Positions 1-64,000 of a DNA stretch of 64,000 nt are shown piece by piece; positions within the stretch are counted from its first letter, which is position 1; each line of letters opens with the position of its first letter. Source of the DNA: Promethearchaeota archaeon. GTDB taxonomy: Archaea > Asgardarchaeota > Lokiarchaeia > Sigyniarchaeales > SOKP01. Both the position numbers and the translations under genes were made by a program. The stretch is taken from positions 1 through 64,000 of the forward strand of contig JBHLON010000011.1 of the NCBI GenBank assembly GCA_048940445.1. The letters are read 5' to 3'. The notes under the pieces were generated by a model. The model saw only the letters and a program-made list of their open reading frames with translations, made no database searches and was not told where the DNA came from.

Positions 1-69
1 AAAGAAATCTACAAAATCATGGATATTTCTGAGTTATTATTTAAGACTTTATAACTACCCTATTATAAT

Positions 70-975
70 TTAAAATATTTGTTGTTCTGGTAACATCCCG
101 ATTTCGAATTCTCTTCCACAATAATTCAAATAAAATTCATTCGGAAAGCTCTGCCATAATCTAGTAGTTGCTTTAAAACCCGTACAATGACAGGGAGATA
201 ATATCTTGAGGTTATACTTTTTTAATCCTTCAATTGTTCTTTCAATATATGCATCGTGACGCCTCACTAAATGGGTTCCTCCTATAACCGCATAAAAATT
301 ATTAAACTTCCCGATTTGTGCTATTTGATCAAGTATGTTTAATAATCCTGCATGAGCACAACCAACTAATACAACAAGTCCAATGCCTTCTACATTAGCC
401 CACAAGGATTGGTCATCTAAAATGAAATCATCTGTTTCAACACCATCTATATTTTTTACTAATTTCTCACCTTGCTTTAATTCCATTACTTTCTCAAAAC
501 TTTTTCTGGGTACTTCTCCAGTTGTTCGTACACCTGGCGCTATCTCAATCGATTCTTTTGAGAAGACAACTTGCCCTCCAGCGGCTTCAATTTTATCTAA
601 ACTTTCTTCTTTCCTAATTCCAATTTCCCTTTTCTTACCCTTAGTATTTATGTGATAACGGGGAAAAAACGCATGAGGATGTGTAAATAATTTTACTCCC
701 CCACTAATATTGGTAGCCTCAACTAAGGCTCCAGCATGGTCCCAATGTCCATGACTGAGAACAATAGCATCTATGTCATTTATATTAGCGTCAAATGTTT
801 TAATATTGTGCAAAAAAACGTCTTTATCTCCACCAGTATCAAATAGAATTTTTTTTGGACTTCCGTTTGCATCTTGAAATTCTAAAAGGAAAGAAAGGCC
901 CCAAGAACCCCAACTTTCTCCAACAACCATATTCTCAACTAAAGTTAAGATTTTTAGATTCTTTATAGCCTTCAT
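70..975 (-). CDS. MBL-fold metallo-hydrolase (7,8-dihydropterin-6-yl-methyl-4-(beta-D-ribofuranosyl)aminobenzene 5'-phosphate synthase-like)
   Basis: LFDTG, SHGHWDHAG, GCAHAG, IGGTHL and PCHCTG motifs; start probably MKAIK at 975 rather than 1026. Confidence 0.8.
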   Translation of the reverse strand: MKAIKNLKILTLVENMVVGESWGSWGLSFLLEFQDANGSPKKILFDTGGDKDVFLHNIKTFDANINDIDAIVLSHGHWDHAGALVEATNISGGVKLFTHPHAFFPRYHINTKGKKREIGIRKEESLDKIEAAGGQVVFSKESIEIAPGVRTTGEVPRKSFEKVMELKQGEKLVKNIDGVETDDFILDDQSLWANVEGIGLVVLVGCAHAGLLNILDQIAQIGKFNNFYAVIGGTHLVRRHDAYIERTIEGLKKYNLKILSPCHCTGFKATTRLWQSFPNEFYLNYCGREFEIGMLPEQQIF

Positions 976-1128
976 GATTATTTGATAAACTCTTTTATAA
1001 TTTTTGATGATTAAACATAATCTCAATATCTTAAGAATTTAATTAATCTTAAAATTGAAAAAGAAAAAATAAAATATTACATTTATCTGAAATATTACTT
1101 ATATAAATTAAAAATAAGATGTAGATTT

Positions 1129-2586
1129 ATGAGTGAATTAATTTGTGTATTTGATGTTGGTACAACTGGGGCAAGAACAATAATTATAAATGGATCTGGT
1201 AAAGTTATTTCTAAATCATATGAGGAATATCCAATAGTGGAACAACCAACTGGTATTTCAGAGCAAGATCCACAAATTTGGTGGAATGCTATAAAAAATA
1301 CCTGTAATAGAGCAGTAAAAACCATTAATGTAAATGATATAATTGGAATATCTTCAACTTTCCTTCGGGGCACAATCACAATCGTAGATAAAGAGGGGAA
1401 GGTACTATATCCTGCTTTAACTTGGATGGATGAAAGAGAAGAACATACTGCTAAAGAATGGACTAAAGAAGATGATCTTAGAAGAATTATTCCTAAGATC
1501 TTATGGATTCAGAAAAACCGACCAGCATTATTTGAGAAAACTGCTAAAATCATCTACCCTGATACATATATTTATATGAAATTATGTGACGTCTATGTTA
1601 CTGACCCCACTAATGGGGTTTTGGGAATTTTAAATAGAAATACCTTAGAATGGGATGAAAAACTTTCAGAGCTATATAATTTACCTTTAGGTTTATGGCC
1701 TGAGTTGCACGCTTCGGGGGATGTCATTGGAGAGTTAAATAAGAACTCCGCAAACGATTTAGGATTAAAGAAAAATACTCCAATAATAGTAGGTGGCGGT
1801 GATCAACAATGTTCTTCCTTAGGATTAGGAGTCATTAATAAAGGTCAATTTAAAATAACAGTAGGTACAGGAACATTTGTAGATGGGATTTCAGATAAGC
1901 CAATACAACCCGCGGGTGATTTTCCAATTTTTTCATATCCTTCTGTTATTAAGGGCAACTGGAATGTCGAAGGTTTAATTCCTGGAACTGGTACTGCTTT
2001 TAAGTGGTTCAAAGATAACTTCTCACAGCTCCAAATCAAAGAAAGTCTACAAAAAAATATTGACGTTTATGATGTATTAACTCAAGAAGCTTCGCATATC
2101 TCTGCCGGATCCGAAGGGCTATTATTTATTCCACTATATATGTTTAAAAAAGGAACTATTCATGGTATAGGGTGGAATCATACGAGAGCACATATGATTA
2201 GAGCCATAATGGAGTCTGCCGCATTAGCAGCTCAAGTTTACTTGACAATAGTAGAAGGTATGTTAGGAACTAAAGCAAATGAAGTTAAAGTAGACGGTGG
2301 GGCTATGAATAGCCCATTATGGACTCAAATTTTTGCTGATGTATTATCAAGAAAAGTATTAGTCCCTGAGGTTAAAGATGGAGCAGCAATGGGTGCGGCT
2401 ATTTTGGGTTTTTTGGGTTGCAAAAGATATAATAGAGTTGAAAATGCAATACAAGAAATGATTAGATTCAGTGAGATTAAAGAACCAGATAAAACAAATA
2501 TAAAAGTATATAAAAAACTGAATAGAATATTTATGCCAACACTTTTAGACATCTATAGTAAAAAGAGAGTAACAAAAGACCTTTAA
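1129..2586 (+). CDS. FGGY-family carbohydrate kinase (xylulokinase-like)
   Basis: DVGTTGAR, EQDPQIWW, GGGDQQ, GTGT and DGGAMNSPLWTQIFADV motifs. Confidence 0.85.
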   Translation: MSELICVFDVGTTGARTIIINGSGKVISKSYEEYPIVEQPTGISEQDPQIWWNAIKNTCNRAVKTINVNDIIGISSTFLRGTITIVDKEGKVLYPALTWMDEREEHTAKEWTKEDDLRRIIPKILWIQKNRPALFEKTAKIIYPDTYIYMKLCDVYVTDPTNGVLGILNRNTLEWDEKLSELYNLPLGLWPELHASGDVIGELNKNSANDLGLKKNTPIIVGGGDQQCSSLGLGVINKGQFKITVGTGTFVDGISDKPIQPAGDFPIFSYPSVIKGNWNVEGLIPGTGTAFKWFKDNFSQLQIKESLQKNIDVYDVLTQEASHISAGSEGLLFIPLYMFKKGTIHGIGWNHTRAHMIRAIMESAALAAQVYLTIVEGMLGTKANEVKVDGGAMNSPLWTQIFADVLSRKVLVPEVKDGAAMGAAILGFLGCKRYNRVENAIQEMIRFSEIKEPDKTNIKVYKKLNRIFMPTLLDIYSKKRVTKDL

Positions 2587-2807
2587 ATATCTAATTATTT
2601 ATCATTTTTTATGACATTATAATTAATTTTTTCTATAAATATTAATAATAGATGAAAAAAATTCACCAAAATGCTAAAATCTCAAATTTAAAACTAACAA
2701 AAAAAGAATTTGTCTTCATAAATTTAAATGCTTTTTCATTTTAGTAAAGTATTTTTTGAATCTTTTATTTCAAAAAATATTAACAAATTTCAAGAAGATC
2801 TTCTTAC

Positions 2808-3644
2808 ATGCCTTATTTCATTAACAAAGAGGGTTATAAACTCTATTATGAGGATATCAATGGAGATGCCAAGGAAAAAACAAAAGGAACTATAATTTTA
2901 CTTCACGGATTTGCCTCGTCAGCATCATTTTTCAATGGTCAAATTCAAGTTCTTAGAAAGAATTACCGAATAATTGCATTTGATGCTTTAGGACATGGTA
3001 GAAGTGATCATCCTAAAAAACCAGATCTTTCAAAAAATATTAGACACGAAATTATTCGAGATCTTGAGGATCTATTAGAATATTTAAATGTAGATGAGAA
3101 ATATGGGATAATAGGGCACTCCCTAGTTGGTGGAATGATTGCTCAACTATTTTGCATGAAGCATGCAGAAGATATAAGATTTCTTATCCTGTTAAATTCT
3201 GGATATATCATGATCGACAATGTTATTAGAAATATTTTCTATAATTTACTTCCATATTTTATTCGGATGAATTTTCTGCAAGTCGTATCAAATTCCATAG
3301 AGACCATTTTGGATAAGATTATCCCCTATATTTTAGCGTCATTAGCGGAATCGATAAATGGAATGAAGTTAACTAAAGATAAACTTTACATGTTAATTGA
3401 AGAGCAAATCTTTGGTATGATAAATGAAATAAAAGAATATAACCCTTCTAAAATAAAATGTCCAACGCTTATTATAGGAGGACGGTTAGATAATTTTGCT
3501 CCAGAACAAATGTCAGAAGAATTACATAAGAAGATCCCTAATTCTCAACTTGAGGTAATAGATATGGCGGGTCATTTTGCACCTGCTCAACGTAAAGATG
3601 TAATTAATCAGTTAATATGTGAGTTTATAAAAAGTCTTAATTGA
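2808..3644 (+). CDS. Alpha/beta hydrolase
   Basis: LLHGF, DALGHGRS, GHSLVGG, D and GH catalytic elements. Confidence 0.85.
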   Translation: MPYFINKEGYKLYYEDINGDAKEKTKGTIILLHGFASSASFFNGQIQVLRKNYRIIAFDALGHGRSDHPKKPDLSKNIRHEIIRDLEDLLEYLNVDEKYGIIGHSLVGGMIAQLFCMKHAEDIRFLILLNSGYIMIDNVIRNIFYNLLPYFIRMNFLQVVSNSIETILDKIIPYILASLAESINGMKLTKDKLYMLIEEQIFGMINEIKEYNPSKIKCPTLIIGGRLDNFAPEQMSEELHKKIPNSQLEVIDMAGHFAPAQRKDVINQLICEFIKSLN

Positions 3645-3687
3645 ATATAATATAAAAAAACTCTTACTTTGATAGCTCGTTTAAATT

Positions 3688-4056
3688 ATGGAATTAGATC
3701 AGAATGATGAAAACACATCTGTCTCTTATTTTAAGTATCAAGTAAATGAATTTGTAAGAAAGCGTAATTGGTCAAAATATCATACTCCCAAAAATTTAAT
3801 TCAAGCTTTAGGAATAGAAGTCTCAGAATTGTCAGAATTATTTTTATTTAAAGATTATAATTCAAATGATATACATAGAAATAAGGAATTAATAAAAGCA
3901 ATTTCCGGGGAGATAGCGGATATTTTTATATATTTAGTTAGCCTCGTAAACTCTTTAAGTATAGATTTAACTTACTCTTTTGTTAAAAAAATGGAAATAA
4001 ATGAAAACAAATATCCTCCTGATGAATTTAACGACGGAACATACTACAAAAAGTGA
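3688..4056 (+). CDS. MazG-like nucleotide pyrophosphohydrolase (dCTPase-like)
   Basis: RNWSKYHTPKNL, EVSEL, EIADI and NENKYP motifs. Confidence 0.85.
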   Translation: MELDQNDENTSVSYFKYQVNEFVRKRNWSKYHTPKNLIQALGIEVSELSELFLFKDYNSNDIHRNKELIKAISGEIADIFIYLVSLVNSLSIDLTYSFVKKMEINENKYPPDEFNDGTYYKK

Positions 4057-4147
4057 TAAAATTAATAGTACCTTTATTTTACTATTAATAATTAGTATAT
4101 AAAATATATAATAATATTTTTTATGCGAATTACTCTTTATTAATAAC

Positions 4148-5125
4148 ATGGTTAACAACAATCTTGATGAAATAATCAAAAGTCAGCTAGATATAACCCT
4201 AAAAGAAACTAATTTTTCCTCTTTAGGGAAATTATATAGAGGAAAGGTTCGAGACAATTATATTAAAGACGATATTAGAATTATTATTGCAACAGATCGT
4301 TTATCTGCTTTTGATCGCGTTATTACAACAATTCCATTCAAAGGGCAAATACTAAATCAAATCTCTTCATTTTGGTTTGAAAAAACGAAAAATATTGTTA
4401 AAAATCACTTGATTAATGTACCAGATCCTAATGTAGCTATAGTTCATCAGTGTAATTTAATACCTATAGAAATGATTGTAAGAGCATATATTACTGGAAC
4501 TGCATGGAGAAATTATTTAAAAGGAAAATCAACTTCAGGTATAAAACTACCAGATGGTTTAAAGCAAAACCAGAAATTAGAGGACTATTTTATTACACCT
4601 TCCACAAAAGCAGAATCTGGTCATGATATTTACCTCTCAAAGGAGGAAATCCTCGAAAGGAACTTAATTGAAAGAGATGTATATGAACAAATGGAAGAAG
4701 CAGCATTAAAATTGTTTAAATTTGGAGAAAAGTATTGTAGACAGAATGGGCTTATTTTAGTTGATACAAAATATGAATTTGGTATGAAAGATGGTGAATT
4801 ATATGTAATTGATGAAATTCATACTCAAGATTCTTCTCGATTTTGGATCCTAGACACGTATGAGGAAAAATTCGAAAAGAGTCAAGATCCTGAGATTTTA
4901 GATAAAGAAATCTTTAGGGGTTGGCTAATGGAGAAATATCCCAATATCTTTCCCAATATAAAACCTAATCAAGGAATACCTCCCATTTCCACTGATATTA
5001 AAGTTGAATTGGCAAAAAGATACATGAGAAGTTATAACAAAATAACTGGATTAGAATTTAAGGCTGAAGTAGAAAATGTGGAACAGAGAATATTAAAAAA
5101 TCTAGAAAAGTTTAATTATATTTAA
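4148..5125 (+). CDS. purC: SAICAR synthase
   Basis: GKVRDNY, TDRLSAFD, TPSTKAE, LVDTKYEFG, DEIHTQDSSRFW. Confidence 0.95.
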   Translation: MVNNNLDEIIKSQLDITLKETNFSSLGKLYRGKVRDNYIKDDIRIIIATDRLSAFDRVITTIPFKGQILNQISSFWFEKTKNIVKNHLINVPDPNVAIVHQCNLIPIEMIVRAYITGTAWRNYLKGKSTSGIKLPDGLKQNQKLEDYFITPSTKAESGHDIYLSKEEILERNLIERDVYEQMEEAALKLFKFGEKYCRQNGLILVDTKYEFGMKDGELYVIDEIHTQDSSRFWILDTYEEKFEKSQDPEILDKEIFRGWLMEKYPNIFPNIKPNQGIPPISTDIKVELAKRYMRSYNKITGLEFKAEVENVEQRILKNLEKFNYI

Positions 5126-5192
5126 CTCTCAAGGAGATAATTTAAGATTATAAGAAAAGATTTATATACATTTAAAGGTTAATTTTTTCATT

Positions 5193-5387
5193 ATGTTTCA
5201 TTTAATTCTATTAATTGGCACATATGGGCTTCTCATTACCTCTTTTATTTTATTATTCATCGATTTACTTTCATTTAAAAAATATCAAAATGAATCACTT
5301 AATGGAAAATTTCCCAAATTAGGCAGAAATAGTGTCATAATATCCTTAGTTGCGCTTATTCTTTTAGTATTCATGAGCCTTAGTTAA
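5193..5387 (+). CDS. Small two-TM membrane protein
   Basis: ATG start, two hydrophobic segments, fills the gap between purC and purS. Confidence 0.5.
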   Translation: MFHLILLIGTYGLLITSFILLFIDLLSFKKYQNESLNGKFPKLGRNSVIISLVALILLVFMSLS

Positions 5388-5527
5388 ACTGGATGAGGTA
5401 ATTCTACTTAAATTAATTAAGCATAAAAAAATTAAAAAAAACTCCACATATAATGCAGTTTGGTGGTTGAGATTATTTATAAATTAATAACAATTATTTT
5501 AATTATAATTTAACTTATTCTTAAAAA

Positions 5528-5800
5528 ATGATTCCTTCAGAATTTATTGTTGAAGTAATATTAGAAAACAAACCAGCCGCAAGAGATCCTGTTGGAGAAA
5601 CTATTAAAAGAGATTTGCTAGCCAAAAAAGGTTATGATATGGTTTCTAATGTTCGAAGTGGTCAATATCTTAGATTTTATTTAACTGCTGAAAATGAAAC
5701 GAACGCTAAAGAGATTGTTGAAGATTTATTAAATAAACTCAGAATTTTCAACCCCGTTACTCAAAACTTTAAGATCTTAAATTTAATTACAGAGAAATGA
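5528..5800 (+). CDS. purS: FGAM synthase subunit PurS
   Basis: DPVGETI and NPV motifs; first gene of purSQL. Confidence 0.9.
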   Translation: MIPSEFIVEVILENKPAARDPVGETIKRDLLAKKGYDMVSNVRSGQYLRFYLTAENETNAKEIVEDLLNKLRIFNPVTQNFKILNLITEK

Positions 5801-6516
5801 TCAATATGACCCTAAGAATTGCTGTTATTCAATTCGCAGGTGCTAATTGTGATTTGGATACTTTACACGTCTTAAATAATGTTATAAACGTAAAAACAGA
5901 TTTAGTTTGGCATAATCATTTTAAAGAAGCTCATTATGACGGAGTCATACTCCCAGGGGGTTTTGCTTTTGGAGATTATTTAAGAGCAGGGATAATTGCG
6001 GCTCATAGTCCAGCTTTAGATGAAGCAAGAATTATGTTAAAAGATGGAAGACCAGTAATAGGGATTTGTAATGGATTTCAAATCTTGACTGAAGCCGAAT
6101 TTCTTCCAGGTGCTTTATTAAAAAATGATTCACTTAAATTTATATGCAAATGGGTTAATTTAAAGGTAGAAAATAATAAAACCGCTTTAACAAATAAATT
6201 GAACATTGGTGATATTTTAGACATTCCCATTGCTCATGGAGAAGGGAGGTACTTTACTGATAATCTTAGGGAACTTGAAGAAAATGAGCAAATTGTATTT
6301 AGATACTCTGCTGAGGACGGTGAAATAACAGAAAAGTCTAATCCTAATGGATCACTTGAAAATATCGCAGGGATATGTAATTTAGAACAAAATTGTATCG
6401 GATTGATGCCTCATCCAGAACGTGCATCTGAAGCAATTCTAAGTCCAAAAGGCACAATACACGGAAGAATGCTTTTTAATTCAATGATTGACTTTATAGA
6501 AAAGAGGTTATCGTGA
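5797..6516 (+). CDS. purQ: FGAM synthase glutaminase subunit
   Basis: PGGFAFGDYLRAG, GICNGFQ, AHGEG, MPHPER. Confidence 0.97.
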   Translation: MINMTLRIAVIQFAGANCDLDTLHVLNNVINVKTDLVWHNHFKEAHYDGVILPGGFAFGDYLRAGIIAAHSPALDEARIMLKDGRPVIGICNGFQILTEAEFLPGALLKNDSLKFICKWVNLKVENNKTALTNKLNIGDILDIPIAHGEGRYFTDNLRELEENEQIVFRYSAEDGEITEKSNPNGSLENIAGICNLEQNCIGLMPHPERASEAILSPKGTIHGRMLFNSMIDFIEKRLS

Positions 6517-8762
6517 TGCCAAAAATTAAAATTGATGATGATGAATTAAATGTAGATTTAACATCTTCAGAAGTTCAGTGGATAAAAGATACCTTAAATA
6601 GAGAACCATCTATTACAGAATTAGGTATGTTTGATGTAATGTGGAGTGAACATTGCTCTTATAAATCTTCCCGACCAAAATTATCTTTATTTGAAGATGC
6701 TGAAAAAAATTATGATTATGTATTGGCAGGTCCTGGGCAAGATGCTGGAGTAATTGATATTGGAGATGGTTATGCTCTAGCTTTTCGAATTGAGTCTCAC
6801 AACCACCCATCTGCTATTGAGCCCTATCATGGAGCTGCGACAGGTATAGGTGGAATTATAAGAGATATCCTATGTATGGGAGTACGCCCAATTGCTTTAC
6901 TAGATCCATTGCGATTTGGTCCGTTAAAAGATAATCCTCATTCTCAATGGTTATTTAAATATGTGGTAAAGGGAATTGCGGATTATGGAAATTGCACCGG
7001 AATCCCAACCATAGGAGGAGAAGTTGGATTCGATAAAAGTTTTGAGAGTAATTGTCTTGTTAATGTTGCTTGTATTGGATTAGGAAGAATTGAGGATTTT
7101 AAGCATGCTCCAAGCAGAGCATATTATCCTGGGGATTACATTATCCTAATGGGAGGGTCGACTGGAAGAGATGGGATACATGGAGTCACTTTTGCCTCAA
7201 GAACTCTTACTGAACTTTCAGAAGCGGATAGACCAGCAGTACAAATTGGAGATCCTTTTACAAAAAAGATGATCATTGAGGCCACATTAGAAGCTGTCAA
7301 AACTGGTTATGTTAGAGGGCTAAAAGATCTTGGAGGCGGCGGTTTGTCTTGTGCATTAAGTGAATTAACAGGTGATGGCGGTACGGGTGCAAAGATCGAC
7401 ATGAGAAAAATTTTTACTCGTGAGCCAAACATGAATTCATTCGAAATTATGTTGTCAGAGTCTCAAGAAAGAATGGCTTTTATCGTTAAACCCCAAGGAT
7501 TAGAAACAGTACTAGATATATTTAGAAAATTCGAAGTGCCGCATGCAGTTATTGGACGCACAAATGATTCTAAAATTCTCAATATCTATGATGGTGATAA
7601 TTCAGTGGTTAGTTTACCTTCAATTGCACTCTCTGAATCTCCTACCATTCCTCGTAAGGAAAATCGCCCAGATTTTCTCGACGTTTTGTGTCTGGAGGAG
7701 ACCCCAGAACTAAAACTCAGACTTGATCAAGTAATCTATACATTAATTGCTTCTGAGAACATTTGCAGTAAAGAATGGGTATATAGACAATATGATCATG
7801 AAGTTGGTGTACGTTCTGTTGTAAAATGTGGGAAAGGAGATTCTGGTGTACTGAGAATAATTGGTACTAATAAATTTATAGCAGCTAGTGTGGGTACCAA
7901 TTCAAAACATTGTTATCTTGATCCCTATGAAGGTGCCAAAGGAGGGATCATTGAAATATGTGGGAATGTGATTGCCAATGGAGCAAGACCAAAAGCAATG
8001 GTAAATTGCTGTAATTTTGGAAATCCCGAGAAACCTGAATCTTTTTGGTATTTTGCTGAATCTGTTAAAGGAATGGCGGATAGCTGTAAAAATCTAAGGA
8101 TTCCAGTTGTTGGAGGTAATGTTTCATTTTATAATGAAGATGATGTGAATAATACTGTAATTAAACCTACTCCAATAATTATGATTGTAGGAATAATTGA
8201 TGGAAAAGATAATATAATAACTTTACCATTCAAAAATGTCGGAGACGACATCTTAATAATTGGAGATACCCGAGCAGAGTTAGGAGGGTCCGAATATCAC
8301 TCTGTAGTGCATAATATTGAAGGAGGGACCCCACCTAAAATCAATGAAGTTGAAATAGCGGACCGATGGAAATTTCTTCAGGAATTATATAAAAATCAAC
8401 TTGTTAAAGCAAATCACGATATAAATAAAGGAGGATTTATAATTACTCTTGGAGAAATGTGCTTTAAGAATAGTATAGGAATAGAATTGAATCTATATGA
8501 CTATAATATTCACAACTTAAAAGATGACGAACTCTTATTTAGTGAAACTGCCGGTAGATTTGTAATTGAGACCAATCCAGAGAATTACCAAAAGATTTTG
8601 AAATTAGCTAAAAAATTTGGAGTATTTGTCAAAAGAGTCGGAACTCTAATTAAAAATCCAATTTTAAAAATTGATGGATTAAGAACGGGAAACCTAACAC
8701 TTGATATTTTAGAAATGAAACAACTTTATGACTCTACTATCCCAAACCTAATGGAAATCTAA
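6513..8762 (+). CDS. purL: FGAM synthase synthetase subunit
   Basis: WSEHCSYKS, ESHNHPS, DLGGGG, LSESQERM, GGNVSFYN. Confidence 0.97.
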   Translation: MMPKIKIDDDELNVDLTSSEVQWIKDTLNREPSITELGMFDVMWSEHCSYKSSRPKLSLFEDAEKNYDYVLAGPGQDAGVIDIGDGYALAFRIESHNHPSAIEPYHGAATGIGGIIRDILCMGVRPIALLDPLRFGPLKDNPHSQWLFKYVVKGIADYGNCTGIPTIGGEVGFDKSFESNCLVNVACIGLGRIEDFKHAPSRAYYPGDYIILMGGSTGRDGIHGVTFASRTLTELSEADRPAVQIGDPFTKKMIIEATLEAVKTGYVRGLKDLGGGGLSCALSELTGDGGTGAKIDMRKIFTREPNMNSFEIMLSESQERMAFIVKPQGLETVLDIFRKFEVPHAVIGRTNDSKILNIYDGDNSVVSLPSIALSESPTIPRKENRPDFLDVLCLEETPELKLRLDQVIYTLIASENICSKEWVYRQYDHEVGVRSVVKCGKGDSGVLRIIGTNKFIAASVGTNSKHCYLDPYEGAKGGIIEICGNVIANGARPKAMVNCCNFGNPEKPESFWYFAESVKGMADSCKNLRIPVVGGNVSFYNEDDVNNTVIKPTPIIMIVGIIDGKDNIITLPFKNVGDDILIIGDTRAELGGSEYHSVVHNIEGGTPPKINEVEIADRWKFLQELYKNQLVKANHDINKGGFIITLGEMCFKNSIGIELNLYDYNIHNLKDDELLFSETAGRFVIETNPENYQKILKLAKKFGVFVKRVGTLIKNPILKIDGLRTGNLTLDILEMKQLYDSTIPNLMEI

Positions 8763-8844
8763 GTTTTTGATCAAAAAACACAAATTTGAAATAGTAGAAA
8801 TCTTTTAATTTATTCGGGATAGGCTTCAGAGAGTGTTATATGGA

Positions 8845-9051
8845 ATGAGAGTTCGAGCTTGTATTAAATGTAAAGAATATGTAGTAATTCATCCAAATAA
8901 CCCTCTAAATCAAAATAAGTTACATCAATTTGAGAAAAGACATCATCTTCACACTCTAATTACAGTAAATCTCGATGAAGTAAAAGAATCTTATCAAATG
9001 TATAAAAATAATGGTTCTGATAACTCTTCGGAAGAATTTAACAATTCTTAA
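8845..9051 (+). CDS. Small putative Zn-binding protein
   Basis: CxxC near the N-terminus plus HxxH; ATG at 8845. Confidence 0.6.
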   Translation: MRVRACIKCKEYVVIHPNNPLNQNKLHQFEKRHHLHTLITVNLDEVKESYQMYKNNGSDNSSEEFNNS

Positions 9052-9075
9052 GTTTTTTTACCCATTTCTTTTGAT

Positions 9076-9873
9076 TCATAAATATTCTAAAATTGATTTA
9101 AAGGATTCAATAATAAGAGTGGGTTTTTTTTCTTTATTTGATGGTTTATAATAAGAACCTTTTCCTGTTTTTACTAATATAGATTTCATATTGGTGTTAT
9201 GAGCACCTTGAATATCTGATTCATAGTCATCCCCAATCACAATACATTCATTCGATCTTAGACTTAATTTATTTAATGCTTGGTTAAAAAACTCTATAGA
9301 TGGTTTGCCAAAAATTTTAAAAGACACATTTGCTGTGACTGCTAACATTTTCACTAAAGAGCCAGTATCGATTACAGGTTCTCCTTTTTGATCCAAAAAG
9401 TAACGATTCCCCTGAGCTCCAAACAGTTTAGCACCCTGCATAATGTATTTAAAAGCAAGATTTAGACGATTAAGATCCCAATTGTCTCTAAAGTCTGCAA
9501 TTATAACATAATCAGGTATTTGATTATTTTTTATCAAATTAAATTCACTAAATAAACTTTCAATCTCTTTTGATGCTACTAAATATATGCTTTTTTCTGG
9601 TTCAGTTGATATGAATTCTTTTAAGGCGATAATTGGTGTAAAAATTTCATTTTCTTTAATAGAAAATCCATATCTAACTAATTGGGTATAAATTGATTTA
9701 GGGGTTTTACTATCAGTATTAGTTAAAAATAGGAATTTAATGCCCATTTTTCTAATTTTAGATATAGCTTCAATTGCTCCCGGTATTGCTGAGCCTTTAA
9801 AGAATAAAGTACCATCTATATCTGATAAAATACCTTTAGTGTTGCCTAGATTTTTATGTATTTTATTTACCAT
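9076..9873 (-). CDS. HAD-IIA hydrolase (NagD/LHPP-like)
   Basis: DIDGTL, LTN, GKP and IGDDYESDI motifs. Confidence 0.9.
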   Translation of the reverse strand: MVNKIHKNLGNTKGILSDIDGTLFFKGSAIPGAIEAISKIRKMGIKFLFLTNTDSKTPKSIYTQLVRYGFSIKENEIFTPIIALKEFISTEPEKSIYLVASKEIESLFSEFNLIKNNQIPDYVIIADFRDNWDLNRLNLAFKYIMQGAKLFGAQGNRYFLDQKGEPVIDTGSLVKMLAVTANVSFKIFGKPSIEFFNQALNKLSLRSNECIVIGDDYESDIQGAHNTNMKSILVKTGKGSYYKPSNKEKKPTLIIESFKSILEYL

Positions 9874-10031
9874 GATTGTACTAATTTTAATTTGTATATT
9901 TGCTTTTTCCTACAAAATCTAAATTCTCTTAAAAAAGGAATATAGTGCAAAAGATTGATATCAAAATCTTTATATATAGGTTTATCACAATGATTATACG
10001 ATTCAAATTTATTACAAAAATGTAATATTAG

Positions 10032-12953
10032 GTGAAATTCATGCAAAATAAAAAATTAGTAGTATATTTTATAACGATCATTTTTATCCTTGGATTTTGC
10101 TTAATGATTGATCCAGCAGTTTCATGTACTTCAGAAAAAGGAAAGAAAGATCATAAAAAGTCAATGATTCCCTCAGAAGATGAGATTTTTGGATGGATTG
10201 AAGATATGTGGGGCATTGGCAATCAAGGTCCATACGGTTATCGAATGCCAGGAACTGGGTCATACTGGGAAGGTGCAGATTATGTCTTAGAAAAGTTTGA
10301 GGAAGCAGGGTTGGAAGATACTTTTTTAGAACCTGTACCTGCAACTGTTAATTTTCCAGATCAGTGGAAATTAATGATTAATGCTGGTGGAAATGATGAA
10401 GAAATTCCATGTTATTTCTTACGATATGCTAACTTCACACCTCCAGAAGGAGTTTCAGCTGAGATTGTATATGTTGGGACAGGTTCAGATACCGAATTCA
10501 GTAATGTGGACGCAACAGAAGGAATAGAAGGCAAAATAGTACTTGTAGATGTTATAGCTGCGCCATGGCCAAGAGCAATTCTTGAACCCTTTATTCTCTT
10601 TGAGTGGGACCCAGATAATACTTTTGCTAATGATCCAATGGCTACTGAAAATTGGCCTCTAGCAAATCTCGATAGTTCGTACAATTTAGCTTATACTTAT
10701 GGTGCTGTTGGATATATTGGGATTATGACTTGTATGGCCGACTATGTGAATCAATATCTTCACTGGTATTTTAACGGGGAACTACCTGCTTTTACCGTGA
10801 GTCCAAATGATGGCAATCATCTGAAAGAGTTATTAACAGCAGGGTCCGTCAGCGCAAACATGATCTTAACCGGAACAGAAGGACCTGGAACAACTTACAA
10901 TGTTTATGGATCCTTACCAGGAAAAACAGATGATATCATTATGGTCGTATCCCATCATGATGGATGGGCCACCAATGAGGCTTCAGGAGTATCAATAGTT
11001 ATGGCATTAGCTAAGTATTTTGCTCAAATACCTAAATACTCAAGAGAAAAGACATTAATGTTTGTTAGTTTTGGTAGTCATTTTGGTAAAAAAGCAGATT
11101 GGACTGAATATGATAGTTTAGCTTATAACGTATTGCCTAAAGTTGCATGTGCTATAAACATTGAGATGATTAGTAAGCAAATAAAAGTGATCGACGGGGA
11201 ATTTGTTGAAACTGGGTTAGTTGCTCCAAGAGGAATGTTTCTCTCAGGACCTCTTTTTTCGGCTAATGAATACCTACTTTCCTATGCATCAGAAGCGATT
11301 GTAAAAAATGATATGGTACGAACATCGTGTTTACCAGGAGCTTTTGCTGTTCCAGGAGAAGGAGGAAAATTCTATCAACTTGGAATACCAACAATCAATT
11401 TTATCTCTCACAATGCTCCTCAGTTTACCCAATATGATACACCAGAAACAGTGGCCAAAGATGCTCTGGTGCCAACAACCAAGATGTTTATTGATATCAT
11501 TAATGACCTTGATGTAACTCCTTCAAGTTTATTGAAATGGACTATGACAGTAAATGGTAGAGAGACAAAGGCTTACCCTGAATTAAGAGAGTCTATATGG
11601 GAAATGCGAAGGGATCCATATGGACCCTTTGACAAAATTGGCTTACACAGATTAGTGAAAGCTGATATTGAACCAGAAGGTGTCGTATTTATCTTACCAG
11701 GAACTTGGAGTAACGGTGAACAGTTAACTTCAAATCCACCTGACGATTGGTGGACTGCAGATGAGGATCATTCTTTCGCTTTCTATCTTGCAAATAGAAA
11801 TTTTGATGTTTATGCAATAGACTATAGAACTCACTTTGTAAATGAATATCTGAACCCTCCTGATCTTGGCTTAATGGCTTATTGGGGTTGGGATCAGTGG
11901 ATTAGCGATATAAAAGAAGCAGTAGAGTTAGCTAAAGCTATATCTGGAGCTAATAAAGTCTATATGGCAGGTGATAGTTTTGGAGGAAGTGCTGTAATGA
12001 ATTATGCTTCATTGTATTGGAAGGAAGATCTCAAAGGCATATTATTACGGGACGGTGGAACAGGAACTAAATACCCCGAACTCGTTACCAACTCATTCAA
12101 CTTACCAGCTGTGATTGCTGGAATGATAGCCGCGGGTAGTTGGGCTAATGAAGTCGGAGGTGCTCCCGGATCAACATTTGTAATGCAATATGCTGACCAA
12201 AATCCCACAGCACCAGCTGAATTTCCACCAGGAACTCCTCTTGAACCTACAATTAATCCGTTTACAGGTCTACCTTGGGAAAATATACAAGAGTGGGCAG
12301 CATTCATGATTTATATGGCATGGGGTCCTGGTGTAGTTAGTAACATCTATGGAGGGTATGGTGATCCTGCTGTGATGATCCATATTGATGCCACATTTGA
12401 TAGATATTGGCCTTCAAGGTTGAGTCTTGAGAGTGCAGCAATAAGTGACTGGGATAATTGTCCATATGTGTCATTTGATTTTGATGATCATTATAGTGAG
12501 ATTGATGTTCCAATTCTAGCTTTTACAAGTGAGCTAATGGGATTAGCATATTGGGGACCCTTCAGACGTGGTACTGCTAATCCAGACTTTACAGGTATAT
12601 ATCTTTGGGGATATGGTCACTTGGATGTTTACTCGGGAGAATATTCAGCAGAACAAGTGAGTCAACCAACTGTCGAATGGTTAATGAGCCATAGAATGCT
12701 TGTAGGTTATGGAAGATTGAGTACTTGTAAAAAATATTATTGGGGCGAAGCAGCAATTTATATTAATGCAACCACAATAGAGTTTAGAATGTACAATACA
12801 CGCATGTCATGGAATATTATCAACCATCAGATTTCTAGAAAGCAAGAAATTTTTAAAGGTAAAAGTGATTACAGTAAAATTACGGTAATTATCAAAAAAG
12901 GATTTGCATTAGGTAGCGGATATAAAATTTTCTTCTTTGGTTATTTGGTGTAA
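10032..12953 (+). CDS. Secreted PA-domain M28-like peptidase fused to an alpha/beta hydrolase
   Basis: Signal-like N-terminus; PA domain (IVYVGTG, EGKIVLV); SHHDG..NEASG; C-terminal half with GDSFGG and GHLD. Confidence 0.7.
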   Translation: MKFMQNKKLVVYFITIIFILGFCLMIDPAVSCTSEKGKKDHKKSMIPSEDEIFGWIEDMWGIGNQGPYGYRMPGTGSYWEGADYVLEKFEEAGLEDTFLEPVPATVNFPDQWKLMINAGGNDEEIPCYFLRYANFTPPEGVSAEIVYVGTGSDTEFSNVDATEGIEGKIVLVDVIAAPWPRAILEPFILFEWDPDNTFANDPMATENWPLANLDSSYNLAYTYGAVGYIGIMTCMADYVNQYLHWYFNGELPAFTVSPNDGNHLKELLTAGSVSANMILTGTEGPGTTYNVYGSLPGKTDDIIMVVSHHDGWATNEASGVSIVMALAKYFAQIPKYSREKTLMFVSFGSHFGKKADWTEYDSLAYNVLPKVACAINIEMISKQIKVIDGEFVETGLVAPRGMFLSGPLFSANEYLLSYASEAIVKNDMVRTSCLPGAFAVPGEGGKFYQLGIPTINFISHNAPQFTQYDTPETVAKDALVPTTKMFIDIINDLDVTPSSLLKWTMTVNGRETKAYPELRESIWEMRRDPYGPFDKIGLHRLVKADIEPEGVVFILPGTWSNGEQLTSNPPDDWWTADEDHSFAFYLANRNFDVYAIDYRTHFVNEYLNPPDLGLMAYWGWDQWISDIKEAVELAKAISGANKVYMAGDSFGGSAVMNYASLYWKEDLKGILLRDGGTGTKYPELVTNSFNLPAVIAGMIAAGSWANEVGGAPGSTFVMQYADQNPTAPAEFPPGTPLEPTINPFTGLPWENIQEWAAFMIYMAWGPGVVSNIYGGYGDPAVMIHIDATFDRYWPSRLSLESAAISDWDNCPYVSFDFDDHYSEIDVPILAFTSELMGLAYWGPFRRGTANPDFTGIYLWGYGHLDVYSGEYSAEQVSQPTVEWLMSHRMLVGYGRLSTCKKYYWGEAAIYINATTIEFRMYNTRMSWNIINHQISRKQEIFKGKSDYSKITVIIKKGFALGSGYKIFFFGYLV

Positions 12954-13346
12954 ATAAAAATATTTAACAAATTTTTTTTTCTTATTCCTTTCAAAAAAGA
13001 AAAATAAGAGAGGGAATATTCTCTTTTTTAAAATTCTAGTGCTGGATTTATATTTTTTCAAAGCAATCTATTTTCTAAATCATCACCTTTATTATTTTTA
13101 ATTATGGGAATTAATTCCCATTAATAATAAAATGTGCTTTAACACTTATAAATCTTTCTTTTATTCAGAAAAAATGTTCAAATGTTAAAAAATTTTCAGG
13201 ATTTATAATACTATTACTCATATTTGTTTAAAATAAAAAATAAATAATGGTTTTGCATTGAAATTTCCTCGTTTATTTGTCTAAAGTAGTGAAATATTTG
13301 TATTTCAATAAAAGAATTTTTAAAGCATTTAAAAAGAAGATATATA

Positions 13347-13919
13347 ATGAAAAAAGTAGCTGTGGATATTGATGGTGTTTTATTGGATGTCATGATAACT
13401 TATTGCAAGACATTCAATAGGCTGTATAACACGAACTATAAAAAAAGTGATGTTAAGAACTGGGAATTCTTTCGAGACTGGAATATTAGTGAAAAAGAAG
13501 CATTTAAAGTTTTTTATAAGGTTTATGAGAACTCAATAGAAATACCATTTATCGATAAAGATGCTCCAAAGATATTAAAAGATTTAAATTTGAACTATAA
13601 TGTGTATATTGTTACTGCTAGACAAGCGAAATTTAAAGATCCAACATTAGAAAAACTAAAAAGTCACGGAATTAAAAAAAATATCCATTATAAAAAGCTT
13701 TTTTTCCTCGAACCGAGACCCTATGATGTAAAATTAAAGCATGATTTCGATATTTATATTGATGATTCTCCGAATTTAGCTAATTCTATAAAGAAAATGA
13801 AAATGAGATTACTATTACTATTTGATCAGCCATGGAATCAAAATGTTGACAGTGAAGATAATGTAATTAGAGTCTATAATTGGAATGAGATTTATGATTT
13901 CCTTAATAAAGAGGGGTGA
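13347..13919 (+). CDS. 5'(3')-deoxyribonucleotidase-like HAD protein
   Basis: VDIDGVL, VTAR, IDDSP and QPWN motifs. Confidence 0.85.
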   Translation: MKKVAVDIDGVLLDVMITYCKTFNRLYNTNYKKSDVKNWEFFRDWNISEKEAFKVFYKVYENSIEIPFIDKDAPKILKDLNLNYNVYIVTARQAKFKDPTLEKLKSHGIKKNIHYKKLFFLEPRPYDVKLKHDFDIYIDDSPNLANSIKKMKMRLLLLFDQPWNQNVDSEDNVIRVYNWNEIYDFLNKEG

Positions 13920-13927
13920 TTTAATCA

Positions 13928-15064
13928 TTGGTAAAATTAGTGCTAATTGATGGTGCTAAAGGGCACACAGGCACATTTTTAGTAAAGGAGATATTAGAAT
14001 CAAAGCCAGATTGGGAAATCATAGCTACAGATTTACCAACGGATGAAAGAAAGAATTTAATGACTAAAGAAAGAGTTTTTAGCAGTAGATTTAAATATAT
14101 GACAGATATATTAGACCACAACCGAGTTTCATATATTCCAGCTGATTTAACAGCTAGAAATACGATTGAGAAATTGTTTGAAAATAGAAAATTTGATCTT
14201 ATTTTCCATGTCGCAAGTCTTTATGATTATTTTGCGGATTTAAGCCTCTTAAGAAAAATTAATGTGGAGGGTACTAGAAATTTGCTTGAAACAATCATTA
14301 GTTCACAAAACATGAATAATGTACGATTTATACATTGGAGCACATGTGGGGTATATGGTGAACCAAAATATAATAAAAATAGTAAAGGTTATCCTATTCC
14401 AGTAGATGAAACAGCACCATTTAATCCCCCAAATAACTATAGTATCAGTAAAATGGAACAAGAGAAAGTAGTAAATAATTATTCTAGAAAGCATGGATTA
14501 AAAGCCACAATAATTCGACCTGCACCCATAATGGGACCAAGTCAAATATATGGAGTATTTCATATAATGCAACTAGTAAATAAGTCAGGTTTTGGTCCAG
14601 GTATCCATGTTTACCCAAGGAAAAAGCGTCTAGGTATGCCTTTAATTCACGTAGAAGATTTAGTTAGGTTAGCAATATATTTAGCTGAAAATGATGAATC
14701 TATTGGGCAAACTTACAATGCTGCTATGGATATCTGCTTTCAAGAAGATTTTTTGGAATATCTTGCCGATCTTTTAAATGCAGAATATTTTAATTTTCCC
14801 GTATGGTGGCCAATTTATCAACTATTTTCAAAATACCTATTTTTACTTGATAAAAGAGAAGCTAAGAAAGCGAAAAAAATGAAAACACGACCACCAGTTG
14901 ATTTAGATATGACAGCATACACTATGCATCAATATCTATTCTCTAATGAGAAGATTAAGAATTTAGGATTTAAGTTTAAATTCCCAGATTATCGAACGGC
15001 CACGAAGGATACTGTGGATTGGTATCTTAAATATAAATGGTTGGAGAGTGAACATTATCAATGA
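13928..15064 (+). CDS. Extended SDR NAD-dependent epimerase/dehydratase
   Basis: GAKGHTG, NVEGT, STCGVYG and YxxSK motifs. Confidence 0.85.
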   Translation: MVKLVLIDGAKGHTGTFLVKEILESKPDWEIIATDLPTDERKNLMTKERVFSSRFKYMTDILDHNRVSYIPADLTARNTIEKLFENRKFDLIFHVASLYDYFADLSLLRKINVEGTRNLLETIISSQNMNNVRFIHWSTCGVYGEPKYNKNSKGYPIPVDETAPFNPPNNYSISKMEQEKVVNNYSRKHGLKATIIRPAPIMGPSQIYGVFHIMQLVNKSGFGPGIHVYPRKKRLGMPLIHVEDLVRLAIYLAENDESIGQTYNAAMDICFQEDFLEYLADLLNAEYFNFPVWWPIYQLFSKYLFLLDKREAKKAKKMKTRPPVDLDMTAYTMHQYLFSNEKIKNLGFKFKFPDYRTATKDTVDWYLKYKWLESEHYQ

Positions 15065-15546
15065 GTTTTTTAGAAGGGCTTATTGGAAACTTCTTATTTG
15101 GTTGGCTAAACTCTTATTTGTATCGAAAATATCTACGAAAACGAAATAAGGATTGGATTGTTTTTTTAGCTATAATTTTTATTTCAGGTGTGCTACTTCT
15201 GGATACTCTTATCTATTTTGAGATAATAGATATAACTTGGTTAAATGCAATCCCCTGGATACACATTCCATCTAGCAATAGTGGAAAATATTTTATGTGG
15301 AATTCATTTTTACTTTTCGGTATCAATCTTGGAATAACACCCCAGCCAGGGATGGAAATATTTGCTGCTTTTCTATTTATTTCTTATATCTTTTGGTATT
15401 ATTTTGGATCCAAATTTGGGAAATTTTTACACGGATATCGACCATACCAACAAGGATTTTATATGATTTTCCGTCCTGTTAAGAGATTTATAGAAGAACG
15501 TGAGAAGAGAATAAAAGAAGAAACAGATGCAAAATCTAATAAATAA
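15061..15546 (+). CDS. Hypothetical membrane protein
   Basis: Hydrophobic helices; ATGA overlap with the upstream gene. Confidence 0.6.
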   Translation: MSFLEGLIGNFLFGWLNSYLYRKYLRKRNKDWIVFLAIIFISGVLLLDTLIYFEIIDITWLNAIPWIHIPSSNSGKYFMWNSFLLFGINLGITPQPGMEIFAAFLFISYIFWYYFGSKFGKFLHGYRPYQQGFYMIFRPVKRFIEEREKRIKEETDAKSNK

Positions 15547-15660
15547 TTTCTATTACTATTTTAGCAAGCTAATAATTCACTAAAAATTCTCTCTCTTATT
15601 ATATATACAAAATAGGATTTGATAGAGATTAGTTAAATTATATTTGAGCTGAAGTAAAAA

Positions 15661-16554
15661 ATGACTGAATGTTACGCTAATTTTATGATTTTTGAATTAC
15701 ATGACAATGGAGAACATAACAGAATAGATATTACAGAAGAAGAGTTTCGTAAAGCTAATGGGGGTACAATATTGCATCCCTCTCAAGTCAAAATAATTGT
15801 AAAAGAAGATTTAAGAAGTATTTTCATTTGGAAAGGTGTGGAGTCTTCTGTAAGAAAAAAATTTATTGGTTCTCGAGTTGCCTCCGAGTTGCAACAAGAA
15901 TTAATGAAACAAGCAGGGTTTCATAGATGCAAAGTTATCTCAGTGGATCAAGGAGAGGAACCCGGAGAATTCCTTTGTGCGTTTGGATTCGAAAGCCAAA
16001 ATGTTGAAGATACAATAAAGAGTAAGGAATATGAATTAAGTGATCTTGAAAATTATAATGAGCATCAAATATATAAACAGAGTGTAATTTCAAAATCTTT
16101 TAAACAAATAAAAAGTGAAAAGAACTCTAAAGAGATTTTAGAAAAAATCCTTAAAAACGAAATTCCTGATAATTACAAAAGAAAAAATGTCTTGACTGGA
16201 ACCAATATACTTTATGGAGAGGTAGTTAAGAAAGCAAATATCTTTGGAGATGCTATTGAAGAAAGAAAATGGGAGCCAATTTTCAACATTCAAAAAGAAA
16301 TAATCGAATTAGAAGGTCATAAACTGCGTATTTACTTTAATAATGAAGTTGGAAATATTGAAGCTGTAGAAATCTTAGAATTAGATTCTGTAAATAATAA
16401 TGTTGATAAAAATGAATCAGATTATAATAAATGGACTGTTAAACAATTAAGAGAATTTTGTAAAGAAAATAATATTTCGGTTCCCTCATCCTGTAGAAAA
16501 GCTGATATTGTACAACTTGTAAAAGAATTCGACAAATCTGAAAAAATGCATTAA
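15661..16554 (+). CDS. Asgard single-domain gelsolin-like protein with a C-terminal SAP/HeH/Rho-N-like helical domain
   Basis: LHPSQV-IIV-EDLR-IFIWKG-SSVRKKF...SVDQGEEP-EF gelsolin signature; C-terminal WTVKQLREFCKENNI...RKADIVQLV. Confidence 0.7.
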   Translation: MTECYANFMIFELHDNGEHNRIDITEEEFRKANGGTILHPSQVKIIVKEDLRSIFIWKGVESSVRKKFIGSRVASELQQELMKQAGFHRCKVISVDQGEEPGEFLCAFGFESQNVEDTIKSKEYELSDLENYNEHQIYKQSVISKSFKQIKSEKNSKEILEKILKNEIPDNYKRKNVLTGTNILYGEVVKKANIFGDAIEERKWEPIFNIQKEIIELEGHKLRIYFNNEVGNIEAVEILELDSVNNNVDKNESDYNKWTVKQLREFCKENNISVPSSCRKADIVQLVKEFDKSEKMH

Positions 16555-16633
16555 AAAAAATTACTTATTCCTTTATGGAATAAGATAATACATAAAATTT
16601 ATAATATTATAAAATATAATTAAATTATTAATA

Positions 16634-16711
16634 TTCGATTTCCGATATATTTATATAGGCTAATTTTCTATAATATCATAAGTTCGATTTATGATATATT
16701 TATAATCGAAC
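16634..16711 (+). promoter_or_regulatory. Putative operator repeats upstream of padR
   Basis: Direct repeat TTCGATTT(CC/AT)GATATATTTATA at 16634 and 16683; the second copy lies inside the inverted repeat GTTCGATT...AATCGAAC. Confidence 0.45.
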
Positions 16712-16716
16712 AATAA

Positions 16717-17403
16717 ATGGTGAGTGAAAAATTGTTTTTTGGTAAGAGATTTAGTGGATATCATGGAGGACCTTTTTCAGGATTAGATATTTTGGTACTT
16801 TCTATCATTAAAAATTATGAAAATACGGGAATTTCGGGGTATGATATAATTCTTGAAATTAACGAGAAATTCAAACCAATGTGGAGGGCTTCTCCCGGAA
16901 CTATATATCCCTTATTAGGAAGATTAGAAGAACGAGGTTTTGTTGAAGCTGAAGAAATAGTTGATGAGAATAACCGTCAAAAGAAAATATATAAAATTAC
17001 TGACACTGGAAAAGAACGTCTTGAGGAAGTATTAAAAAATAATCTAGAATCAAGCATGAATACTCTTGGAGATTATATTAGAACAGTGGTTCAAACATGG
17101 CTTCCGAACGAAAAGAAGATTAATAGAGTAATGACATGTTTTCCATTTCATTGCTCCCCACCTCATAAAGATATCGATACAGAAGACTATTCATTACAAA
17201 ATATAAATCGTTTAGAGAGAATTATAAAGGAATTACATTTTAGTAAGCAGAGACTAATGAATCGGTTAGATGAAATTAACAACGAGATCGAATTTTATCA
17301 AAAAGTATTAGAGAATTTAAAGAAAGAAAGAGATCAAAAAACTAAAACGATTCCAATTGTAGGTGATGATGAATATGAGAGAGGTTTTGGAATAAATGAA
17401 TAA
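16717..17403 (+). CDS. PadR-family transcriptional regulator with C-terminal coiled coil
   Basis: GYDI, SPGTIYPLLGRLE and KKIYKITDTG motifs. Confidence 0.9.
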   Translation: MVSEKLFFGKRFSGYHGGPFSGLDILVLSIIKNYENTGISGYDIILEINEKFKPMWRASPGTIYPLLGRLEERGFVEAEEIVDENNRQKKIYKITDTGKERLEEVLKNNLESSMNTLGDYIRTVVQTWLPNEKKINRVMTCFPFHCSPPHKDIDTEDYSLQNINRLERIIKELHFSKQRLMNRLDEINNEIEFYQKVLENLKKERDQKTKTIPIVGDDEYERGFGINE

Positions 17404-17453
17404 TACTCACCAAAAATATGAGCAAAATATTAAAAAAACGAGAGGTATAAGAT

Positions 17454-17921
17454 ATGTGTGATGAAAAGCATCATGGAACACAAGTGTGGGCAAATTGTTG
17501 TTCCCCTAGAGATATAGCAAGAATGAAACATATGGCAGGCAGATTTATGAGACATTTTGTGGGAGGATTTGGTTCTTGGGTACCCCATAATGTAGAAGAT
17601 CTAGGAAACGAATACTTAATCACTGTTCCTTTACCCGGACGTACAAAAGAAGATGTCCAAGTATCGATAATAAACAAAAATCTTAATGTCAGTGCAAAAA
17701 AACCTAAAGTTCCTGAAAAAGAAGGAGCACAAAAGGAAGAAGAAAAAGATTTCCCTTTTCCTTTTTATGGTTTTAAATTTGTTGACGTAAATATGGACAT
17801 TCCACTTCCGGCAGATGCAAATGAGGATATGATATCTTCAAAAATGGCAAATGGTTTATTAAGGATAACTGTAGGAAAAAAGCCTGCAAAACATATCGAT
17901 ATTAATGAGAGCCAGAATTAA
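17454..17921 (+). CDS. Hsp20/alpha-crystallin small heat shock protein
   Basis: LPGRTKEDVQV, IPLP, NGLLRITV and C-terminal IDI motif. Confidence 0.85.
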   Translation: MCDEKHHGTQVWANCCSPRDIARMKHMAGRFMRHFVGGFGSWVPHNVEDLGNEYLITVPLPGRTKEDVQVSIINKNLNVSAKKPKVPEKEGAQKEEEKDFPFPFYGFKFVDVNMDIPLPADANEDMISSKMANGLLRITVGKKPAKHIDINESQN

Positions 17922-18176
17922 AGAAGAAGAGGCACTTCAGAATCACAAGTCTTCTGAACAAAAGACCATAGGAAAATAAATTTTTATTCTGAAGCACCTC
18001 AATTATTTAACATTTTTTTTTATTTATTATTTTATGGATTAATTAATATGCTTGTTTAGCTCAATTTTGGGAATATGTGACTGTTTTGATAATCTTGATA
18101 ATTTTTTCCTTAAAATTTATTATGACGTAATCCACTTTTATTGTAAATAGATTTAAATTAAAGATATCCGAGAGGC

Positions 18177-18407
18177 TTGAAAATTAGGAAAAATAGAGAT
18201 AAAAGTTCTCGACCGATTAATTTGGTGCTATTAGCTGCTTCTCTTATTATTTTTGGAGCATTTGGAATGATCTTTTTAACTCAAATGGATATACAACCAG
18301 GATGGATTTGGGAAGATTTAAGAGATATTTATCCAATGGAAATGAGTGCTTTAGAAGCTGATGATTTAAATAAAGATGGGTTTAATGAAGTTATTGGTAT
18401 AGAATGA
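18177..18407 (+). pseudogene. Probable truncated fragment of a secreted FG-GAP/beta-propeller protein
   Basis: N-terminal TM followed by a single DDLNKDGFNEVI repeat, then an immediate stop. Confidence 0.45.
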
Positions 18408-18463
18408 AAACAATAGAGGATAAAAAATAATTTTTTTTTTTAATTTAAAATAAATAAAATAAT

Positions 18464-19432
18464 TTAACGGTTTTTTTTTATTTTTCTATGCCTAATGATT
18501 AAGAATGCTGCTAGTACTACTATGATAACTGCTACAATTATTAATATCATATAAAAAAGCCAATTTGAATCTGTGCTGACAAATTTGAAGATTATATCAT
18601 CAGAACTATCTTTAACGGTAAAAGTCGATATTAAACCCTCAGTTCCGTAAGATATTTCAACCGTGTAATTTGCGATTCCATAACGGTCAAATATAAGCGT
18701 TTTTCCATTTACAGAAGCATTCTCACATCCAAGGCCATTTACAAGATTTGTTAAATAACCCTCTTGAGGTTCTGCAATTGCTAAACCATTTAGCGCCATT
18801 TGCCATAGGAATTGATCAGCAGTCAAGATTGGAAAATATGGAAACATCAATACTCCATTTAGCTTTGCTGAAAGGTTATTGTAATCATCTATCATTGGTT
18901 TAAAAAGTGAGGGATTCTGTAAGACAAACACGCCCTCAATATAACTTGGAGCTTCTTCAAAATTACCATCTGTAAAATTCCATACGGCACGCAATCCATA
19001 CCATACATTATAACTTGTTGTATAATTCGTATTAATGGTTGTTTCATTATATCCTTTTGAATTCATTGTTTCTAATAATCCAAACATAACTAGAGGACTA
19101 AAGTATTGAGGCATAAAGATTGTTGTTAAAACATCATAGGTTTGCCATGTGGTATAACTCCACCCTATGATAGTATACTTACTCTTTGCATTAGTCACAT
19201 TAGCTATCCCATCAAACCAACTATTAGGGTTTGAATTGGTATCAACTGTATTCTTCCATGCTGATTTATTATATTGTGTTATTATGAACTCTTTGGTGCC
19301 TTTCGTTAAAGTGGATTGATAGCTTGTGCTTGCTGATACAGTAGTAATAAACATGCCAAATATGATTAATCCGAGTACCAATACCGCTGTATAACGAATT
19401 TTTTTATTATTATCTAAACTTTTATTCATCAT
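18464..19432 (-). CDS. Secreted protein with C-terminal TM anchor
   Basis: Signal peptide, several N-x-S/T sequons, C-terminal TM plus basic tail; in the ABC operon. Confidence 0.7.
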   Translation of the reverse strand: MMNKSLDNNKKIRYTAVLVLGLIIFGMFITTVSASTSYQSTLTKGTKEFIITQYNKSAWKNTVDTNSNPNSWFDGIANVTNAKSKYTIIGWSYTTWQTYDVLTTIFMPQYFSPLVMFGLLETMNSKGYNETTINTNYTTSYNVWYGLRAVWNFTDGNFEEAPSYIEGVFVLQNPSLFKPMIDDYNNLSAKLNGVLMFPYFPILTADQFLWQMALNGLAIAEPQEGYLTNLVNGLGCENASVNGKTLIFDRYGIANYTVEISYGTEGLISTFTVKDSSDDIIFKFVSTDSNWLFYMILIIVAVIIVVLAAFLIIRHRKIKKNR

Positions 19433-19436
19433 CTTT

Positions 19437-20273
19437 TTACAATTGCCTCCTTTTGAATAATAATGCTGCTAATACAAAAAATACAACTATATAGACAATA
19501 AGCAATGTTGTTCCCATCTCAATCGTAGGTGTTAACCATGAACCAAATACGAAACTTCTACCCATGCCACTAAATGGAGTTTCAACGTATCGTGGATTTG
19601 GAAATGGGTTTCTTAATACCGAAGTTATAAGGTTACCTAAATATGAGACCGAATATAATGGTTCGAACTTATCTCCTAATAGTAATGTGACAATTTGATC
19701 TGCAATATTAAGACCAATTAGAAGGATTACCAATGTTATAATAATTGTTACATTTTCACTCTTTAGAAACGAGCTAAATAATGTAACAAAACTACTTAAG
19801 GTAATTACATACAATAAAGCAAAAGCATATGAATAGTAAATTCGTATATTAATAGGCCCTCCATAATAGAAGAATCCAAGTAATGCCAAAATGAAATAGT
19901 ATACAGTTACTATAAAAACAACATTGAGTAAATTACCTAAATATTTCCCCAAAATCAATTTGTATTTATTTATCTTAGGAAAAACAATAAATCCTGTTTT
20001 CTTGTCAAATTCAGAACAAATAATTCCTGAGAAAAATAAACAGGCTGCAAATAATGTCAAAAACGATATGAAAGTTAATCCATTACGAAAATAGTCTGCT
20101 TGTGTATCTGGAAGTAGATATCCAGGGATTAATTGCAATAAATACCCAACTAAAAATACTACTAAAATTGCAACTATTAGAAAGAAATAAAATTTCTTGC
20201 GCTGCTTTTTTATTTCGAATACAATTGTATCAAATATAGGTTTTATTCCAATATGTGTACTGTTATTTACCAT
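19437..20273 (-). CDS. ABC-2 type exporter permease
   Basis: Six TMs; SEFDKKTG..P...K.ILGKYL motif. Confidence 0.85.
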   Translation of the reverse strand: MVNNSTHIGIKPIFDTIVFEIKKQRKKFYFFLIVAILVVFLVGYLLQLIPGYLLPDTQADYFRNGLTFISFLTLFAACLFFSGIICSEFDKKTGFIVFPKINKYKLILGKYLGNLLNVVFIVTVYYFILALLGFFYYGGPINIRIYYSYAFALLYVITLSSFVTLFSSFLKSENVTIIITLVILLIGLNIADQIVTLLLGDKFEPLYSVSYLGNLITSVLRNPFPNPRYVETPFSGMGRSFVFGSWLTPTIEMGTTLLIVYIVVFFVLAALLFKRRQL

Positions 20274-20291
20274 TCTTTATTCCATCTCCTT

Positions 20292-21328
20292 TTAACTCTT
20301 TAAACCTTCTGGTTCATTATCTTTTACCATTTCAGAATAGACCATTTCTAATTGTGATGTCTTAGGCTGTGTATAAGAAACTACTGTAAAATCTGATTCA
20401 AAATCCTTAATTAGAACTTTAAGGATTTCACCTCTTGATTCAGCTTTACCATTGTAATAGAACTTCAATTCTTGCTTATCTGGTTTATACTTTATAGGAA
20501 TTGGTGATATTGTGGGATCTAAATCTTGATCTAAATAAGGATTAAGTCTTTCAGTTAAGCGAGCTATAATTAATCCCAGCCTTTCGGGTTCAATTGGTTT
20601 TAATAAAAGAGCATTTAACATACTTGTTTTTAACTGGGAAGCTAAATTTTCTACTGTATCAAATCCTATAATTTTTCCATAATTAATCAATGCAATTTTA
20701 TCACAAACTTCTGAAATTTCATATAACATATGAGAAGCTACAAATATTGTTTTTCCTTGAGACTGAAGTTCTCGGATGTACTTTCGTATTTCGATTCTTG
20801 CAAGTGGATCCAAACCAGTTTGTGGTTCATCTAAAATTATAATCTCAGGATCATGGATAATAGCTTGAATTATTCCCAATTTCTGAGTCATTCCTTTGGA
20901 AAAATTTTTAACATTTTCATGTTTCCATTCTGAAAGTCTAAAAAGTGCTAAAAGTTCATCAATTCTGCTATCTATTTTATCTTTTGGATAGTTTTGAATT
21001 TTAGCGAAATATTTTAGTAATTGATAAGCTGTCATATGATAGAAATTTGGGATATCTATTAAAAATCCCATATGACTAATTGTTCTCGAAACATGTTGTA
21101 AATCTTCCAATTCACCGTGATCTGTAGAAATTAAGATTCTTCCAGAATTTGGTCGTAATATTTTAGCAATCATTTTAATAGTTGTGGTTTTACCCGCACC
21201 ATTAGGACCTACTAATCCTACTGTTTCACCTCTACATACTTCAAGATTAATTTGATCGACTGCCGTAAAGTTTCCGAATCTTTTTGTTAAATTTTCTAGT
21301 TTAATTAATGCTTCCGACATTTTATTCA
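20292..21328 (-). CDS. ABC transporter ATP-binding protein
   Basis: GPNGAGKTT, FSKGM, LDEP and SH motifs; start probably at 21328 or 21319. Confidence 0.92.
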
Positions 21329-21348
21329 TTTTCCGACTTATTTTTTTG

Positions 21349-21891
21349 TTAAAGTTTATGTAATTTTGAAATTTTTTTTTCAATATTTTGGAGTTTTTGG
21401 GTTAAGATTTCTATTCGCTTTTTAATAAAGGACCTCTGAAATTCTAATGTTTTGAGTTCTTCTTTTTCAGATTTAGAACTAATTCTATTAAATGGAGGAG
21501 TTTGTCTAAGAAAATCATTTGAAAGATCTGGTAATTCATCTTTAAACCCAAATGTAGTAGCTATAATAGATCTCAGAGACTCCCTTATTTCTTGCTCCTT
21601 TTTAATCATAATATCAAGAGTCTTTTTACCAGCTTCAGTTATTTCATATAAAATAATTTTTTCATCTTCCTCTTGCTTTAAAGGTTTAATCAAGTTTTTC
21701 TCCCGTAGATTCTTTAGAATAGTATACATTGTTGAGTCAGTTGGTTCCCATGCCCCAAACGTGCGTTCTTCAATTGCATTTTTGATTTGTCGTCCATGCA
21801 TTGGCTCCTTTTCTAGAACTAGTAATGTAAGCGTACTTATGAACCCTTTTTTCATCGCTTTTTCGAACTTCTCTGCAATTTCTTCAACCAT
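21349..21891 (-). CDS. PadR-family transcriptional regulator
   Basis: PMHG, STMYTILKNL and YEITEAGK motifs; heads the ABC operon. Confidence 0.88.
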   Translation of the reverse strand: MVEEIAEKFEKAMKKGFISTLTLLVLEKEPMHGRQIKNAIEERTFGAWEPTDSTMYTILKNLREKNLIKPLKQEEDEKIILYEITEAGKKTLDIMIKKEQEIRESLRSIIATTFGFKDELPDLSNDFLRQTPPFNRISSKSEKEELKTLEFQRSFIKKRIEILTQKLQNIEKKISKLHKL

Positions 21892-21927
21892 AAAGAAGTA
21901 CAACCAAAATACTAAATATCAAAATTG

Positions 21928-21957
21928 TATCGATAATTGATATATCGATAATCGATA
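21928..21957. promoter_or_regulatory. Putative PadR operator (tandem TATCGATAAT palindromes)
   Basis: TATCGATAATTGATATATCGATAATCGATA immediately upstream of padR. Confidence 0.45.
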
Positions 21958-22191
21958 TTTAAAGTTTCTGATTCTAAAAAATTAGTTTCTTCAGATTCGA
22001 ACACATTTAGTATGATTATCTATGAATATCATTTTTAAGTTATACATTTTTGTTAATTGTTTATGTTTCCCTTACTCAGATTCTGTAGTAATCTTTAATG
22101 TGTAATACTCGTGTAATATATTCAATTATTACTCTGGGGGACCACCTAAATATTAAAAATAACTCCAATAATAACAGGTGGTATTAATAAA

Positions 22192-22383
22192 TTGAAGTTA
22201 ATAACTTGCCACGTGCCCGAAAAAATTTGAGAAATCTTCAGATTTAGGGAGGCTTATCTTCGTGGCATAGAAGAACTTGTCCAAATGAATGTTTATCCTA
22301 ATCGGTCAGAGGTTATTCGTGTAGCAATTCGGGATTTACTCAAAACAGAATTAAGTACAGTTTTACAAAAAAAACCTGAATAA
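22192..22383 (+). CDS. CopG/CdrS-like ribbon-helix-helix regulator split by a 30-nt putative intron (exons 22192..22221 and 22252..22383; 53 aa)
   Basis: SD AGGTGG then TTG start; spliced product MKLITCHVPEAYLRGIEELVQMNVYPNRSEVIRVAIRDLLKTEL...; absent from the ORF track because of the in-frame TGA at 22228..22230. Confidence 0.8.
22222..22251 (+). other. Putative BHB-type archaeal mRNA intron (30 nt)
   Basis: CCCG/AGGG central helix, 3-nt bulges AAA and AGG, intron stem AAATTTGA/TCAGATTT, exon stem TGCCACG/CGTGGCA; cutting after the 2nd nt of each bulge joins CCC GAA|GCT in frame. Confidence 0.65.
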
Positions 22384-22478
22384 ATTAATTTTTTTCTTAT
22401 ATTCTTAATTTTCCCTGACTTTCTAGTTTTACAATTAAAATAAATTATTATAATTAGTAATACATTTGAGTCATTAGT

Positions 22479-23441
22479 ATGTGGAATGTATTATTCTGGA
22501 TTTTACTCTTTATTGGAGGATATTTATTAATTTATTTTGCAGCGGATGTCTTTCTTGATAACTTAAAGGAATTATGTTTAATATATAAATTATCTCCATT
22601 CATAATTGGATTATTAGTGCTTGGGATAGATCCAGAAGAATCAATTGCTTCGATTATTGCTGCAATTAATGGATTACCATACATTGCGATAGGGAACGTC
22701 ATTGGTAATTCAATCTTTTCATTAACATTATGTTTTGCATTACCTGCATTTTTCTTTAATATAAATTTAAAATCAATATCTAAATTTTATTTTGGAATTC
22801 TGTATGGCTGTATGATTTTACTCCTTTTGAGTTTCATTTTTAATTACGGTCTATTAATTTTTGGATTGAGTGCTCTGATTCTTTATTCAATTTACATTAT
22901 AAAATCATTGAAAGATGCTTCAAAAAAAAAGGTCATCGAAATTAAAAAGATTGGTGAAGATATTGATGATGAAATAAAGAATTTCAATAAGAGGTCTAAA
23001 GCTAAAAAAATAATATTGGTGATTATTGCACTGCTTTTCATTATACTTGGAGGTGAAATACTCATTTATGCAGCTGAAAATTTAATATATTTGACTGGAA
23101 TCTCTGAAGAAATTTTTGGATTTGTAATCATTGCATTCGTCACTAATGTTGAGGAATTAACTTTGGTATTTAAATCAGTCAAAAGAGGCAGTTTTGAAAT
23201 TGGTTTAGGTGGGATGATGGGAAAAGTTATCTGGAATTTATCATTAACTTTTGGAATTAGTGGAGTAATCGCTATTGGAATAAAGTTTAGTCAAGTGTTA
23301 ATTTATAATTGGTTATTATTATTGGGATTACTTTTTTATTACCATGGAAAATCAAAAATGAAAACTTTAGGTAAAATTGATGCCTCAATCTTAATGATAT
23401 TTCTTGCAATTTTCTTGATTGTTTCTATAGTCTATAATTAA
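22479..23441 (+). CDS. Sodium:calcium (CaCA) antiporter family protein
   Basis: Two alpha-repeats (DPEE..IAIGNVIGNS; TNVEEL..GLGG); about 10 TMs. Confidence 0.85.
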   Translation: MWNVLFWILLFIGGYLLIYFAADVFLDNLKELCLIYKLSPFIIGLLVLGIDPEESIASIIAAINGLPYIAIGNVIGNSIFSLTLCFALPAFFFNINLKSISKFYFGILYGCMILLLLSFIFNYGLLIFGLSALILYSIYIIKSLKDASKKKVIEIKKIGEDIDDEIKNFNKRSKAKKIILVIIALLFIILGGEILIYAAENLIYLTGISEEIFGFVIIAFVTNVEELTLVFKSVKRGSFEIGLGGMMGKVIWNLSLTFGISGVIAIGIKFSQVLIYNWLLLLGLLFYYHGKSKMKTLGKIDASILMIFLAIFLIVSIVYN

Positions 23442-23480
23442 TCAATTAAAATTTTATTAAGTTTTATATTTCTTTTTATA

Positions 23481-24341
23481 ATGACTTTTTCGCATTTTGA
23501 TTTTAAATATATTGATGTACATTGTCATTTTTTTCCACCTCAAATATTTAAGGCTATATGGGATTTTTTTGAACGCCGTAATGACAAAGATAAGATTGAG
23601 GGGTGGCCAATTAGTTATAAATTACCAACCGTTGAGTTAATCAAGATTCTTGGAGAAAGAAACGTAGATTTTTTCACAGCATATAATTATGCTCATAAAA
23701 AAGGCGTGGCAGAATATATAAATGAATGGACGTATAAACTTGCTCAAAATAATAAGCAAATTATACCATTTGGTTGTATATGGCCTGAAGATGCTAATCG
23801 AGTTGAATATAGCAAGAAAATGTTTGAAGAATACAGTTTTTATGGTTTGAAAATACAACCTTTAGTACAAAACTTCTTTCTTAATGATGAGCGAATGGAT
23901 AAAATATATAAGATGATAGTGGATAAAGGAAAGTGGTTAACAATTCATATAGGTACAGCTCCTTATCGTAATAAGTTTGTTGGTTATAAGAATTTTCTGA
24001 AATTCCTCGAGATATATTCAAATATGAACATTATCGTAGCCCACATGGGTGCGTTCGAATACCAAAAATTTCTAAATTTAGTAGATAGATTTGAGAATTT
24101 GTATTTAGATACAGCAATGATATACATACCTAATAATATATTCCCTGAACGGAGTAGTAAGCGTCCTGGTCCTGAAAAATTATTATCTTATCAAGATAGA
24201 ATACTTTTTGGCTCAGACTTTCCAAACATTCCATATGAATATGAAAATTCTACAAAAGGATTATTAGAATTTGATCTTCCAAGGAAATTTTATGAATCTA
24301 TTTTTTACAATAACGCAAAAAAATTATTTAAACTTAAATAA
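23481..24341 (+). CDS. Amidohydrolase-2 family protein
   Basis: DVHCH, HIG, AHMG and FGSDFP motifs. Confidence 0.88.
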   Translation: MTFSHFDFKYIDVHCHFFPPQIFKAIWDFFERRNDKDKIEGWPISYKLPTVELIKILGERNVDFFTAYNYAHKKGVAEYINEWTYKLAQNNKQIIPFGCIWPEDANRVEYSKKMFEEYSFYGLKIQPLVQNFFLNDERMDKIYKMIVDKGKWLTIHIGTAPYRNKFVGYKNFLKFLEIYSNMNIIVAHMGAFEYQKFLNLVDRFENLYLDTAMIYIPNNIFPERSSKRPGPEKLLSYQDRILFGSDFPNIPYEYENSTKGLLEFDLPRKFYESIFYNNAKKLFKLK

Positions 24342-24353
24342 TAAATTTATCCA

Positions 24354-25193
24354 TTAATATTGCAGCATTACTAAACTTAAAGCCATAATGGCCATACCAG
24401 TGATTATTCCCAATATTGAGTAGTGTTCTTTAGCGAAAGATCGAGAGACGGGTAATAATTCATCTAAAGAGATATAAACCATTATTCCACCTACAATGCC
24501 TAACATTGCACTCAACACATTTTCGTTTATAAAGGGAAATAAGACTACCCAAGTAATAAGTGCTCCTAAAGGCTCACTTATCCCCGATAAAAATGACCAC
24601 TTGAAAGCTTTCTTCTTGTTTAAGGTATATAAATAAATAGGTACCGAAACTGCAATTCCTTCGGGTATATTATGTAAGGCTATAGCGATTGTTAATAAAA
24701 TACCAAGATTTAATTGAGTTAGAGCTCCTATAAATGTCGCCATACCTTCAGGGAAGTTGTGTATAAATACTCCAAAGAAGATGAATATTGAAGTTTTTGC
24801 TAGATTTATCTCTTTTTTTTCACCTCGATGTTGATATCTTTTGCGGTGTCTATGACCGTAATGAAGGTGAGGTTGATGTTCTCCATTCTTATTTATGAGA
24901 TACTCAATAGAATCTTCAAATTCATATTGATGAGATACCAACATATCAATCCCCAACATAATAATCATACCTAAAAAGAAAAAGATTAACCCTAAAAAAA
25001 GATCATATGTCCTAATACTTGCTTGAAGTAATTCTACAAAGGAAATAAGAATCATAACTCCCGCAGAAAATCCCATAATAAATGAAAGAAACTTAGGCTT
25101 AGGATTTTTCATAAAAAATGAAATAAAACTTCCTATTGTAGTTGATAAACCTGCTAGCAAACTTAAAAGAATTGCAAATAAAACAGATTCCAT
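24354..25193 (-). CDS. zupT: ZIP-family zinc/divalent metal transporter
   Basis: HNFPEG and HNIPEG motifs, His-rich loop, SLDELLP. Confidence 0.9.
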   Translation of the reverse strand: MESVLFAILLSLLAGLSTTIGSFISFFMKNPKPKFLSFIMGFSAGVMILISFVELLQASIRTYDLFLGLIFFFLGMIIMLGIDMLVSHQYEFEDSIEYLINKNGEHQPHLHYGHRHRKRYQHRGEKKEINLAKTSIFIFFGVFIHNFPEGMATFIGALTQLNLGILLTIAIALHNIPEGIAVSVPIYLYTLNKKKAFKWSFLSGISEPLGALITWVVLFPFINENVLSAMLGIVGGIMVYISLDELLPVSRSFAKEHYSILGIITGMAIMALSLVMLQY

Positions 25194-25330
25194 TATTGTT
25201 CTTTTTCCTTTGATGTAGTTCCTTTACTATTTATAGAAAATTGAATTTACTTTTTCAAGTAAATTTTAATAGAATTCATAGCATAAAATGATTAATATAC
25301 CTTTTTAAATAGGAAAAAATTATATCTAAT

Positions 25331-25344
25331 TTAGGCGCGTCTAA
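25331..25344. promoter_or_regulatory. DtxR/MntR-like palindromic operator upstream of zupT
   Basis: TTAGGCGCGTCTAA near-perfect palindrome resembling the TTAGG-N4-CCTAA core. Confidence 0.45.
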
Positions 25345-25578
25345 TTATCAATAAATTATTTTTCTATTTAAAGCTTATGAAAGATTAAAAGATGTACAAA
25401 TTAGCCTTAATGAACTAATTAAATTATCTGATACTCTTCCTAAATTATTATAAAACTCCTGTGAAAGGAAAGAGATAATATTTTCTGATACTGAATGTTA
25501 TTTTTTAATCTAAATAATATATATAATATTGAAACATTTCAATATTTAAAATTATAGCTGATAAAATAGGATTTTAAC

Positions 25579-26604
25579 GTGAAACTCTTATCTACTAACG
25601 ACAAAATTTTCTTTTTTGAACGAAATTTTTTTACTTTAGATGGCTTATGGATGATTAAGACTGAAGAAGAAACAAATTGGGAGACCGCATTAAATATTGA
25701 CTTAATAGTGTGGAAAAAGCTACTAAAAATCATCTTTCAAAGACTTAAAGAATACTTAGATATACAAAGTAATAATTTAATTGACTTCATTAAGATTCTA
25801 ACTTTTAGATGGTCTGTGGAAGGTTGGGACTATGAAATTTTGTTTCCAAATAAGTCCCAAATTGAGATTATTATTAAAAATTGCCCCTATTATGCAGCAA
25901 TGGATCGAAATCCAGATCGTCATGAGAAGATACCTCTAATTTGCAGAAATGTTTGTATACCTTTATATGAGTCTTTAGTTGTTGGATTCAGTAAAGACAT
26001 AAAGATAAGTAGAAGAAAGTTCAAAGGATTGGGTGATCATAATTGTAATTTTATCCTTGAACAAATTGACTATTCAATGCCTTCCAGAATTATATTACAA
26101 AAAGCTCTAAATAAAGCAGTAGATAGAAAGGGTAAATTATTTTATTTTGAAAAAAATTTTAGAACTCTTGATGGATTATGGATCGTTGAAGTAGAAAACA
26201 AACTAAATTTCGCTATAGCACTAAAACTTGATATTGTTGTATGGAAAGAACTATATGAAATAATATTTAGGAGAGTAAGCAAATATTTGAATATAAGGGG
26301 GCATTCTCTAAAAGATCTTACTCAAATTTTATCATTTATTTGGAATTGCGAAGGGATTTCTTATGAGATAATTGAAAAGGATGAAAGAGAGATTATAATT
26401 AATGTCAAACAATGTCCTTATCTTGAGGCCATGCAAAGAAATCCAGAACGCCAAGATAATATAGTATCAGTATGCAAAGACATATGTTTCTCTTACTTGG
26501 AACCCGTAATTCAGAATTTTAATCCGAAGATCATATTAAAACGAACAAAGTCTAAGGGAACTGGTGATCATATATGTGATTTTCGTTTTAAATTAAACGA
26601 ATAA
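25579..26604 (+). CDS. Tandem-duplicated DUF6125/V4R-like domain protein
   Basis: Two internal repeats FE.NF.TLDGLW...CP(Y)..AM.RNP.R...C...C...GD(H).C.F. Confidence 0.65.
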   Translation: MKLLSTNDKIFFFERNFFTLDGLWMIKTEEETNWETALNIDLIVWKKLLKIIFQRLKEYLDIQSNNLIDFIKILTFRWSVEGWDYEILFPNKSQIEIIIKNCPYYAAMDRNPDRHEKIPLICRNVCIPLYESLVVGFSKDIKISRRKFKGLGDHNCNFILEQIDYSMPSRIILQKALNKAVDRKGKLFYFEKNFRTLDGLWIVEVENKLNFAIALKLDIVVWKELYEIIFRRVSKYLNIRGHSLKDLTQILSFIWNCEGISYEIIEKDEREIIINVKQCPYLEAMQRNPERQDNIVSVCKDICFSYLEPVIQNFNPKIILKRTKSKGTGDHICDFRFKLNE

Positions 26605-26620
26605 CATTTTTTAGACTCAG

Positions 26621-28480
26621 TCAATATATTTTTTGAAAGAAATCTATATGTTTTTTTGTTGTAGATATGATGAGACTTCTTTCCTTAGTAGAAATTAAAT
26701 ATAGTTCGAAGATGATATTATCAATTTCTTTTATATATTGCTTACATTTTTCTGTAAGTACTCCATTCTGTTTATAAAGCTCAGTGGAAATCTTATCAAC
26801 TCTATAATTTATTTTTTGTTTTACATCTTGTTTACAATGGATTATTGGAAGGTGTCTTATCATATATTGATTCAAATTAATTGTAGTGTTTTGTTGATTA
26901 TTAATTCCATAAATGCAATAGAATTGCAATAGAATTGAGTTTAGTAAGGCGCATAGATATTTCAATTCAGAAATATTAGAATGAAGAAGAGAATAAATTG
27001 ATGAAGTAAAACATACTTTTTCTATGGTAAATAAAGTTTGAGGATAAATGTTATTATGCTTAATAAGTAATTTAGGACTTGTATAATATTCAAAATCATT
27101 TCCCTTTAGAACTTTGGCATTTATTTTTTCTAAATCTAAAGATCTTTCTCGATGAAAGTAAAAATAGGTGAAATCTTCTTTAGCATTAATGAAGAAACAA
27201 GAATTATCAAGACTTTCTTCTATTAGGTTTTTAACTACTTTTAATCCTTTCGCTTCTTCACCTCTTATCATCTTTGGAAAGTCTTGAATGTTCAGATAAT
27301 TTAAATCACCCTCTTTTTCAATCTTGTAAACTAAATCCAATAAATTTTGGGTCGGTTTAATTCTGATTCGATTCATTAATAAAGTCTTAGAAGAACAATA
27401 TGGACAGAACTTTTCAAAAGTATAAACAAATACTTTTCTTGGTTTATCAGACAAATAACAGTCGTTATTTTGGCAAAGTCTAAGGGTATCTACTTTTTGA
27501 TTTTTATATAGGATGATTTCAGTATTAGGATATTTATAGACTCTTAAATCTTTAAAATAATTTGCCTTTTTCTCATAAATCATAATTTGTACCTCATTAG
27601 TAGCTGCTTTAAAAAGATTAGGTCCGATATCATAGATTTTCAGCAGATTCGATTTTGATAACAGACTATTTCTAAACATTATATAGCCTTGCCTAAGTAG
27701 AAAGCTCTTAGGGACTAAAAAAGCCACAATCCTATCTGACCAATTAATTGCTTTTAAGAGAAAAGCACAATAAATATCGTTGTAAAACAAATTTTCTTTT
27801 TTAAGGACTTTCTTATCAACTTCCTTAAGAATATTGCCATATGGTGGATTGCCAATAATAATATCAAAATTAGCAGATTGGAGTTCAATCAAACTATTCT
27901 TTAAATTTAAATTTGAATCTAAAATAGAGAGTGATTTATTTAATAGGGTTAGATTATCATTATTTAGCCATCTTAAGATTTTTAATTTACTTAATTTTAA
28001 TGCCAATTCATTTATTTCAAAACCGTAGAGATTTTTTAATATTTTAATTTTTAAATAAGAGTCATCTTTGAAATTAAGTTTTACCATTAGATCATAAAGA
28101 ATCTCAGCAGCACTTATGATAAACACTCCAGAACCGCATGCAGGATCGCATATCTTGATATTTGATAATACTTCTTTAACTCTATTCAAGAACTTTAAGT
28201 CTAAAGAGAATAAGTCGTCAAATTTAGTTATTTTTAATGGTCCTAATACATTACTCAGTAATGAGATTAAAGCCTTGGAGAAAATGAATCCCGAAATCTC
28301 TTTTTGAGTATAAAATACACCTTCCTTTTTCCTATTAACATAATTCTTCTCAAAGATTTTTTCAAGATTATCAATAAGAGTTAGGTTTTCTTTTAGTTGA
28401 ATGCATTTGTTAAATCTAATTGAATCTAGGATAGAATTATATAATTGATTAATCTCTTGGAGATTTTCTGAATTGTTCAT
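26621..28480 (-). CDS. N6-adenine DNA methyltransferase (TaqI/Eco57I-like) with C-terminal target recognition domain
   Basis: GVFYT, DPACGSG, IIGNPPY motifs; TaqI_C-like KYLCALLNS...HLPI. Confidence 0.85.
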   Translation of the reverse strand: MNNSENLQEINQLYNSILDSIRFNKCIQLKENLTLIDNLEKIFEKNYVNRKKEGVFYTQKEISGFIFSKALISLLSNVLGPLKITKFDDLFSLDLKFLNRVKEVLSNIKICDPACGSGVFIISAAEILYDLMVKLNFKDDSYLKIKILKNLYGFEINELALKLSKLKILRWLNNDNLTLLNKSLSILDSNLNLKNSLIELQSANFDIIIGNPPYGNILKEVDKKVLKKENLFYNDIYCAFLLKAINWSDRIVAFLVPKSFLLRQGYIMFRNSLLSKSNLLKIYDIGPNLFKAATNEVQIMIYEKKANYFKDLRVYKYPNTEIILYKNQKVDTLRLCQNNDCYLSDKPRKVFVYTFEKFCPYCSSKTLLMNRIRIKPTQNLLDLVYKIEKEGDLNYLNIQDFPKMIRGEEAKGLKVVKNLIEESLDNSCFFINAKEDFTYFYFHRERSLDLEKINAKVLKGNDFEYYTSPKLLIKHNNIYPQTLFTIEKVCFTSSIYSLLHSNISELKYLCALLNSILLQFYCIYGINNQQNTTINLNQYMIRHLPIIHCKQDVKQKINYRVDKISTELYKQNGVLTEKCKQYIKEIDNIIFELYLISTKERSLIISTTKKHIDFFQKIY

Positions 28481-28615
28481 TCTTGAAAAATTTATTTTTT
28501 AAATTAATTTAACTTTAAATCTAATGATAAAGAATTTAACGCATGACCAATATACATCTTATGGAGATTATTGTTTATCTTTTTATAATTTTTTTGATAT
28601 AACAGAAGTAGGAAA

Positions 28616-29104
28616 ATGACTAATAAGGAAGAAGAAGATTATAACGGAGTTGCTCCAATAAAGACAATTATAAAAAAGATGAAAAAAGAGTACGATCAGA
28701 ATTCTAAAGGATGGCGAATAATAGGGACTAAGGATGATCAAGGTAATATAGATACATTTATAACGAAAAAACCTGATGCCTATTGGTTGAAATCTAAAAT
28801 GGTGAATCCTTATTCTTCTTTAACAATGGGTGCTTCGATTCGTAACATTGATAAAGATATTGATGAAAAAATTGGGACTAAGATGTCACCAGATGATATG
28901 CTACGGCTTTTTGGAATGATTGTCCCGGTTACCAATGATCAAAACATTATTGCAGCGGGGATAGAAAAGTATTCACAAAATCATGGAAATCATCTAAAAA
29001 AGGTTATTAAAGAAAAAGACGTAAATTTGGGATATCAACTTGCAAGAAGAGTGGATGAAGAATTTACTAAAAAACATCCTCAAAGAAAGAATTTGTATAT
29101 CTAA
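28616..29104 (+). CDS. Hypothetical protein
   Basis: Long ORF with purine-rich upstream signal. Confidence 0.65.
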   Translation: MTNKEEEDYNGVAPIKTIIKKMKKEYDQNSKGWRIIGTKDDQGNIDTFITKKPDAYWLKSKMVNPYSSLTMGASIRNIDKDIDEKIGTKMSPDDMLRLFGMIVPVTNDQNIIAAGIEKYSQNHGNHLKKVIKEKDVNLGYQLARRVDEEFTKKHPQRKNLYI

Positions 29105-29115
29105 TTAAAATAATG

Positions 29116-29535
29116 TTATTTTACCTTTTCCTTTAATATATTTAAATCGTCTTTTCCCTTAATTATAGGTAAATTTGCAGAATATTTTGAGGCATTATTT
29201 ATGAGTTCTGAAATAATTGTTTTCATTTTTTCAGAACCCGACTTTCCTTCAAGCGTTTGGGCAAATTCTTTTAAAGATAAGACTTTTAAATCCTTAACAT
29301 AGAAAGAAACTCCTTTTTCAACTTCTTCCAATAAAAATTGATATGATAAATCGGCGTTTCTTTCTCTTTTAATAAGCGGTTCGCTAGGATCTTCAAATGT
29401 ATATGAAACTTCAATCCAGCGAACACCAGTATTATCTGTGGGTACCATTCCAAAAATATAGTCATCTGTATAAAGCCAGATGGGGGTTCCATTATTGTAG
29501 GATGAATCAATAATTGTCTTAAATTCCTCGCTCAT
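29116..29535 (-). CDS. Hypothetical protein
   Basis: ORF with normal composition, convergent with its neighbour. Confidence 0.65.
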   Translation of the reverse strand: MSEEFKTIIDSSYNNGTPIWLYTDDYIFGMVPTDNTGVRWIEVSYTFEDPSEPLIKRERNADLSYQFLLEEVEKGVSFYVKDLKVLSLKEFAQTLEGKSGSEKMKTIISELINNASKYSANLPIIKGKDDLNILKEKVK

Positions 29536-29691
29536 TATTAGTCAATTTTTTCATTTAAATTGGTGTTAATAATAATTAGCATAATTAAGAATTGCTTTTT
29601 TATTTTATTTATCAAAAATATCTTATTTTAATCTTAGCTTTTACTGGCTTTTATAAGTGATTTTTTAATAAGGAAATTATTATTATAAAAT

Positions 29692-30456
29692 ATGCGGGTA
29701 TTGGATTATAAAGAATTGATTAATACTATTCAAAACTGGATAGAGGATTATATTTTTTCTACTAATGCTGATGGGGTAGTCGTAGGTTTGAGCGGTGGTA
29801 TTGATAGTTCTGTTACTGCTGCTTTATGCGTAAAAGCAATCGGAAGCAAGAATGTTTTAGGATTAGAACTTCCATGTGAATCAATATCTCAAGATATTGA
29901 AGATGGTAAACTAATTGCAAAACATTTAGAAATTAAATCAATATTTATTGATCTAACAAACTCCTTCAAACAATTTATTAACCCCTTTTCATCTTTTATT
30001 GAACCCAATAAAATCTCACAAGCAAATATTAAACCAAGGTTAAGAATGATCTCTTTATATTATGTAGCGCAATCGATAGGCAATTATCTCGTGGCTGGTA
30101 CTGGAAATAGATCTGAAATGGCGATTGGGTATTTTACGAAACATGGTGACGGCGGTGTAGATTTTGAACCATTGGGAAGGCTATATAAATGCGAAGTAAG
30201 AGAAATTGCCAGGACACTTAAGATACCTGATAAAATCATAGAGAAATCTCCTTCAGCAGGATTATGGCCTGATCAAACTGATGAAGGTGAAATCGGAATT
30301 TCTTATGATGAATTAGATGAAATATTATACAGATTAGATTATAATTTAGAAGTTAATGATTTAGACAAGGAAAATGTTAAAAAAGTTAAAATAATGGTGG
30401 CTTCTACAAAGCATAAATTAAGAATGCCCCCCATATGTGAACTCAATAATTTTTAA
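29692..30456 (+). CDS. nadE: NH3-dependent NAD+ synthetase
   Basis: GLSGGIDS, NIKPRLRM, GYFTKHGDG, PSAGLWPDQTDE. Confidence 0.95.
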   Translation: MRVLDYKELINTIQNWIEDYIFSTNADGVVVGLSGGIDSSVTAALCVKAIGSKNVLGLELPCESISQDIEDGKLIAKHLEIKSIFIDLTNSFKQFINPFSSFIEPNKISQANIKPRLRMISLYYVAQSIGNYLVAGTGNRSEMAIGYFTKHGDGGVDFEPLGRLYKCEVREIARTLKIPDKIIEKSPSAGLWPDQTDEGEIGISYDELDEILYRLDYNLEVNDLDKENVKKVKIMVASTKHKLRMPPICELNNF

Positions 30457-30462
30457 ACCAAC

Positions 30463-31803
30463 TTATAAACTAGCAATTATTCTCCTAATTTTATTTATTC
30501 TTGACGTGATTTCATCTAACTTATTCTTAAGAATATCATTTTGAGTTTTGTGGTTAACATCAGATATGGACCCTTTTTGATAATTGATATCTAATTCCTT
30601 GAAGTTTTTTTCTAATGCATATCTTTTTCCTTCTAGGGCAATAAGTTCTTGATAGAGAGCGTCTTTATCTGCTGGTAATTCTTTTTCGGAAATTGGAGTT
30701 AACTCTTGGCTGATAGATTTCTTTGATTGACTAAAATTGACAAAAGATGCAGCGGGAGTGGTTTCTTCAATTTCTTTAACAGGTCTTTTGGGAGCTTTTA
30801 ATTCAACCTTTTTTTCCTTACTTTCTGATGATTTTTCCCCAACTGATGAAAAAACATTAAATAAATCCATTGAACTTGACTTAATAGTACCAGTTTCAAC
30901 TTCCTCAACTTTCATGGACGAAATTTTTGGTTTTTCAACTGCAAAAACTACAGATTGTTCTTCTTGAGGTGTTTTTACTTTAGAGGATTTTTCAGCGGAT
31001 TCTTCTATAACAATTGGGGTAATTTTTCGCTTTTCAGTGATTATTGGAATTTCTTCTAGTTCTCTTATTGTTGGTTCTTCTTCCTCTTTTAAATTTAGAA
31101 TTGGTAATATATTATTAATTTTAGATTCCTCTTCTGAACTTTTTGGAATTGGAGCTAAATCCTTATGATCATTTTTATATTCTATAAATTCCGAGGCATC
31201 TTTTTCATTTTCATCTACTATAGGTTGATTCTTAACTTCTGGTTTGATAATTGGTCTTTTAATAACAGGAATTTTAATTTTAGGAGGAGGTAATTTGGGT
31301 TCCTTCCTAAGAACAAATTTTTGAACTTTTTTCTTTTGAGAGAGAGATTGAAGAGTTTGATCTTTCTTTTCTAGTTCTTTTTTCAATTCTTCAATCTTTC
31401 CTTTTAATCCGTCAATTTCTCCCTTAAATTGCTCAGATACTTTATCTACAATTTGGGTTACATCAATTTCTGTTTTTTCGGAAGTTTGTTCCGATTTTAC
31501 GCCTTCCTTTGGAGTAACTTTTTCATTTTGAGGTATGTTTAATAATTCTCTAATGTCATTAGGAACTGACGTCTCCAAAAACCATAAATCCAGTGTATCC
31601 CACTCTTTTAATTTTTTAAGGATTGTATTAATTAGATCATTATATTCGGGGAAGACCTTTAAATCAGAAAGTTTGCTGAAATGATTAATGAGAAGCTCTC
31701 TAGAGTCTATTTCATCATCTGGAGAGGGCTCTCCTTCTGTCAAAAACTTAAAGATTTCCTTGATCTCCTTTATTTCCGATTTAAATTTTCCTTCCTCAGT
31801 CAT
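30463..31803 (-). CDS. Coiled-coil, Pro/Glu/Lys-rich disordered protein with a C-terminal helical hairpin
   Basis: Heptads, PKLPPPKIKIP segment, long low-complexity linker. Confidence 0.65.
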   Translation of the reverse strand: MTEEGKFKSEIKEIKEIFKFLTEGEPSPDDEIDSRELLINHFSKLSDLKVFPEYNDLINTILKKLKEWDTLDLWFLETSVPNDIRELLNIPQNEKVTPKEGVKSEQTSEKTEIDVTQIVDKVSEQFKGEIDGLKGKIEELKKELEKKDQTLQSLSQKKKVQKFVLRKEPKLPPPKIKIPVIKRPIIKPEVKNQPIVDENEKDASEFIEYKNDHKDLAPIPKSSEEESKINNILPILNLKEEEEPTIRELEEIPIITEKRKITPIVIEESAEKSSKVKTPQEEQSVVFAVEKPKISSMKVEEVETGTIKSSSMDLFNVFSSVGEKSSESKEKKVELKAPKRPVKEIEETTPAASFVNFSQSKKSISQELTPISEKELPADKDALYQELIALEGKRYALEKNFKELDINYQKGSISDVNHKTQNDILKNKLDEITSRINKIRRIIASL

Positions 31804-32014
31804 AAATATTACTAAGTGATTATTTATTTAATATCTAGCTATTACTTTCTCTTTAAATACTAAATAAATTTCCATAAATTTATTTTTTTGTAATATAAAA
31901 GACTATTTAATAAGATTCTTGCGAAGAGTAAATTAATTCTAAAATAAATTTATTAGGTCGAAAGAAAATAAGTTTAACATTCATTTTAAAGAATAAAAAA
32001 GGGAAATCAAGTAA

Positions 32015-32656
32015 TTATGGAATCGCAAAAAACATATAGAAAGAGAAAATCTCCGCAGCCAGCAAAAACGTACTAAAAAGTATAAAAAAGATTCGTTTAA
32101 TTAAAATTGAATAGATAAGAATTATAATTGCTGAGAATAAAAATAAACTTCTAACTATCCACAACATAATTTCTAGTAAAAGATTAAGTGCAGGAAATGA
32201 ATATATTAAAAAAATACTTGAATTGAATATATCCACAGTATTACTTAACATCCAACCCACAAGAGAGATAATACCAGCACTTATTAATATAGAGCCGTAG
32301 AATTCACGATTCTTATATCCAAAAATAATAAATACAATCCAGAGAACTATTGGAAATATACCACCAAATAAAATTATCGATATAAATAAATCGTAAAATG
32401 TTGTAAAAAAAATCTCAAATGGGGTTTGATATGGTGGATATGGTTCAATAGATGGAATAAAGCTTCTGACGATATACCACACTAAAAAAATTATCGCGGT
32501 AATTTTTAATACTTTAATTATCTTAAATTTTCTTTCATCCCTTTTTAAATTGAATGCTTCAATAACAAGAAATACGTAAGTAGAGACTAAAAAAGCATAC
32601 AGTATCCAATCTAATATCGAAGTAGGGAGGTTACTAAATGTAAATATTATTGTCAA
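32015..32656 (-). CDS. Hypothetical multi-pass membrane protein
   Basis: About six hydrophobic segments. Confidence 0.6.
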   Translation of the reverse strand: MTIIFTFSNLPTSILDWILYAFLVSTYVFLVIEAFNLKRDERKFKIIKVLKITAIIFLVWYIVRSFIPSIEPYPPYQTPFEIFFTTFYDLFISIILFGGIFPIVLWIVFIIFGYKNREFYGSILISAGIISLVGWMLSNTVDIFNSSIFLIYSFPALNLLLEIMLWIVRSLFLFSAIIILIYSILIKRIFFILFSTFLLAAEIFSFYMFFAIP

Positions 32657-32817
32657 AGTGAATTAATCACTAATAATCGACTTGATTAAAATTTGTTTTA
32701 ATTAGTGCTGAATTAAGTATTTAAAGCTGGTCGCTAAAAAATGTAAATTGTTTTAATAAAGGTAATATCCTAAAGATTTAATTACAACATTTAGTCAATA
32801 TTTAATATGATCGCATA

Positions 32818-34236
32818 ATGTCACCCGAAACTTTACCCTTAAAATCAAAATTAGCATACGGAGGATTAGGAGCGGGTATAAATTTAACTTCTAACATAGC
32901 ATTCTCAGCAATAACTTTCTTTTATACAATTTTGGGTTTAGCTCCCAAATTGATTGGTATTGGTTGGTTAATTTTTGCATTCTGGAATGCAATTAATGAT
33001 CCTCTTTTTGGGTTCATTGAGGATCACACTAAATCAGAAAAGTATGGGAGGAGAATACCATATATTCGATTTGGTGCTCCAATTTATGCAATTGCGTTTA
33101 TTTTATGTTGGACTCCGTTTGCAGATCAGAATGATCAAACAGCTCTCTTTATTAACTTTATTATCATTTTATTTGTTTTTGATACGATATTTACGATATT
33201 AGGACTAATTAATTTTACTCTGCCTGCTGAAATGGTTATTACTGCCAAAGAAAGGGCTAATTTATTAGTATACAGTAATGTGATTACCTCTTTTTCAATT
33301 TTAGTATCTTTTATTTTACCCCTTTTATTATTAACTGGAAAAAAATCACTTGATTCACCATCAGTATTTTTCATAGTTATGATAGTTCTTGCGATTTTAT
33401 CTGCAATAATATTATTCATAAGTAGCTTTTACTTAAAAGAAAATAAATATACACAAATGGAAGATACTTTGCCAGTCATCAAGGGAATAAAAGAAACATT
33501 CAAAAACGAACCGTTCCTTATTTTTGAAATATCAAACTTCTCTTTTACAATAGCCCAAACTATTCTTACAACAGCTGTCTATTTTTATGTTAACTCTATA
33601 TTAATGCTACCTGAGGTTTTAAAGGCAGTTCCATTAGTAATAGTATTTATTATGATTTTTGTATTTTTAATAGTATTTAGTAAATTAGTCGCTAAATATG
33701 GTGTAAAGAAAACTTTCATTTTTGCAATGTTATGGTCGGGCTTGAGCTTCTTTTTAACCTTTTTCATCGGATGGACATTAATTTTTGCTATAATAGGATT
33801 CATCCTAATAGGTATTGGAATTTCGGGGTATATGCTCTCAAATCAAACTGTCATAGCAGATATCGTTGATTATGATGAAATTAGAACTGGAAAACGCAGA
33901 GAAACAACTTATTCTGGGATTAATGCATTACTTACCAAACCAGCAATCTCAATAGCAAATTGGTTGTTTCTCTTAACGATAGATGTCGCGGGATATAAAC
34001 CAGAACAACAGGTACAAGACTTTAGAGCTCAATTGGGGATCATGGCAGGGTTCTATCTCATCCCTGCGATTTTTTTGACTTTAGGGGCTCTTTTAATGTT
34101 TTTTTACTCGTTAGATGGGCCTGAATGGCTCTCTAAAAAAAGTGAAATTATTAGAATTCACCAGCAGAAGGAAATTCGGTATATGAAGTATTTAGAAGAA
34201 AAAGAAAAAAATTCAAATAAAACCCAGAAATCGTAA
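32818..34236 (+). CDS. GPH-family MFS sugar transporter
   Basis: NAINDPLFG..D.T....GRR.PY and ADIVDYDE..TG.RRE motifs. Confidence 0.9.
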   Translation: MSPETLPLKSKLAYGGLGAGINLTSNIAFSAITFFYTILGLAPKLIGIGWLIFAFWNAINDPLFGFIEDHTKSEKYGRRIPYIRFGAPIYAIAFILCWTPFADQNDQTALFINFIIILFVFDTIFTILGLINFTLPAEMVITAKERANLLVYSNVITSFSILVSFILPLLLLTGKKSLDSPSVFFIVMIVLAILSAIILFISSFYLKENKYTQMEDTLPVIKGIKETFKNEPFLIFEISNFSFTIAQTILTTAVYFYVNSILMLPEVLKAVPLVIVFIMIFVFLIVFSKLVAKYGVKKTFIFAMLWSGLSFFLTFFIGWTLIFAIIGFILIGIGISGYMLSNQTVIADIVDYDEIRTGKRRETTYSGINALLTKPAISIANWLFLLTIDVAGYKPEQQVQDFRAQLGIMAGFYLIPAIFLTLGALLMFFYSLDGPEWLSKKSEIIRIHQQKEIRYMKYLEEKEKNSNKTQKS

Positions 34237-34461
34237 ATGATTTTTCAGAATTGTGATCTAACAACTATTATTTTAACAAAATTTGGAAGTAAGAACGTTG
34301 AAAATTTTATGTTACATTATATAAGAAATTAATTTCATTTATTTAAGTTCTGTAAGAAGATCCTATGATCCTCTAAATATTTATTAAAATTAAATTAATA
34401 TTATGATTTTATTTTCTACTAAATATAGAGTACCTAAACGAAAAGTTGAGGTGAATTTGTA

Positions 34462-35121
34462 TTGATAACAATTAAAAAGGAAGAAGTTATTAAAGAAAAA
34501 GATAAAAAGGAAAAATGGACGCATTTACCATCGAGTCTTGAATTACTACAAACTATCGAAAATATTGAATATCGCAATATTGATGTTCTTTTAGTTAATA
34601 ATAGAGAGGAAGCACTTGAAAAAATCAAACAGAAGATACCTGAAGGAGTAAAGGTTATGACTGGATCTTCAACAACCTTATATGAAATTGGATTTATGGA
34701 TTATTATTTATCAGGTAAAACTCCTTGGACTTGCTTAGGTCCAATGGTTTACCAAGAAACGAATCCAGAAAAACAAAGAGAATTAAGAAGAGTTTCTGAA
34801 ACTGCAGATTACTTTATTGCTAGTGTAAATGCTATCGCAAAAACAGGAGAATTAGTTGCTGCTGATGCTTCTGGATCAAGAGTTTCAGCTTATCCTTATG
34901 CTGCTGAACATGTAATCTTAGTCGCTGGTATTCAAAAAATTACTCCTAATTTAGAGAAATCATTAGAGAGAATAAGAGAGTATGTATATCCTTTAGAAAA
35001 TGAACGAGCCTTAAAAGCATATGGAATTCCATCAAGTATTGGCAAATGGGTTATAATTGAACGCGAAAAAATAGATCACAGAATAACATTGATTTTAGTT
35101 AAAGAAGAGCTTGGTTATTAA
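34462..35121 (+). CDS. LUD (LutC/YkgG) domain protein
   Basis: GSSTTL.EIG, SVNAI..TGELV..D.SGSRV, VAG.QKI and C-terminal EELGY. Confidence 0.85.
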   Translation: MITIKKEEVIKEKDKKEKWTHLPSSLELLQTIENIEYRNIDVLLVNNREEALEKIKQKIPEGVKVMTGSSTTLYEIGFMDYYLSGKTPWTCLGPMVYQETNPEKQRELRRVSETADYFIASVNAIAKTGELVAADASGSRVSAYPYAAEHVILVAGIQKITPNLEKSLERIREYVYPLENERALKAYGIPSSIGKWVIIEREKIDHRITLILVKEELGY

Positions 35122-35357
35122 ATCATTTTTATGCTTATTCATTAATTATTTTCTTTAGAATTACTTATTCTGAATATAACTTTATATCATGAATATTACT
35201 TTATTTACTTGAATACATTAATATTCAATTCGATTTAACTAAAAATTGCTCCTAGGTTATTTAAAGGCATATGTTTTCAATCTTAATGGGCAGAATTAAA
35301 TAAGACAAAGTATAACTATCTTAAAATATTTCTTTTAAAACTTTCTATTCCAGGACA

Positions 35358-36356
35358 ATGAGAAGGAAAAGATTAATTACTCTTGGAGCTGTAATAACGT
35401 TCTTAGTAATTGGTTCAATCATTGGGTTAAACATTTTCCTAAGTACGAATAATACTTCTAAAACAAATCTTACTGATTTCCCTGATTTTTATACTAAAAC
35501 TGAGGATTATTATATTACTCGAATCAATGACATCCCCATAATTGATGAGCAAAATTATAAATTAGAGATAACTGGTTGTATAGAAAATCCTACAAACTAC
35601 AGTCTTTCTGAATTACGAGCTCTACCCTTAATTCAATTTCCGTTAACGATAGAATGTATTGGAAATCCTACTTTGGGCTCATTAATTTCCACAGCCAATT
35701 GGACTGGATTTAGCATTTATAATTTATTGAACTCGCTTGGGATAATGAGTAATGCAACTGGAGTTAAATATTATGCTGCAGATGGGTATTATGCTACACA
35801 TACAATGCAACAATTAATGAATAATTCAGTTATAGGTGCACTTTATATGAACAATCAAATTTTACCAAGAGTTCAAGGATTTCCTTTAAGAATTATAAAT
35901 CCTGGTTATTATGGAGCAAAACAACCTGCTTGGGTAATTGGAATTGAAGTAATTGATATGCCATTAAGCGATTATTGGGATGATCGTGGATGGGATACAT
36001 CACCTCCTATGGCTGTAGATTCAAAAATCTTTTTCCCAGAAAGTTATACTTCAATAAAAAAGGGAAATTCATTTTTAATCGGGGGAGCTGCGTATGGAGG
36101 AACTAGAGTCTCAAAAGTAGAATATACACTTAACGATGAGCTTGATTGGCATCAAGCAAACATAGTTAAAAGTGTGGATTTTGACAATGTTTGGGTTTTT
36201 TGGCAAATAGAACTTACCACTTCTAAAATGTCAACAGGACTCAACACTTTATATGTGAGAGCAACAGATATTTATAATGGAACGCAACCTAAAACTGACA
36301 TGATTAAGACAGACGGAGATAATAGTTGGCCTTATTTAGTTTTTATCCTGACTTGA
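35358..36356 (+). CDS. Membrane-anchored sulfite oxidase-family molybdopterin oxidoreductase
   Basis: IECIGN, A.WTG, GFPLRII.PGYYG.K..W motifs and C-terminal Ig-like dimerisation domain. Confidence 0.85.
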   Translation: MRRKRLITLGAVITFLVIGSIIGLNIFLSTNNTSKTNLTDFPDFYTKTEDYYITRINDIPIIDEQNYKLEITGCIENPTNYSLSELRALPLIQFPLTIECIGNPTLGSLISTANWTGFSIYNLLNSLGIMSNATGVKYYAADGYYATHTMQQLMNNSVIGALYMNNQILPRVQGFPLRIINPGYYGAKQPAWVIGIEVIDMPLSDYWDDRGWDTSPPMAVDSKIFFPESYTSIKKGNSFLIGGAAYGGTRVSKVEYTLNDELDWHQANIVKSVDFDNVWVFWQIELTTSKMSTGLNTLYVRATDIYNGTQPKTDMIKTDGDNSWPYLVFILT

Positions 36357-36582
36357 AATTTCGACATAGATATCCCTTGTTATTAACTCCGATGATATAT
36401 AACAAAATTCAGGTGAATTAATCCCAAGCATTAATAAAAAGCTTATATAATGTTTAATAAAGAATTATTAGTAAAATTATCCAATAATCAATTTTTTGAG
36501 TAATAAAATTCTTATGAAAATATTAAAAAACGAATAATAAATTACTAATCTTAGACTAATTTGAATAAATAGATGGTTCTTA

Positions 36583-36798
36583 ATGAGTGAAATAGAAAAA
36601 AAAGAATGTCAAAACTGTAAAATGTTAACTGATGAATATTTTACGATATATGGAGAATCAAAAGGTGAAGGTTGGGCAGAAATTCGATGTAAAGATTGTT
36701 TAATAGATTTTCTTCATGAAAATGATGGTATTTACTTAGATTCACTTTACTCTATATCATATTCAAAAGACATTTTTAAAGGTAAGCATAGGAAGTAG
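36583..36798 (+). CDS. Small CxxC...CxxC zinc-finger protein
   Basis: CQNC and CKDC. Confidence 0.55.
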   Translation: MSEIEKKECQNCKMLTDEYFTIYGESKGEGWAEIRCKDCLIDFLHENDGIYLDSLYSISYSKDIFKGKHRK

Positions 36799-36847
36799 AT
36801 TTATCATTCCTATGTTGTCAGATATATTTAACTCCTCAATCACATTC

Positions 36848-39553
36848 TTATTTTATTGGTAAAAATACTTGATTTTTATAGGCTTCATATATCATGAAAT
36901 TAGCTTCTTGATCAGAAATATTCAGTTCTCGTATGAGGGTAAGCGCAATTTCTGCAGGATAAAATCCCTCAGATCTTGATTTAAGATCATTTAATATAGT
37001 TATAAATGATTCAGGACCATCAAAGTTATTTAATTGTTTTACATTAATGATACATTTTTTATTTAAGTTAATGTCAAGTCCTTTTTCAATAGTCTCCTCA
37101 AAATCATTGAAAATTTGGAGATCACCATCAAAGTTTTTTAAGTCATTGACATGCTTAATTTCATAAGCTCTTAAAATCTGCTCACATTGTGCTTTTATTA
37201 AATCTCCAAGACTTTGATAAGAGACTAACCCCAATCTAAGGAATTCACCATCCATAAGTGTAATTGTAAATTCATTATACGCAATCGTATTGTCTCCACC
37301 TTCACCTCGAACTTGTAAACCCATTTGCTTAGCTAATTCATTTTTAAAACTTCCAATAGCAGATATAAAGCCTGTAAATAAGTTTTCATCTAATCCAATA
37401 CCACCATGAAGAGCAATTTTAGATAAACATAAACCAGATTCTTCATGTATAGCTAAGATTGTAAGGATGCTTGTTATATCTTTAAAGTATTGTGCTTTTG
37501 ATAGCTGATCTTCACTGAATTCTCTTGATTTTGTTAATTTTCCCTTAATCGATAACTTTCTCATTACAATTCCAGCGGTTACAATTACCAATATTACAAT
37601 TAGACTAACAATGATGATAATGGTAATTAAGTCGAGGGAAGGAGGTCCGTAACCAGGGATCTGGGATGTATCTTTAATTAAATTTATGGTAATTGACCCA
37701 TTATTCCATGCAATATCTCGAGCATAAAAGGTAATAATTACATTACCGTCATTTAATGCATCCCATGCATCTTGGTCGATTGTACCGTTTTTTGTAATAT
37801 AATATTTTACACCACTATTATTTATTGTATACCAAATTTGTTCAAGGTTCAGATCTGAGACAGTTAGATTAAATACAGGTGCTTCTTTGCCAAATTCTGT
37901 TCCACTCCCAGGAGAATTAACTATTATAACTGGGAGAGTGGTATCTTTATTGATCACTATAATTTCGGAATTTAAGTTTCCACTAGAATCATTCGCAAAA
38001 AAGATTATAGTGACCAATCCATCACTTTGGGCAAACCATTTGGCCACATCAATTTCTACTGAAGCACCAGTAAACGTCTCATTATCGCTGCTTCCAACAA
38101 CCCAATACCACGTTTTATTAATTCCATTGAGATCGTAAAAAACAGCTTGTACAGTGGGAGGGTTACTATAACAAGAGTAATTACTGGGGCTTATTATAGT
38201 TATTATTGGGGGAATACTATCTCCATCATCCCAAATTGGGTAGTAATCCATACTGGCAGCTGATCCCGTGATGTTATAGTGTATATCTCCAATTCCATCA
38301 TCATCTAAATCTTTTCCTTGATAATCATCCCAATAATTCCCAATCTTGGAATTATTCCAGGAAGTTGCGGTCCCATTATCATAAGCATGAATCCCATTTG
38401 AGATGAAGGAATTTTTATAAAATTTATTATTGATATCCGAAGGATCATCAAGTTGTATACCAATATTAGTGTTATCTTTAATAGTATTATCATGAATTTC
38501 ATTATTATCAGAATTGATAAATATTCTTATCGCATAATTTACTGTTTCATTTATAGAATTATAGGCAATTTCGCTTCCATCGCAAGCGCTCATAATAATT
38601 CCGTAGGAACCCCTTGAAATGTTATTACCAGTTATTATACTTTGAAGATCTATTAACATATACATTCCGTAACTGCAATCTATTATTTGATTATCTGTTA
38701 TTGAATTTTGATCAGAAGTAACTATGTATATTCCATAAAGGTTAATATTTTCAATAATATTCAACGAGATGGTGCTTTGATGACAGTCATTATGGAGTCT
38801 TATACCATAATCTTGTTGACTTGTGGCAATATTTTTGATAATATTATTATATATCAAGGTTCCTTCGCAATAATTTTCAATATTAATTCCATACACGCTA
38901 TTATCATATATCCAATTTCCCATAATATCATTGTCATCACAATAACTTCCAAGATATATTCCAGTATCTTGTAAATTCGTGCCATCATTTTTTATTGTAT
39001 TTTCCAAAATTTTATTGTTATTACATTTTGACGTTAAATTAATTCCATACACACCATTATTTATCAATTTATTCCTCAAAATTGTATTATTTACACAATT
39101 TTTCATACTAATTCCTGAACCTATATTATCTGAAAGAATACTATTAATTATAGTTCCATTATTCGTATTTTCTAACTTAATTCCATAAGTACTTCCAAAT
39201 ATCGTGACATTTATAATTTCAAAATGTATATTTTTGGAATTTTCAATAAAAATGCCAGAACCTATTGGAGAGTTAGTTGCATTAATTATCATATTTTCAA
39301 TCAAAAAGGGGTCACTCCAAGTACCTGAACCAGAACACCAATCAGATTGATTAGCGATTGTCCAATTTATATTAGTAATATGGATAAACGTAAAGTTGTT
39401 CCAATACCCTGCTGATTTCAAATTAAATACTCTACTTTTTAAATCTTTTTGACCAGTTTCACCACAATTTTTTATATTATTTTGAATAGAAATTGAAAAC
39501 ATTATCACAAATAGCATTAAAATAGTTAAAACGCTTTTCTTTCTTGTTTCCAT
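36848..39553 (-). CDS. Cell-surface NosD/parallel beta-helix + Ig-like protein with one TM and a cytoplasmic longin/roadblock-like domain
   Basis: Asn-rich GI.L...NN.I repeats, GNYWDDY.G.D.DDDGIGD, D.IPP.I.I.SP Ig repeats, TM, then ILAIHEESGLCL...LFTGFISAIGSF. Confidence 0.75.
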   Translation of the reverse strand: METRKKSVLTILMLFVIMFSISIQNNIKNCGETGQKDLKSRVFNLKSAGYWNNFTFIHITNINWTIANQSDWCSGSGTWSDPFLIENMIINATNSPIGSGIFIENSKNIHFEIINVTIFGSTYGIKLENTNNGTIINSILSDNIGSGISMKNCVNNTILRNKLINNGVYGINLTSKCNNNKILENTIKNDGTNLQDTGIYLGSYCDDNDIMGNWIYDNSVYGINIENYCEGTLIYNNIIKNIATSQQDYGIRLHNDCHQSTISLNIIENINLYGIYIVTSDQNSITDNQIIDCSYGMYMLIDLQSIITGNNISRGSYGIIMSACDGSEIAYNSINETVNYAIRIFINSDNNEIHDNTIKDNTNIGIQLDDPSDINNKFYKNSFISNGIHAYDNGTATSWNNSKIGNYWDDYQGKDLDDDGIGDIHYNITGSAASMDYYPIWDDGDSIPPIITIISPSNYSCYSNPPTVQAVFYDLNGINKTWYWVVGSSDNETFTGASVEIDVAKWFAQSDGLVTIIFFANDSSGNLNSEIIVINKDTTLPVIIVNSPGSGTEFGKEAPVFNLTVSDLNLEQIWYTINNSGVKYYITKNGTIDQDAWDALNDGNVIITFYARDIAWNNGSITINLIKDTSQIPGYGPPSLDLITIIIIVSLIVILVIVTAGIVMRKLSIKGKLTKSREFSEDQLSKAQYFKDITSILTILAIHEESGLCLSKIALHGGIGLDENLFTGFISAIGSFKNELAKQMGLQVRGEGGDNTIAYNEFTITLMDGEFLRLGLVSYQSLGDLIKAQCEQILRAYEIKHVNDLKNFDGDLQIFNDFEETIEKGLDINLNKKCIINVKQLNNFDGPESFITILNDLKSRSEGFYPAEIALTLIRELNISDQEANFMIYEAYKNQVFLPIK

Positions 39554-39711
39554 TAAAAATACCCCTTTTTCCCTTTTATAGAAATTATTCTAAAAAAAAT
39601 ATAAACTACATAAATATAGATTTTTGTCTTTTTCAAGAAAAAATGACAATGAGTGTATATCGAGATCTCGGGACAATAAATTAATTTTCTCAAAATGAAT
39701 TTGAACTTAGA

Positions 39712-39756
39712 GGTAAATTCAGAGTGTGATTTTCTTGAAAAATCATTTGAAAAAAC
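39712..39756. repeat. Dispersed intergenic repeat, copy A
   Basis: GGTAAATTCAGAGTGTGATTTTCTTGAAAAATCATTTGAAAAAAC aligns with copies B and C. Confidence 0.65.
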
Positions 39757-39795
39757 GCATCAAATAGTTATTTTTAAATTGTCTCTATTTTTTTT

Positions 39796-40455
39796 TTAAT
39801 ATCTTTTTCTTATAGGCATTTTCTTGAATAAAAATCTCATACAATGTTCGATTCCGAATTCTTTACTATTTATAACTTCGCGATGAATTTTTAGTAGGGT
39901 TAAACCTAAGGGTATAAAAGTGTCAAGGACCTCTTTTTCAGTATAAGCCCTTGAATACATTTGGTGTCCCATAATTTCAACAAAAACATGCTCATCGAGA
40001 TTCAACCCAGCTTTCCTTGGTTCATTTAAAGCAATATATAATAAGCCTTTACTTTTCAATGCTTTTTCCAATCTATTTGCCACATCTTTGAATAATGGTG
40101 GACTAAGGCAAAGCATTGAATAATTTGAAAATATACCATCAAATTTGTCAATATAATCTAGATCTGTCATAGATAGTTCTCTGAAATCTGCTTTAGGGAC
40201 ATTTTCTTGAGAGAGTTTAACCATCTTTGCTGAAATATCAATTCCTAAGACTTTTAATCCCTTATCTACGAAATATTTGGCAAATGGTAATCCTGTGCCT
40301 GAGCCTAAATCTAAAATTAATGCTTTTTCAGGGAGTTTTTCACAAAATAATTCTGCTAATATATTTAATTTTCCATATTTCGACTGTTCATATATTTTTG
40401 CTACATTATTCCATGCTTTCTTGTTCAGAGAGATTAAATCTAATTTTTCTTTCAT
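39796..40455 (-). CDS. Class I SAM-dependent methyltransferase
   Basis: LDLGSGTG and GIDIS motifs. Confidence 0.88.
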   Translation of the reverse strand: MKEKLDLISLNKKAWNNVAKIYEQSKYGKLNILAELFCEKLPEKALILDLGSGTGLPFAKYFVDKGLKVLGIDISAKMVKLSQENVPKADFRELSMTDLDYIDKFDGIFSNYSMLCLSPPLFKDVANRLEKALKSKGLLYIALNEPRKAGLNLDEHVFVEIMGHQMYSRAYTEKEVLDTFIPLGLTLLKIHREVINSKEFGIEHCMRFLFKKMPIRKRY

Positions 40456-40537
40456 TGGTAAATTATTAAAAAAGGTATCTTAAAAGATTTACTCCTATTC
40501 TCCATCTTTTTCACCATTTTAAGAAGTCCTGAGTTCA

Positions 40538-40627
40538 AGGCTTTTAAAAAATTGTCATAATTTAGGAAAAAAATTGGAATAGAAAGGTAAATCCAGAATC
40601 TGATTTCCATGAAAATATCTTTGAAAA
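40538..40627. repeat. Dispersed intergenic repeat, copy B
   Basis: AGGCTTTT...TTGTCATAATTT...GGTAAATCCAGAATCTGATTTCCATGAAAATATCTTTGAAAA. Confidence 0.65.
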
Positions 40628-40630
40628 TTA

Positions 40631-41377
40631 TTAACAATTTAGGGTTCTTATAAGATTTTCAATGACATTAGGAAGTTGATGCATATCTTCGACATAAAAT
40701 GGATATTTTGGTTGAAAATCACCCGTTATACATGCTTGAATTACGTTAGCTCCCGTTTTAAGAGCATTTTCAATAAATCTCGGTTGATCTTCAATGACAA
40801 TAGCTTTTTTTGATTCCAATTTTATATCATTAAATATAGCTTCAAAAAAATTAGAGCTAGTTTTCCTTGTATTTATAAGATCTGGTCCAAAAAAACCACT
40901 AAAAAAATGTTTAACACCCATTTCTTCAAGGACTATTTTTATTTCCCTTGAGGCTAGTCCGGTAGAAGTATAGAGGACAAAGCCTTTTAAATAGAGCATC
41001 TTTATGCTTTCAATGATTCCGGGTATTGCAGAATGAACTTTTGGCCATACATATTCTATTGTAGTGTCATAAATTCTTTCATGTTCCTCTTTAGGTGGTA
41101 CAGATCTTTTAGCTTCTTCAAACATCTTTGTTACCCACTCACTCTTGAAGTTTGTGTAAAAAGTTATGTAATCATCATAAAACTCTCTCGCTCCTTTTGG
41201 ATCCATCAATGAAGTTATCGCTTTTTCGTTTGCTTCTCCCCAAACTTCAGGATCCCCTCCAAACCTCGAATGAAAAAATTCTCCACAAAACACTTTCCAC
41301 TGGGGGGCACGAATGGAATTATCGTTTAACACACCTCCATCATCAAAAAAAATAGCGAATGACATCTTTTCAGACAT
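40631..41377 (-). CDS. HAD-family hydrolase
   Basis: FDDGGVL, ST, K and IEDQ motifs. Confidence 0.8.
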   Translation of the reverse strand: MSEKMSFAIFFDDGGVLNDNSIRAPQWKVFCGEFFHSRFGGDPEVWGEANEKAITSLMDPKGAREFYDDYITFYTNFKSEWVTKMFEEAKRSVPPKEEHERIYDTTIEYVWPKVHSAIPGIIESIKMLYLKGFVLYTSTGLASREIKIVLEEMGVKHFFSGFFGPDLINTRKTSSNFFEAIFNDIKLESKKAIVIEDQPRFIENALKTGANVIQACITGDFQPKYPFYVEDMHQLPNVIENLIRTLNC

Positions 41378-41566
41378 ATCTTCTATCGGTTCTATTTTTT
41401 ATCAAGAGAGAATCTATCATTTTGTTTCGATAAAAATGTTATTAGTATTAAATTATATTATATAAGTTTTTTATATTTTGAATCAATAAAGGAAGCGAAT
41501 TTTCTAGATATAAATTCCTTTAAGTTGGAATGGTAAGTTATAGGTAGTAATTTCACTTTTTTTTAT

Positions 41567-42349
41567 CTAACTACCCCTAAGAACTCCTTTCAAGAAAAGT
41601 TGAGCATGAGACATAAGTAAAATATTTAATACGTAGGTTATATCGATTAATAGATAGATATTTATACGCAAAGTCCCATATCTAGCGTTTCCTATTAGAA
41701 GATCAGAAAAAACAAATAAGCTAGATGCGATAACAACAAGATAGCGAAAAATTTTTGATCTTTGAGTATATCCAAGCCCAAACCAAGATATGCATGCCAT
41801 TGAACCAATAGCTATTACATAGGGAACTACGATTAATGACGCTGTACCATTCCAGACAAATATAAAAAACACTAATGGGATGAAGATAATCCAAAATATG
41901 ATCGATATTAAGAAGACTTTACGAAGTTTTGGATTATGGATCTGAACTTTTGGGCTAATAACGATTATTCCAGAAAAAGCTATTATCAAAGAAATCTGCA
42001 TTAGAAGATATACTAACATTCCAATAATAAAATCATAAGCAATAACAATTGTAGCAACAAGTCCAACTACCATTGCGATAACGATCCAATTTAAAAAGCG
42101 CTTAGGGTTAAGTTGGCGATTTTCTACAGGATTAGATTCCTGAATGATCTCTTTAAAATTTTCAGGATTAATGGAATAAAACCTTATAACAAATATTGAT
42201 ATTGTTACTAAAATACTAGCAAGCCACGCGATAATCAAAATTTTGGATCCTTGAATTTGATTAATTATTTCTGAAATTAGAATCATTATAAAACCTGATA
42301 TTCCTAAAGTGATGGGAAAAATTATACTCTTTGATGGTTTATAGGTCAT
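41567..42349 (-). CDS. YhhN/TMEM86 lysoplasmalogenase-like membrane protein
   Basis: F.IGM..YL, PY...I..M and LFVFSD.LI motifs. Confidence 0.7.
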   Translation of the reverse strand: MTYKPSKSIIFPITLGISGFIMILISEIINQIQGSKILIIAWLASILVTISIFVIRFYSINPENFKEIIQESNPVENRQLNPKRFLNWIVIAMVVGLVATIVIAYDFIIGMLVYLLMQISLIIAFSGIIVISPKVQIHNPKLRKVFLISIIFWIIFIPLVFFIFVWNGTASLIVVPYVIAIGSMACISWFGLGYTQRSKIFRYLVVIASSLFVFSDLLIGNARYGTLRINIYLLIDITYVLNILLMSHAQLFLKGVLRGS

Positions 42350-42689
42350 TTATCTATCCTTCCTTCATAATTTCAAACAAATATATTCATGTAATTACTC
42401 AAAAATTAAAAATTTTATTACCAAGAACTAAGAACTATTAAAAAAAATTTTCTAGAGGGATAATTTTGATTGTTTCGGATATTCATTATAGTTATTTCAC
42501 TGTCTTTAATGTAAACAAAAGAAGAATTACAGCTTTTTAATTCTTTAAATAATAATAACTATCGGACCTATGTTTTGCAAATGTGAATTGTTTCCACACA
42601 GTAAAAGGAAAATCATTTAAAAATTCTATTCTAAGTTCTGTTTCTCTCTGGCTATTTTCATCTAGATATTTAACTATCTTTATCAATAG

Positions 42690-43532
42690 TTAAATTTCTA
42701 TTCTTAATCCATCATAAGCAAATGATAATCCGGGATTTTCTTCTTCTAATTGTTTACGTTCATTGGAAGTTATTCCTGCTATTAACTTATTTAAATTCCA
42801 ACTATGAAAAGAAGCATGCGTAATGATACATTTTGGAATGTCTAATGTTTTCCAGAATTCAACCGCATCAAAAATAGAGAAATTTCCCCATTCTTGAAAC
42901 GTCTGTCCCTTAGGTAGAACCAAATTATCGACTGTACCTTCAAATATTATAAAATCAAAGTCTATTTCTTTTAGACGATCGATTGTCTTCTTTGGTGGAA
43001 TAACTCCATCGACCAAATATGCAAAAGTAGTATTATGAGTCGTAATAATATATCCAACACTATCTGGGGAATGTGTGGTTTTTATTACTTCAAGACAGCC
43101 TCCATGGATTCTAATAATATCTCCTGGTTTTAAGGGGTGGAGATTATATCGATGTTTCGCCCATGAAAAACCTATATTTTCAAAGTATTTAATATACTGT
43201 TCAGGAAGATGTAAATCTATATGTTTCTTCCAAGTCCAAAGTTCACCTAGCAGAGGAAAGGCGCCGAGACCAAAGCAATGATCATAATGCCAATGTGTCA
43301 GGAATATTCGATCAATATATTTTATTTGTTCCCTTTCTAGTTGGAATTCAATATCTGGTCCCGCGTCAATTAATACATTTTCTTTACCTGAGAGCAAAAC
43401 AGAAGCTCTAGTGCGTCGCAACCTTGGATCTTTCCTTGCTTCCTCACATGTCTCACAAGAACAAAGACATAAGGGAACTTGTATGCCTCCACTACTACCA
43501 AGAAATATTAAAATAAGGTTTTTATTTGCCAC
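42690..43532 (-). CDS. MBL-fold hydrolase (PhnP-like)
   Basis: LGSSGG..VP.C.C.CETC, LIDAGPD, THWHYDH and AYDG motifs. Confidence 0.85.
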   Translation of the reverse strand: MANKNLILIFLGSSGGIQVPLCLCSCETCEEARKDPRLRRTRASVLLSGKENVLIDAGPDIEFQLEREQIKYIDRIFLTHWHYDHCFGLGAFPLLGELWTWKKHIDLHLPEQYIKYFENIGFSWAKHRYNLHPLKPGDIIRIHGGCLEVIKTTHSPDSVGYIITTHNTTFAYLVDGVIPPKKTIDRLKEIDFDFIIFEGTVDNLVLPKGQTFQEWGNFSIFDAVEFWKTLDIPKCIITHASFHSWNLNKLIAGITSNERKQLEEENPGLSFAYDGLRIEI

Positions 43533-43614
43533 AATTGATTTAACAAGATCTCCACATTTATATTTTTTTTCTTTTAGATCTTACACTCAGTTCAGAAAAT
43601 TAAGTTTAAGCCAT

Positions 43615-43703
43615 AGGCTTTAATCTTGTCCTAATTTTCTGTGAAAATTGGGTGGGGAAGTAAATTCAGAGTCTGATTTCCATGAAAATTCATTTGAAGA
43701 AAC
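43615..43703. repeat. Dispersed intergenic repeat, copy C
   Basis: AGGCTTT..TTGTCCTAATTTT...GTAAATTCAGAGTCTGATTTCCATGAAAATTCATTTGAAGAAAC. Confidence 0.65.
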
Positions 43704-43770
43704 TAAATTAAAATTATAATTAGTTTAATAATTATGTACATGAGAGATATTATGTAGATTTGTGCTTTTT

Positions 43771-45051
43771 TTAGCGTTCTGATTTCAATTTTCTTCTCTC
43801 TCTAATAGTAACATCGAGGATTAGACTTTCAATATGTCGTAAAGCGACTTTATCTTCCTTTGGGATGAGATCATAAATTTCCTCGAGATCCTTTAAGGAA
43901 AGAAGCTGGAGAATTTCTTTTTGCAATAAATATCGATATGCTTCGATATTTTCTTCTTTTAAATATAAAATGATCTCTTTTTTGATAATTTCTTGGGCTC
44001 TTGAAATTCCTCTTTCAATCATTTCTTTTAGGAGAGGATACCATATCCTTCTTTTTTCCATAAGGGTAAAAGTTACTTTTTTATCAAGCCAATCTTCAAA
44101 CATAACTTCTAATTCTTCGTTTGAGAATAGATTCAAATACTTTTCATTTAGATAAAATATAATAGTATTATAATTTTTAGATGCAATCCTAGTTGCGATG
44201 CTCTCTTTCAATCGAATAATAGCTTTTTTATCTCCTAATAATGCTAGTTTTTTCAGTAATGGAATAGATAAACTACTATGTAAGATTCTCAGATCGTAGT
44301 CATATTCATACCATGCTTGCAGATTAGAACAATGACCGATAAATTCAGAATCAGAATCAATCAGATTATGATCTGTTTCATGTTTCTTATCCATATTATT
44401 ATAGATCTGAAAGGCTTCATCAATCGAATCAATGTGTTCAAATTTATTGAAATCCTTTTGAGTTAAATTCAAGAGGAGATACTTACATTGATGGAAGGGC
44501 TTTTCATCAATAAAGATAACTGTTTGACCTTTAATTAATTTAAGTTTGAGATGTATATTAATTCTAAATTCTCTCTCTTCAGGAAATTTATCAGTATTCC
44601 TCATTAACAATTCATCATTAAATTCCTGCAAGAATCTTCTATGACTTTCAGAGAATACTCTTGTTTTTTTAAATTGGGGCTTTTCACTGTTGCGTATATA
44701 TTTCAAATCGGGTAATTTTTCGTTAAGTTTCATTGACTCAATGTTAAATACATTAAGAAATTCTTGAGTCTCATCTCCTTGATCAATAGATACAATTTTG
44801 CAATGATGAAAACACGAATCTTTCATTAATTTTCCCTGAATCTCTTGTGCTACATTAGAGCTTATAAATCTTTTTTTTACTGGAGATCGAGCTCCTTTCC
44901 AAATGAAAATCTTTCGTATATCTTCTCGGATAAGCACTAAGACTTGTTCTGGATTGAGGTAATTAGCTAAATCCTTCTTAGAGAAAACTAACTCTTTATA
45001 TTCTCCAGTATCCTCCAATTCAAAAGCAAAAAAAGTTTTTAATTCACTCAT
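43771..45051 (-). CDS. Gelsolin-like domain fused to a Lokiarchaeia-expanded domain (EF.IN..L.LKL...CSNLQAW type)
   Basis: LNPEQVLVLIREDIRKIFIWKG...SIDQGDETQEF; C-terminal EFRINIHLKLKL..QCKYLLLN..IDSIDEA..GHCSNLQAWYE. Confidence 0.7.
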   Translation of the reverse strand: MSELKTFFAFELEDTGEYKELVFSKKDLANYLNPEQVLVLIREDIRKIFIWKGARSPVKKRFISSNVAQEIQGKLMKDSCFHHCKIVSIDQGDETQEFLNVFNIESMKLNEKLPDLKYIRNSEKPQFKKTRVFSESHRRFLQEFNDELLMRNTDKFPEEREFRINIHLKLKLIKGQTVIFIDEKPFHQCKYLLLNLTQKDFNKFEHIDSIDEAFQIYNNMDKKHETDHNLIDSDSEFIGHCSNLQAWYEYDYDLRILHSSLSIPLLKKLALLGDKKAIIRLKESIATRIASKNYNTIIFYLNEKYLNLFSNEELEVMFEDWLDKKVTFTLMEKRRIWYPLLKEMIERGISRAQEIIKKEIILYLKEENIEAYRYLLQKEILQLLSLKDLEEIYDLIPKEDKVALRHIESLILDVTIRERRKLKSER

Positions 45052-45403
45052 GTATTTATTTACAATAATATTGATAACTGAAACTTTCTTTATTTCTAAT
45101 AAAGTGCATTAATTTATATTTTTCTTATTTAAAAAATAACCACATATCCAACCCCATGATGGTATTTTTTATATACTTTTTTTTCAAGACTAAACAAATT
45201 ACTGATGAGCATAGTTAAATTGAAACGGGAACAAACCGAGAAATTTAGTGACAACATTATATTTTAATTCAACTTTATAACCTAAAAATTATTTTTTGAA
45301 ATAGATTTCAAATTTCTCCTATCATTCTCTTTTCCTTTATATGAAAAAAGACTCATATTTTAATTATTCAAATTTAATTTGAATTATGAGGTGAAAATTA
45401 AAA

Positions 45404-45625
45404 TTGTCATTGGCTAAAGAATATGGTGATACAAAGTTTGGAGAAATAAATAGTAATGCATTCACTCAATTTATGGATTCATTCAATAATTATTTTAATT
45501 CTGAAGATCCTAACGAAAAAAATGATATCTTAAAAAAATTCGGCTTATTTAAATTTGGAGAAATCAACAATTTATTATTAAGTGATTTTGAAAGAGCTTT
45601 AAATCGATTTCTTTATATTAACTAG
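45404..45625 (+). CDS. Small hypothetical protein
   Basis: GAGGTGA SD upstream of a TTG start; internal KFGEIN repeat. Confidence 0.55.
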   Translation: MSLAKEYGDTKFGEINSNAFTQFMDSFNNYFNSEDPNEKNDILKKFGLFKFGEINNLLLSDFERALNRFLYIN

Positions 45626-45744
45626 GTTATTTACTTTTTTCCTAAGCTTAGCTAAAAATATATAAAATTAAAAATAATTGCAGAATAATAGATGATAGAA
45701 AATAGATATTCTGCCAAATTGCCATTATAGCAGGGAAGATTGAT

Positions 45745-46143
45745 TTAAACACGCCTGCCTCTATGTCCACCCTTCCTACGACAGTGGTCATGAGCGCGAG
45801 GTGTGACTTCTTCTATTCTCCCAACTTGGAGACCGGAACGAGCAAGAGCACGAATGCATGCTTGGGCGCCAGGTCCAGGTGTCTGTGATTTATTCCCACC
45901 AGGGGCTCGAACCTTTATATGGACTCCTCTTATGCCTTTATCTCTTAGCTCATTTGCAACTCTAAAGCCACACTGCATTGCAGCGTAGGGGTTTGACTCA
46001 TCACGGGCAGCTTTAACAACCATCCCACCCGAGCATTTCGCGAAGGTCTCAGCTCCGCTTAAGTCGGTAGCGTGGACAATTGTATTATTATATGATGAAA
46101 AGATGTGAATCATTGCCCATTTCATATCATCTGTCTTACTCAT
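45745..46143 (-). CDS. rps11: 30S ribosomal protein uS11
   Basis: [31 protein letters not shown]. Confidence 0.97.
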
Positions 46144-46161
46144 TTTTTAGTTCACCAAATT

Positions 46162-46659
46162 TTATTCTTTAATTTGAGCGAAAGGGCTGCTTGGAGCAAA
46201 TCTGATTAGAGTTTCTTCTTCAGTTTTAACGATATATGAGGGTGAATTAATTATTTTATCACTGATAGCAATATGTTTATGTACTATTTTTTGTCTTGCT
46301 TCATAAATAGTTTGTGCCATACCTTTCTCAAAAACCAATGTTTGTAATCGTCTTTTTAATAAATCTTCTACGGTTAAAAGTAGAATATCATCAAATTCGG
46401 CTTCGGGACCTAGTACCCCTAAACTATTCAATTTTCTTATTAATTCTCTTTGTGCTTCAGCAGCTTGTTCTTTTGATAATGTTCTGGATTCTCGTGCAAT
46501 CTTTCTCCAATTCCCGAGCATTGTTCTCATTTTCCAGAATTCTCGTTTGTTTCTAAGTCCATATTTTCCTAGAAATTCAAGTTCTTCAAGGATTCTCTCT
46601 TTATTAAAAGGATGTTTTGGTTTTCTAAACTTCTTTTTTAAACGTCTTGGATCTCCCAT
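46162..46659 (-). CDS. rps4: 30S ribosomal protein uS4
   Basis: MGDP, YGLRNKRE, RRLQT, ARQ.I.H.HI, PSY.V. Confidence 0.97.
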   Translation of the reverse strand: MGDPRRLKKKFRKPKHPFNKERILEELEFLGKYGLRNKREFWKMRTMLGNWRKIARESRTLSKEQAAEAQRELIRKLNSLGVLGPEAEFDDILLLTVEDLLKRRLQTLVFEKGMAQTIYEARQKIVHKHIAISDKIINSPSYIVKTEEETLIRFAPSSPFAQIKE

Positions 46660-46669
46660 ATTTTCACCT

Positions 46670-47161
46670 TTATTTTTCAGCTTGCCTTTTCTTTTTACGA
46701 GTCACACCAACAACTAATCCATGTCGTCCGGTGCTTTTTGTTCTTTGACCCCTTACTTTTAAACCTAAATGATGTCGTACTCCTTTGTAGCTTTTCATTT
46801 TTTTCATTCTGTCAATGTCTCGCTTGATTTCTAATTCTAGTTTATTGCCAATGAGATGGACATCTTTGCCAGTTCTTAAATCTTTTTTTCGATTGACCAT
46901 CCAAAAAGGAATCCCATTTTCGACGGGATTTAATATTATTTCTTCAAGTCTTTGTATATCTTTTTCTGAAAGTGCTCCTATTCGTGATTCTGGATTTATT
47001 TCGGTGACCATTATTATAGCTTGGGCTAATCTTTTTCCAACTCCTTTTATTTGAGTCAGACCGTATTCAATTTTTGCATTTCCATCAACTTGAGCACGTA
47101 GATTTCTGAAAAAAACTTTTTCACGGAAATTTTTTGGTCGTACTGGAGATAGGGAACTCAT
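46670..47161 (-). CDS. rps13: 30S ribosomal protein uS13
   Basis: IKGVG, WMVNR.KD, Y.G.RH..GLKVRGQRTKSTGR. Confidence 0.97.
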   Translation of the reverse strand: MSSLSPVRPKNFREKVFFRNLRAQVDGNAKIEYGLTQIKGVGKRLAQAIIMVTEINPESRIGALSEKDIQRLEEIILNPVENGIPFWMVNRKKDLRTGKDVHLIGNKLELEIKRDIDRMKKMKSYKGVRHHLGLKVRGQRTKSTGRHGLVVGVTRKKKRQAEK

Positions 47162-47275
47162 GTTATCTAATAATCTTAATTTATGATATAGTCTTTAATG
47201 TGAAATTTAATATTAATTTTATGGTTTAGAATAGAAGAAGGAAGTTTTTAAGTGGATTTGATCTAGTGTTATTCT

Positions 47276-48763
47276 TTAATAATTCGGGATACGCATATTT
47301 CCCTTAGATTTTTCACTTAGATGTTTGAAACATTTATTTTTTTTAGAATTAGCAATTTTCTCAACCGTTGGTAGCCCCGGTTGAACTTCTTTGATATTTT
47401 TATATTCTATCAAATTACGCTTTATTAGGCTGTCAAATAATTGTTTTCCTTTAATTGTTCTAATTATAATAGTATTCCAACCAACAGGAGAACCAGTAGA
47501 GCCAATTGAAATGTCAGCTGATTCTGATGTTAAATCGAAACATACTTTACAATCTTTCCTTGCTAAATGACTTATTTCTTTAACTTGAATTGATAGTTCT
47601 TCATCTTTTTTCGTATATATAAAAAATTTGCCTTTATTGATGTCAGTCTTTTGTATATCGTTAACATTTACGTTTAAGAGTTGACAAATTTTTAATAGTG
47701 ATTCATAAGAGAATGATTCCATACAAAAAATTCCAATACGATATAATACTTGACTCAATGAAGGAATTGCTACATTATAAATTTCGGATTTTAATAATGC
47801 TTGCATCATACAAGGAACTCCAACAACAGCTATTTTAGAATGTTTATTATTCAATTCATTAAGTAAAGAAAGAGTAGGATTATTGACGTATTTAGTACCC
47901 ACAGTTTTCAATATGTCTCCTTTAGATTTAATTAATACGGGTTCAGGACGCCAAAGAGTTCGGCTCATTTTTGCACCTAATGCCATATCAATTTGATTTG
48001 AATCTAATAAAAAATAAAGACAAGTGCTTGTAATTCCACCGTCTTGACATACATTAGAAATTTCTTTAATTTTTGTTTTTGCTGAATAAATTTCGAGATA
48101 AGAACCAATCTTTGGAGAAAAAGTAATGTTAGAATTCAAATTTTGCTCCATATTCAATAAATTCACTGGCAAAAATGTCCTTGGGCAAAAATAATAACAT
48201 AATCCACATTTTATGCATTTATCTTCCTCAATTTTTCCGAAACCATTATATACGTTTATACAATTAACTGGGCAAATTCCAGCACATAGACCACAACCAG
48301 AACAATTTTCTGAATTAAATATAACATTTACGGGTTCATAAATAGATTTAATTTCAGAAGGATTACAAGTCAAAGCTTTAATTGATCGATTTTTTATTCC
48401 TTGAGGACTAACTATATCAGTATTGATTTCTTTTTTGGGGTAAAATGTTTCGATTAATCCCTCATTTTTTAATAATTCTATATTAGATAGGGTTTTTTTA
48501 ATATCTATTGAGTTTTTTTTAGAAAAAGTTTTTAAAGACTCGAAATTGTGAATTGGTTTATTTTTTATATAATTTAAGAGTAAATATTTCATTCTCTCTC
48601 TATCAAACATTTCAAATAAGATTTGGTAATATTGATCCTCACTATAAACTCCAGAATTTATGATTTCATTTTTTGCATCAATTAATACACGAATTCTATA
48701 TGAATCTAAAGCTTCTGCAACATTTTTCAAAAATTCCCATGTAATAAAATCTTTAGATTCCAT
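47276..48763 (-). CDS. Coenzyme F420 hydrogenase/dehydrogenase beta-subunit (FrhB/FdhB-like) with 2x[4Fe-4S] domain
   Basis: CSGCGLCAGICP, CIKCGLCYYFCP, QDGG, VG.PC, IGIFCMESF, C..C.D.T.E.ADISIGS. Confidence 0.9.
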   Translation of the reverse strand: MESKDFITWEFLKNVAEALDSYRIRVLIDAKNEIINSGVYSEDQYYQILFEMFDRERMKYLLLNYIKNKPIHNFESLKTFSKKNSIDIKKTLSNIELLKNEGLIETFYPKKEINTDIVSPQGIKNRSIKALTCNPSEIKSIYEPVNVIFNSENCSGCGLCAGICPVNCINVYNGFGKIEEDKCIKCGLCYYFCPRTFLPVNLLNMEQNLNSNITFSPKIGSYLEIYSAKTKIKEISNVCQDGGITSTCLYFLLDSNQIDMALGAKMSRTLWRPEPVLIKSKGDILKTVGTKYVNNPTLSLLNELNNKHSKIAVVGVPCMMQALLKSEIYNVAIPSLSQVLYRIGIFCMESFSYESLLKICQLLNVNVNDIQKTDINKGKFFIYTKKDEELSIQVKEISHLARKDCKVCFDLTSESADISIGSTGSPVGWNTIIIRTIKGKQLFDSLIKRNLIEYKNIKEVQPGLPTVEKIANSKKNKCFKHLSEKSKGNMRIPNY

Positions 48764-48796
48764 TTTTACATGCTTTTTTTAATTGAATTATTTATT

Positions 48797-48865
48797 CCGA
48801 AAGCTCATGCTTTGAGTCAGTCTCTTCTCAACAAAAATTTTTTTGGGAAGATCATTCAATTTCGG
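48797..48865 (-). ncRNA. Putative eukaryote-like SECIS element (AUGA...GA kink-turn core) at the end of vhuD
   Basis: Minus strand: CCGAAA-UUGA-AUGA-UCUUCCCAA-AAAAAUUUUUG-UUGAGAAGA-GA-C...UUUCGG; A-rich apex; follows genes with Sec-position UGAs. Confidence 0.75.
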
Positions 48866-49277
48866 GTTTGTTTTTAGGTAGAAGAGGAAGTGCTTTGACC
48901 TTATTAGTTATGTCTTTTACAGCATAAAGAAAATTTTCAACCTCTGCTGCAGAACAGAAATATTGTTCTATCCTATTCTCTGAGATTCCTAAATGTTTAA
49001 ATAGACGCTTCAAAAACTTCACATGTTCATATGTGTTGAGATTACCTGCTCCAAATTCACACTCTCCTTCCTTTCATGAAATAATAGCTACTCCATCTGC
49101 TCCATTTAAATAACATTCCATAATTAAATGGATTCCTATTCTTCCACTACATCTGACTCTAATCATGTGAAAATCAGTAGAATAAGTTTTTCTTGTTGTT
49201 CCTGTTAAATCTGCCACGGAATATCCTCATTTTTCACAACCAAAAGTTATAATCCTTCTTTCTTGCTCATTTTCCAA
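48852..49277 (-). CDS. vhuD: Selenoprotein hydrogenase delta subunit MvhD/VhuD, 141 aa, Sec17 and Sec68
   Basis: SD AGGTGA, TTG start; FGCEK-U-GY, RV.CSGR, GADGV..S-U-KEGEC, N...LGI.ENR; TGA at 49227..49229 and 49074..49076 at conserved Cys positions. Confidence 0.9.
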
Positions 49278-49296
49278 AAATAAATCACCTTTAAGT

Positions 49297-51297
49297 TTAA
49301 TTTTCTACTGAAGTTGGAATTTTTCTTATTACTTTCATCTCTCTCATCCCTATTCCTTTTATTATCTCTTCAAATTGCTTATTCCTATAGTATTTTAGAT
49401 CTAAGGCTTTTGCTGGACAAGATGTGACACATATTCCACAACCTTTACATTTTAATTCATCCACAACTGCAATATTATTGTCATTTACTGTAATAGCTTC
49501 AAATTCGCAAACTTTTTCACATCGATGGCATCCAATACAAAGTTTTTCATTTACTTCTGCGATAATCAATTCTAGACTAACAGTATCATTTGATAATAAG
49601 GTTGAGACCTTACTTGCAGCTGCTAATGCTGTAGAAACTGAATACGGAATATTTTTTGGTCCTGATGCACATCCACAGATGTAGATTCCATTATGTTTCG
49701 TTTCTTGAGGTTTTAGGCAACCATGTATTTCAGAAAGAAATCCATTAGAATCTTTTGCTAACCCCATAACTTTTATGATCTCTTCTGTTCCTTTTGATGG
49801 CACCATCCCCGTCGATAAAACAATTAAATCAAAATCCATGAAATCTACACTATTTGATAACGAGTTATCATAAAATAGTCTCATAGTCCCATTATTATTT
49901 AGTTTTACATCACCCGGTTTACCTTTTATGAAACATATATTTTGCTTTCTTATTTTTCTAAAATATTCTTCATTTCCTTTATCAGTTGTACGTATGTCTA
50001 TATAGAAGATACTAATTTGGGCTTCAGGATATTCTTGTTTCAAAAGTTGAGCATTCTTTAAAGCTACACTGCAGCATACTGCAGAACAATATTGATTGCC
50101 TCTTAAACTTCTTGAGCCAACACATTGTATCATTGCAATATTTTTAGGTACTTTTCCATCAGATATTCTATAAACATGGCCTTCAGTTGGACCAATTGGG
50201 CTTAACAATCGTTCTAACTCAATTTGAGTAATTATATCTGGGTAAATTCCGTACTTATATTCATTTGTTTCCATTACAGGATATTCATCCCATCCTGTGG
50301 CTAAAATTACAGCTCCAATATCAAGCTCAATAATCACTGGTTTTTGTTCTAAGTCAATTGCTTCTGCTGGACATTCTCTTTGGCAATTTTTACAGTTAAT
50401 ACATATTTCCCTATCAATAACTGCATGTTTTGGTATAGCTTGTGGAAAAGGGATATAAATTGCCCCTCTTTCACCTATATATCTGTCAAATTCATTCGGG
50501 ACTTTTATTGGGCATTTTAGAGTGCATAATCCACATCCAGTACATTTTTTTTCATCAACATATCTAGGGTTCTTCCTTATTTTAACCTTATAGCTACCGA
50601 TGATGCCTCCAAACTCAATTACTTCTGCATATGTTATAAGATCTATATTAGGATGCTTTGAAGTGTTAACCATAATTGGTGCTAATACTCAAATGCCACA
50701 ATCATCTGTAGGGAAAATTCGATCGAGTTGTGCCATTTTTCCTCCAATAGTTGGTTCTTTTTCGACTAAATACACCCGTATTCCTTGATTTGCTAAATCT
50801 AAAGCAGCATTCATCCCAGCTATTCCTGCACCAATAACTAAAGCCGTTTTTGTAATCTGGATTTCTTTCTTTGGTATTACTTCCAGTTGCCTTGCTCGAT
50901 TTATTCCCGCAAGCATTAATCTATTTGCTTTCTTTGTAGCTTTTTCTTTATTATCTTGATGTACAAATGAACACTGTTCTCTTAAATTTACCATCTCAAA
51001 ATAATATGGGTTTAATCCTGCTTCTGCTAAGACAGCTCTATATGTGGGTTCATGAATTTTAGGAGTGCAAGCACCAACAACTATTCGATTCAAATTTAAT
51101 TCTGTGATATCATTTTTTATTATCTGTTGCCCTGGATCACTACAAGTGAAGTTATTTATTCTGGCGATAATTACATTTGGCAATTGTTCTACAAATCCTC
51201 TAATTTTGTCACAGTCTACATATGCACTGATATTGACTCCTCATCTACAAATATAAACTCCAATTCTAATTTCATCAATGGTCTGTTTTTCAGACAA
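49297..51297 (-). CDS. hdrA: Selenoprotein heterodisulfide reductase subunit A, about 666 aa, Sec19 and Sec203
   Basis: ORF-track pieces join in one frame through TGA at 51241..51243 (RIGVYICR-U-GVNI) and 50689..50691 (FPTDDCGI-U-VLAPIM); GAGIAG FAD motif, CVGSR, CSAVCC, ferredoxin motifs. Confidence 0.92.
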
Positions 51298-51470
51298 TAA
51301 ATTCACCCTTTCTAGATACCACCCAAAAGTATTCTTTTCATAATTTGATGTACTATTTGCTGCCTTTAAAAATATTAGAGATAATATAATTTTTCTGGTA
51401 TAAACTGAAAATTAAATCTAGAAAAGTATCTTATTAAACCTTTTTATGGAATTTTAAATTTTATTTAAAT

Positions 51471-51653
51471 ATGCCAGAGTCGATGGAGAATATTAAAGAA
51501 GAATTTGCAAAGGAATTCATGTCTGAAGAGGGTATAAAAGGTAAAGCTATAAGAATAAAAATTATCAGACTGATTGATATTGTTGGGTACAACAAAAAAA
51601 AAATTAAGACAGCACTTTTAAAGTCGACTATTACTGATAGAATTACTGAATAG
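51471..51653 (+). CDS. Small hypothetical protein
   Basis: ATG-started ORF with plausible composition upstream of serS. Confidence 0.5.
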   Translation: MPESMENIKEEFAKEFMSEEGIKGKAIRIKIIRLIDIVGYNKKKIKTALLKSTITDRITE

Positions 51654-51762
51654 TGTTTTCATTTAATATTAATATAGAAAATCTAGAAATTCAAAAAATT
51701 TTAATCATTACTAATATAAAGATATTAAGAGTAAGATTTTTGGGAATTTGGTGTTATAATTT

Positions 51763-53061
51763 TTGCTTGATCTTGAGTTATTTAGGACTAACTTACAAGA
51801 AATTATTAAATCAGAGAAATTACGGTTTAAAGATCCTACTAATGCTGAAAAGGTAGTTGAATTCGATAATAAATGGCGTAATCAGAAAGCTAAACTTCAA
51901 AAATTACAACAACAGAGAAATAAGTTATCTCCTCAAATAGGAAGGTTAAAAACTCAAGGAAAAACGGCGGAGGTAAATAAATTAAAACTTGAAGTAAAAA
52001 GTATAAAGAGTCAAATTGAAAATTTAGAGAAAGATGTTAAACAACTTAAGGAAGAACGCGATAAGTATCGATACTTAGTTGGAAATATTCTACATAATTC
52101 AGTTCCAATAGGAAAGAGTGATGAAGATAATGAAATTTTACGAATTGTTGGAAAACAACCTCAATTTAATTTTAAGCCATTGTCTCATGTTGAATTAATA
52201 GAAATAGTTGATGGTGTTAACACCGTAAAAGCTGCTGAAATAGCAGGTTCAAGATTTTATTATTTAAGAGGTGATATTGTATTATTAAATCTTGCTTTAA
52301 TGAAATATGCTTTAGACAAGTTGATCTCTAAAGGGTATAGCCCTTTGTGGACTCCTTTCTTTATCAAATATGACGTTATTAAAGCGGCAGCAGAGTTGGC
52401 AGACTTCGAAGAACAGCTCTATAAAGTTCAAGATGAAGACCTTTATATGATTGCCACATCTGAACAAACATTAGCAGCATTCCATTATGATGAGATATTG
52501 AATCCAGAAATTCTTCCCTTAAAGTATGTTGGAGTATCTTCTTGTTTTAGGCGGGAGGCAGGATCACACGGAAAAGATACTTTGGGAATATTTCGTGTTC
52601 ATCAATTTGAGAAAATAGAACAATTTATTTTATGTAGACCTGAAGAATCATGGACTTTTCATGAGGAGTTACTTTTAAATTCAGAAGAAATTTTTAAAGA
52701 GTTAGAAATTCCTTATAGAGTTGTAAATATAGCTTCAGGTGTATTAAATGATAATGCTGCTAAAAAGTATGATCTTGAAGCTTGGTTTCCTGGTTCACAA
52801 ACATACAGAGAGTTAGTTTCTTGTAGTAATTGTTTAGATTATCAAGCAAGAAAATTAAAGATAAGAATGGGAAAAGTAGGAAGTCAAAAAGAAAAGGAAA
52901 TAGTACATACTTTAAATTCAACTGCAATTGCGACTGAACGTACAATTTGTTGTTTATTAGAAAATTATCAGAATCAAGATCATTCTATTAAGATTCCCAA
53001 AGTTTTACAGAAGTATATGAATGGTAAAAAATTAATTGAATCTATAAGAAAAACGAGTTAA
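51763..53061 (+). CDS. serS: Serine--tRNA ligase
   Basis: N-terminal coiled arm, ATSEQ, FRREAG, FRVHQFEK, ELVSCSNC, HTLN. Confidence 0.97.
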   Translation: MLDLELFRTNLQEIIKSEKLRFKDPTNAEKVVEFDNKWRNQKAKLQKLQQQRNKLSPQIGRLKTQGKTAEVNKLKLEVKSIKSQIENLEKDVKQLKEERDKYRYLVGNILHNSVPIGKSDEDNEILRIVGKQPQFNFKPLSHVELIEIVDGVNTVKAAEIAGSRFYYLRGDIVLLNLALMKYALDKLISKGYSPLWTPFFIKYDVIKAAAELADFEEQLYKVQDEDLYMIATSEQTLAAFHYDEILNPEILPLKYVGVSSCFRREAGSHGKDTLGIFRVHQFEKIEQFILCRPEESWTFHEELLLNSEEIFKELEIPYRVVNIASGVLNDNAAKKYDLEAWFPGSQTYRELVSCSNCLDYQARKLKIRMGKVGSQKEKEIVHTLNSTAIATERTICCLLENYQNQDHSIKIPKVLQKYMNGKKLIESIRKTS

Positions 53062-53062
53062 A

Positions 53063-54295
53063 ATGAGAGAAGTAACTCTAGAAGAATTTGAAAGTTTTTA
53101 TAAGGATAGAATAAATTCTCAGTTTTCAAAGGTCAAAAAAGCTGTTCAAAAGTTAATATCTGAAGTAAGGGATAATCTGATAGAGATTAAGGTTTGTATG
53201 GATCATTTCATTGAAGCAGGACAAGGAAAAATAGAAGAAAAAGCATTGAAATCATTACACTTTTTCTCAGATCGTATTAAAAAAGAAATTGACGAGATAG
53301 AAATCCCTGAAGAAGAATTAAATTATGATAACATAATCAATTTATTAAACTCAATTAAAAGGTTATTCACTAATATAAATGAAATCGCGCGAAAATCTTT
53401 ACCTAAATTTCAGAAAGAAGTTCAACCAGAAATAAAAGAACTTAATTATATTACGCGCAAACTCCAGAAAAAACAAGCCGTTCTAGAGCAATTTCTTAGA
53501 AAAAAATATGATGATCTTAAAGAAGCAGAATATTTATTAAAAAAATTACCTAAATTATTTAGTCTTAGAGAAAATATTGAAAATGCAAAATTGGATTTAG
53601 ATCAATTTGAAAATGAACTACAAACACAGCAAAATTATGCATCAGAATTAAATGAAAAATTAAAACAACTGGAAAAAGATGAACTATTTAAAGATTTAGA
53701 TAAAAAGAGAGACGAACATTTTAAATTAAGAATGAAAATTAATGATCAACTGAGTTTTAAAAAAGCTCTTAAAAAGTTAAAACATGAAATTGAAAGTGAA
53801 ACATTTCACATATCTAATTTTGATGCCGAATTTTTGAAAAATTTCCTTAAAGATCCTATAAAAATTTTAAGTAAAGAAAGAAAAGATTTACCGAATTTTA
53901 CAAATTTATTAGTTCAATTGCGTTATGCATTAGAAGAAAGTAAATTGAATTTAAAAGCTGATACTAAGGAAAAGACTATTGAGCAAATCAATACAATATT
54001 TGAAGGCAAGCAAATACATGAAGATATTGATAAATTAAAAGAAATCAGACAAGAAATTAAAATCTTAGAAGATAAGGTAAGAACTGCTGGATTATTTGAA
54101 GAGTTAGAAGATATAAAAAACAAAATCTCGATTAACACTATTAAATTAGAGCACATTCAGAGCGATTTGGATCGGAAAAATAAAGATTATATGAAGTATT
54201 TGGCGGCATTAAAGGATGAAAGAGAAGGGTTCCAGAAACTACTAGAAGATGTTATAAAAGAAGAGATAAAACTAAGTATAACTTTTTCATTTTAG
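53063..54295 (+). CDS. Long coiled-coil hypothetical protein
   Basis: Heptad-rich; starts 1 nt after the serS stop. Confidence 0.7.
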   Translation: MREVTLEEFESFYKDRINSQFSKVKKAVQKLISEVRDNLIEIKVCMDHFIEAGQGKIEEKALKSLHFFSDRIKKEIDEIEIPEEELNYDNIINLLNSIKRLFTNINEIARKSLPKFQKEVQPEIKELNYITRKLQKKQAVLEQFLRKKYDDLKEAEYLLKKLPKLFSLRENIENAKLDLDQFENELQTQQNYASELNEKLKQLEKDELFKDLDKKRDEHFKLRMKINDQLSFKKALKKLKHEIESETFHISNFDAEFLKNFLKDPIKILSKERKDLPNFTNLLVQLRYALEESKLNLKADTKEKTIEQINTIFEGKQIHEDIDKLKEIRQEIKILEDKVRTAGLFEELEDIKNKISINTIKLEHIQSDLDRKNKDYMKYLAALKDEREGFQKLLEDVIKEEIKLSITFSF

Positions 54296-54299
54296 TGAT

Positions 54300-55031
54300 T
54301 TACAGTTTATAATCTCTTAATTCAAAGACTCTATTATTCTTCAAACTTTTCTTTCTTAGAGAGAGTTTCAAATTCTCTTTTAAAAATTTGTATGTTTCTG
54401 TGGTTGTTAGATTAAGAATCTTTAAATATTCTAATGCTAATGCTAAATCTTGTTTAATATCTATATCAAAACCCGCTCTAAATGAATCATAAATAGCAAT
54501 TTTTAATTTTTTCTCATATGCTTTATTTAATAAAGCGATTAGAGATGGAATATCTGGCTCTGAGAAATAAGTAGGAATAATATTTGGAGGATTTCTTCCT
54601 AAAATAGAGATTCCTGCGGAATGAATTGCAGGACAGACAATTAATTGATTCTTTTTAACAATCGAATCGATTTCGTAAAAATTTTCAACAGATATTAAAA
54701 CTGTGTCTAAAAAGGTGAAAATGGTGCGTTCTGCATTATAGTTTTCAATAGCAATACGATTTAAATCATTAATCACTTTATCAAAAGATTTTCTAGGCTT
54801 AGTGAGTTCTTCTTTAATTGAAATTAATCCATATTCTGAGGCTAAATTTAATATTTCAAAACTATTGCAATATATAATTTTTTCCTTAAAACAATCTACT
54901 TTTTCTAGTTTGAGAGCTAAATCTTTGAACATAGCAATAGTTAATTCTTTAAGTTGCTGCTTCGACAAGCAATCACGAAGTCGTGACTTGGTTCTTGATA
55001 AAGGAGCTACGGGAACTAATAATAAACTCAT
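54300..55031 (-). CDS. cofC: CofC-like 2-phospho-L-lactate/PEP guanylyltransferase (F420 biosynthesis)
   Basis: VP.....KSRL...L.......L..AMF.D and C-terminal FDID...DL; central motifs divergent. Confidence 0.7.
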   Translation of the reverse strand: MSLLLVPVAPLSRTKSRLRDCLSKQQLKELTIAMFKDLALKLEKVDCFKEKIIYCNSFEILNLASEYGLISIKEELTKPRKSFDKVINDLNRIAIENYNAERTIFTFLDTVLISVENFYEIDSIVKKNQLIVCPAIHSAGISILGRNPPNIIPTYFSEPDIPSLIALLNKAYEKKLKIAIYDSFRAGFDIDIKQDLALALEYLKILNLTTTETYKFLKENLKLSLRKKSLKNNRVFELRDYKL

Positions 55032-55102
55032 TATGAACTGACTTATTCAGATTTTAATATTACGTTTAATTAAAAGTAGTTTATAAATTCGTTTAAATAA
55101 TT

Positions 55103-55669
55103 TTATTTTAAATTATTTAAAATTTGAATTGAGAGGCTCTCAAATGCTAGATCTACATTTTTATTTAATTTTGCTGAAGTCTCAAAGAAATCAACCTTTA
55201 ACTTTTTAGCTTTATCCTCAACTAATCCACTTTCAACTTCTCTTCTTAAATCTGATTTATTTCCCACGAGGATGTATGGAATCTCTCCACTTAACTCTTT
55301 CAACTTTGAAATCCAAAAATCTAGATCGTTAAATGATTCAAAAGAATTTAAACTAAAAACCACCATTGCTCCAACTGCTTGAACAAAATAATACTCATTG
55401 GCAAATAGTTTATCTTGTTGACCTCCAACATCCCAGAAGTATAGCTTGAATCCTTTTTGGCTAATATCGCTTCTTAATTCGGGATTTTTAATTTTCAGAT
55501 TATCGATTATTTTGGTTAAGTCTATTTCTTTAATAAGAAAATTAGCCCCAATTGTTTGATGATATTCATCACTAAATTTATTGTCTACATATCGAGCAAG
55601 AAGACTTGTTTTACCTACATTAGGAGATCCAACCATTAATGCTTTTCCTCGATAACTTATGCAAAACAC
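55103..55669 (-). CDS. Rab/Ras-like small GTPase
   Basis: G1 GSPNVGKTS, G2 TIG, G3 WDVGGQ, G4 NKSD, G5 ETSAK. Confidence 0.92.
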   Translation of the reverse strand: MFCISYRGKALMVGSPNVGKTSLLARYVDNKFSDEYHQTIGANFLIKEIDLTKIIDNLKIKNPELRSDISQKGFKLYFWDVGGQQDKLFANEYYFVQAVGAMVVFSLNSFESFNDLDFWISKLKELSGEIPYILVGNKSDLRREVESGLVEDKAKKLKVDFFETSAKLNKNVDLAFESLSIQILNNLK

Positions 55670-55745
55670 CCTAGATTTTTTTAATTGCTTCCCTTAAAGT
55701 TTTGTAATAAATAAAAATTTGTTTTATATATAATTTTTTTGAATT

Positions 55746-56606
55746 TTATGATGTTGGTAATACTTTTTTAGTAATTAATTTTATTTCTTTACATTCTGAG
55801 CTAATAAAATGTTTAAAAAGATGTTCATAACCTACAATTTGTTTTCGAAGTCCGTTTTCTAACCACAACCCCGTGGTATATTCTGGAGCTTCAGTTACTT
55901 GATCCAATGTTGTTAATAAAAAATCATTGTCAGTGATTAATAACCCAAAGGGAATAACACTATCTCCCTCTATTGAATGAAGGGTAACTGAGATCTTCAA
56001 TAATTTTTTAATCTCTTCCTTAAGTGTATCAACATATTTTAAAGCGATGACCATTTGAATATTTGAAGAAAATCTTTTATTCCAAAGCAATTTTAAAATC
56101 CATTCATAGCCTCCTAGTTCTTCCATTAATAAGTCGGGAGTTATAATAAAGTAAATCCTTTTTTCAGCTGCTTCTATTAGTTCTTTAATTTTCTTTCTAA
56201 TTTTTTCTCTTGTGCTTATTGCCCATACTCGAGGCTCTGATTCATCTGTTTCTATTTCTAATTCACTGATCGCTTTTTCAATGATCAGCGTATCATTAAT
56301 TTTTTCTTTATAGTCTTCTCGAATTGATTTAAAAATATTCTCTAAAGGGATAATTTGATAATTTGCGCCACGTTTAACAGGTTCCTTTTGAATGTAACCT
56401 TTTTCTATTAATCTATTTAGACTATCATAAACTCTTGCCCTATCTACACCAGAAAATTTAGCGATATCTGCTGGACTGAGGATTTTATACTTTGCTAAAG
56501 TAATTAATACTTTGGAATCATTTTTCGTAAACCCAAGTGATTGTAAGGCGTCTTCTATTTCAGATTCATCAAGATTCTCAAGTTTTTGGCTGTTTGTCAA
56601 TTTCAT
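55746..56606 (-). CDS. TrmB-family transcriptional regulator
   Basis: LGFT..DSKV..TL, SGVDRARVYDSL.RL.EKG; C-terminal effector domain. Confidence 0.88.
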   Translation of the reverse strand: MKLTNSQKLENLDESEIEDALQSLGFTKNDSKVLITLAKYKILSPADIAKFSGVDRARVYDSLNRLIEKGYIQKEPVKRGANYQIIPLENIFKSIREDYKEKINDTLIIEKAISELEIETDESEPRVWAISTREKIRKKIKELIEAAEKRIYFIITPDLLMEELGGYEWILKLLWNKRFSSNIQMVIALKYVDTLKEEIKKLLKISVTLHSIEGDSVIPFGLLITDNDFLLTTLDQVTEAPEYTTGLWLENGLRKQIVGYEHLFKHFISSECKEIKLITKKVLPTS

Positions 56607-57266
56607 CCTACATAGAAAATTTTCGATCTTGTATAAGAAATCTTATATTTTATATTTTAATTTTGTTATTTAGAAAAAAGCAAGCTGTTTGAAATATTCT
56701 TATATATTAATATTTTTTAAATTTTCCTTTATCTAAATAGGAGATAGCTTTTAAAATGGAGACTTTGAAGTTTTATTTATCACATCCTTATTAGATGATT
56801 TAATGTATTTTGATAAAATGGCAAATTTTTGCCCGAATTATTTTAACTTTAAACATTCTGTTTATAAATGCAATTTAAAGGAATATACAGCTAAAAATAT
56901 AAAATTGGCTTTCATCCTCGAATATTGAATTTTTCAATTTTTTGATTAACTTCAAAATTTTATTTTATTTGATTTGTTAGGGTATAAATTTAATAGATCT
57001 TGTTGAAATTAATACCTCGTAAATATAAGAAATCAGTAAAAATTTATTTTCCGTTTAATAAAAATTAAAAATTTATTTTAATGATGCTATTTTGTCGGTC
57101 TAAATATATTTAGCACCTCTTAGATCTAAAAAATTCAATTAACAGAATTTGCATAAAGTACTATTTCGAAACATAACATTTATATAAGAGAAATGAGTAG
57201 TTAATATTAATTATCAATCAAAAAAAAACAAGAATATAATATAAAACTAAGTGGAGGAATAAAATT

Positions 57267-57521
57267 ATGGCAAAAAAACCTGCATCTAAGTCAAAAGCTG
57301 CACCAAAATCCAAGAAGGGTGAAACTTATATAGCAAAAGCACCTATTAGAAGGTTGATGAAAAAAGAAGGAGCAGATCTAGTTGCTGCTGAAGCCCTAGA
57401 TAAACTCATTGTTTTTCTCGAGAAAAAGGCAGCTGAAACTACAAAAAAGGCTTTAGATATTTGTAAAAAAGATAAACGAAAAAGAGTCACTGCAGCTGAT
57501 GTAAGGAATGCTACCCGGTAA
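57267..57521 (+). CDS. Archaeal histone with Lys-rich N-terminal tail
   Basis: APIRRLMK..GA..V...A....A.....KRKRVTAADV histone fold; GGAGG SD. Confidence 0.9.
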   Translation: MAKKPASKSKAAPKSKKGETYIAKAPIRRLMKKEGADLVAAEALDKLIVFLEKKAAETTKKALDICKKDKRKRVTAADVRNATR

Positions 57522-57570
57522 ATAAGCGTAATTCCTAATTTTTGCAGTTCTATTTTTTTTCTTTTTATTA

Positions 57571-58089
57571 TTAAAAGTTTTCAAAAAATTTTTGATTTAA
57601 AACTTTATTAATTCTTAGTTCTAATTTTTCTTTTACAGAATTTAAACCTTCTGGAACTATTCTTGTTTTCCCTACAATATCTATGTATCCTAATTCCGAA
57701 TTATAGCGTGGTACAACATGAACATGTAAATGTTCTATACTTCCTCCAGCAATCTTTCCTTGGTTAATTCCAATATTATATCCCCTTGGATTGTAGATAT
57801 CGTCCAATAACATTTGAATACCTTGAATTGTTCTCATTAGATGGATTATTTCCGATTTAGTTAGGTCTGTGAATTGTGTAATATGCTTATTTGGAACAAT
57901 CATCAGATGACCTGGATTATAAGGATAAAGATTTAAAGATATAAATAGGATTTTATCCTGGTAAATTTTTAAAGATACAACTCTCTCATCATCGTCTCTC
58001 ACAGAACAGAGTATACACTCCACCCTTGGTCTATTCTCTCCTTGGACATATTCAAGTTTTCCCAAAGCACGTAACCATTTTTTAAAAAT
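57571..58089 (-). CDS. HIT-family Ap4A hydrolase/phosphorylase
   Basis: C.LC, NLYPYNPGHLM, HLHVHVVPR motifs; start uncertain (TTG 58065 or ATT 58089). Confidence 0.9.
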   Translation of the reverse strand: MFKKWLRALGKLEYVQGENRPRVECILCSVRDDDERVVSLKIYQDKILFISLNLYPYNPGHLMIVPNKHITQFTDLTKSEIIHLMRTIQGIQMLLDDIYNPRGYNIGINQGKIAGGSIEHLHVHVVPRYNSELGYIDIVGKTRIVPEGLNSVKEKLELRINKVLNQKFFENF

Positions 58090-58102
58090 TACATCTCACC
58101 AT

Positions 58103-58633
58103 TTATGAATATAATGAAAAATCAGAGCTAAAATCTTTGGATTTTGGAAAATCTTCTGGTTTCATTGTAGATGAGCAATAATCATTCAGAATCATATTAG
58201 AATATGCTGCACAAGTGAATACTTTACGTATACTTCTAAAAAAATCATTTTTTGAAATTAAATCATCTTCATTAAAAAAAAGTTGATCGCTTATCTCATA
58301 TCTATAATTTTGTATGTCAATCCTAAAGAATACATCCTTTATAAGAAAAAATTTTCTTAAATCCATAAAGTAACGCATTTTTTTATTTGCTTTCAAAGAA
58401 TTTAAAGCGGTAATATGTTCAGGAGAAATTTGAATCGGATTCGATATCACAATTAAATTTTTGTTCTTTGGTTTTAAAGCAATCATATTTTGTCCAACAG
58501 GGCTAGGTGGAAATACAAATCGAAATCCAAATTCAAGTTTTTGTTCATTATCTGGTAAATTTTGCCTTAATAATCCCTCTTCTAATAAATATTCTCGGAT
58601 TAAATATTTGATTTTACTTTCATTAACTGGCAT
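58103..58633 (-). CDS. DUF2299-like hypothetical protein
   Basis: I.EYL.EEG and ISKNDFF..I..V pattern. Confidence 0.55.
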   Translation of the reverse strand: MPVNESKIKYLIREYLLEEGLLRQNLPDNEQKLEFGFRFVFPPSPVGQNMIALKPKNKNLIVISNPIQISPEHITALNSLKANKKMRYFMDLRKFFLIKDVFFRIDIQNYRYEISDQLFFNEDDLISKNDFFRSIRKVFTCAAYSNMILNDYCSSTMKPEDFPKSKDFSSDFSLYS

Positions 58634-58716
58634 TTTCTTTAATTTGGTTATAATATCATTTAAAATTAACTTTTTCTAAATAAATAGTGAAAACATTTTT
58701 AGATATAGTTTTGGAT

Positions 58717-59079
58717 CTAATACTTACCTTTTGGTCTGAGTTGTGGCTGAATTCCTGCCTGTCTTAATTTCTTAATATTATTTTCTAAATCTTGAGTTGG
58801 AGTACAATAGATGACTTTTAATGTATCATAATCTATAATTAAGGTACCAACAATTCCCAATCCCATTATTCTATTATCTTTATCAACAAAAGTATGATCA
58901 ATTGCCATCTTTATCGCTTTTTTCGTATTTTCTAGTTCTACTAATTTAGGTTGACACGCTGTGTACCCAGGACCATGATTTTGTAATAAATAGTTCATTA
59001 GGGCGTAATCTAATTCATCTGGGATTTCCCCATTTTCTTCTATAATTTTCATTATTTTTGGAGTTGATTGTTGAGACAT
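58717..59079 (-). CDS. Hypothetical protein
   Basis: ORF within a co-oriented gene string. Confidence 0.65.
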   Translation of the reverse strand: MSQQSTPKIMKIIEENGEIPDELDYALMNYLLQNHGPGYTACQPKLVELENTKKAIKMAIDHTFVDKDNRIMGLGIVGTLIIDYDTLKVIYCTPTQDLENNIKKLRQAGIQPQLRPKGKY

Positions 59080-59104
59080 GTTAAGTTTTCACTCATATAA
59101 TATA

Positions 59105-59365
59105 TTATGTTCTTTTATCGATCTGAACTCTATCTACACTATGTAAAGCACAGTTCATGTCTTCTAAAGCCTCTTTTACGGCATCTAGTGAAAGATCATC
59201 ATCTCCTTTAATGGTAATAAAAACCGAAGTGGTTTTTTGATCAATTTCGTCAACTTTTATCTGTACGAATTTTACACCTGGAATTTCTTCTAGAACTTTT
59301 GCTAGATCAAAATTGTCTGGTTGATGTGGTTTTAACACATCAAGGTCAAATTCTATTCTTCCCAT
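59105..59365 (-). CDS. DUF211 family protein
   Basis: LDVLKPH.P, V.EID..T and HSVD.V motifs. Confidence 0.85.
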   Translation of the reverse strand: MGRIEFDLDVLKPHQPDNFDLAKVLEEIPGVKFVQIKVDEIDQKTTSVFITIKGDDDLSLDAVKEALEDMNCALHSVDRVQIDKRT

Positions 59366-59460
59366 TTTTTAAATTTAAACCCGTTTTATAATAAAAATTG
59401 TATTTTAAGATAAATTTATGTCATTAATAGATTGAATTCTATTTATAATTTTTTTATTTA

Positions 59461-60156
59461 TTAGATAAAATTCTTAATTGCTTCTATTAATCTAAAGGGA
59501 ATACCTTTCGGTTTGATTATAAAGTCTGCTTTTTTATACATATTTGATTCAAAATAAGTTGATAGTTTTGTATAGATAAGAATAGAATGAGCTCCAATGT
59601 TTAGAGCAGCTTCAATATCCCTTTCCATATCTCCAATGACCAAGATCTCAAGAGGATTTACTGAAAGGTTTTTACAGATAAGATTTAAATGATCTGGATG
59701 CGGTTTAGGATTATCTATATTGTCTCGACCTGCAATCATTTCGAAATAGTGTAACAAATTAACCTTCTTAAGAGACATTTCGGCATTTTCTTTTGTGTTA
59801 TAAGTAAAAATTGCTTGCTTAAGATGATTGACTTTAACGAACTCTAAAACTTTATTTATTCCTTTAACCATTGTAGCCTTTAATGCAGCTTTGTATTCTA
59901 TTTTAGCGATAGCTGAATTTGCTTCTTCCATTATTTCTTTTAATTTAACTTTAGAAAATTCTTTTGATTTAAAAAAATCTTTAGCGATTTGCACATTGTC
60001 TAATGCTTTTAACTCTGTACTAAGTAGGTTCTCAGGAACTCCATACTTAATGAAAATTTTAATAGCTTCTTTTCGAGCTTTTATAAAGTCAATTTTAAAG
60101 TGGATTAGTGTTCCATCCAAATCCCAAATTATTGCTTTAATAGGCCTTTTTAACAT
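59461..60156 (-). CDS. HAD phosphatase (phosphoglycolate phosphatase-like)
   Basis: WDLDGTL, KPHP and IGD...DIEAA motifs. Confidence 0.88.
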   Translation of the reverse strand: MLKRPIKAIIWDLDGTLIHFKIDFIKARKEAIKIFIKYGVPENLLSTELKALDNVQIAKDFFKSKEFSKVKLKEIMEEANSAIAKIEYKAALKATMVKGINKVLEFVKVNHLKQAIFTYNTKENAEMSLKKVNLLHYFEMIAGRDNIDNPKPHPDHLNLICKNLSVNPLEILVIGDMERDIEAALNIGAHSILIYTKLSTYFESNMYKKADFIIKPKGIPFRLIEAIKNFI

Positions 60157-60729
60157 TTAATAAACCAAATCTGAATATATTGGACCTTGAGGAGTCAATT
60201 CTGACTCCTTTAATTTTACTTTATTTACATCAAAGATACCAAATTCAAGGTTTCTATTTTCTTGAATTATTTTTTTAAATGTATTAAAATTCTTATAGTT
60301 GATATTATTGGATTTTAACCTTCCAATAGTTAAATGTGCAGTAAACTGTTTTCTTCGATCTCGAGGAATATTTAACTTCCGATTTAACAACTCTTCAACA
60401 TTATCTTTAATGTTTTGCAAAAACTGGATATCCCCAATAAGTTTGATCCATAGTACTGAATAGCGATTAAATTGACCAACACCTTTCAGTTTATATTCAA
60501 AACTTTGACCTTTAAAGAAAGGTTCATTTATTTCTTCTTTTAAAATAGCATAAATTTTTGGAGCTAGAGATTCAGGAATATTTCCTAAGAATTTAACTGT
60601 AATATGTAAATTATTAGGTTCTACAAACTTAATTTTCGGTTGATTTTGTTTTAATCTTGAACAAAATGACACAATTTCTTGAATTGTAACTTCGTCTCTT
60701 AACTCTATTGCGATGAACGATCGTATCAT
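60157..60729 (-). CDS. thpR: RNA 2',3'-cyclic phosphodiesterase / 2'-5' RNA ligase
   Basis: R.FIAIEL, LHITVKFLG, HLTIGR, S.LTP.GPIY. Confidence 0.93.
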   Translation of the reverse strand: MIRSFIAIELRDEVTIQEIVSFCSRLKQNQPKIKFVEPNNLHITVKFLGNIPESLAPKIYAILKEEINEPFFKGQSFEYKLKGVGQFNRYSVLWIKLIGDIQFLQNIKDNVEELLNRKLNIPRDRRKQFTAHLTIGRLKSNNINYKNFNTFKKIIQENRNLEFGIFDVNKVKLKESELTPQGPIYSDLVY

Positions 60730-60735
60730 AAACTT

Positions 60736-61890
60736 TCAATTCCCTTTTATTTGATTCCAATAAGAATATATTCTCCAATGCTTCGTTGATATTTTACTTT
60801 TTTGTTCTGGAATTAAATGAATTTCTTTTAAATCATTTAAATTTTTTGATTGAATAATTTTAATAATATCCTCCAAAAACATAGTAAGCATTTTAGCTCT
60901 AGTGGTAGCATCTGCACTTGCATTATGAGGCATAAGTAAAATTCTTAATTCGGGATATAATTTTTTAATTTTCTTAAATCTATTTAGAGTTTCTTGTTCA
61001 ATTGGCTCGATGGGAAAAACATCAAAAGAAAGATTAATTTTAATCGTTCCTCCTTCTAAAAGGTCTAATAATGCATTAAGGTCAAGAACTTGCCCTCGAG
61101 AGGTATTTACTAAAAGGGCATCTTTTTTCATTAATTTTAACAATTTTTTATTTATAATTTTTTCTGTGTATTTATTTAATGGAATATGAAGAGTTATTAT
61201 ATCTGCTTCTCTAAAGAGATCTTCTAGATTACTTTTAAATTCAATATTCGGATAACTTTTTTCAAAGTTATCCATACGCTGAACATCATTATAGATTAAC
61301 CTCAAACCCCAAGAATATAATCGTTTCACTAGTTCTTTGCCAATCTCTCCTAAACCTACAATACCAATGACTTTATTTGAAATACTTGAAGTTAAATTTT
61401 GATCTAAGTCCCATTTATTAATTGATGACCATTTACCGCTCCAAACATAATTATGGAGGTCAACTAAATTTCTGAAATTAGCCATAATTGAGGCAATCGT
61501 ATAATCTGCGACAGTTTCATGAAGTACTCCTGGAGTGTGAGTAATGATGATATCCTCCTTCTCAGTTTTTTGTATATGGTTATATCCTGCAGTGCTAGTA
61601 CACACTGCAATAATGTTCGAATTGTTTAGAATATTCGAAGGAATTAAATGACTTAAGTGGCATGCTACTATATCAGGATTAAATTCTTGAATATTTTGTT
61701 GAATTTCAATTTCATCAGGAAACCTACCCTCATACATCTTTATTTCAGATATATCTTTTAATCTTTTCCATAATGATCTAATATGTTCCCTACTGCCTTG
61801 ATCTATTTTATTATTAAAACCAATTTCTGACAGAGAGAAAACATTTGAAGTAAAATATACTTTTGGCTTAATAACCATATTAGTAACCAA
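60736..61890 (-). CDS. D-isomer-specific 2-hydroxyacid dehydrogenase
   Basis: GLGEIG, LHIPL, NTSRG, DVF..EP and PHNAS motifs. Confidence 0.9.
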   Translation of the reverse strand: MVTNMVIKPKVYFTSNVFSLSEIGFNNKIDQGSREHIRSLWKRLKDISEIKMYEGRFPDEIEIQQNIQEFNPDIVACHLSHLIPSNILNNSNIIAVCTSTAGYNHIQKTEKEDIIITHTPGVLHETVADYTIASIMANFRNLVDLHNYVWSGKWSSINKWDLDQNLTSSISNKVIGIVGLGEIGKELVKRLYSWGLRLIYNDVQRMDNFEKSYPNIEFKSNLEDLFREADIITLHIPLNKYTEKIINKKLLKLMKKDALLVNTSRGQVLDLNALLDLLEGGTIKINLSFDVFPIEPIEQETLNRFKKIKKLYPELRILLMPHNASADATTRAKMLTMFLEDIIKIIQSKNLNDLKEIHLIPEQKSKISTKHWRIYSYWNQIKGN

Positions 61891-61937
61891 TTATATTGAG
61901 AATAAGAATTTTACTTAAGAGAAAGTAGAAAAAGAAA

Positions 61938-62900
61938 TTAGCGTTTTATTTTTTCTGGAAGATAAAATTCATATGGTTTTTTAAGCAATTTAGTTTTTAG
62001 GAACCGATCGAATCTCCTCACGCTTTGGAAAATTACCCATATATTTTTATCGCTTTTATAGTATTTTTGAACTTCCTCAAGAGTTATGGGTTCAATGTTA
62101 AATGTATTTGCTTCTTCTTTAAAAAAGTTATTAATAAGTTTAATTAGCTCAGGAATTAATTCAGATTTTTGTTCTTTGAAGAAATTGGCTATAAGATCAA
62201 TAGAAACTTTTCTTAAATCATAATACCTACCAACAGTCTCTTCAAGAAAAAGTGCTTTTAATAACCATCTTAAGAAAGAGGGAGCGCTTTTTAGAAAAAG
62301 TTCTGCTTGCATCGCCTCTTTCCCATTAATTCTAAACATAGGAGTACTTGTATCTAAATAGTACAATTTTGTATCTTTATTCACTCTTGGATGATTTACA
62401 TCATAGTTGATAATTGCAAAATTAGAGATCTGGCCATCAAGTCCTAAATCGATAGATTTATTTTTTCTACTAAATTTCCATACTTTCTTTAATTCCTTCA
62501 TGGCTAAGAGAACGAAAGTTTCTATATCTTCCTTATCAATGTGATGAATCACTCTATTCCCAATTGAATTAGAGTCAATTTTTTCTTGAATACAATAGAA
62601 TTGAATATTCCCTTTGTGGTCTTTAAACCAAGCGACATCATAATCAGGAATATTTAATCCCACCTCATCTTTAAGTAATCGATTATAGTTCCTATAAGCC
62701 CATATATGGCGTTTTACTTGTTCTTTATTGTCAAAAATAGGAATCCTCTTGTAAGCTAAATGCATTGGATCATCTAAAATTTCGAAAACCAAACTGATTT
62801 CTCCAAAACCTAATATCTTTATTGGAACTCTTCCCCTTTCTGGATGAACCGTGTCAATGAATTTCTCTAGGTTCTTTAGAAGGTTAATATCTATTTTCAA
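61938..62900 (-). CDS. DUF6206-like kinase-fold hypothetical protein
   Basis: LGFGEIS, AYKR, DGQISNF and Y.DTSTP motifs. Confidence 0.6.
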   Translation of the reverse strand: MKIDINLLKNLEKFIDTVHPERGRVPIKILGFGEISLVFEILDDPMHLAYKRIPIFDNKEQVKRHIWAYRNYNRLLKDEVGLNIPDYDVAWFKDHKGNIQFYCIQEKIDSNSIGNRVIHHIDKEDIETFVLLAMKELKKVWKFSRKNKSIDLGLDGQISNFAIINYDVNHPRVNKDTKLYYLDTSTPMFRINGKEAMQAELFLKSAPSFLRWLLKALFLEETVGRYYDLRKVSIDLIANFFKEQKSELIPELIKLINNFFKEEANTFNIEPITLEEVQKYYKSDKNIWVIFQSVRRFDRFLKTKLLKKPYEFYLPEKIKR

Positions 62901-63130
62901 TTTTAAATCACTATATACAAATAAATAAAACTTACATCTCTAAACTATATAAAATTAACTTATCTAACCATAGGGTTTTCAAAATAATAAGAGAATTTGA
63001 GATTAGAGATTAGAATTTTATATTGATAAGAACATAAAAGGCTTTTTACTATTTGAATTCATAAATCTACTCCATCAAGATTAAAAGTAATGATAAATAA
63101 AATCTTTCATTAAATATTTTCGTAATTAAT

Positions 63131-63715
63131 ATGAAAGAAATAGCTAATCAAATCTCATTAGCAATTGAATTTAATCTCAATACTGGTTTATCGGCAAATA
63201 GAAAATCAATTAAAAGACTACTTTCTGATATGGAAGGAATGTACTTTGATGATGAAAAGTTAACCGAGATGGTAAAAAAAAAAGATATTATGGTATATGA
63301 GTTCTATGATTTGGGAATACCACGTGAATCTAACCAACTAGCTTATGGGACTTCTATTCTTTATCCTGGTAAAGTGGGAACTGAATATTTCATGACAAAA
63401 GGACATTTTCATTCAAAAATCAACTTAGCTGAAATTTATTATTGCATTAAAGGTCATGGTTATCTTTTAATGGAGTCCCTTGTGGGTGATGTAGAAATCC
63501 AGGAAATGAAACCAGGAATATCTGTATATGTACCACCTGAATTTGCTCACAGGAGTATTAATATATCTAGTAAAGAACCTTTAATTTCATTCTTTACTGT
63601 CAGAGCAGATGCAGGGCATGATTATAAAACTATTGAAACCAAAGGTTTTAGAAAATTAGTTATTGAAGAACATGGAAAACCAAAAATCATTGATAATCCT
63701 AAATGGCAATCTTAA
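63131..63715 (+). CDS. pgiA: Cupin-type glucose-6-phosphate isomerase
   Basis: PGKVG.EYFMTKGHFH, E.Y, HRSIN, AGHDY. Confidence 0.88.
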   Translation: MKEIANQISLAIEFNLNTGLSANRKSIKRLLSDMEGMYFDDEKLTEMVKKKDIMVYEFYDLGIPRESNQLAYGTSILYPGKVGTEYFMTKGHFHSKINLAEIYYCIKGHGYLLMESLVGDVEIQEMKPGISVYVPPEFAHRSINISSKEPLISFFTVRADAGHDYKTIETKGFRKLVIEEHGKPKIIDNPKWQS

Positions 63716-63815
63716 ATTAGCAAATAAATCATTAGTTTTTAATTTAAAAAAATAAAATTATACTTAAAGTTACTACATTAAATTGTCAATAGAAGTTTAC
63801 GGGGAAGAGTTATTA

Positions 63816-64000
63816 ATGGCACGTCCTCTATGGTTTGTTCAACTATTAAAGAAAATGTTTCCTAATGTAAAATTTATCGCAAAGTTAACCAGATTCCCTA
63901 TACTTGGTAAAATTTTTGACTTTTTACTGTTTAAGGAAGATGAAATTATTTATTTACCTCTAGACAAAATTGTTGAAGTAAACGAAGAAATTGAAAAACA
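63816..64000 (+). CDS. N-terminal part of a protein running off the window (possibly 4Fe-4S ferredoxin family)
   Basis: Open frame MARPLWFVQLLKKMFPNVKFIAKLTRFPILGKIFD... continues to the window end. Confidence 0.55.
   Translation, partial: MARPLWFVQLLKKMFPNVKFIAKLTRFPILGKIFDFLLFKEDEIIYLPLDKIVEVNEEIEK

What the first reader, a model, noticed from the sequence alone, without database searches (positions are those of the whole stretch)
22192..22383. Candidate bulge-helix-bulge intron inside an Asgard protein-coding gene (CdrS/CopG-like RHH regulator)
Seen in sequence: after an SD and a TTG start the frame reads MKLITCHVPE, then 30 nt containing an in-frame TGA (22228), then AYLRGIEELVQMNVYPNRSEVIRVAIRDLLK, a typical ribbon-helix-helix continuation. 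The insert folds as: exon stem TGCCACG(22207)/CGTGGCA(22261); 4-bp helix CCCG/AGGG (3 G-C pairs plus one G.A mismatch); bulge AAA; intron stem AAATTTGA/TCAGATTT; second bulge AGG. Established: archaeal EndA cuts after the 2nd nt of each 3-nt bulge. Applying that rule removes 22222..22251 and yields CCC GAA GCT TAT (P-E-A-Y) in frame. Protein-coding BHB introns are best known from crenarchaeal cbf5. Inference: this is a stop-containing mRNA intron that gates expression of a regulator resembling the cell-division regulator CdrS, i.e. splicing-dependent gene control in a close relative of eukaryotes, invisible to gene callers. Caveats: the stem next to the second bulge is weak (relaxed BHB/BHL-like), and the junction could shift by up to 3 nt with the same protein.
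Basis: partly seen in the sequence, partly recalled or inferred. Interest (0 to 1): 0.93.

Follow-up and report, generated by a model that had tools for sequence, protein, structure and literature searches.

The report
tRNA-type mini-intron in Asgard regulator gene
A 30-base insert with a stop codon splits a small DNA-binding regulator gene of a Lokiarchaeia (Asgard) archaeon; it is shaped and evolves like an intron that the tRNA-splicing enzymes cut out of the mRNA, which the papers I could search document inside a coding sequence only for the crenarchaeal cbf5 gene, although no spliced transcript was seen here.

Summary
Observation confirmed. The insert (22222-22251, TGA at 22228) lies between codons 10 and 11 of a 53-aa ribbon-helix-helix gene; about 100 of 109 family genomes have the two exons joined, giving exactly the predicted protein. 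Seventeen distinct alleles carry a 30-40-nt insert here. All break the gene (8 shift the frame), yet the exons stay under purifying selection (pN/pS about 0.12-0.14). All fit one bulge-helix-bulge (BHB) cutting rule, including one allele slid by one base. The exons of insert-bearing alleles pair with each other far more strongly than those of intronless alleles (-11.0 vs -3.2 kcal/mol). The genome encodes a two-subunit EndA and RtcB. An EndA-spliced mRNA intron is about 88% likely; splicing itself was not observed, and this allele's motif is a relaxed one. 'Gating a CdrS cell-division regulator' is not supported: most orthologues, including both closest relatives, lack the intron, no ftsZ is adjacent, and paralogues score equally against CdrS. 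Intron alleles are scattered over the species tree, which suggests lateral spread plus precise loss. The scan has noted this intron class in other Lokiarchaeia genes before.

The parts
22176..22182 (+). Shine-Dalgarno sequence AGGTGGT
   Evidence: Seen in sequence; GGTG/GGGG-type motif at this place in most orthologues
22192..22221 (+). Exon 1: TTG start and 10 codons, the beta-strand (DNA-reading ribbon) of the RHH protein
   Evidence: Contiguous with exon 2 in about 100 genomes; RHH_1 model positions 2-38 are matched only with this exon, 8-38 without
22207..22213 (+). 5' arm of the exon-exon outer helix (Cys6-His7-Val8 codons)
   Evidence: 7 Watson-Crick pairs with 22261-22267; two of them are G.U in the intronless sister G017
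22216..22222 (+). 5' strand of the central helix (CCCG) and 5' bulge AA^A; predicted cut after 22221
   Evidence: Shared in-frame register in 16 of 17 alleles, slid by +1 in the 17th
22222..22251 (+). 30-nt intron: hairpin with in-frame TGA (22228-22230), then AGGG (3' strand of the central helix) and AG; predicted cut after 22251
   Evidence: homologous 30-40-nt inserts in 16 other alleles
22252..22383 (+). Exon 2: 43 codons and TAA, helices A and B of the RHH protein
   Evidence: Pfam RHH_1 E 4e-6; 1 non-synonymous vs 7 and 11 synonymous differences to the two sister alleles over the whole coding sequence
22261..22267 (+). 3' arm of the exon-exon outer helix (Arg14-Gly15-Ile16 codons)
22384..22410 (+). 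T-rich tract after the stop, a likely archaeal terminator (inference)
   Evidence: Seen in sequence; similar tracts after orthologues

Best explanation
The gene is intact and makes a normal 53-aa ribbon-helix-helix transcription factor, but only after its mRNA is spliced. The pre-mRNA folds so that the two exons clamp each other (outer helix), the exon tetramer CCCG pairs with the end of the insert, and the insert forms a hairpin. The two-subunit splicing endonuclease EndA cuts after the second base of each bulge (AA^A and AG^G) and the ligase RtcB joins the exons, giving Pro-Glu-Ala-Tyr. Unspliced mRNA yields a 12-aa peptide. The intron is most likely a tolerated passenger, not a switch: it is lost precisely in some lineages and seems to be passed between lineages. 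Shown: insert, position, frame disruption, selection on the exons, conserved pairing, presence of the enzymes. Inferred: cleavage, ligation, the exact junction, and the direction of gain or loss.
For: (1) Intronless orthologues give the exact spliced product. (2) All 17 insert alleles (30x3, 31, 32x3, 39x6, 40x4 nt) truncate the unspliced frame at 12-30 aa; 8 shift the frame. (3) Purifying selection persists: pS 0.225 vs pN 0.027 among the 12 alleles of the 32-40-nt clade, pS 0.53 vs pN 0.075 among all 17; this genome's branch has 3 synonymous and 0 amino-acid changes. (4) Central helix 4/4 in 9 alleles and 3/4 in 8, against 1% for random intron tetramers, with a C-G to U-A compensatory change in G099. 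(5) In G106 the motif is slid by one base (CUGA/UCAG, 4/4) and the BHB rule still restores the conserved Ala codon, whereas cutting at the usual place would give Thr. (6) Exon-exon duplex -8.5 to -12.4 kcal/mol in all 17 intron alleles vs median -2.5 in 85 intronless alleles, reached with different codons in different lineages; the two intronless sisters are intermediate (-7.9, -6.4), as expected after recent loss. (7) Two EndA paralogues (one with the catalytic Tyr-His-Lys motifs) and RtcB are encoded. (8) The same genome has similar inserts in fwdA and an Sm/LSm gene. (9) One insert allele recurs in more than ten separate assemblies.
Against: No spliced transcript or protein was observed. 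This genome's allele is among the least canonical (3 pairs plus G.A; weak helix next to the 3' cut; out-of-frame registers with similar pair counts), and it is known from one assembly only. Not every two-subunit EndA cuts relaxed motifs well (PMC12397907 on M. kandleri). The alleles are not independent (about five lineages), and the duplex window was chosen after looking at the folds, so the nominal p-value overstates.
Confidence: 0.88

Rival explanations
1. As above, but splicing is a regulated switch that gates the level of a cell-division regulator, in the manner of HAC1/XBP1.
For: The insert falls after the DNA-reading strand and kills the unspliced product; a relaxed motif could make splicing slow or conditional; the best NCBIfam hit is CdrS.
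Against: About 92% of family genomes lack the intron, sisters lost it precisely, and presence is scattered over the species tree. No ftsZ linkage. CdrS score far below cut-off and matched by paralogues. Similar inserts occur in unrelated genes such as fwdA and Sm. The weak TTG start is not gene-specific: the sister's rpoB starts with ATA.
Confidence: 0.15
2. No splicing: ribosomes start at an alternative codon inside or before the insert and make an RHH protein without its native first strand, as gene callers annotate (49-60 aa).
For: Open frames contiguous with exon 2 exist: from an ATC in this genome (P0034), from an ATG in 40-nt alleles (P0097), from a TTG in one 32-nt allele (P0079).
Against: The alternative starts differ in codon, frame and peptide between alleles and are not at the conserved SD-start position. 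They lose RHH_1 positions 2-7. Exon 1 stays conserved as protein in intron alleles (pN 0.022 vs pS 0.35). It does not explain the paired structure.
Confidence: 0.04
3. The allele in this genome is a pseudogene (decayed intron no longer spliced, or a one-off insertion) or an assembly artefact.
For: Weakest canonical motif of the set; single assembly; four paralogous RHH genes might cover the function.
Against: No amino-acid change on this branch; synonymous changes strengthen the exon helix; the insert is homologous to those of other lineages (alignment scores above 300 shuffled hairpins for G008, G013, G086).
Confidence: 0.05
4. Translational recoding: the TGA is read through (selenocysteine) or the ribosome hops over the hairpin.
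For: The insert here is 30 nt, in frame, with a single TGA.
Against: Eight alleles shift the frame by +1 or +2, and G099 has TGA and TAG; a 10-residue insertion between strand and helix is seen in no intronless orthologue; hopping would not predict the one-base slide in G106.
Confidence: 0.03

Closest known systems
BHB intron of the cbf5 pre-mRNA in Crenarchaeota (Watanabe 2002; Yokobori 2009, PMC2738675)
   Same: Short (cbf5: 16-44 nt; here 30-40 nt) ORF-less intron inside a coding sequence; often relaxed BHB; cut after the second bulge base by a hetero-oligomeric EndA; patchy gain and loss.
   Different: cbf5 splicing is confirmed by cDNA, this is not. Different phylum (Promethearchaeota/Lokiarchaeia) and gene (a 53-aa regulator). 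Here the intron is in only 9 of 109 genomes, on alleles that are not one clade, and other genes of the same genome carry such inserts.
BHB intron in the 5' UTR of Haloferax HVO_1309 (Schwarz 2020, PMC7714728)
   Same: EndA substrate in an mRNA; 46 nt removed.
   Different: Untranslated region, so no frame is restored; shown in vivo and in vitro.
Non-canonical tRNA introns of Asgard archaea (PMC11291895; bioRxiv 10.64898/2026.10.13.758758)
   Same: Same superphylum, same motif and enzyme, repeated gains, route of arrival unknown.
   Different: Those lie in tRNA genes of Atabeyarchaeia/Freyarchaeia; term searches of the two papers showed no passage on mRNA introns.
CdrS (haloarchaea, PMC7439475) and aCcr1 (Sulfolobales, PMC9976878) RHH cell-division regulators
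   Same: Small stand-alone RHH protein with the PNRSE.IR motif; CdrS is the best NCBIfam hit.
   Different: 37.7 bits vs cut-off 100; no cdrS-ftsZ synteny; one of five similar paralogues; lies between a padR-ABC operon and Na/Ca-exchanger or amidohydrolase genes.

Membership tests
Archaeal EndA-spliced (BHB) intron | Insert absent from homologues, whose removal restores the conserved product | tested here: met
   About 100 intronless orthologues; sister protein differs by one residue from the spliced product
Archaeal EndA-spliced (BHB) intron | Canonical motif: 4-bp central helix with two 3-nt bulges, flanked by helices | tested here: inconclusive
   This allele 3/4 pairs and a 3' internal loop (relaxed, BHL-like); 9 of 17 alleles 4/4; G099 and G106 close to canonical
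Archaeal EndA-spliced (BHB) intron | Cuts after the second bulge base give an in-frame junction | tested here: met
   In frame in all 17 alleles, including the +1 slid G106 allele; competing out-of-frame registers exist in single alleles
Archaeal EndA-spliced (BHB) intron | Structure kept by compensatory change while sequence varies | tested here: met
   C-G to U-A in the central helix; exon-exon helix kept with different codons; -11.0 vs -3.2 kcal/mol
Archaeal EndA-spliced (BHB) intron | Host encodes EndA able to cut relaxed motifs, and an RNA ligase | tested here: inconclusive
   Two EndA paralogues and RtcB present; substrate range not measurable here
Archaeal EndA-spliced (BHB) intron | Spliced RNA or in vitro cleavage | not testable with these tools
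CdrS | Score above the curated cut-off of the CdrS model | tested here: not met
   NF058555 37.7 bits vs 100; the model is haloarchaeal, so this is a strict test
CdrS | Gene adjacent to ftsZ | tested here: not met
   0 of 167 loci (flanks 0.5-2.5 kb); neither ftsZ of this genome has an RHH gene within 1.5 kb
CdrS | Regulates cell-division genes | not testable with these tools
   No binding or expression data
CopG-type ribbon-helix-helix protein (PF01402) | Full RHH_1 match above the gathering score | tested here: met
   34.4 bits vs 20.5, model positions 2-38, on the sister protein P0096
Mobile homing intron | Intron-encoded endonuclease | tested here: not met
   Inserts are 30-40 nt

The most novel reading that the evidence does not exclude
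Lokiarchaeia splice many protein-coding mRNAs with the tRNA machinery, and these ORF-less mini-introns spread sideways between species and genera by short gene-conversion tracts that carry the flanking exon bases needed for pairing. This locus records the process: a foreign-looking junction in G086, a one-base slide in G106, precise losses in G017 and its sister. That would give a testable route for how archaeal introns arrive and an Asgard precedent for IRE1/HAC1-like non-spliceosomal mRNA splicing.
Probability: 0.35. Interest if true: 0.88.

Novelty: new variant of a known kind. Interest (0 to 1): 0.7.

Why it matters
In the papers I could search, splicing inside an archaeal coding sequence is confirmed only for cbf5 (PMC2738675; PMC7714728). 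[quoted passage not shown] This locus is useful because intron-plus and intron-minus alleles sit side by side in close relatives: gain, loss, sliding and the co-adaptation of exon codons can be read directly, and a 90-nt transcript with two small enzymes tests it in vitro.

Tried and rejected
Sequencing-run search for window 17400-27300, kind rna: no RNA holder listed, so no reads were laid; this is no evidence either way. Genome-wide BHB motif scans with a frame-rescue filter gave no excess over shifted-junction controls. The control is confounded by sliding registers and the scan is insensitive, so I do not use it as a count; it did recover this insert, fwdA and an Sm gene. Search for a donor of the hairpin elsewhere in the genome: 28 loose pattern matches, none visibly in a BHB context besides this one. 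Rfam: nothing above threshold. The sigma-70 promoter scan is not suited to archaea. PDB: only weak NikR-like matches. Looking for a full-length protein from an insert-bearing lineage in transcript-derived assemblies: the 53-aa cluster member P0096 comes from intronless genomes. A single origin of all intron alleles on the exon tree is rejected (AU p 1.7e-5; short alignment, and recombination weakens the test). A weak start codon as gene-specific control was rejected. The spliced protein has no reference and was not typed in; the sister protein P0096 stood in for it. Three pattern searches and two look-ups failed on syntax.

Full report
Observation. The sequence is as described. After an AGGTGGT Shine-Dalgarno sequence and a TTG at 22192, ten codons are followed by 30 bases (22222-22251) with TGA at 22228, then 43 codons that match the ribbon-helix-helix family RHH_1. 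The minimum-energy fold has the exon stem, three C-G pairs of the central helix and a 9-bp intron stem, but alone it is only 1.6 standard deviations better than shuffles. Relatives are named Promethearchaeota/Promethearchaeia, that is Lokiarchaeia.

The product is right. Across family f1, 109 genomes gave a clear orthologue covering the junction and about 100 have the exons joined as Pro-Glu-Ala-Tyr or a close variant. The nearest genome, G017, is intronless and encodes a 53-aa protein that differs from the spliced product at one residue. With exon 1 the protein matches RHH_1 positions 2-38; the products that gene callers annotate from starts inside the insert match only 8-38 and lack the DNA-reading strand.

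The insert is not a one-off. Nine genomes in two genera, plus metagenome contigs and further assemblies, give 17 distinct insert-bearing alleles of 30, 31, 32, 39 and 40 nt at this site. One allele recurs in more than ten assemblies. Every insert breaks the gene: the unspliced frame ends after 12-30 residues and eight inserts shift the frame. Yet the exons are under purifying selection: pS 0.225 vs pN 0.027 among the twelve 32-40-nt alleles, and 7 and 11 synonymous against 1 non-synonymous difference between this genome and its two sisters, the one amino-acid change being on the sisters' side. This argues against pseudogenes, and the mixed lengths argue against read-through.

The structure behaves like an EndA substrate. 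One in-frame register, exon tetramer paired with the intron end and cuts after the second base of each bulge, is shared by 16 alleles. The central helix has 4 of 4 pairs in nine alleles and 3 of 4 in eight, against 1% for random intron tetramers, with a C-G to U-A compensatory change in G099. In G106 the whole motif is slid by one base, is perfect there, and the rule restores the conserved alanine codon. The exons of intron alleles pair with each other at -8.5 to -12.4 kcal/mol, against a median of -2.5 in 85 intronless alleles, and different lineages reach this with different codons. These are about five independent lineages and the window was chosen after seeing the folds, so I rely on the lack of overlap, not the p-value. 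The allele in this window is among the least canonical: a G.A mismatch in the central helix, a 3' cut in an internal loop, and out-of-frame registers of similar pair count. Relaxed motifs are cut by some archaeal endonucleases but not equally by all (PMC12397907). The genome encodes two EndA paralogues, one with the catalytic Tyr-His-Lys motifs, and RtcB, consistent with the two-subunit enzyme reported for Asgard genomes (bioRxiv 10.64898/2026.10.13.758758). The residue assignment rests on my own knowledge of the family.

Other genes. My scan recovered similar inserts in fwdA and in an Sm/LSm gene, where removing 31 nt restores a complete Sm protein and Pfam sees a broken match. The scan showed no excess over its controls and is not a census. 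Earlier notes of this scan report the same class in many Lokiarchaeia genes; apart from fwdA I did not check them, and they are leads only.

History. On an rpoB tree the nine intron-bearing genomes are scattered among intronless ones. On the gene's own tree they are not one clade, yet most intron cores resemble each other more than shuffled hairpins do. Part of the scatter is exchange of the whole coding sequence between species while the flanks stay put: G005 vs G020 is 90% identical upstream, 72% in the gene, 84% downstream, while G005 vs G013 is 80, 96 and 58%. Intronless alleles do the same, so this is a property of the gene. The two intronless sisters keep a remnant of the exon helix (-7.9 and -6.4), which favours loss over a fresh gain here, though a pre-existing pairing that invited insertion is not excluded. 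G086, in another genus, is closest to this genome around the junction (33 of 39 bases) and to its own genus further out (87 vs 70 of 99). That suggests transfer of the intron with short flanks, but convergence under pairing constraints could also produce it.

The regulator. The best NCBIfam hit is haloarchaeal CdrS at 37.7 bits against a cut-off of 100, and two paralogues score the same. CdrS is characterised by its place beside ftsZ (PMC7439475); none of 167 loci holds ftsZ and neither ftsZ of this genome has an RHH neighbour within 1.5 kb. It is a CdrS-like RHH protein of unknown target. A splicing switch is unlikely when about 92% of orthologues do without the intron. Start codons vary (ATG, TTG, GTG, ATA, ATT, ATC), but the sister's rpoB also starts with ATA, so this is not gene-specific control.

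Known cases. Splicing inside an archaeal coding sequence was confirmed only for cbf5, with others merely predicted (PMC2738675); a Haloferax 5' UTR intron is the second mRNA case (PMC7714728). Seven literature searches listed no paper on mRNA introns in Asgard archaea; the library lacks most subscription journals.

Verdict. An EndA/RtcB-spliced mRNA intron, 0.88; regulatory gating of a division regulator, 0.15. New variant of a known but very rare kind; interest 0.7. Splicing remains to be shown.

Noticed in passing
G000:C26 minus strand, about 3343 (locus L081): An Sm/LSm gene is split by a 31-nt hairpin insert with a perfect central helix (AGGG/CCCU); removal by the BHB rule restores a full Sm protein. 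An Sm gene is the ancestor family of spliceosomal core proteins.
   Followed up: partly
G000:C47 plus strand, 64002-64031: fwdA carries a canonical 30-nt BHB insert with a stop codon; noted earlier by the scan.
   Followed up: partly
RHH orthologues L005-L076; rpoB locus L194: Non-AUG starts are common in this family: of 109 RHH alleles 22 start with ATA, 13 ATT, 2 ATC, 18 TTG, 2 GTG, behind a conserved SD; G017 rpoB has ATA where this genome has ATG.
   Followed up: partly
L013, L012, L010, L014, L009, L071, L053: The RHH coding sequence is swapped between species from SD to stop while the flanks follow the species tree; three allele types are shuffled within one clade of the genus, and G141's allele groups with another genus.
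   Followed up: partly
L038 (G086), L044 (G073), L057 (G068), L045 (G062): Partial or full second copies of the RHH gene lie just downstream, and downstream neighbours vary widely, suggesting a rearrangement or integration hot spot.
   Followed up: no
whole genome G000: ARAGORN finds only 13 tRNA genes in a 93% complete genome, several with odd introns, suggesting many tRNA genes are hidden by non-canonical introns.
   Followed up: no
window 21915-21960: Repeated ATCGAT palindromes directly upstream of the divergent padR gene, a candidate operator; similar motifs noted by the scan in relatives.
   Followed up: no
window 26621-28480: 619-aa ORF with DPACGSG and NPPY motifs, an adenine DNA methyltransferase of restriction-modification type.
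   Followed up: no
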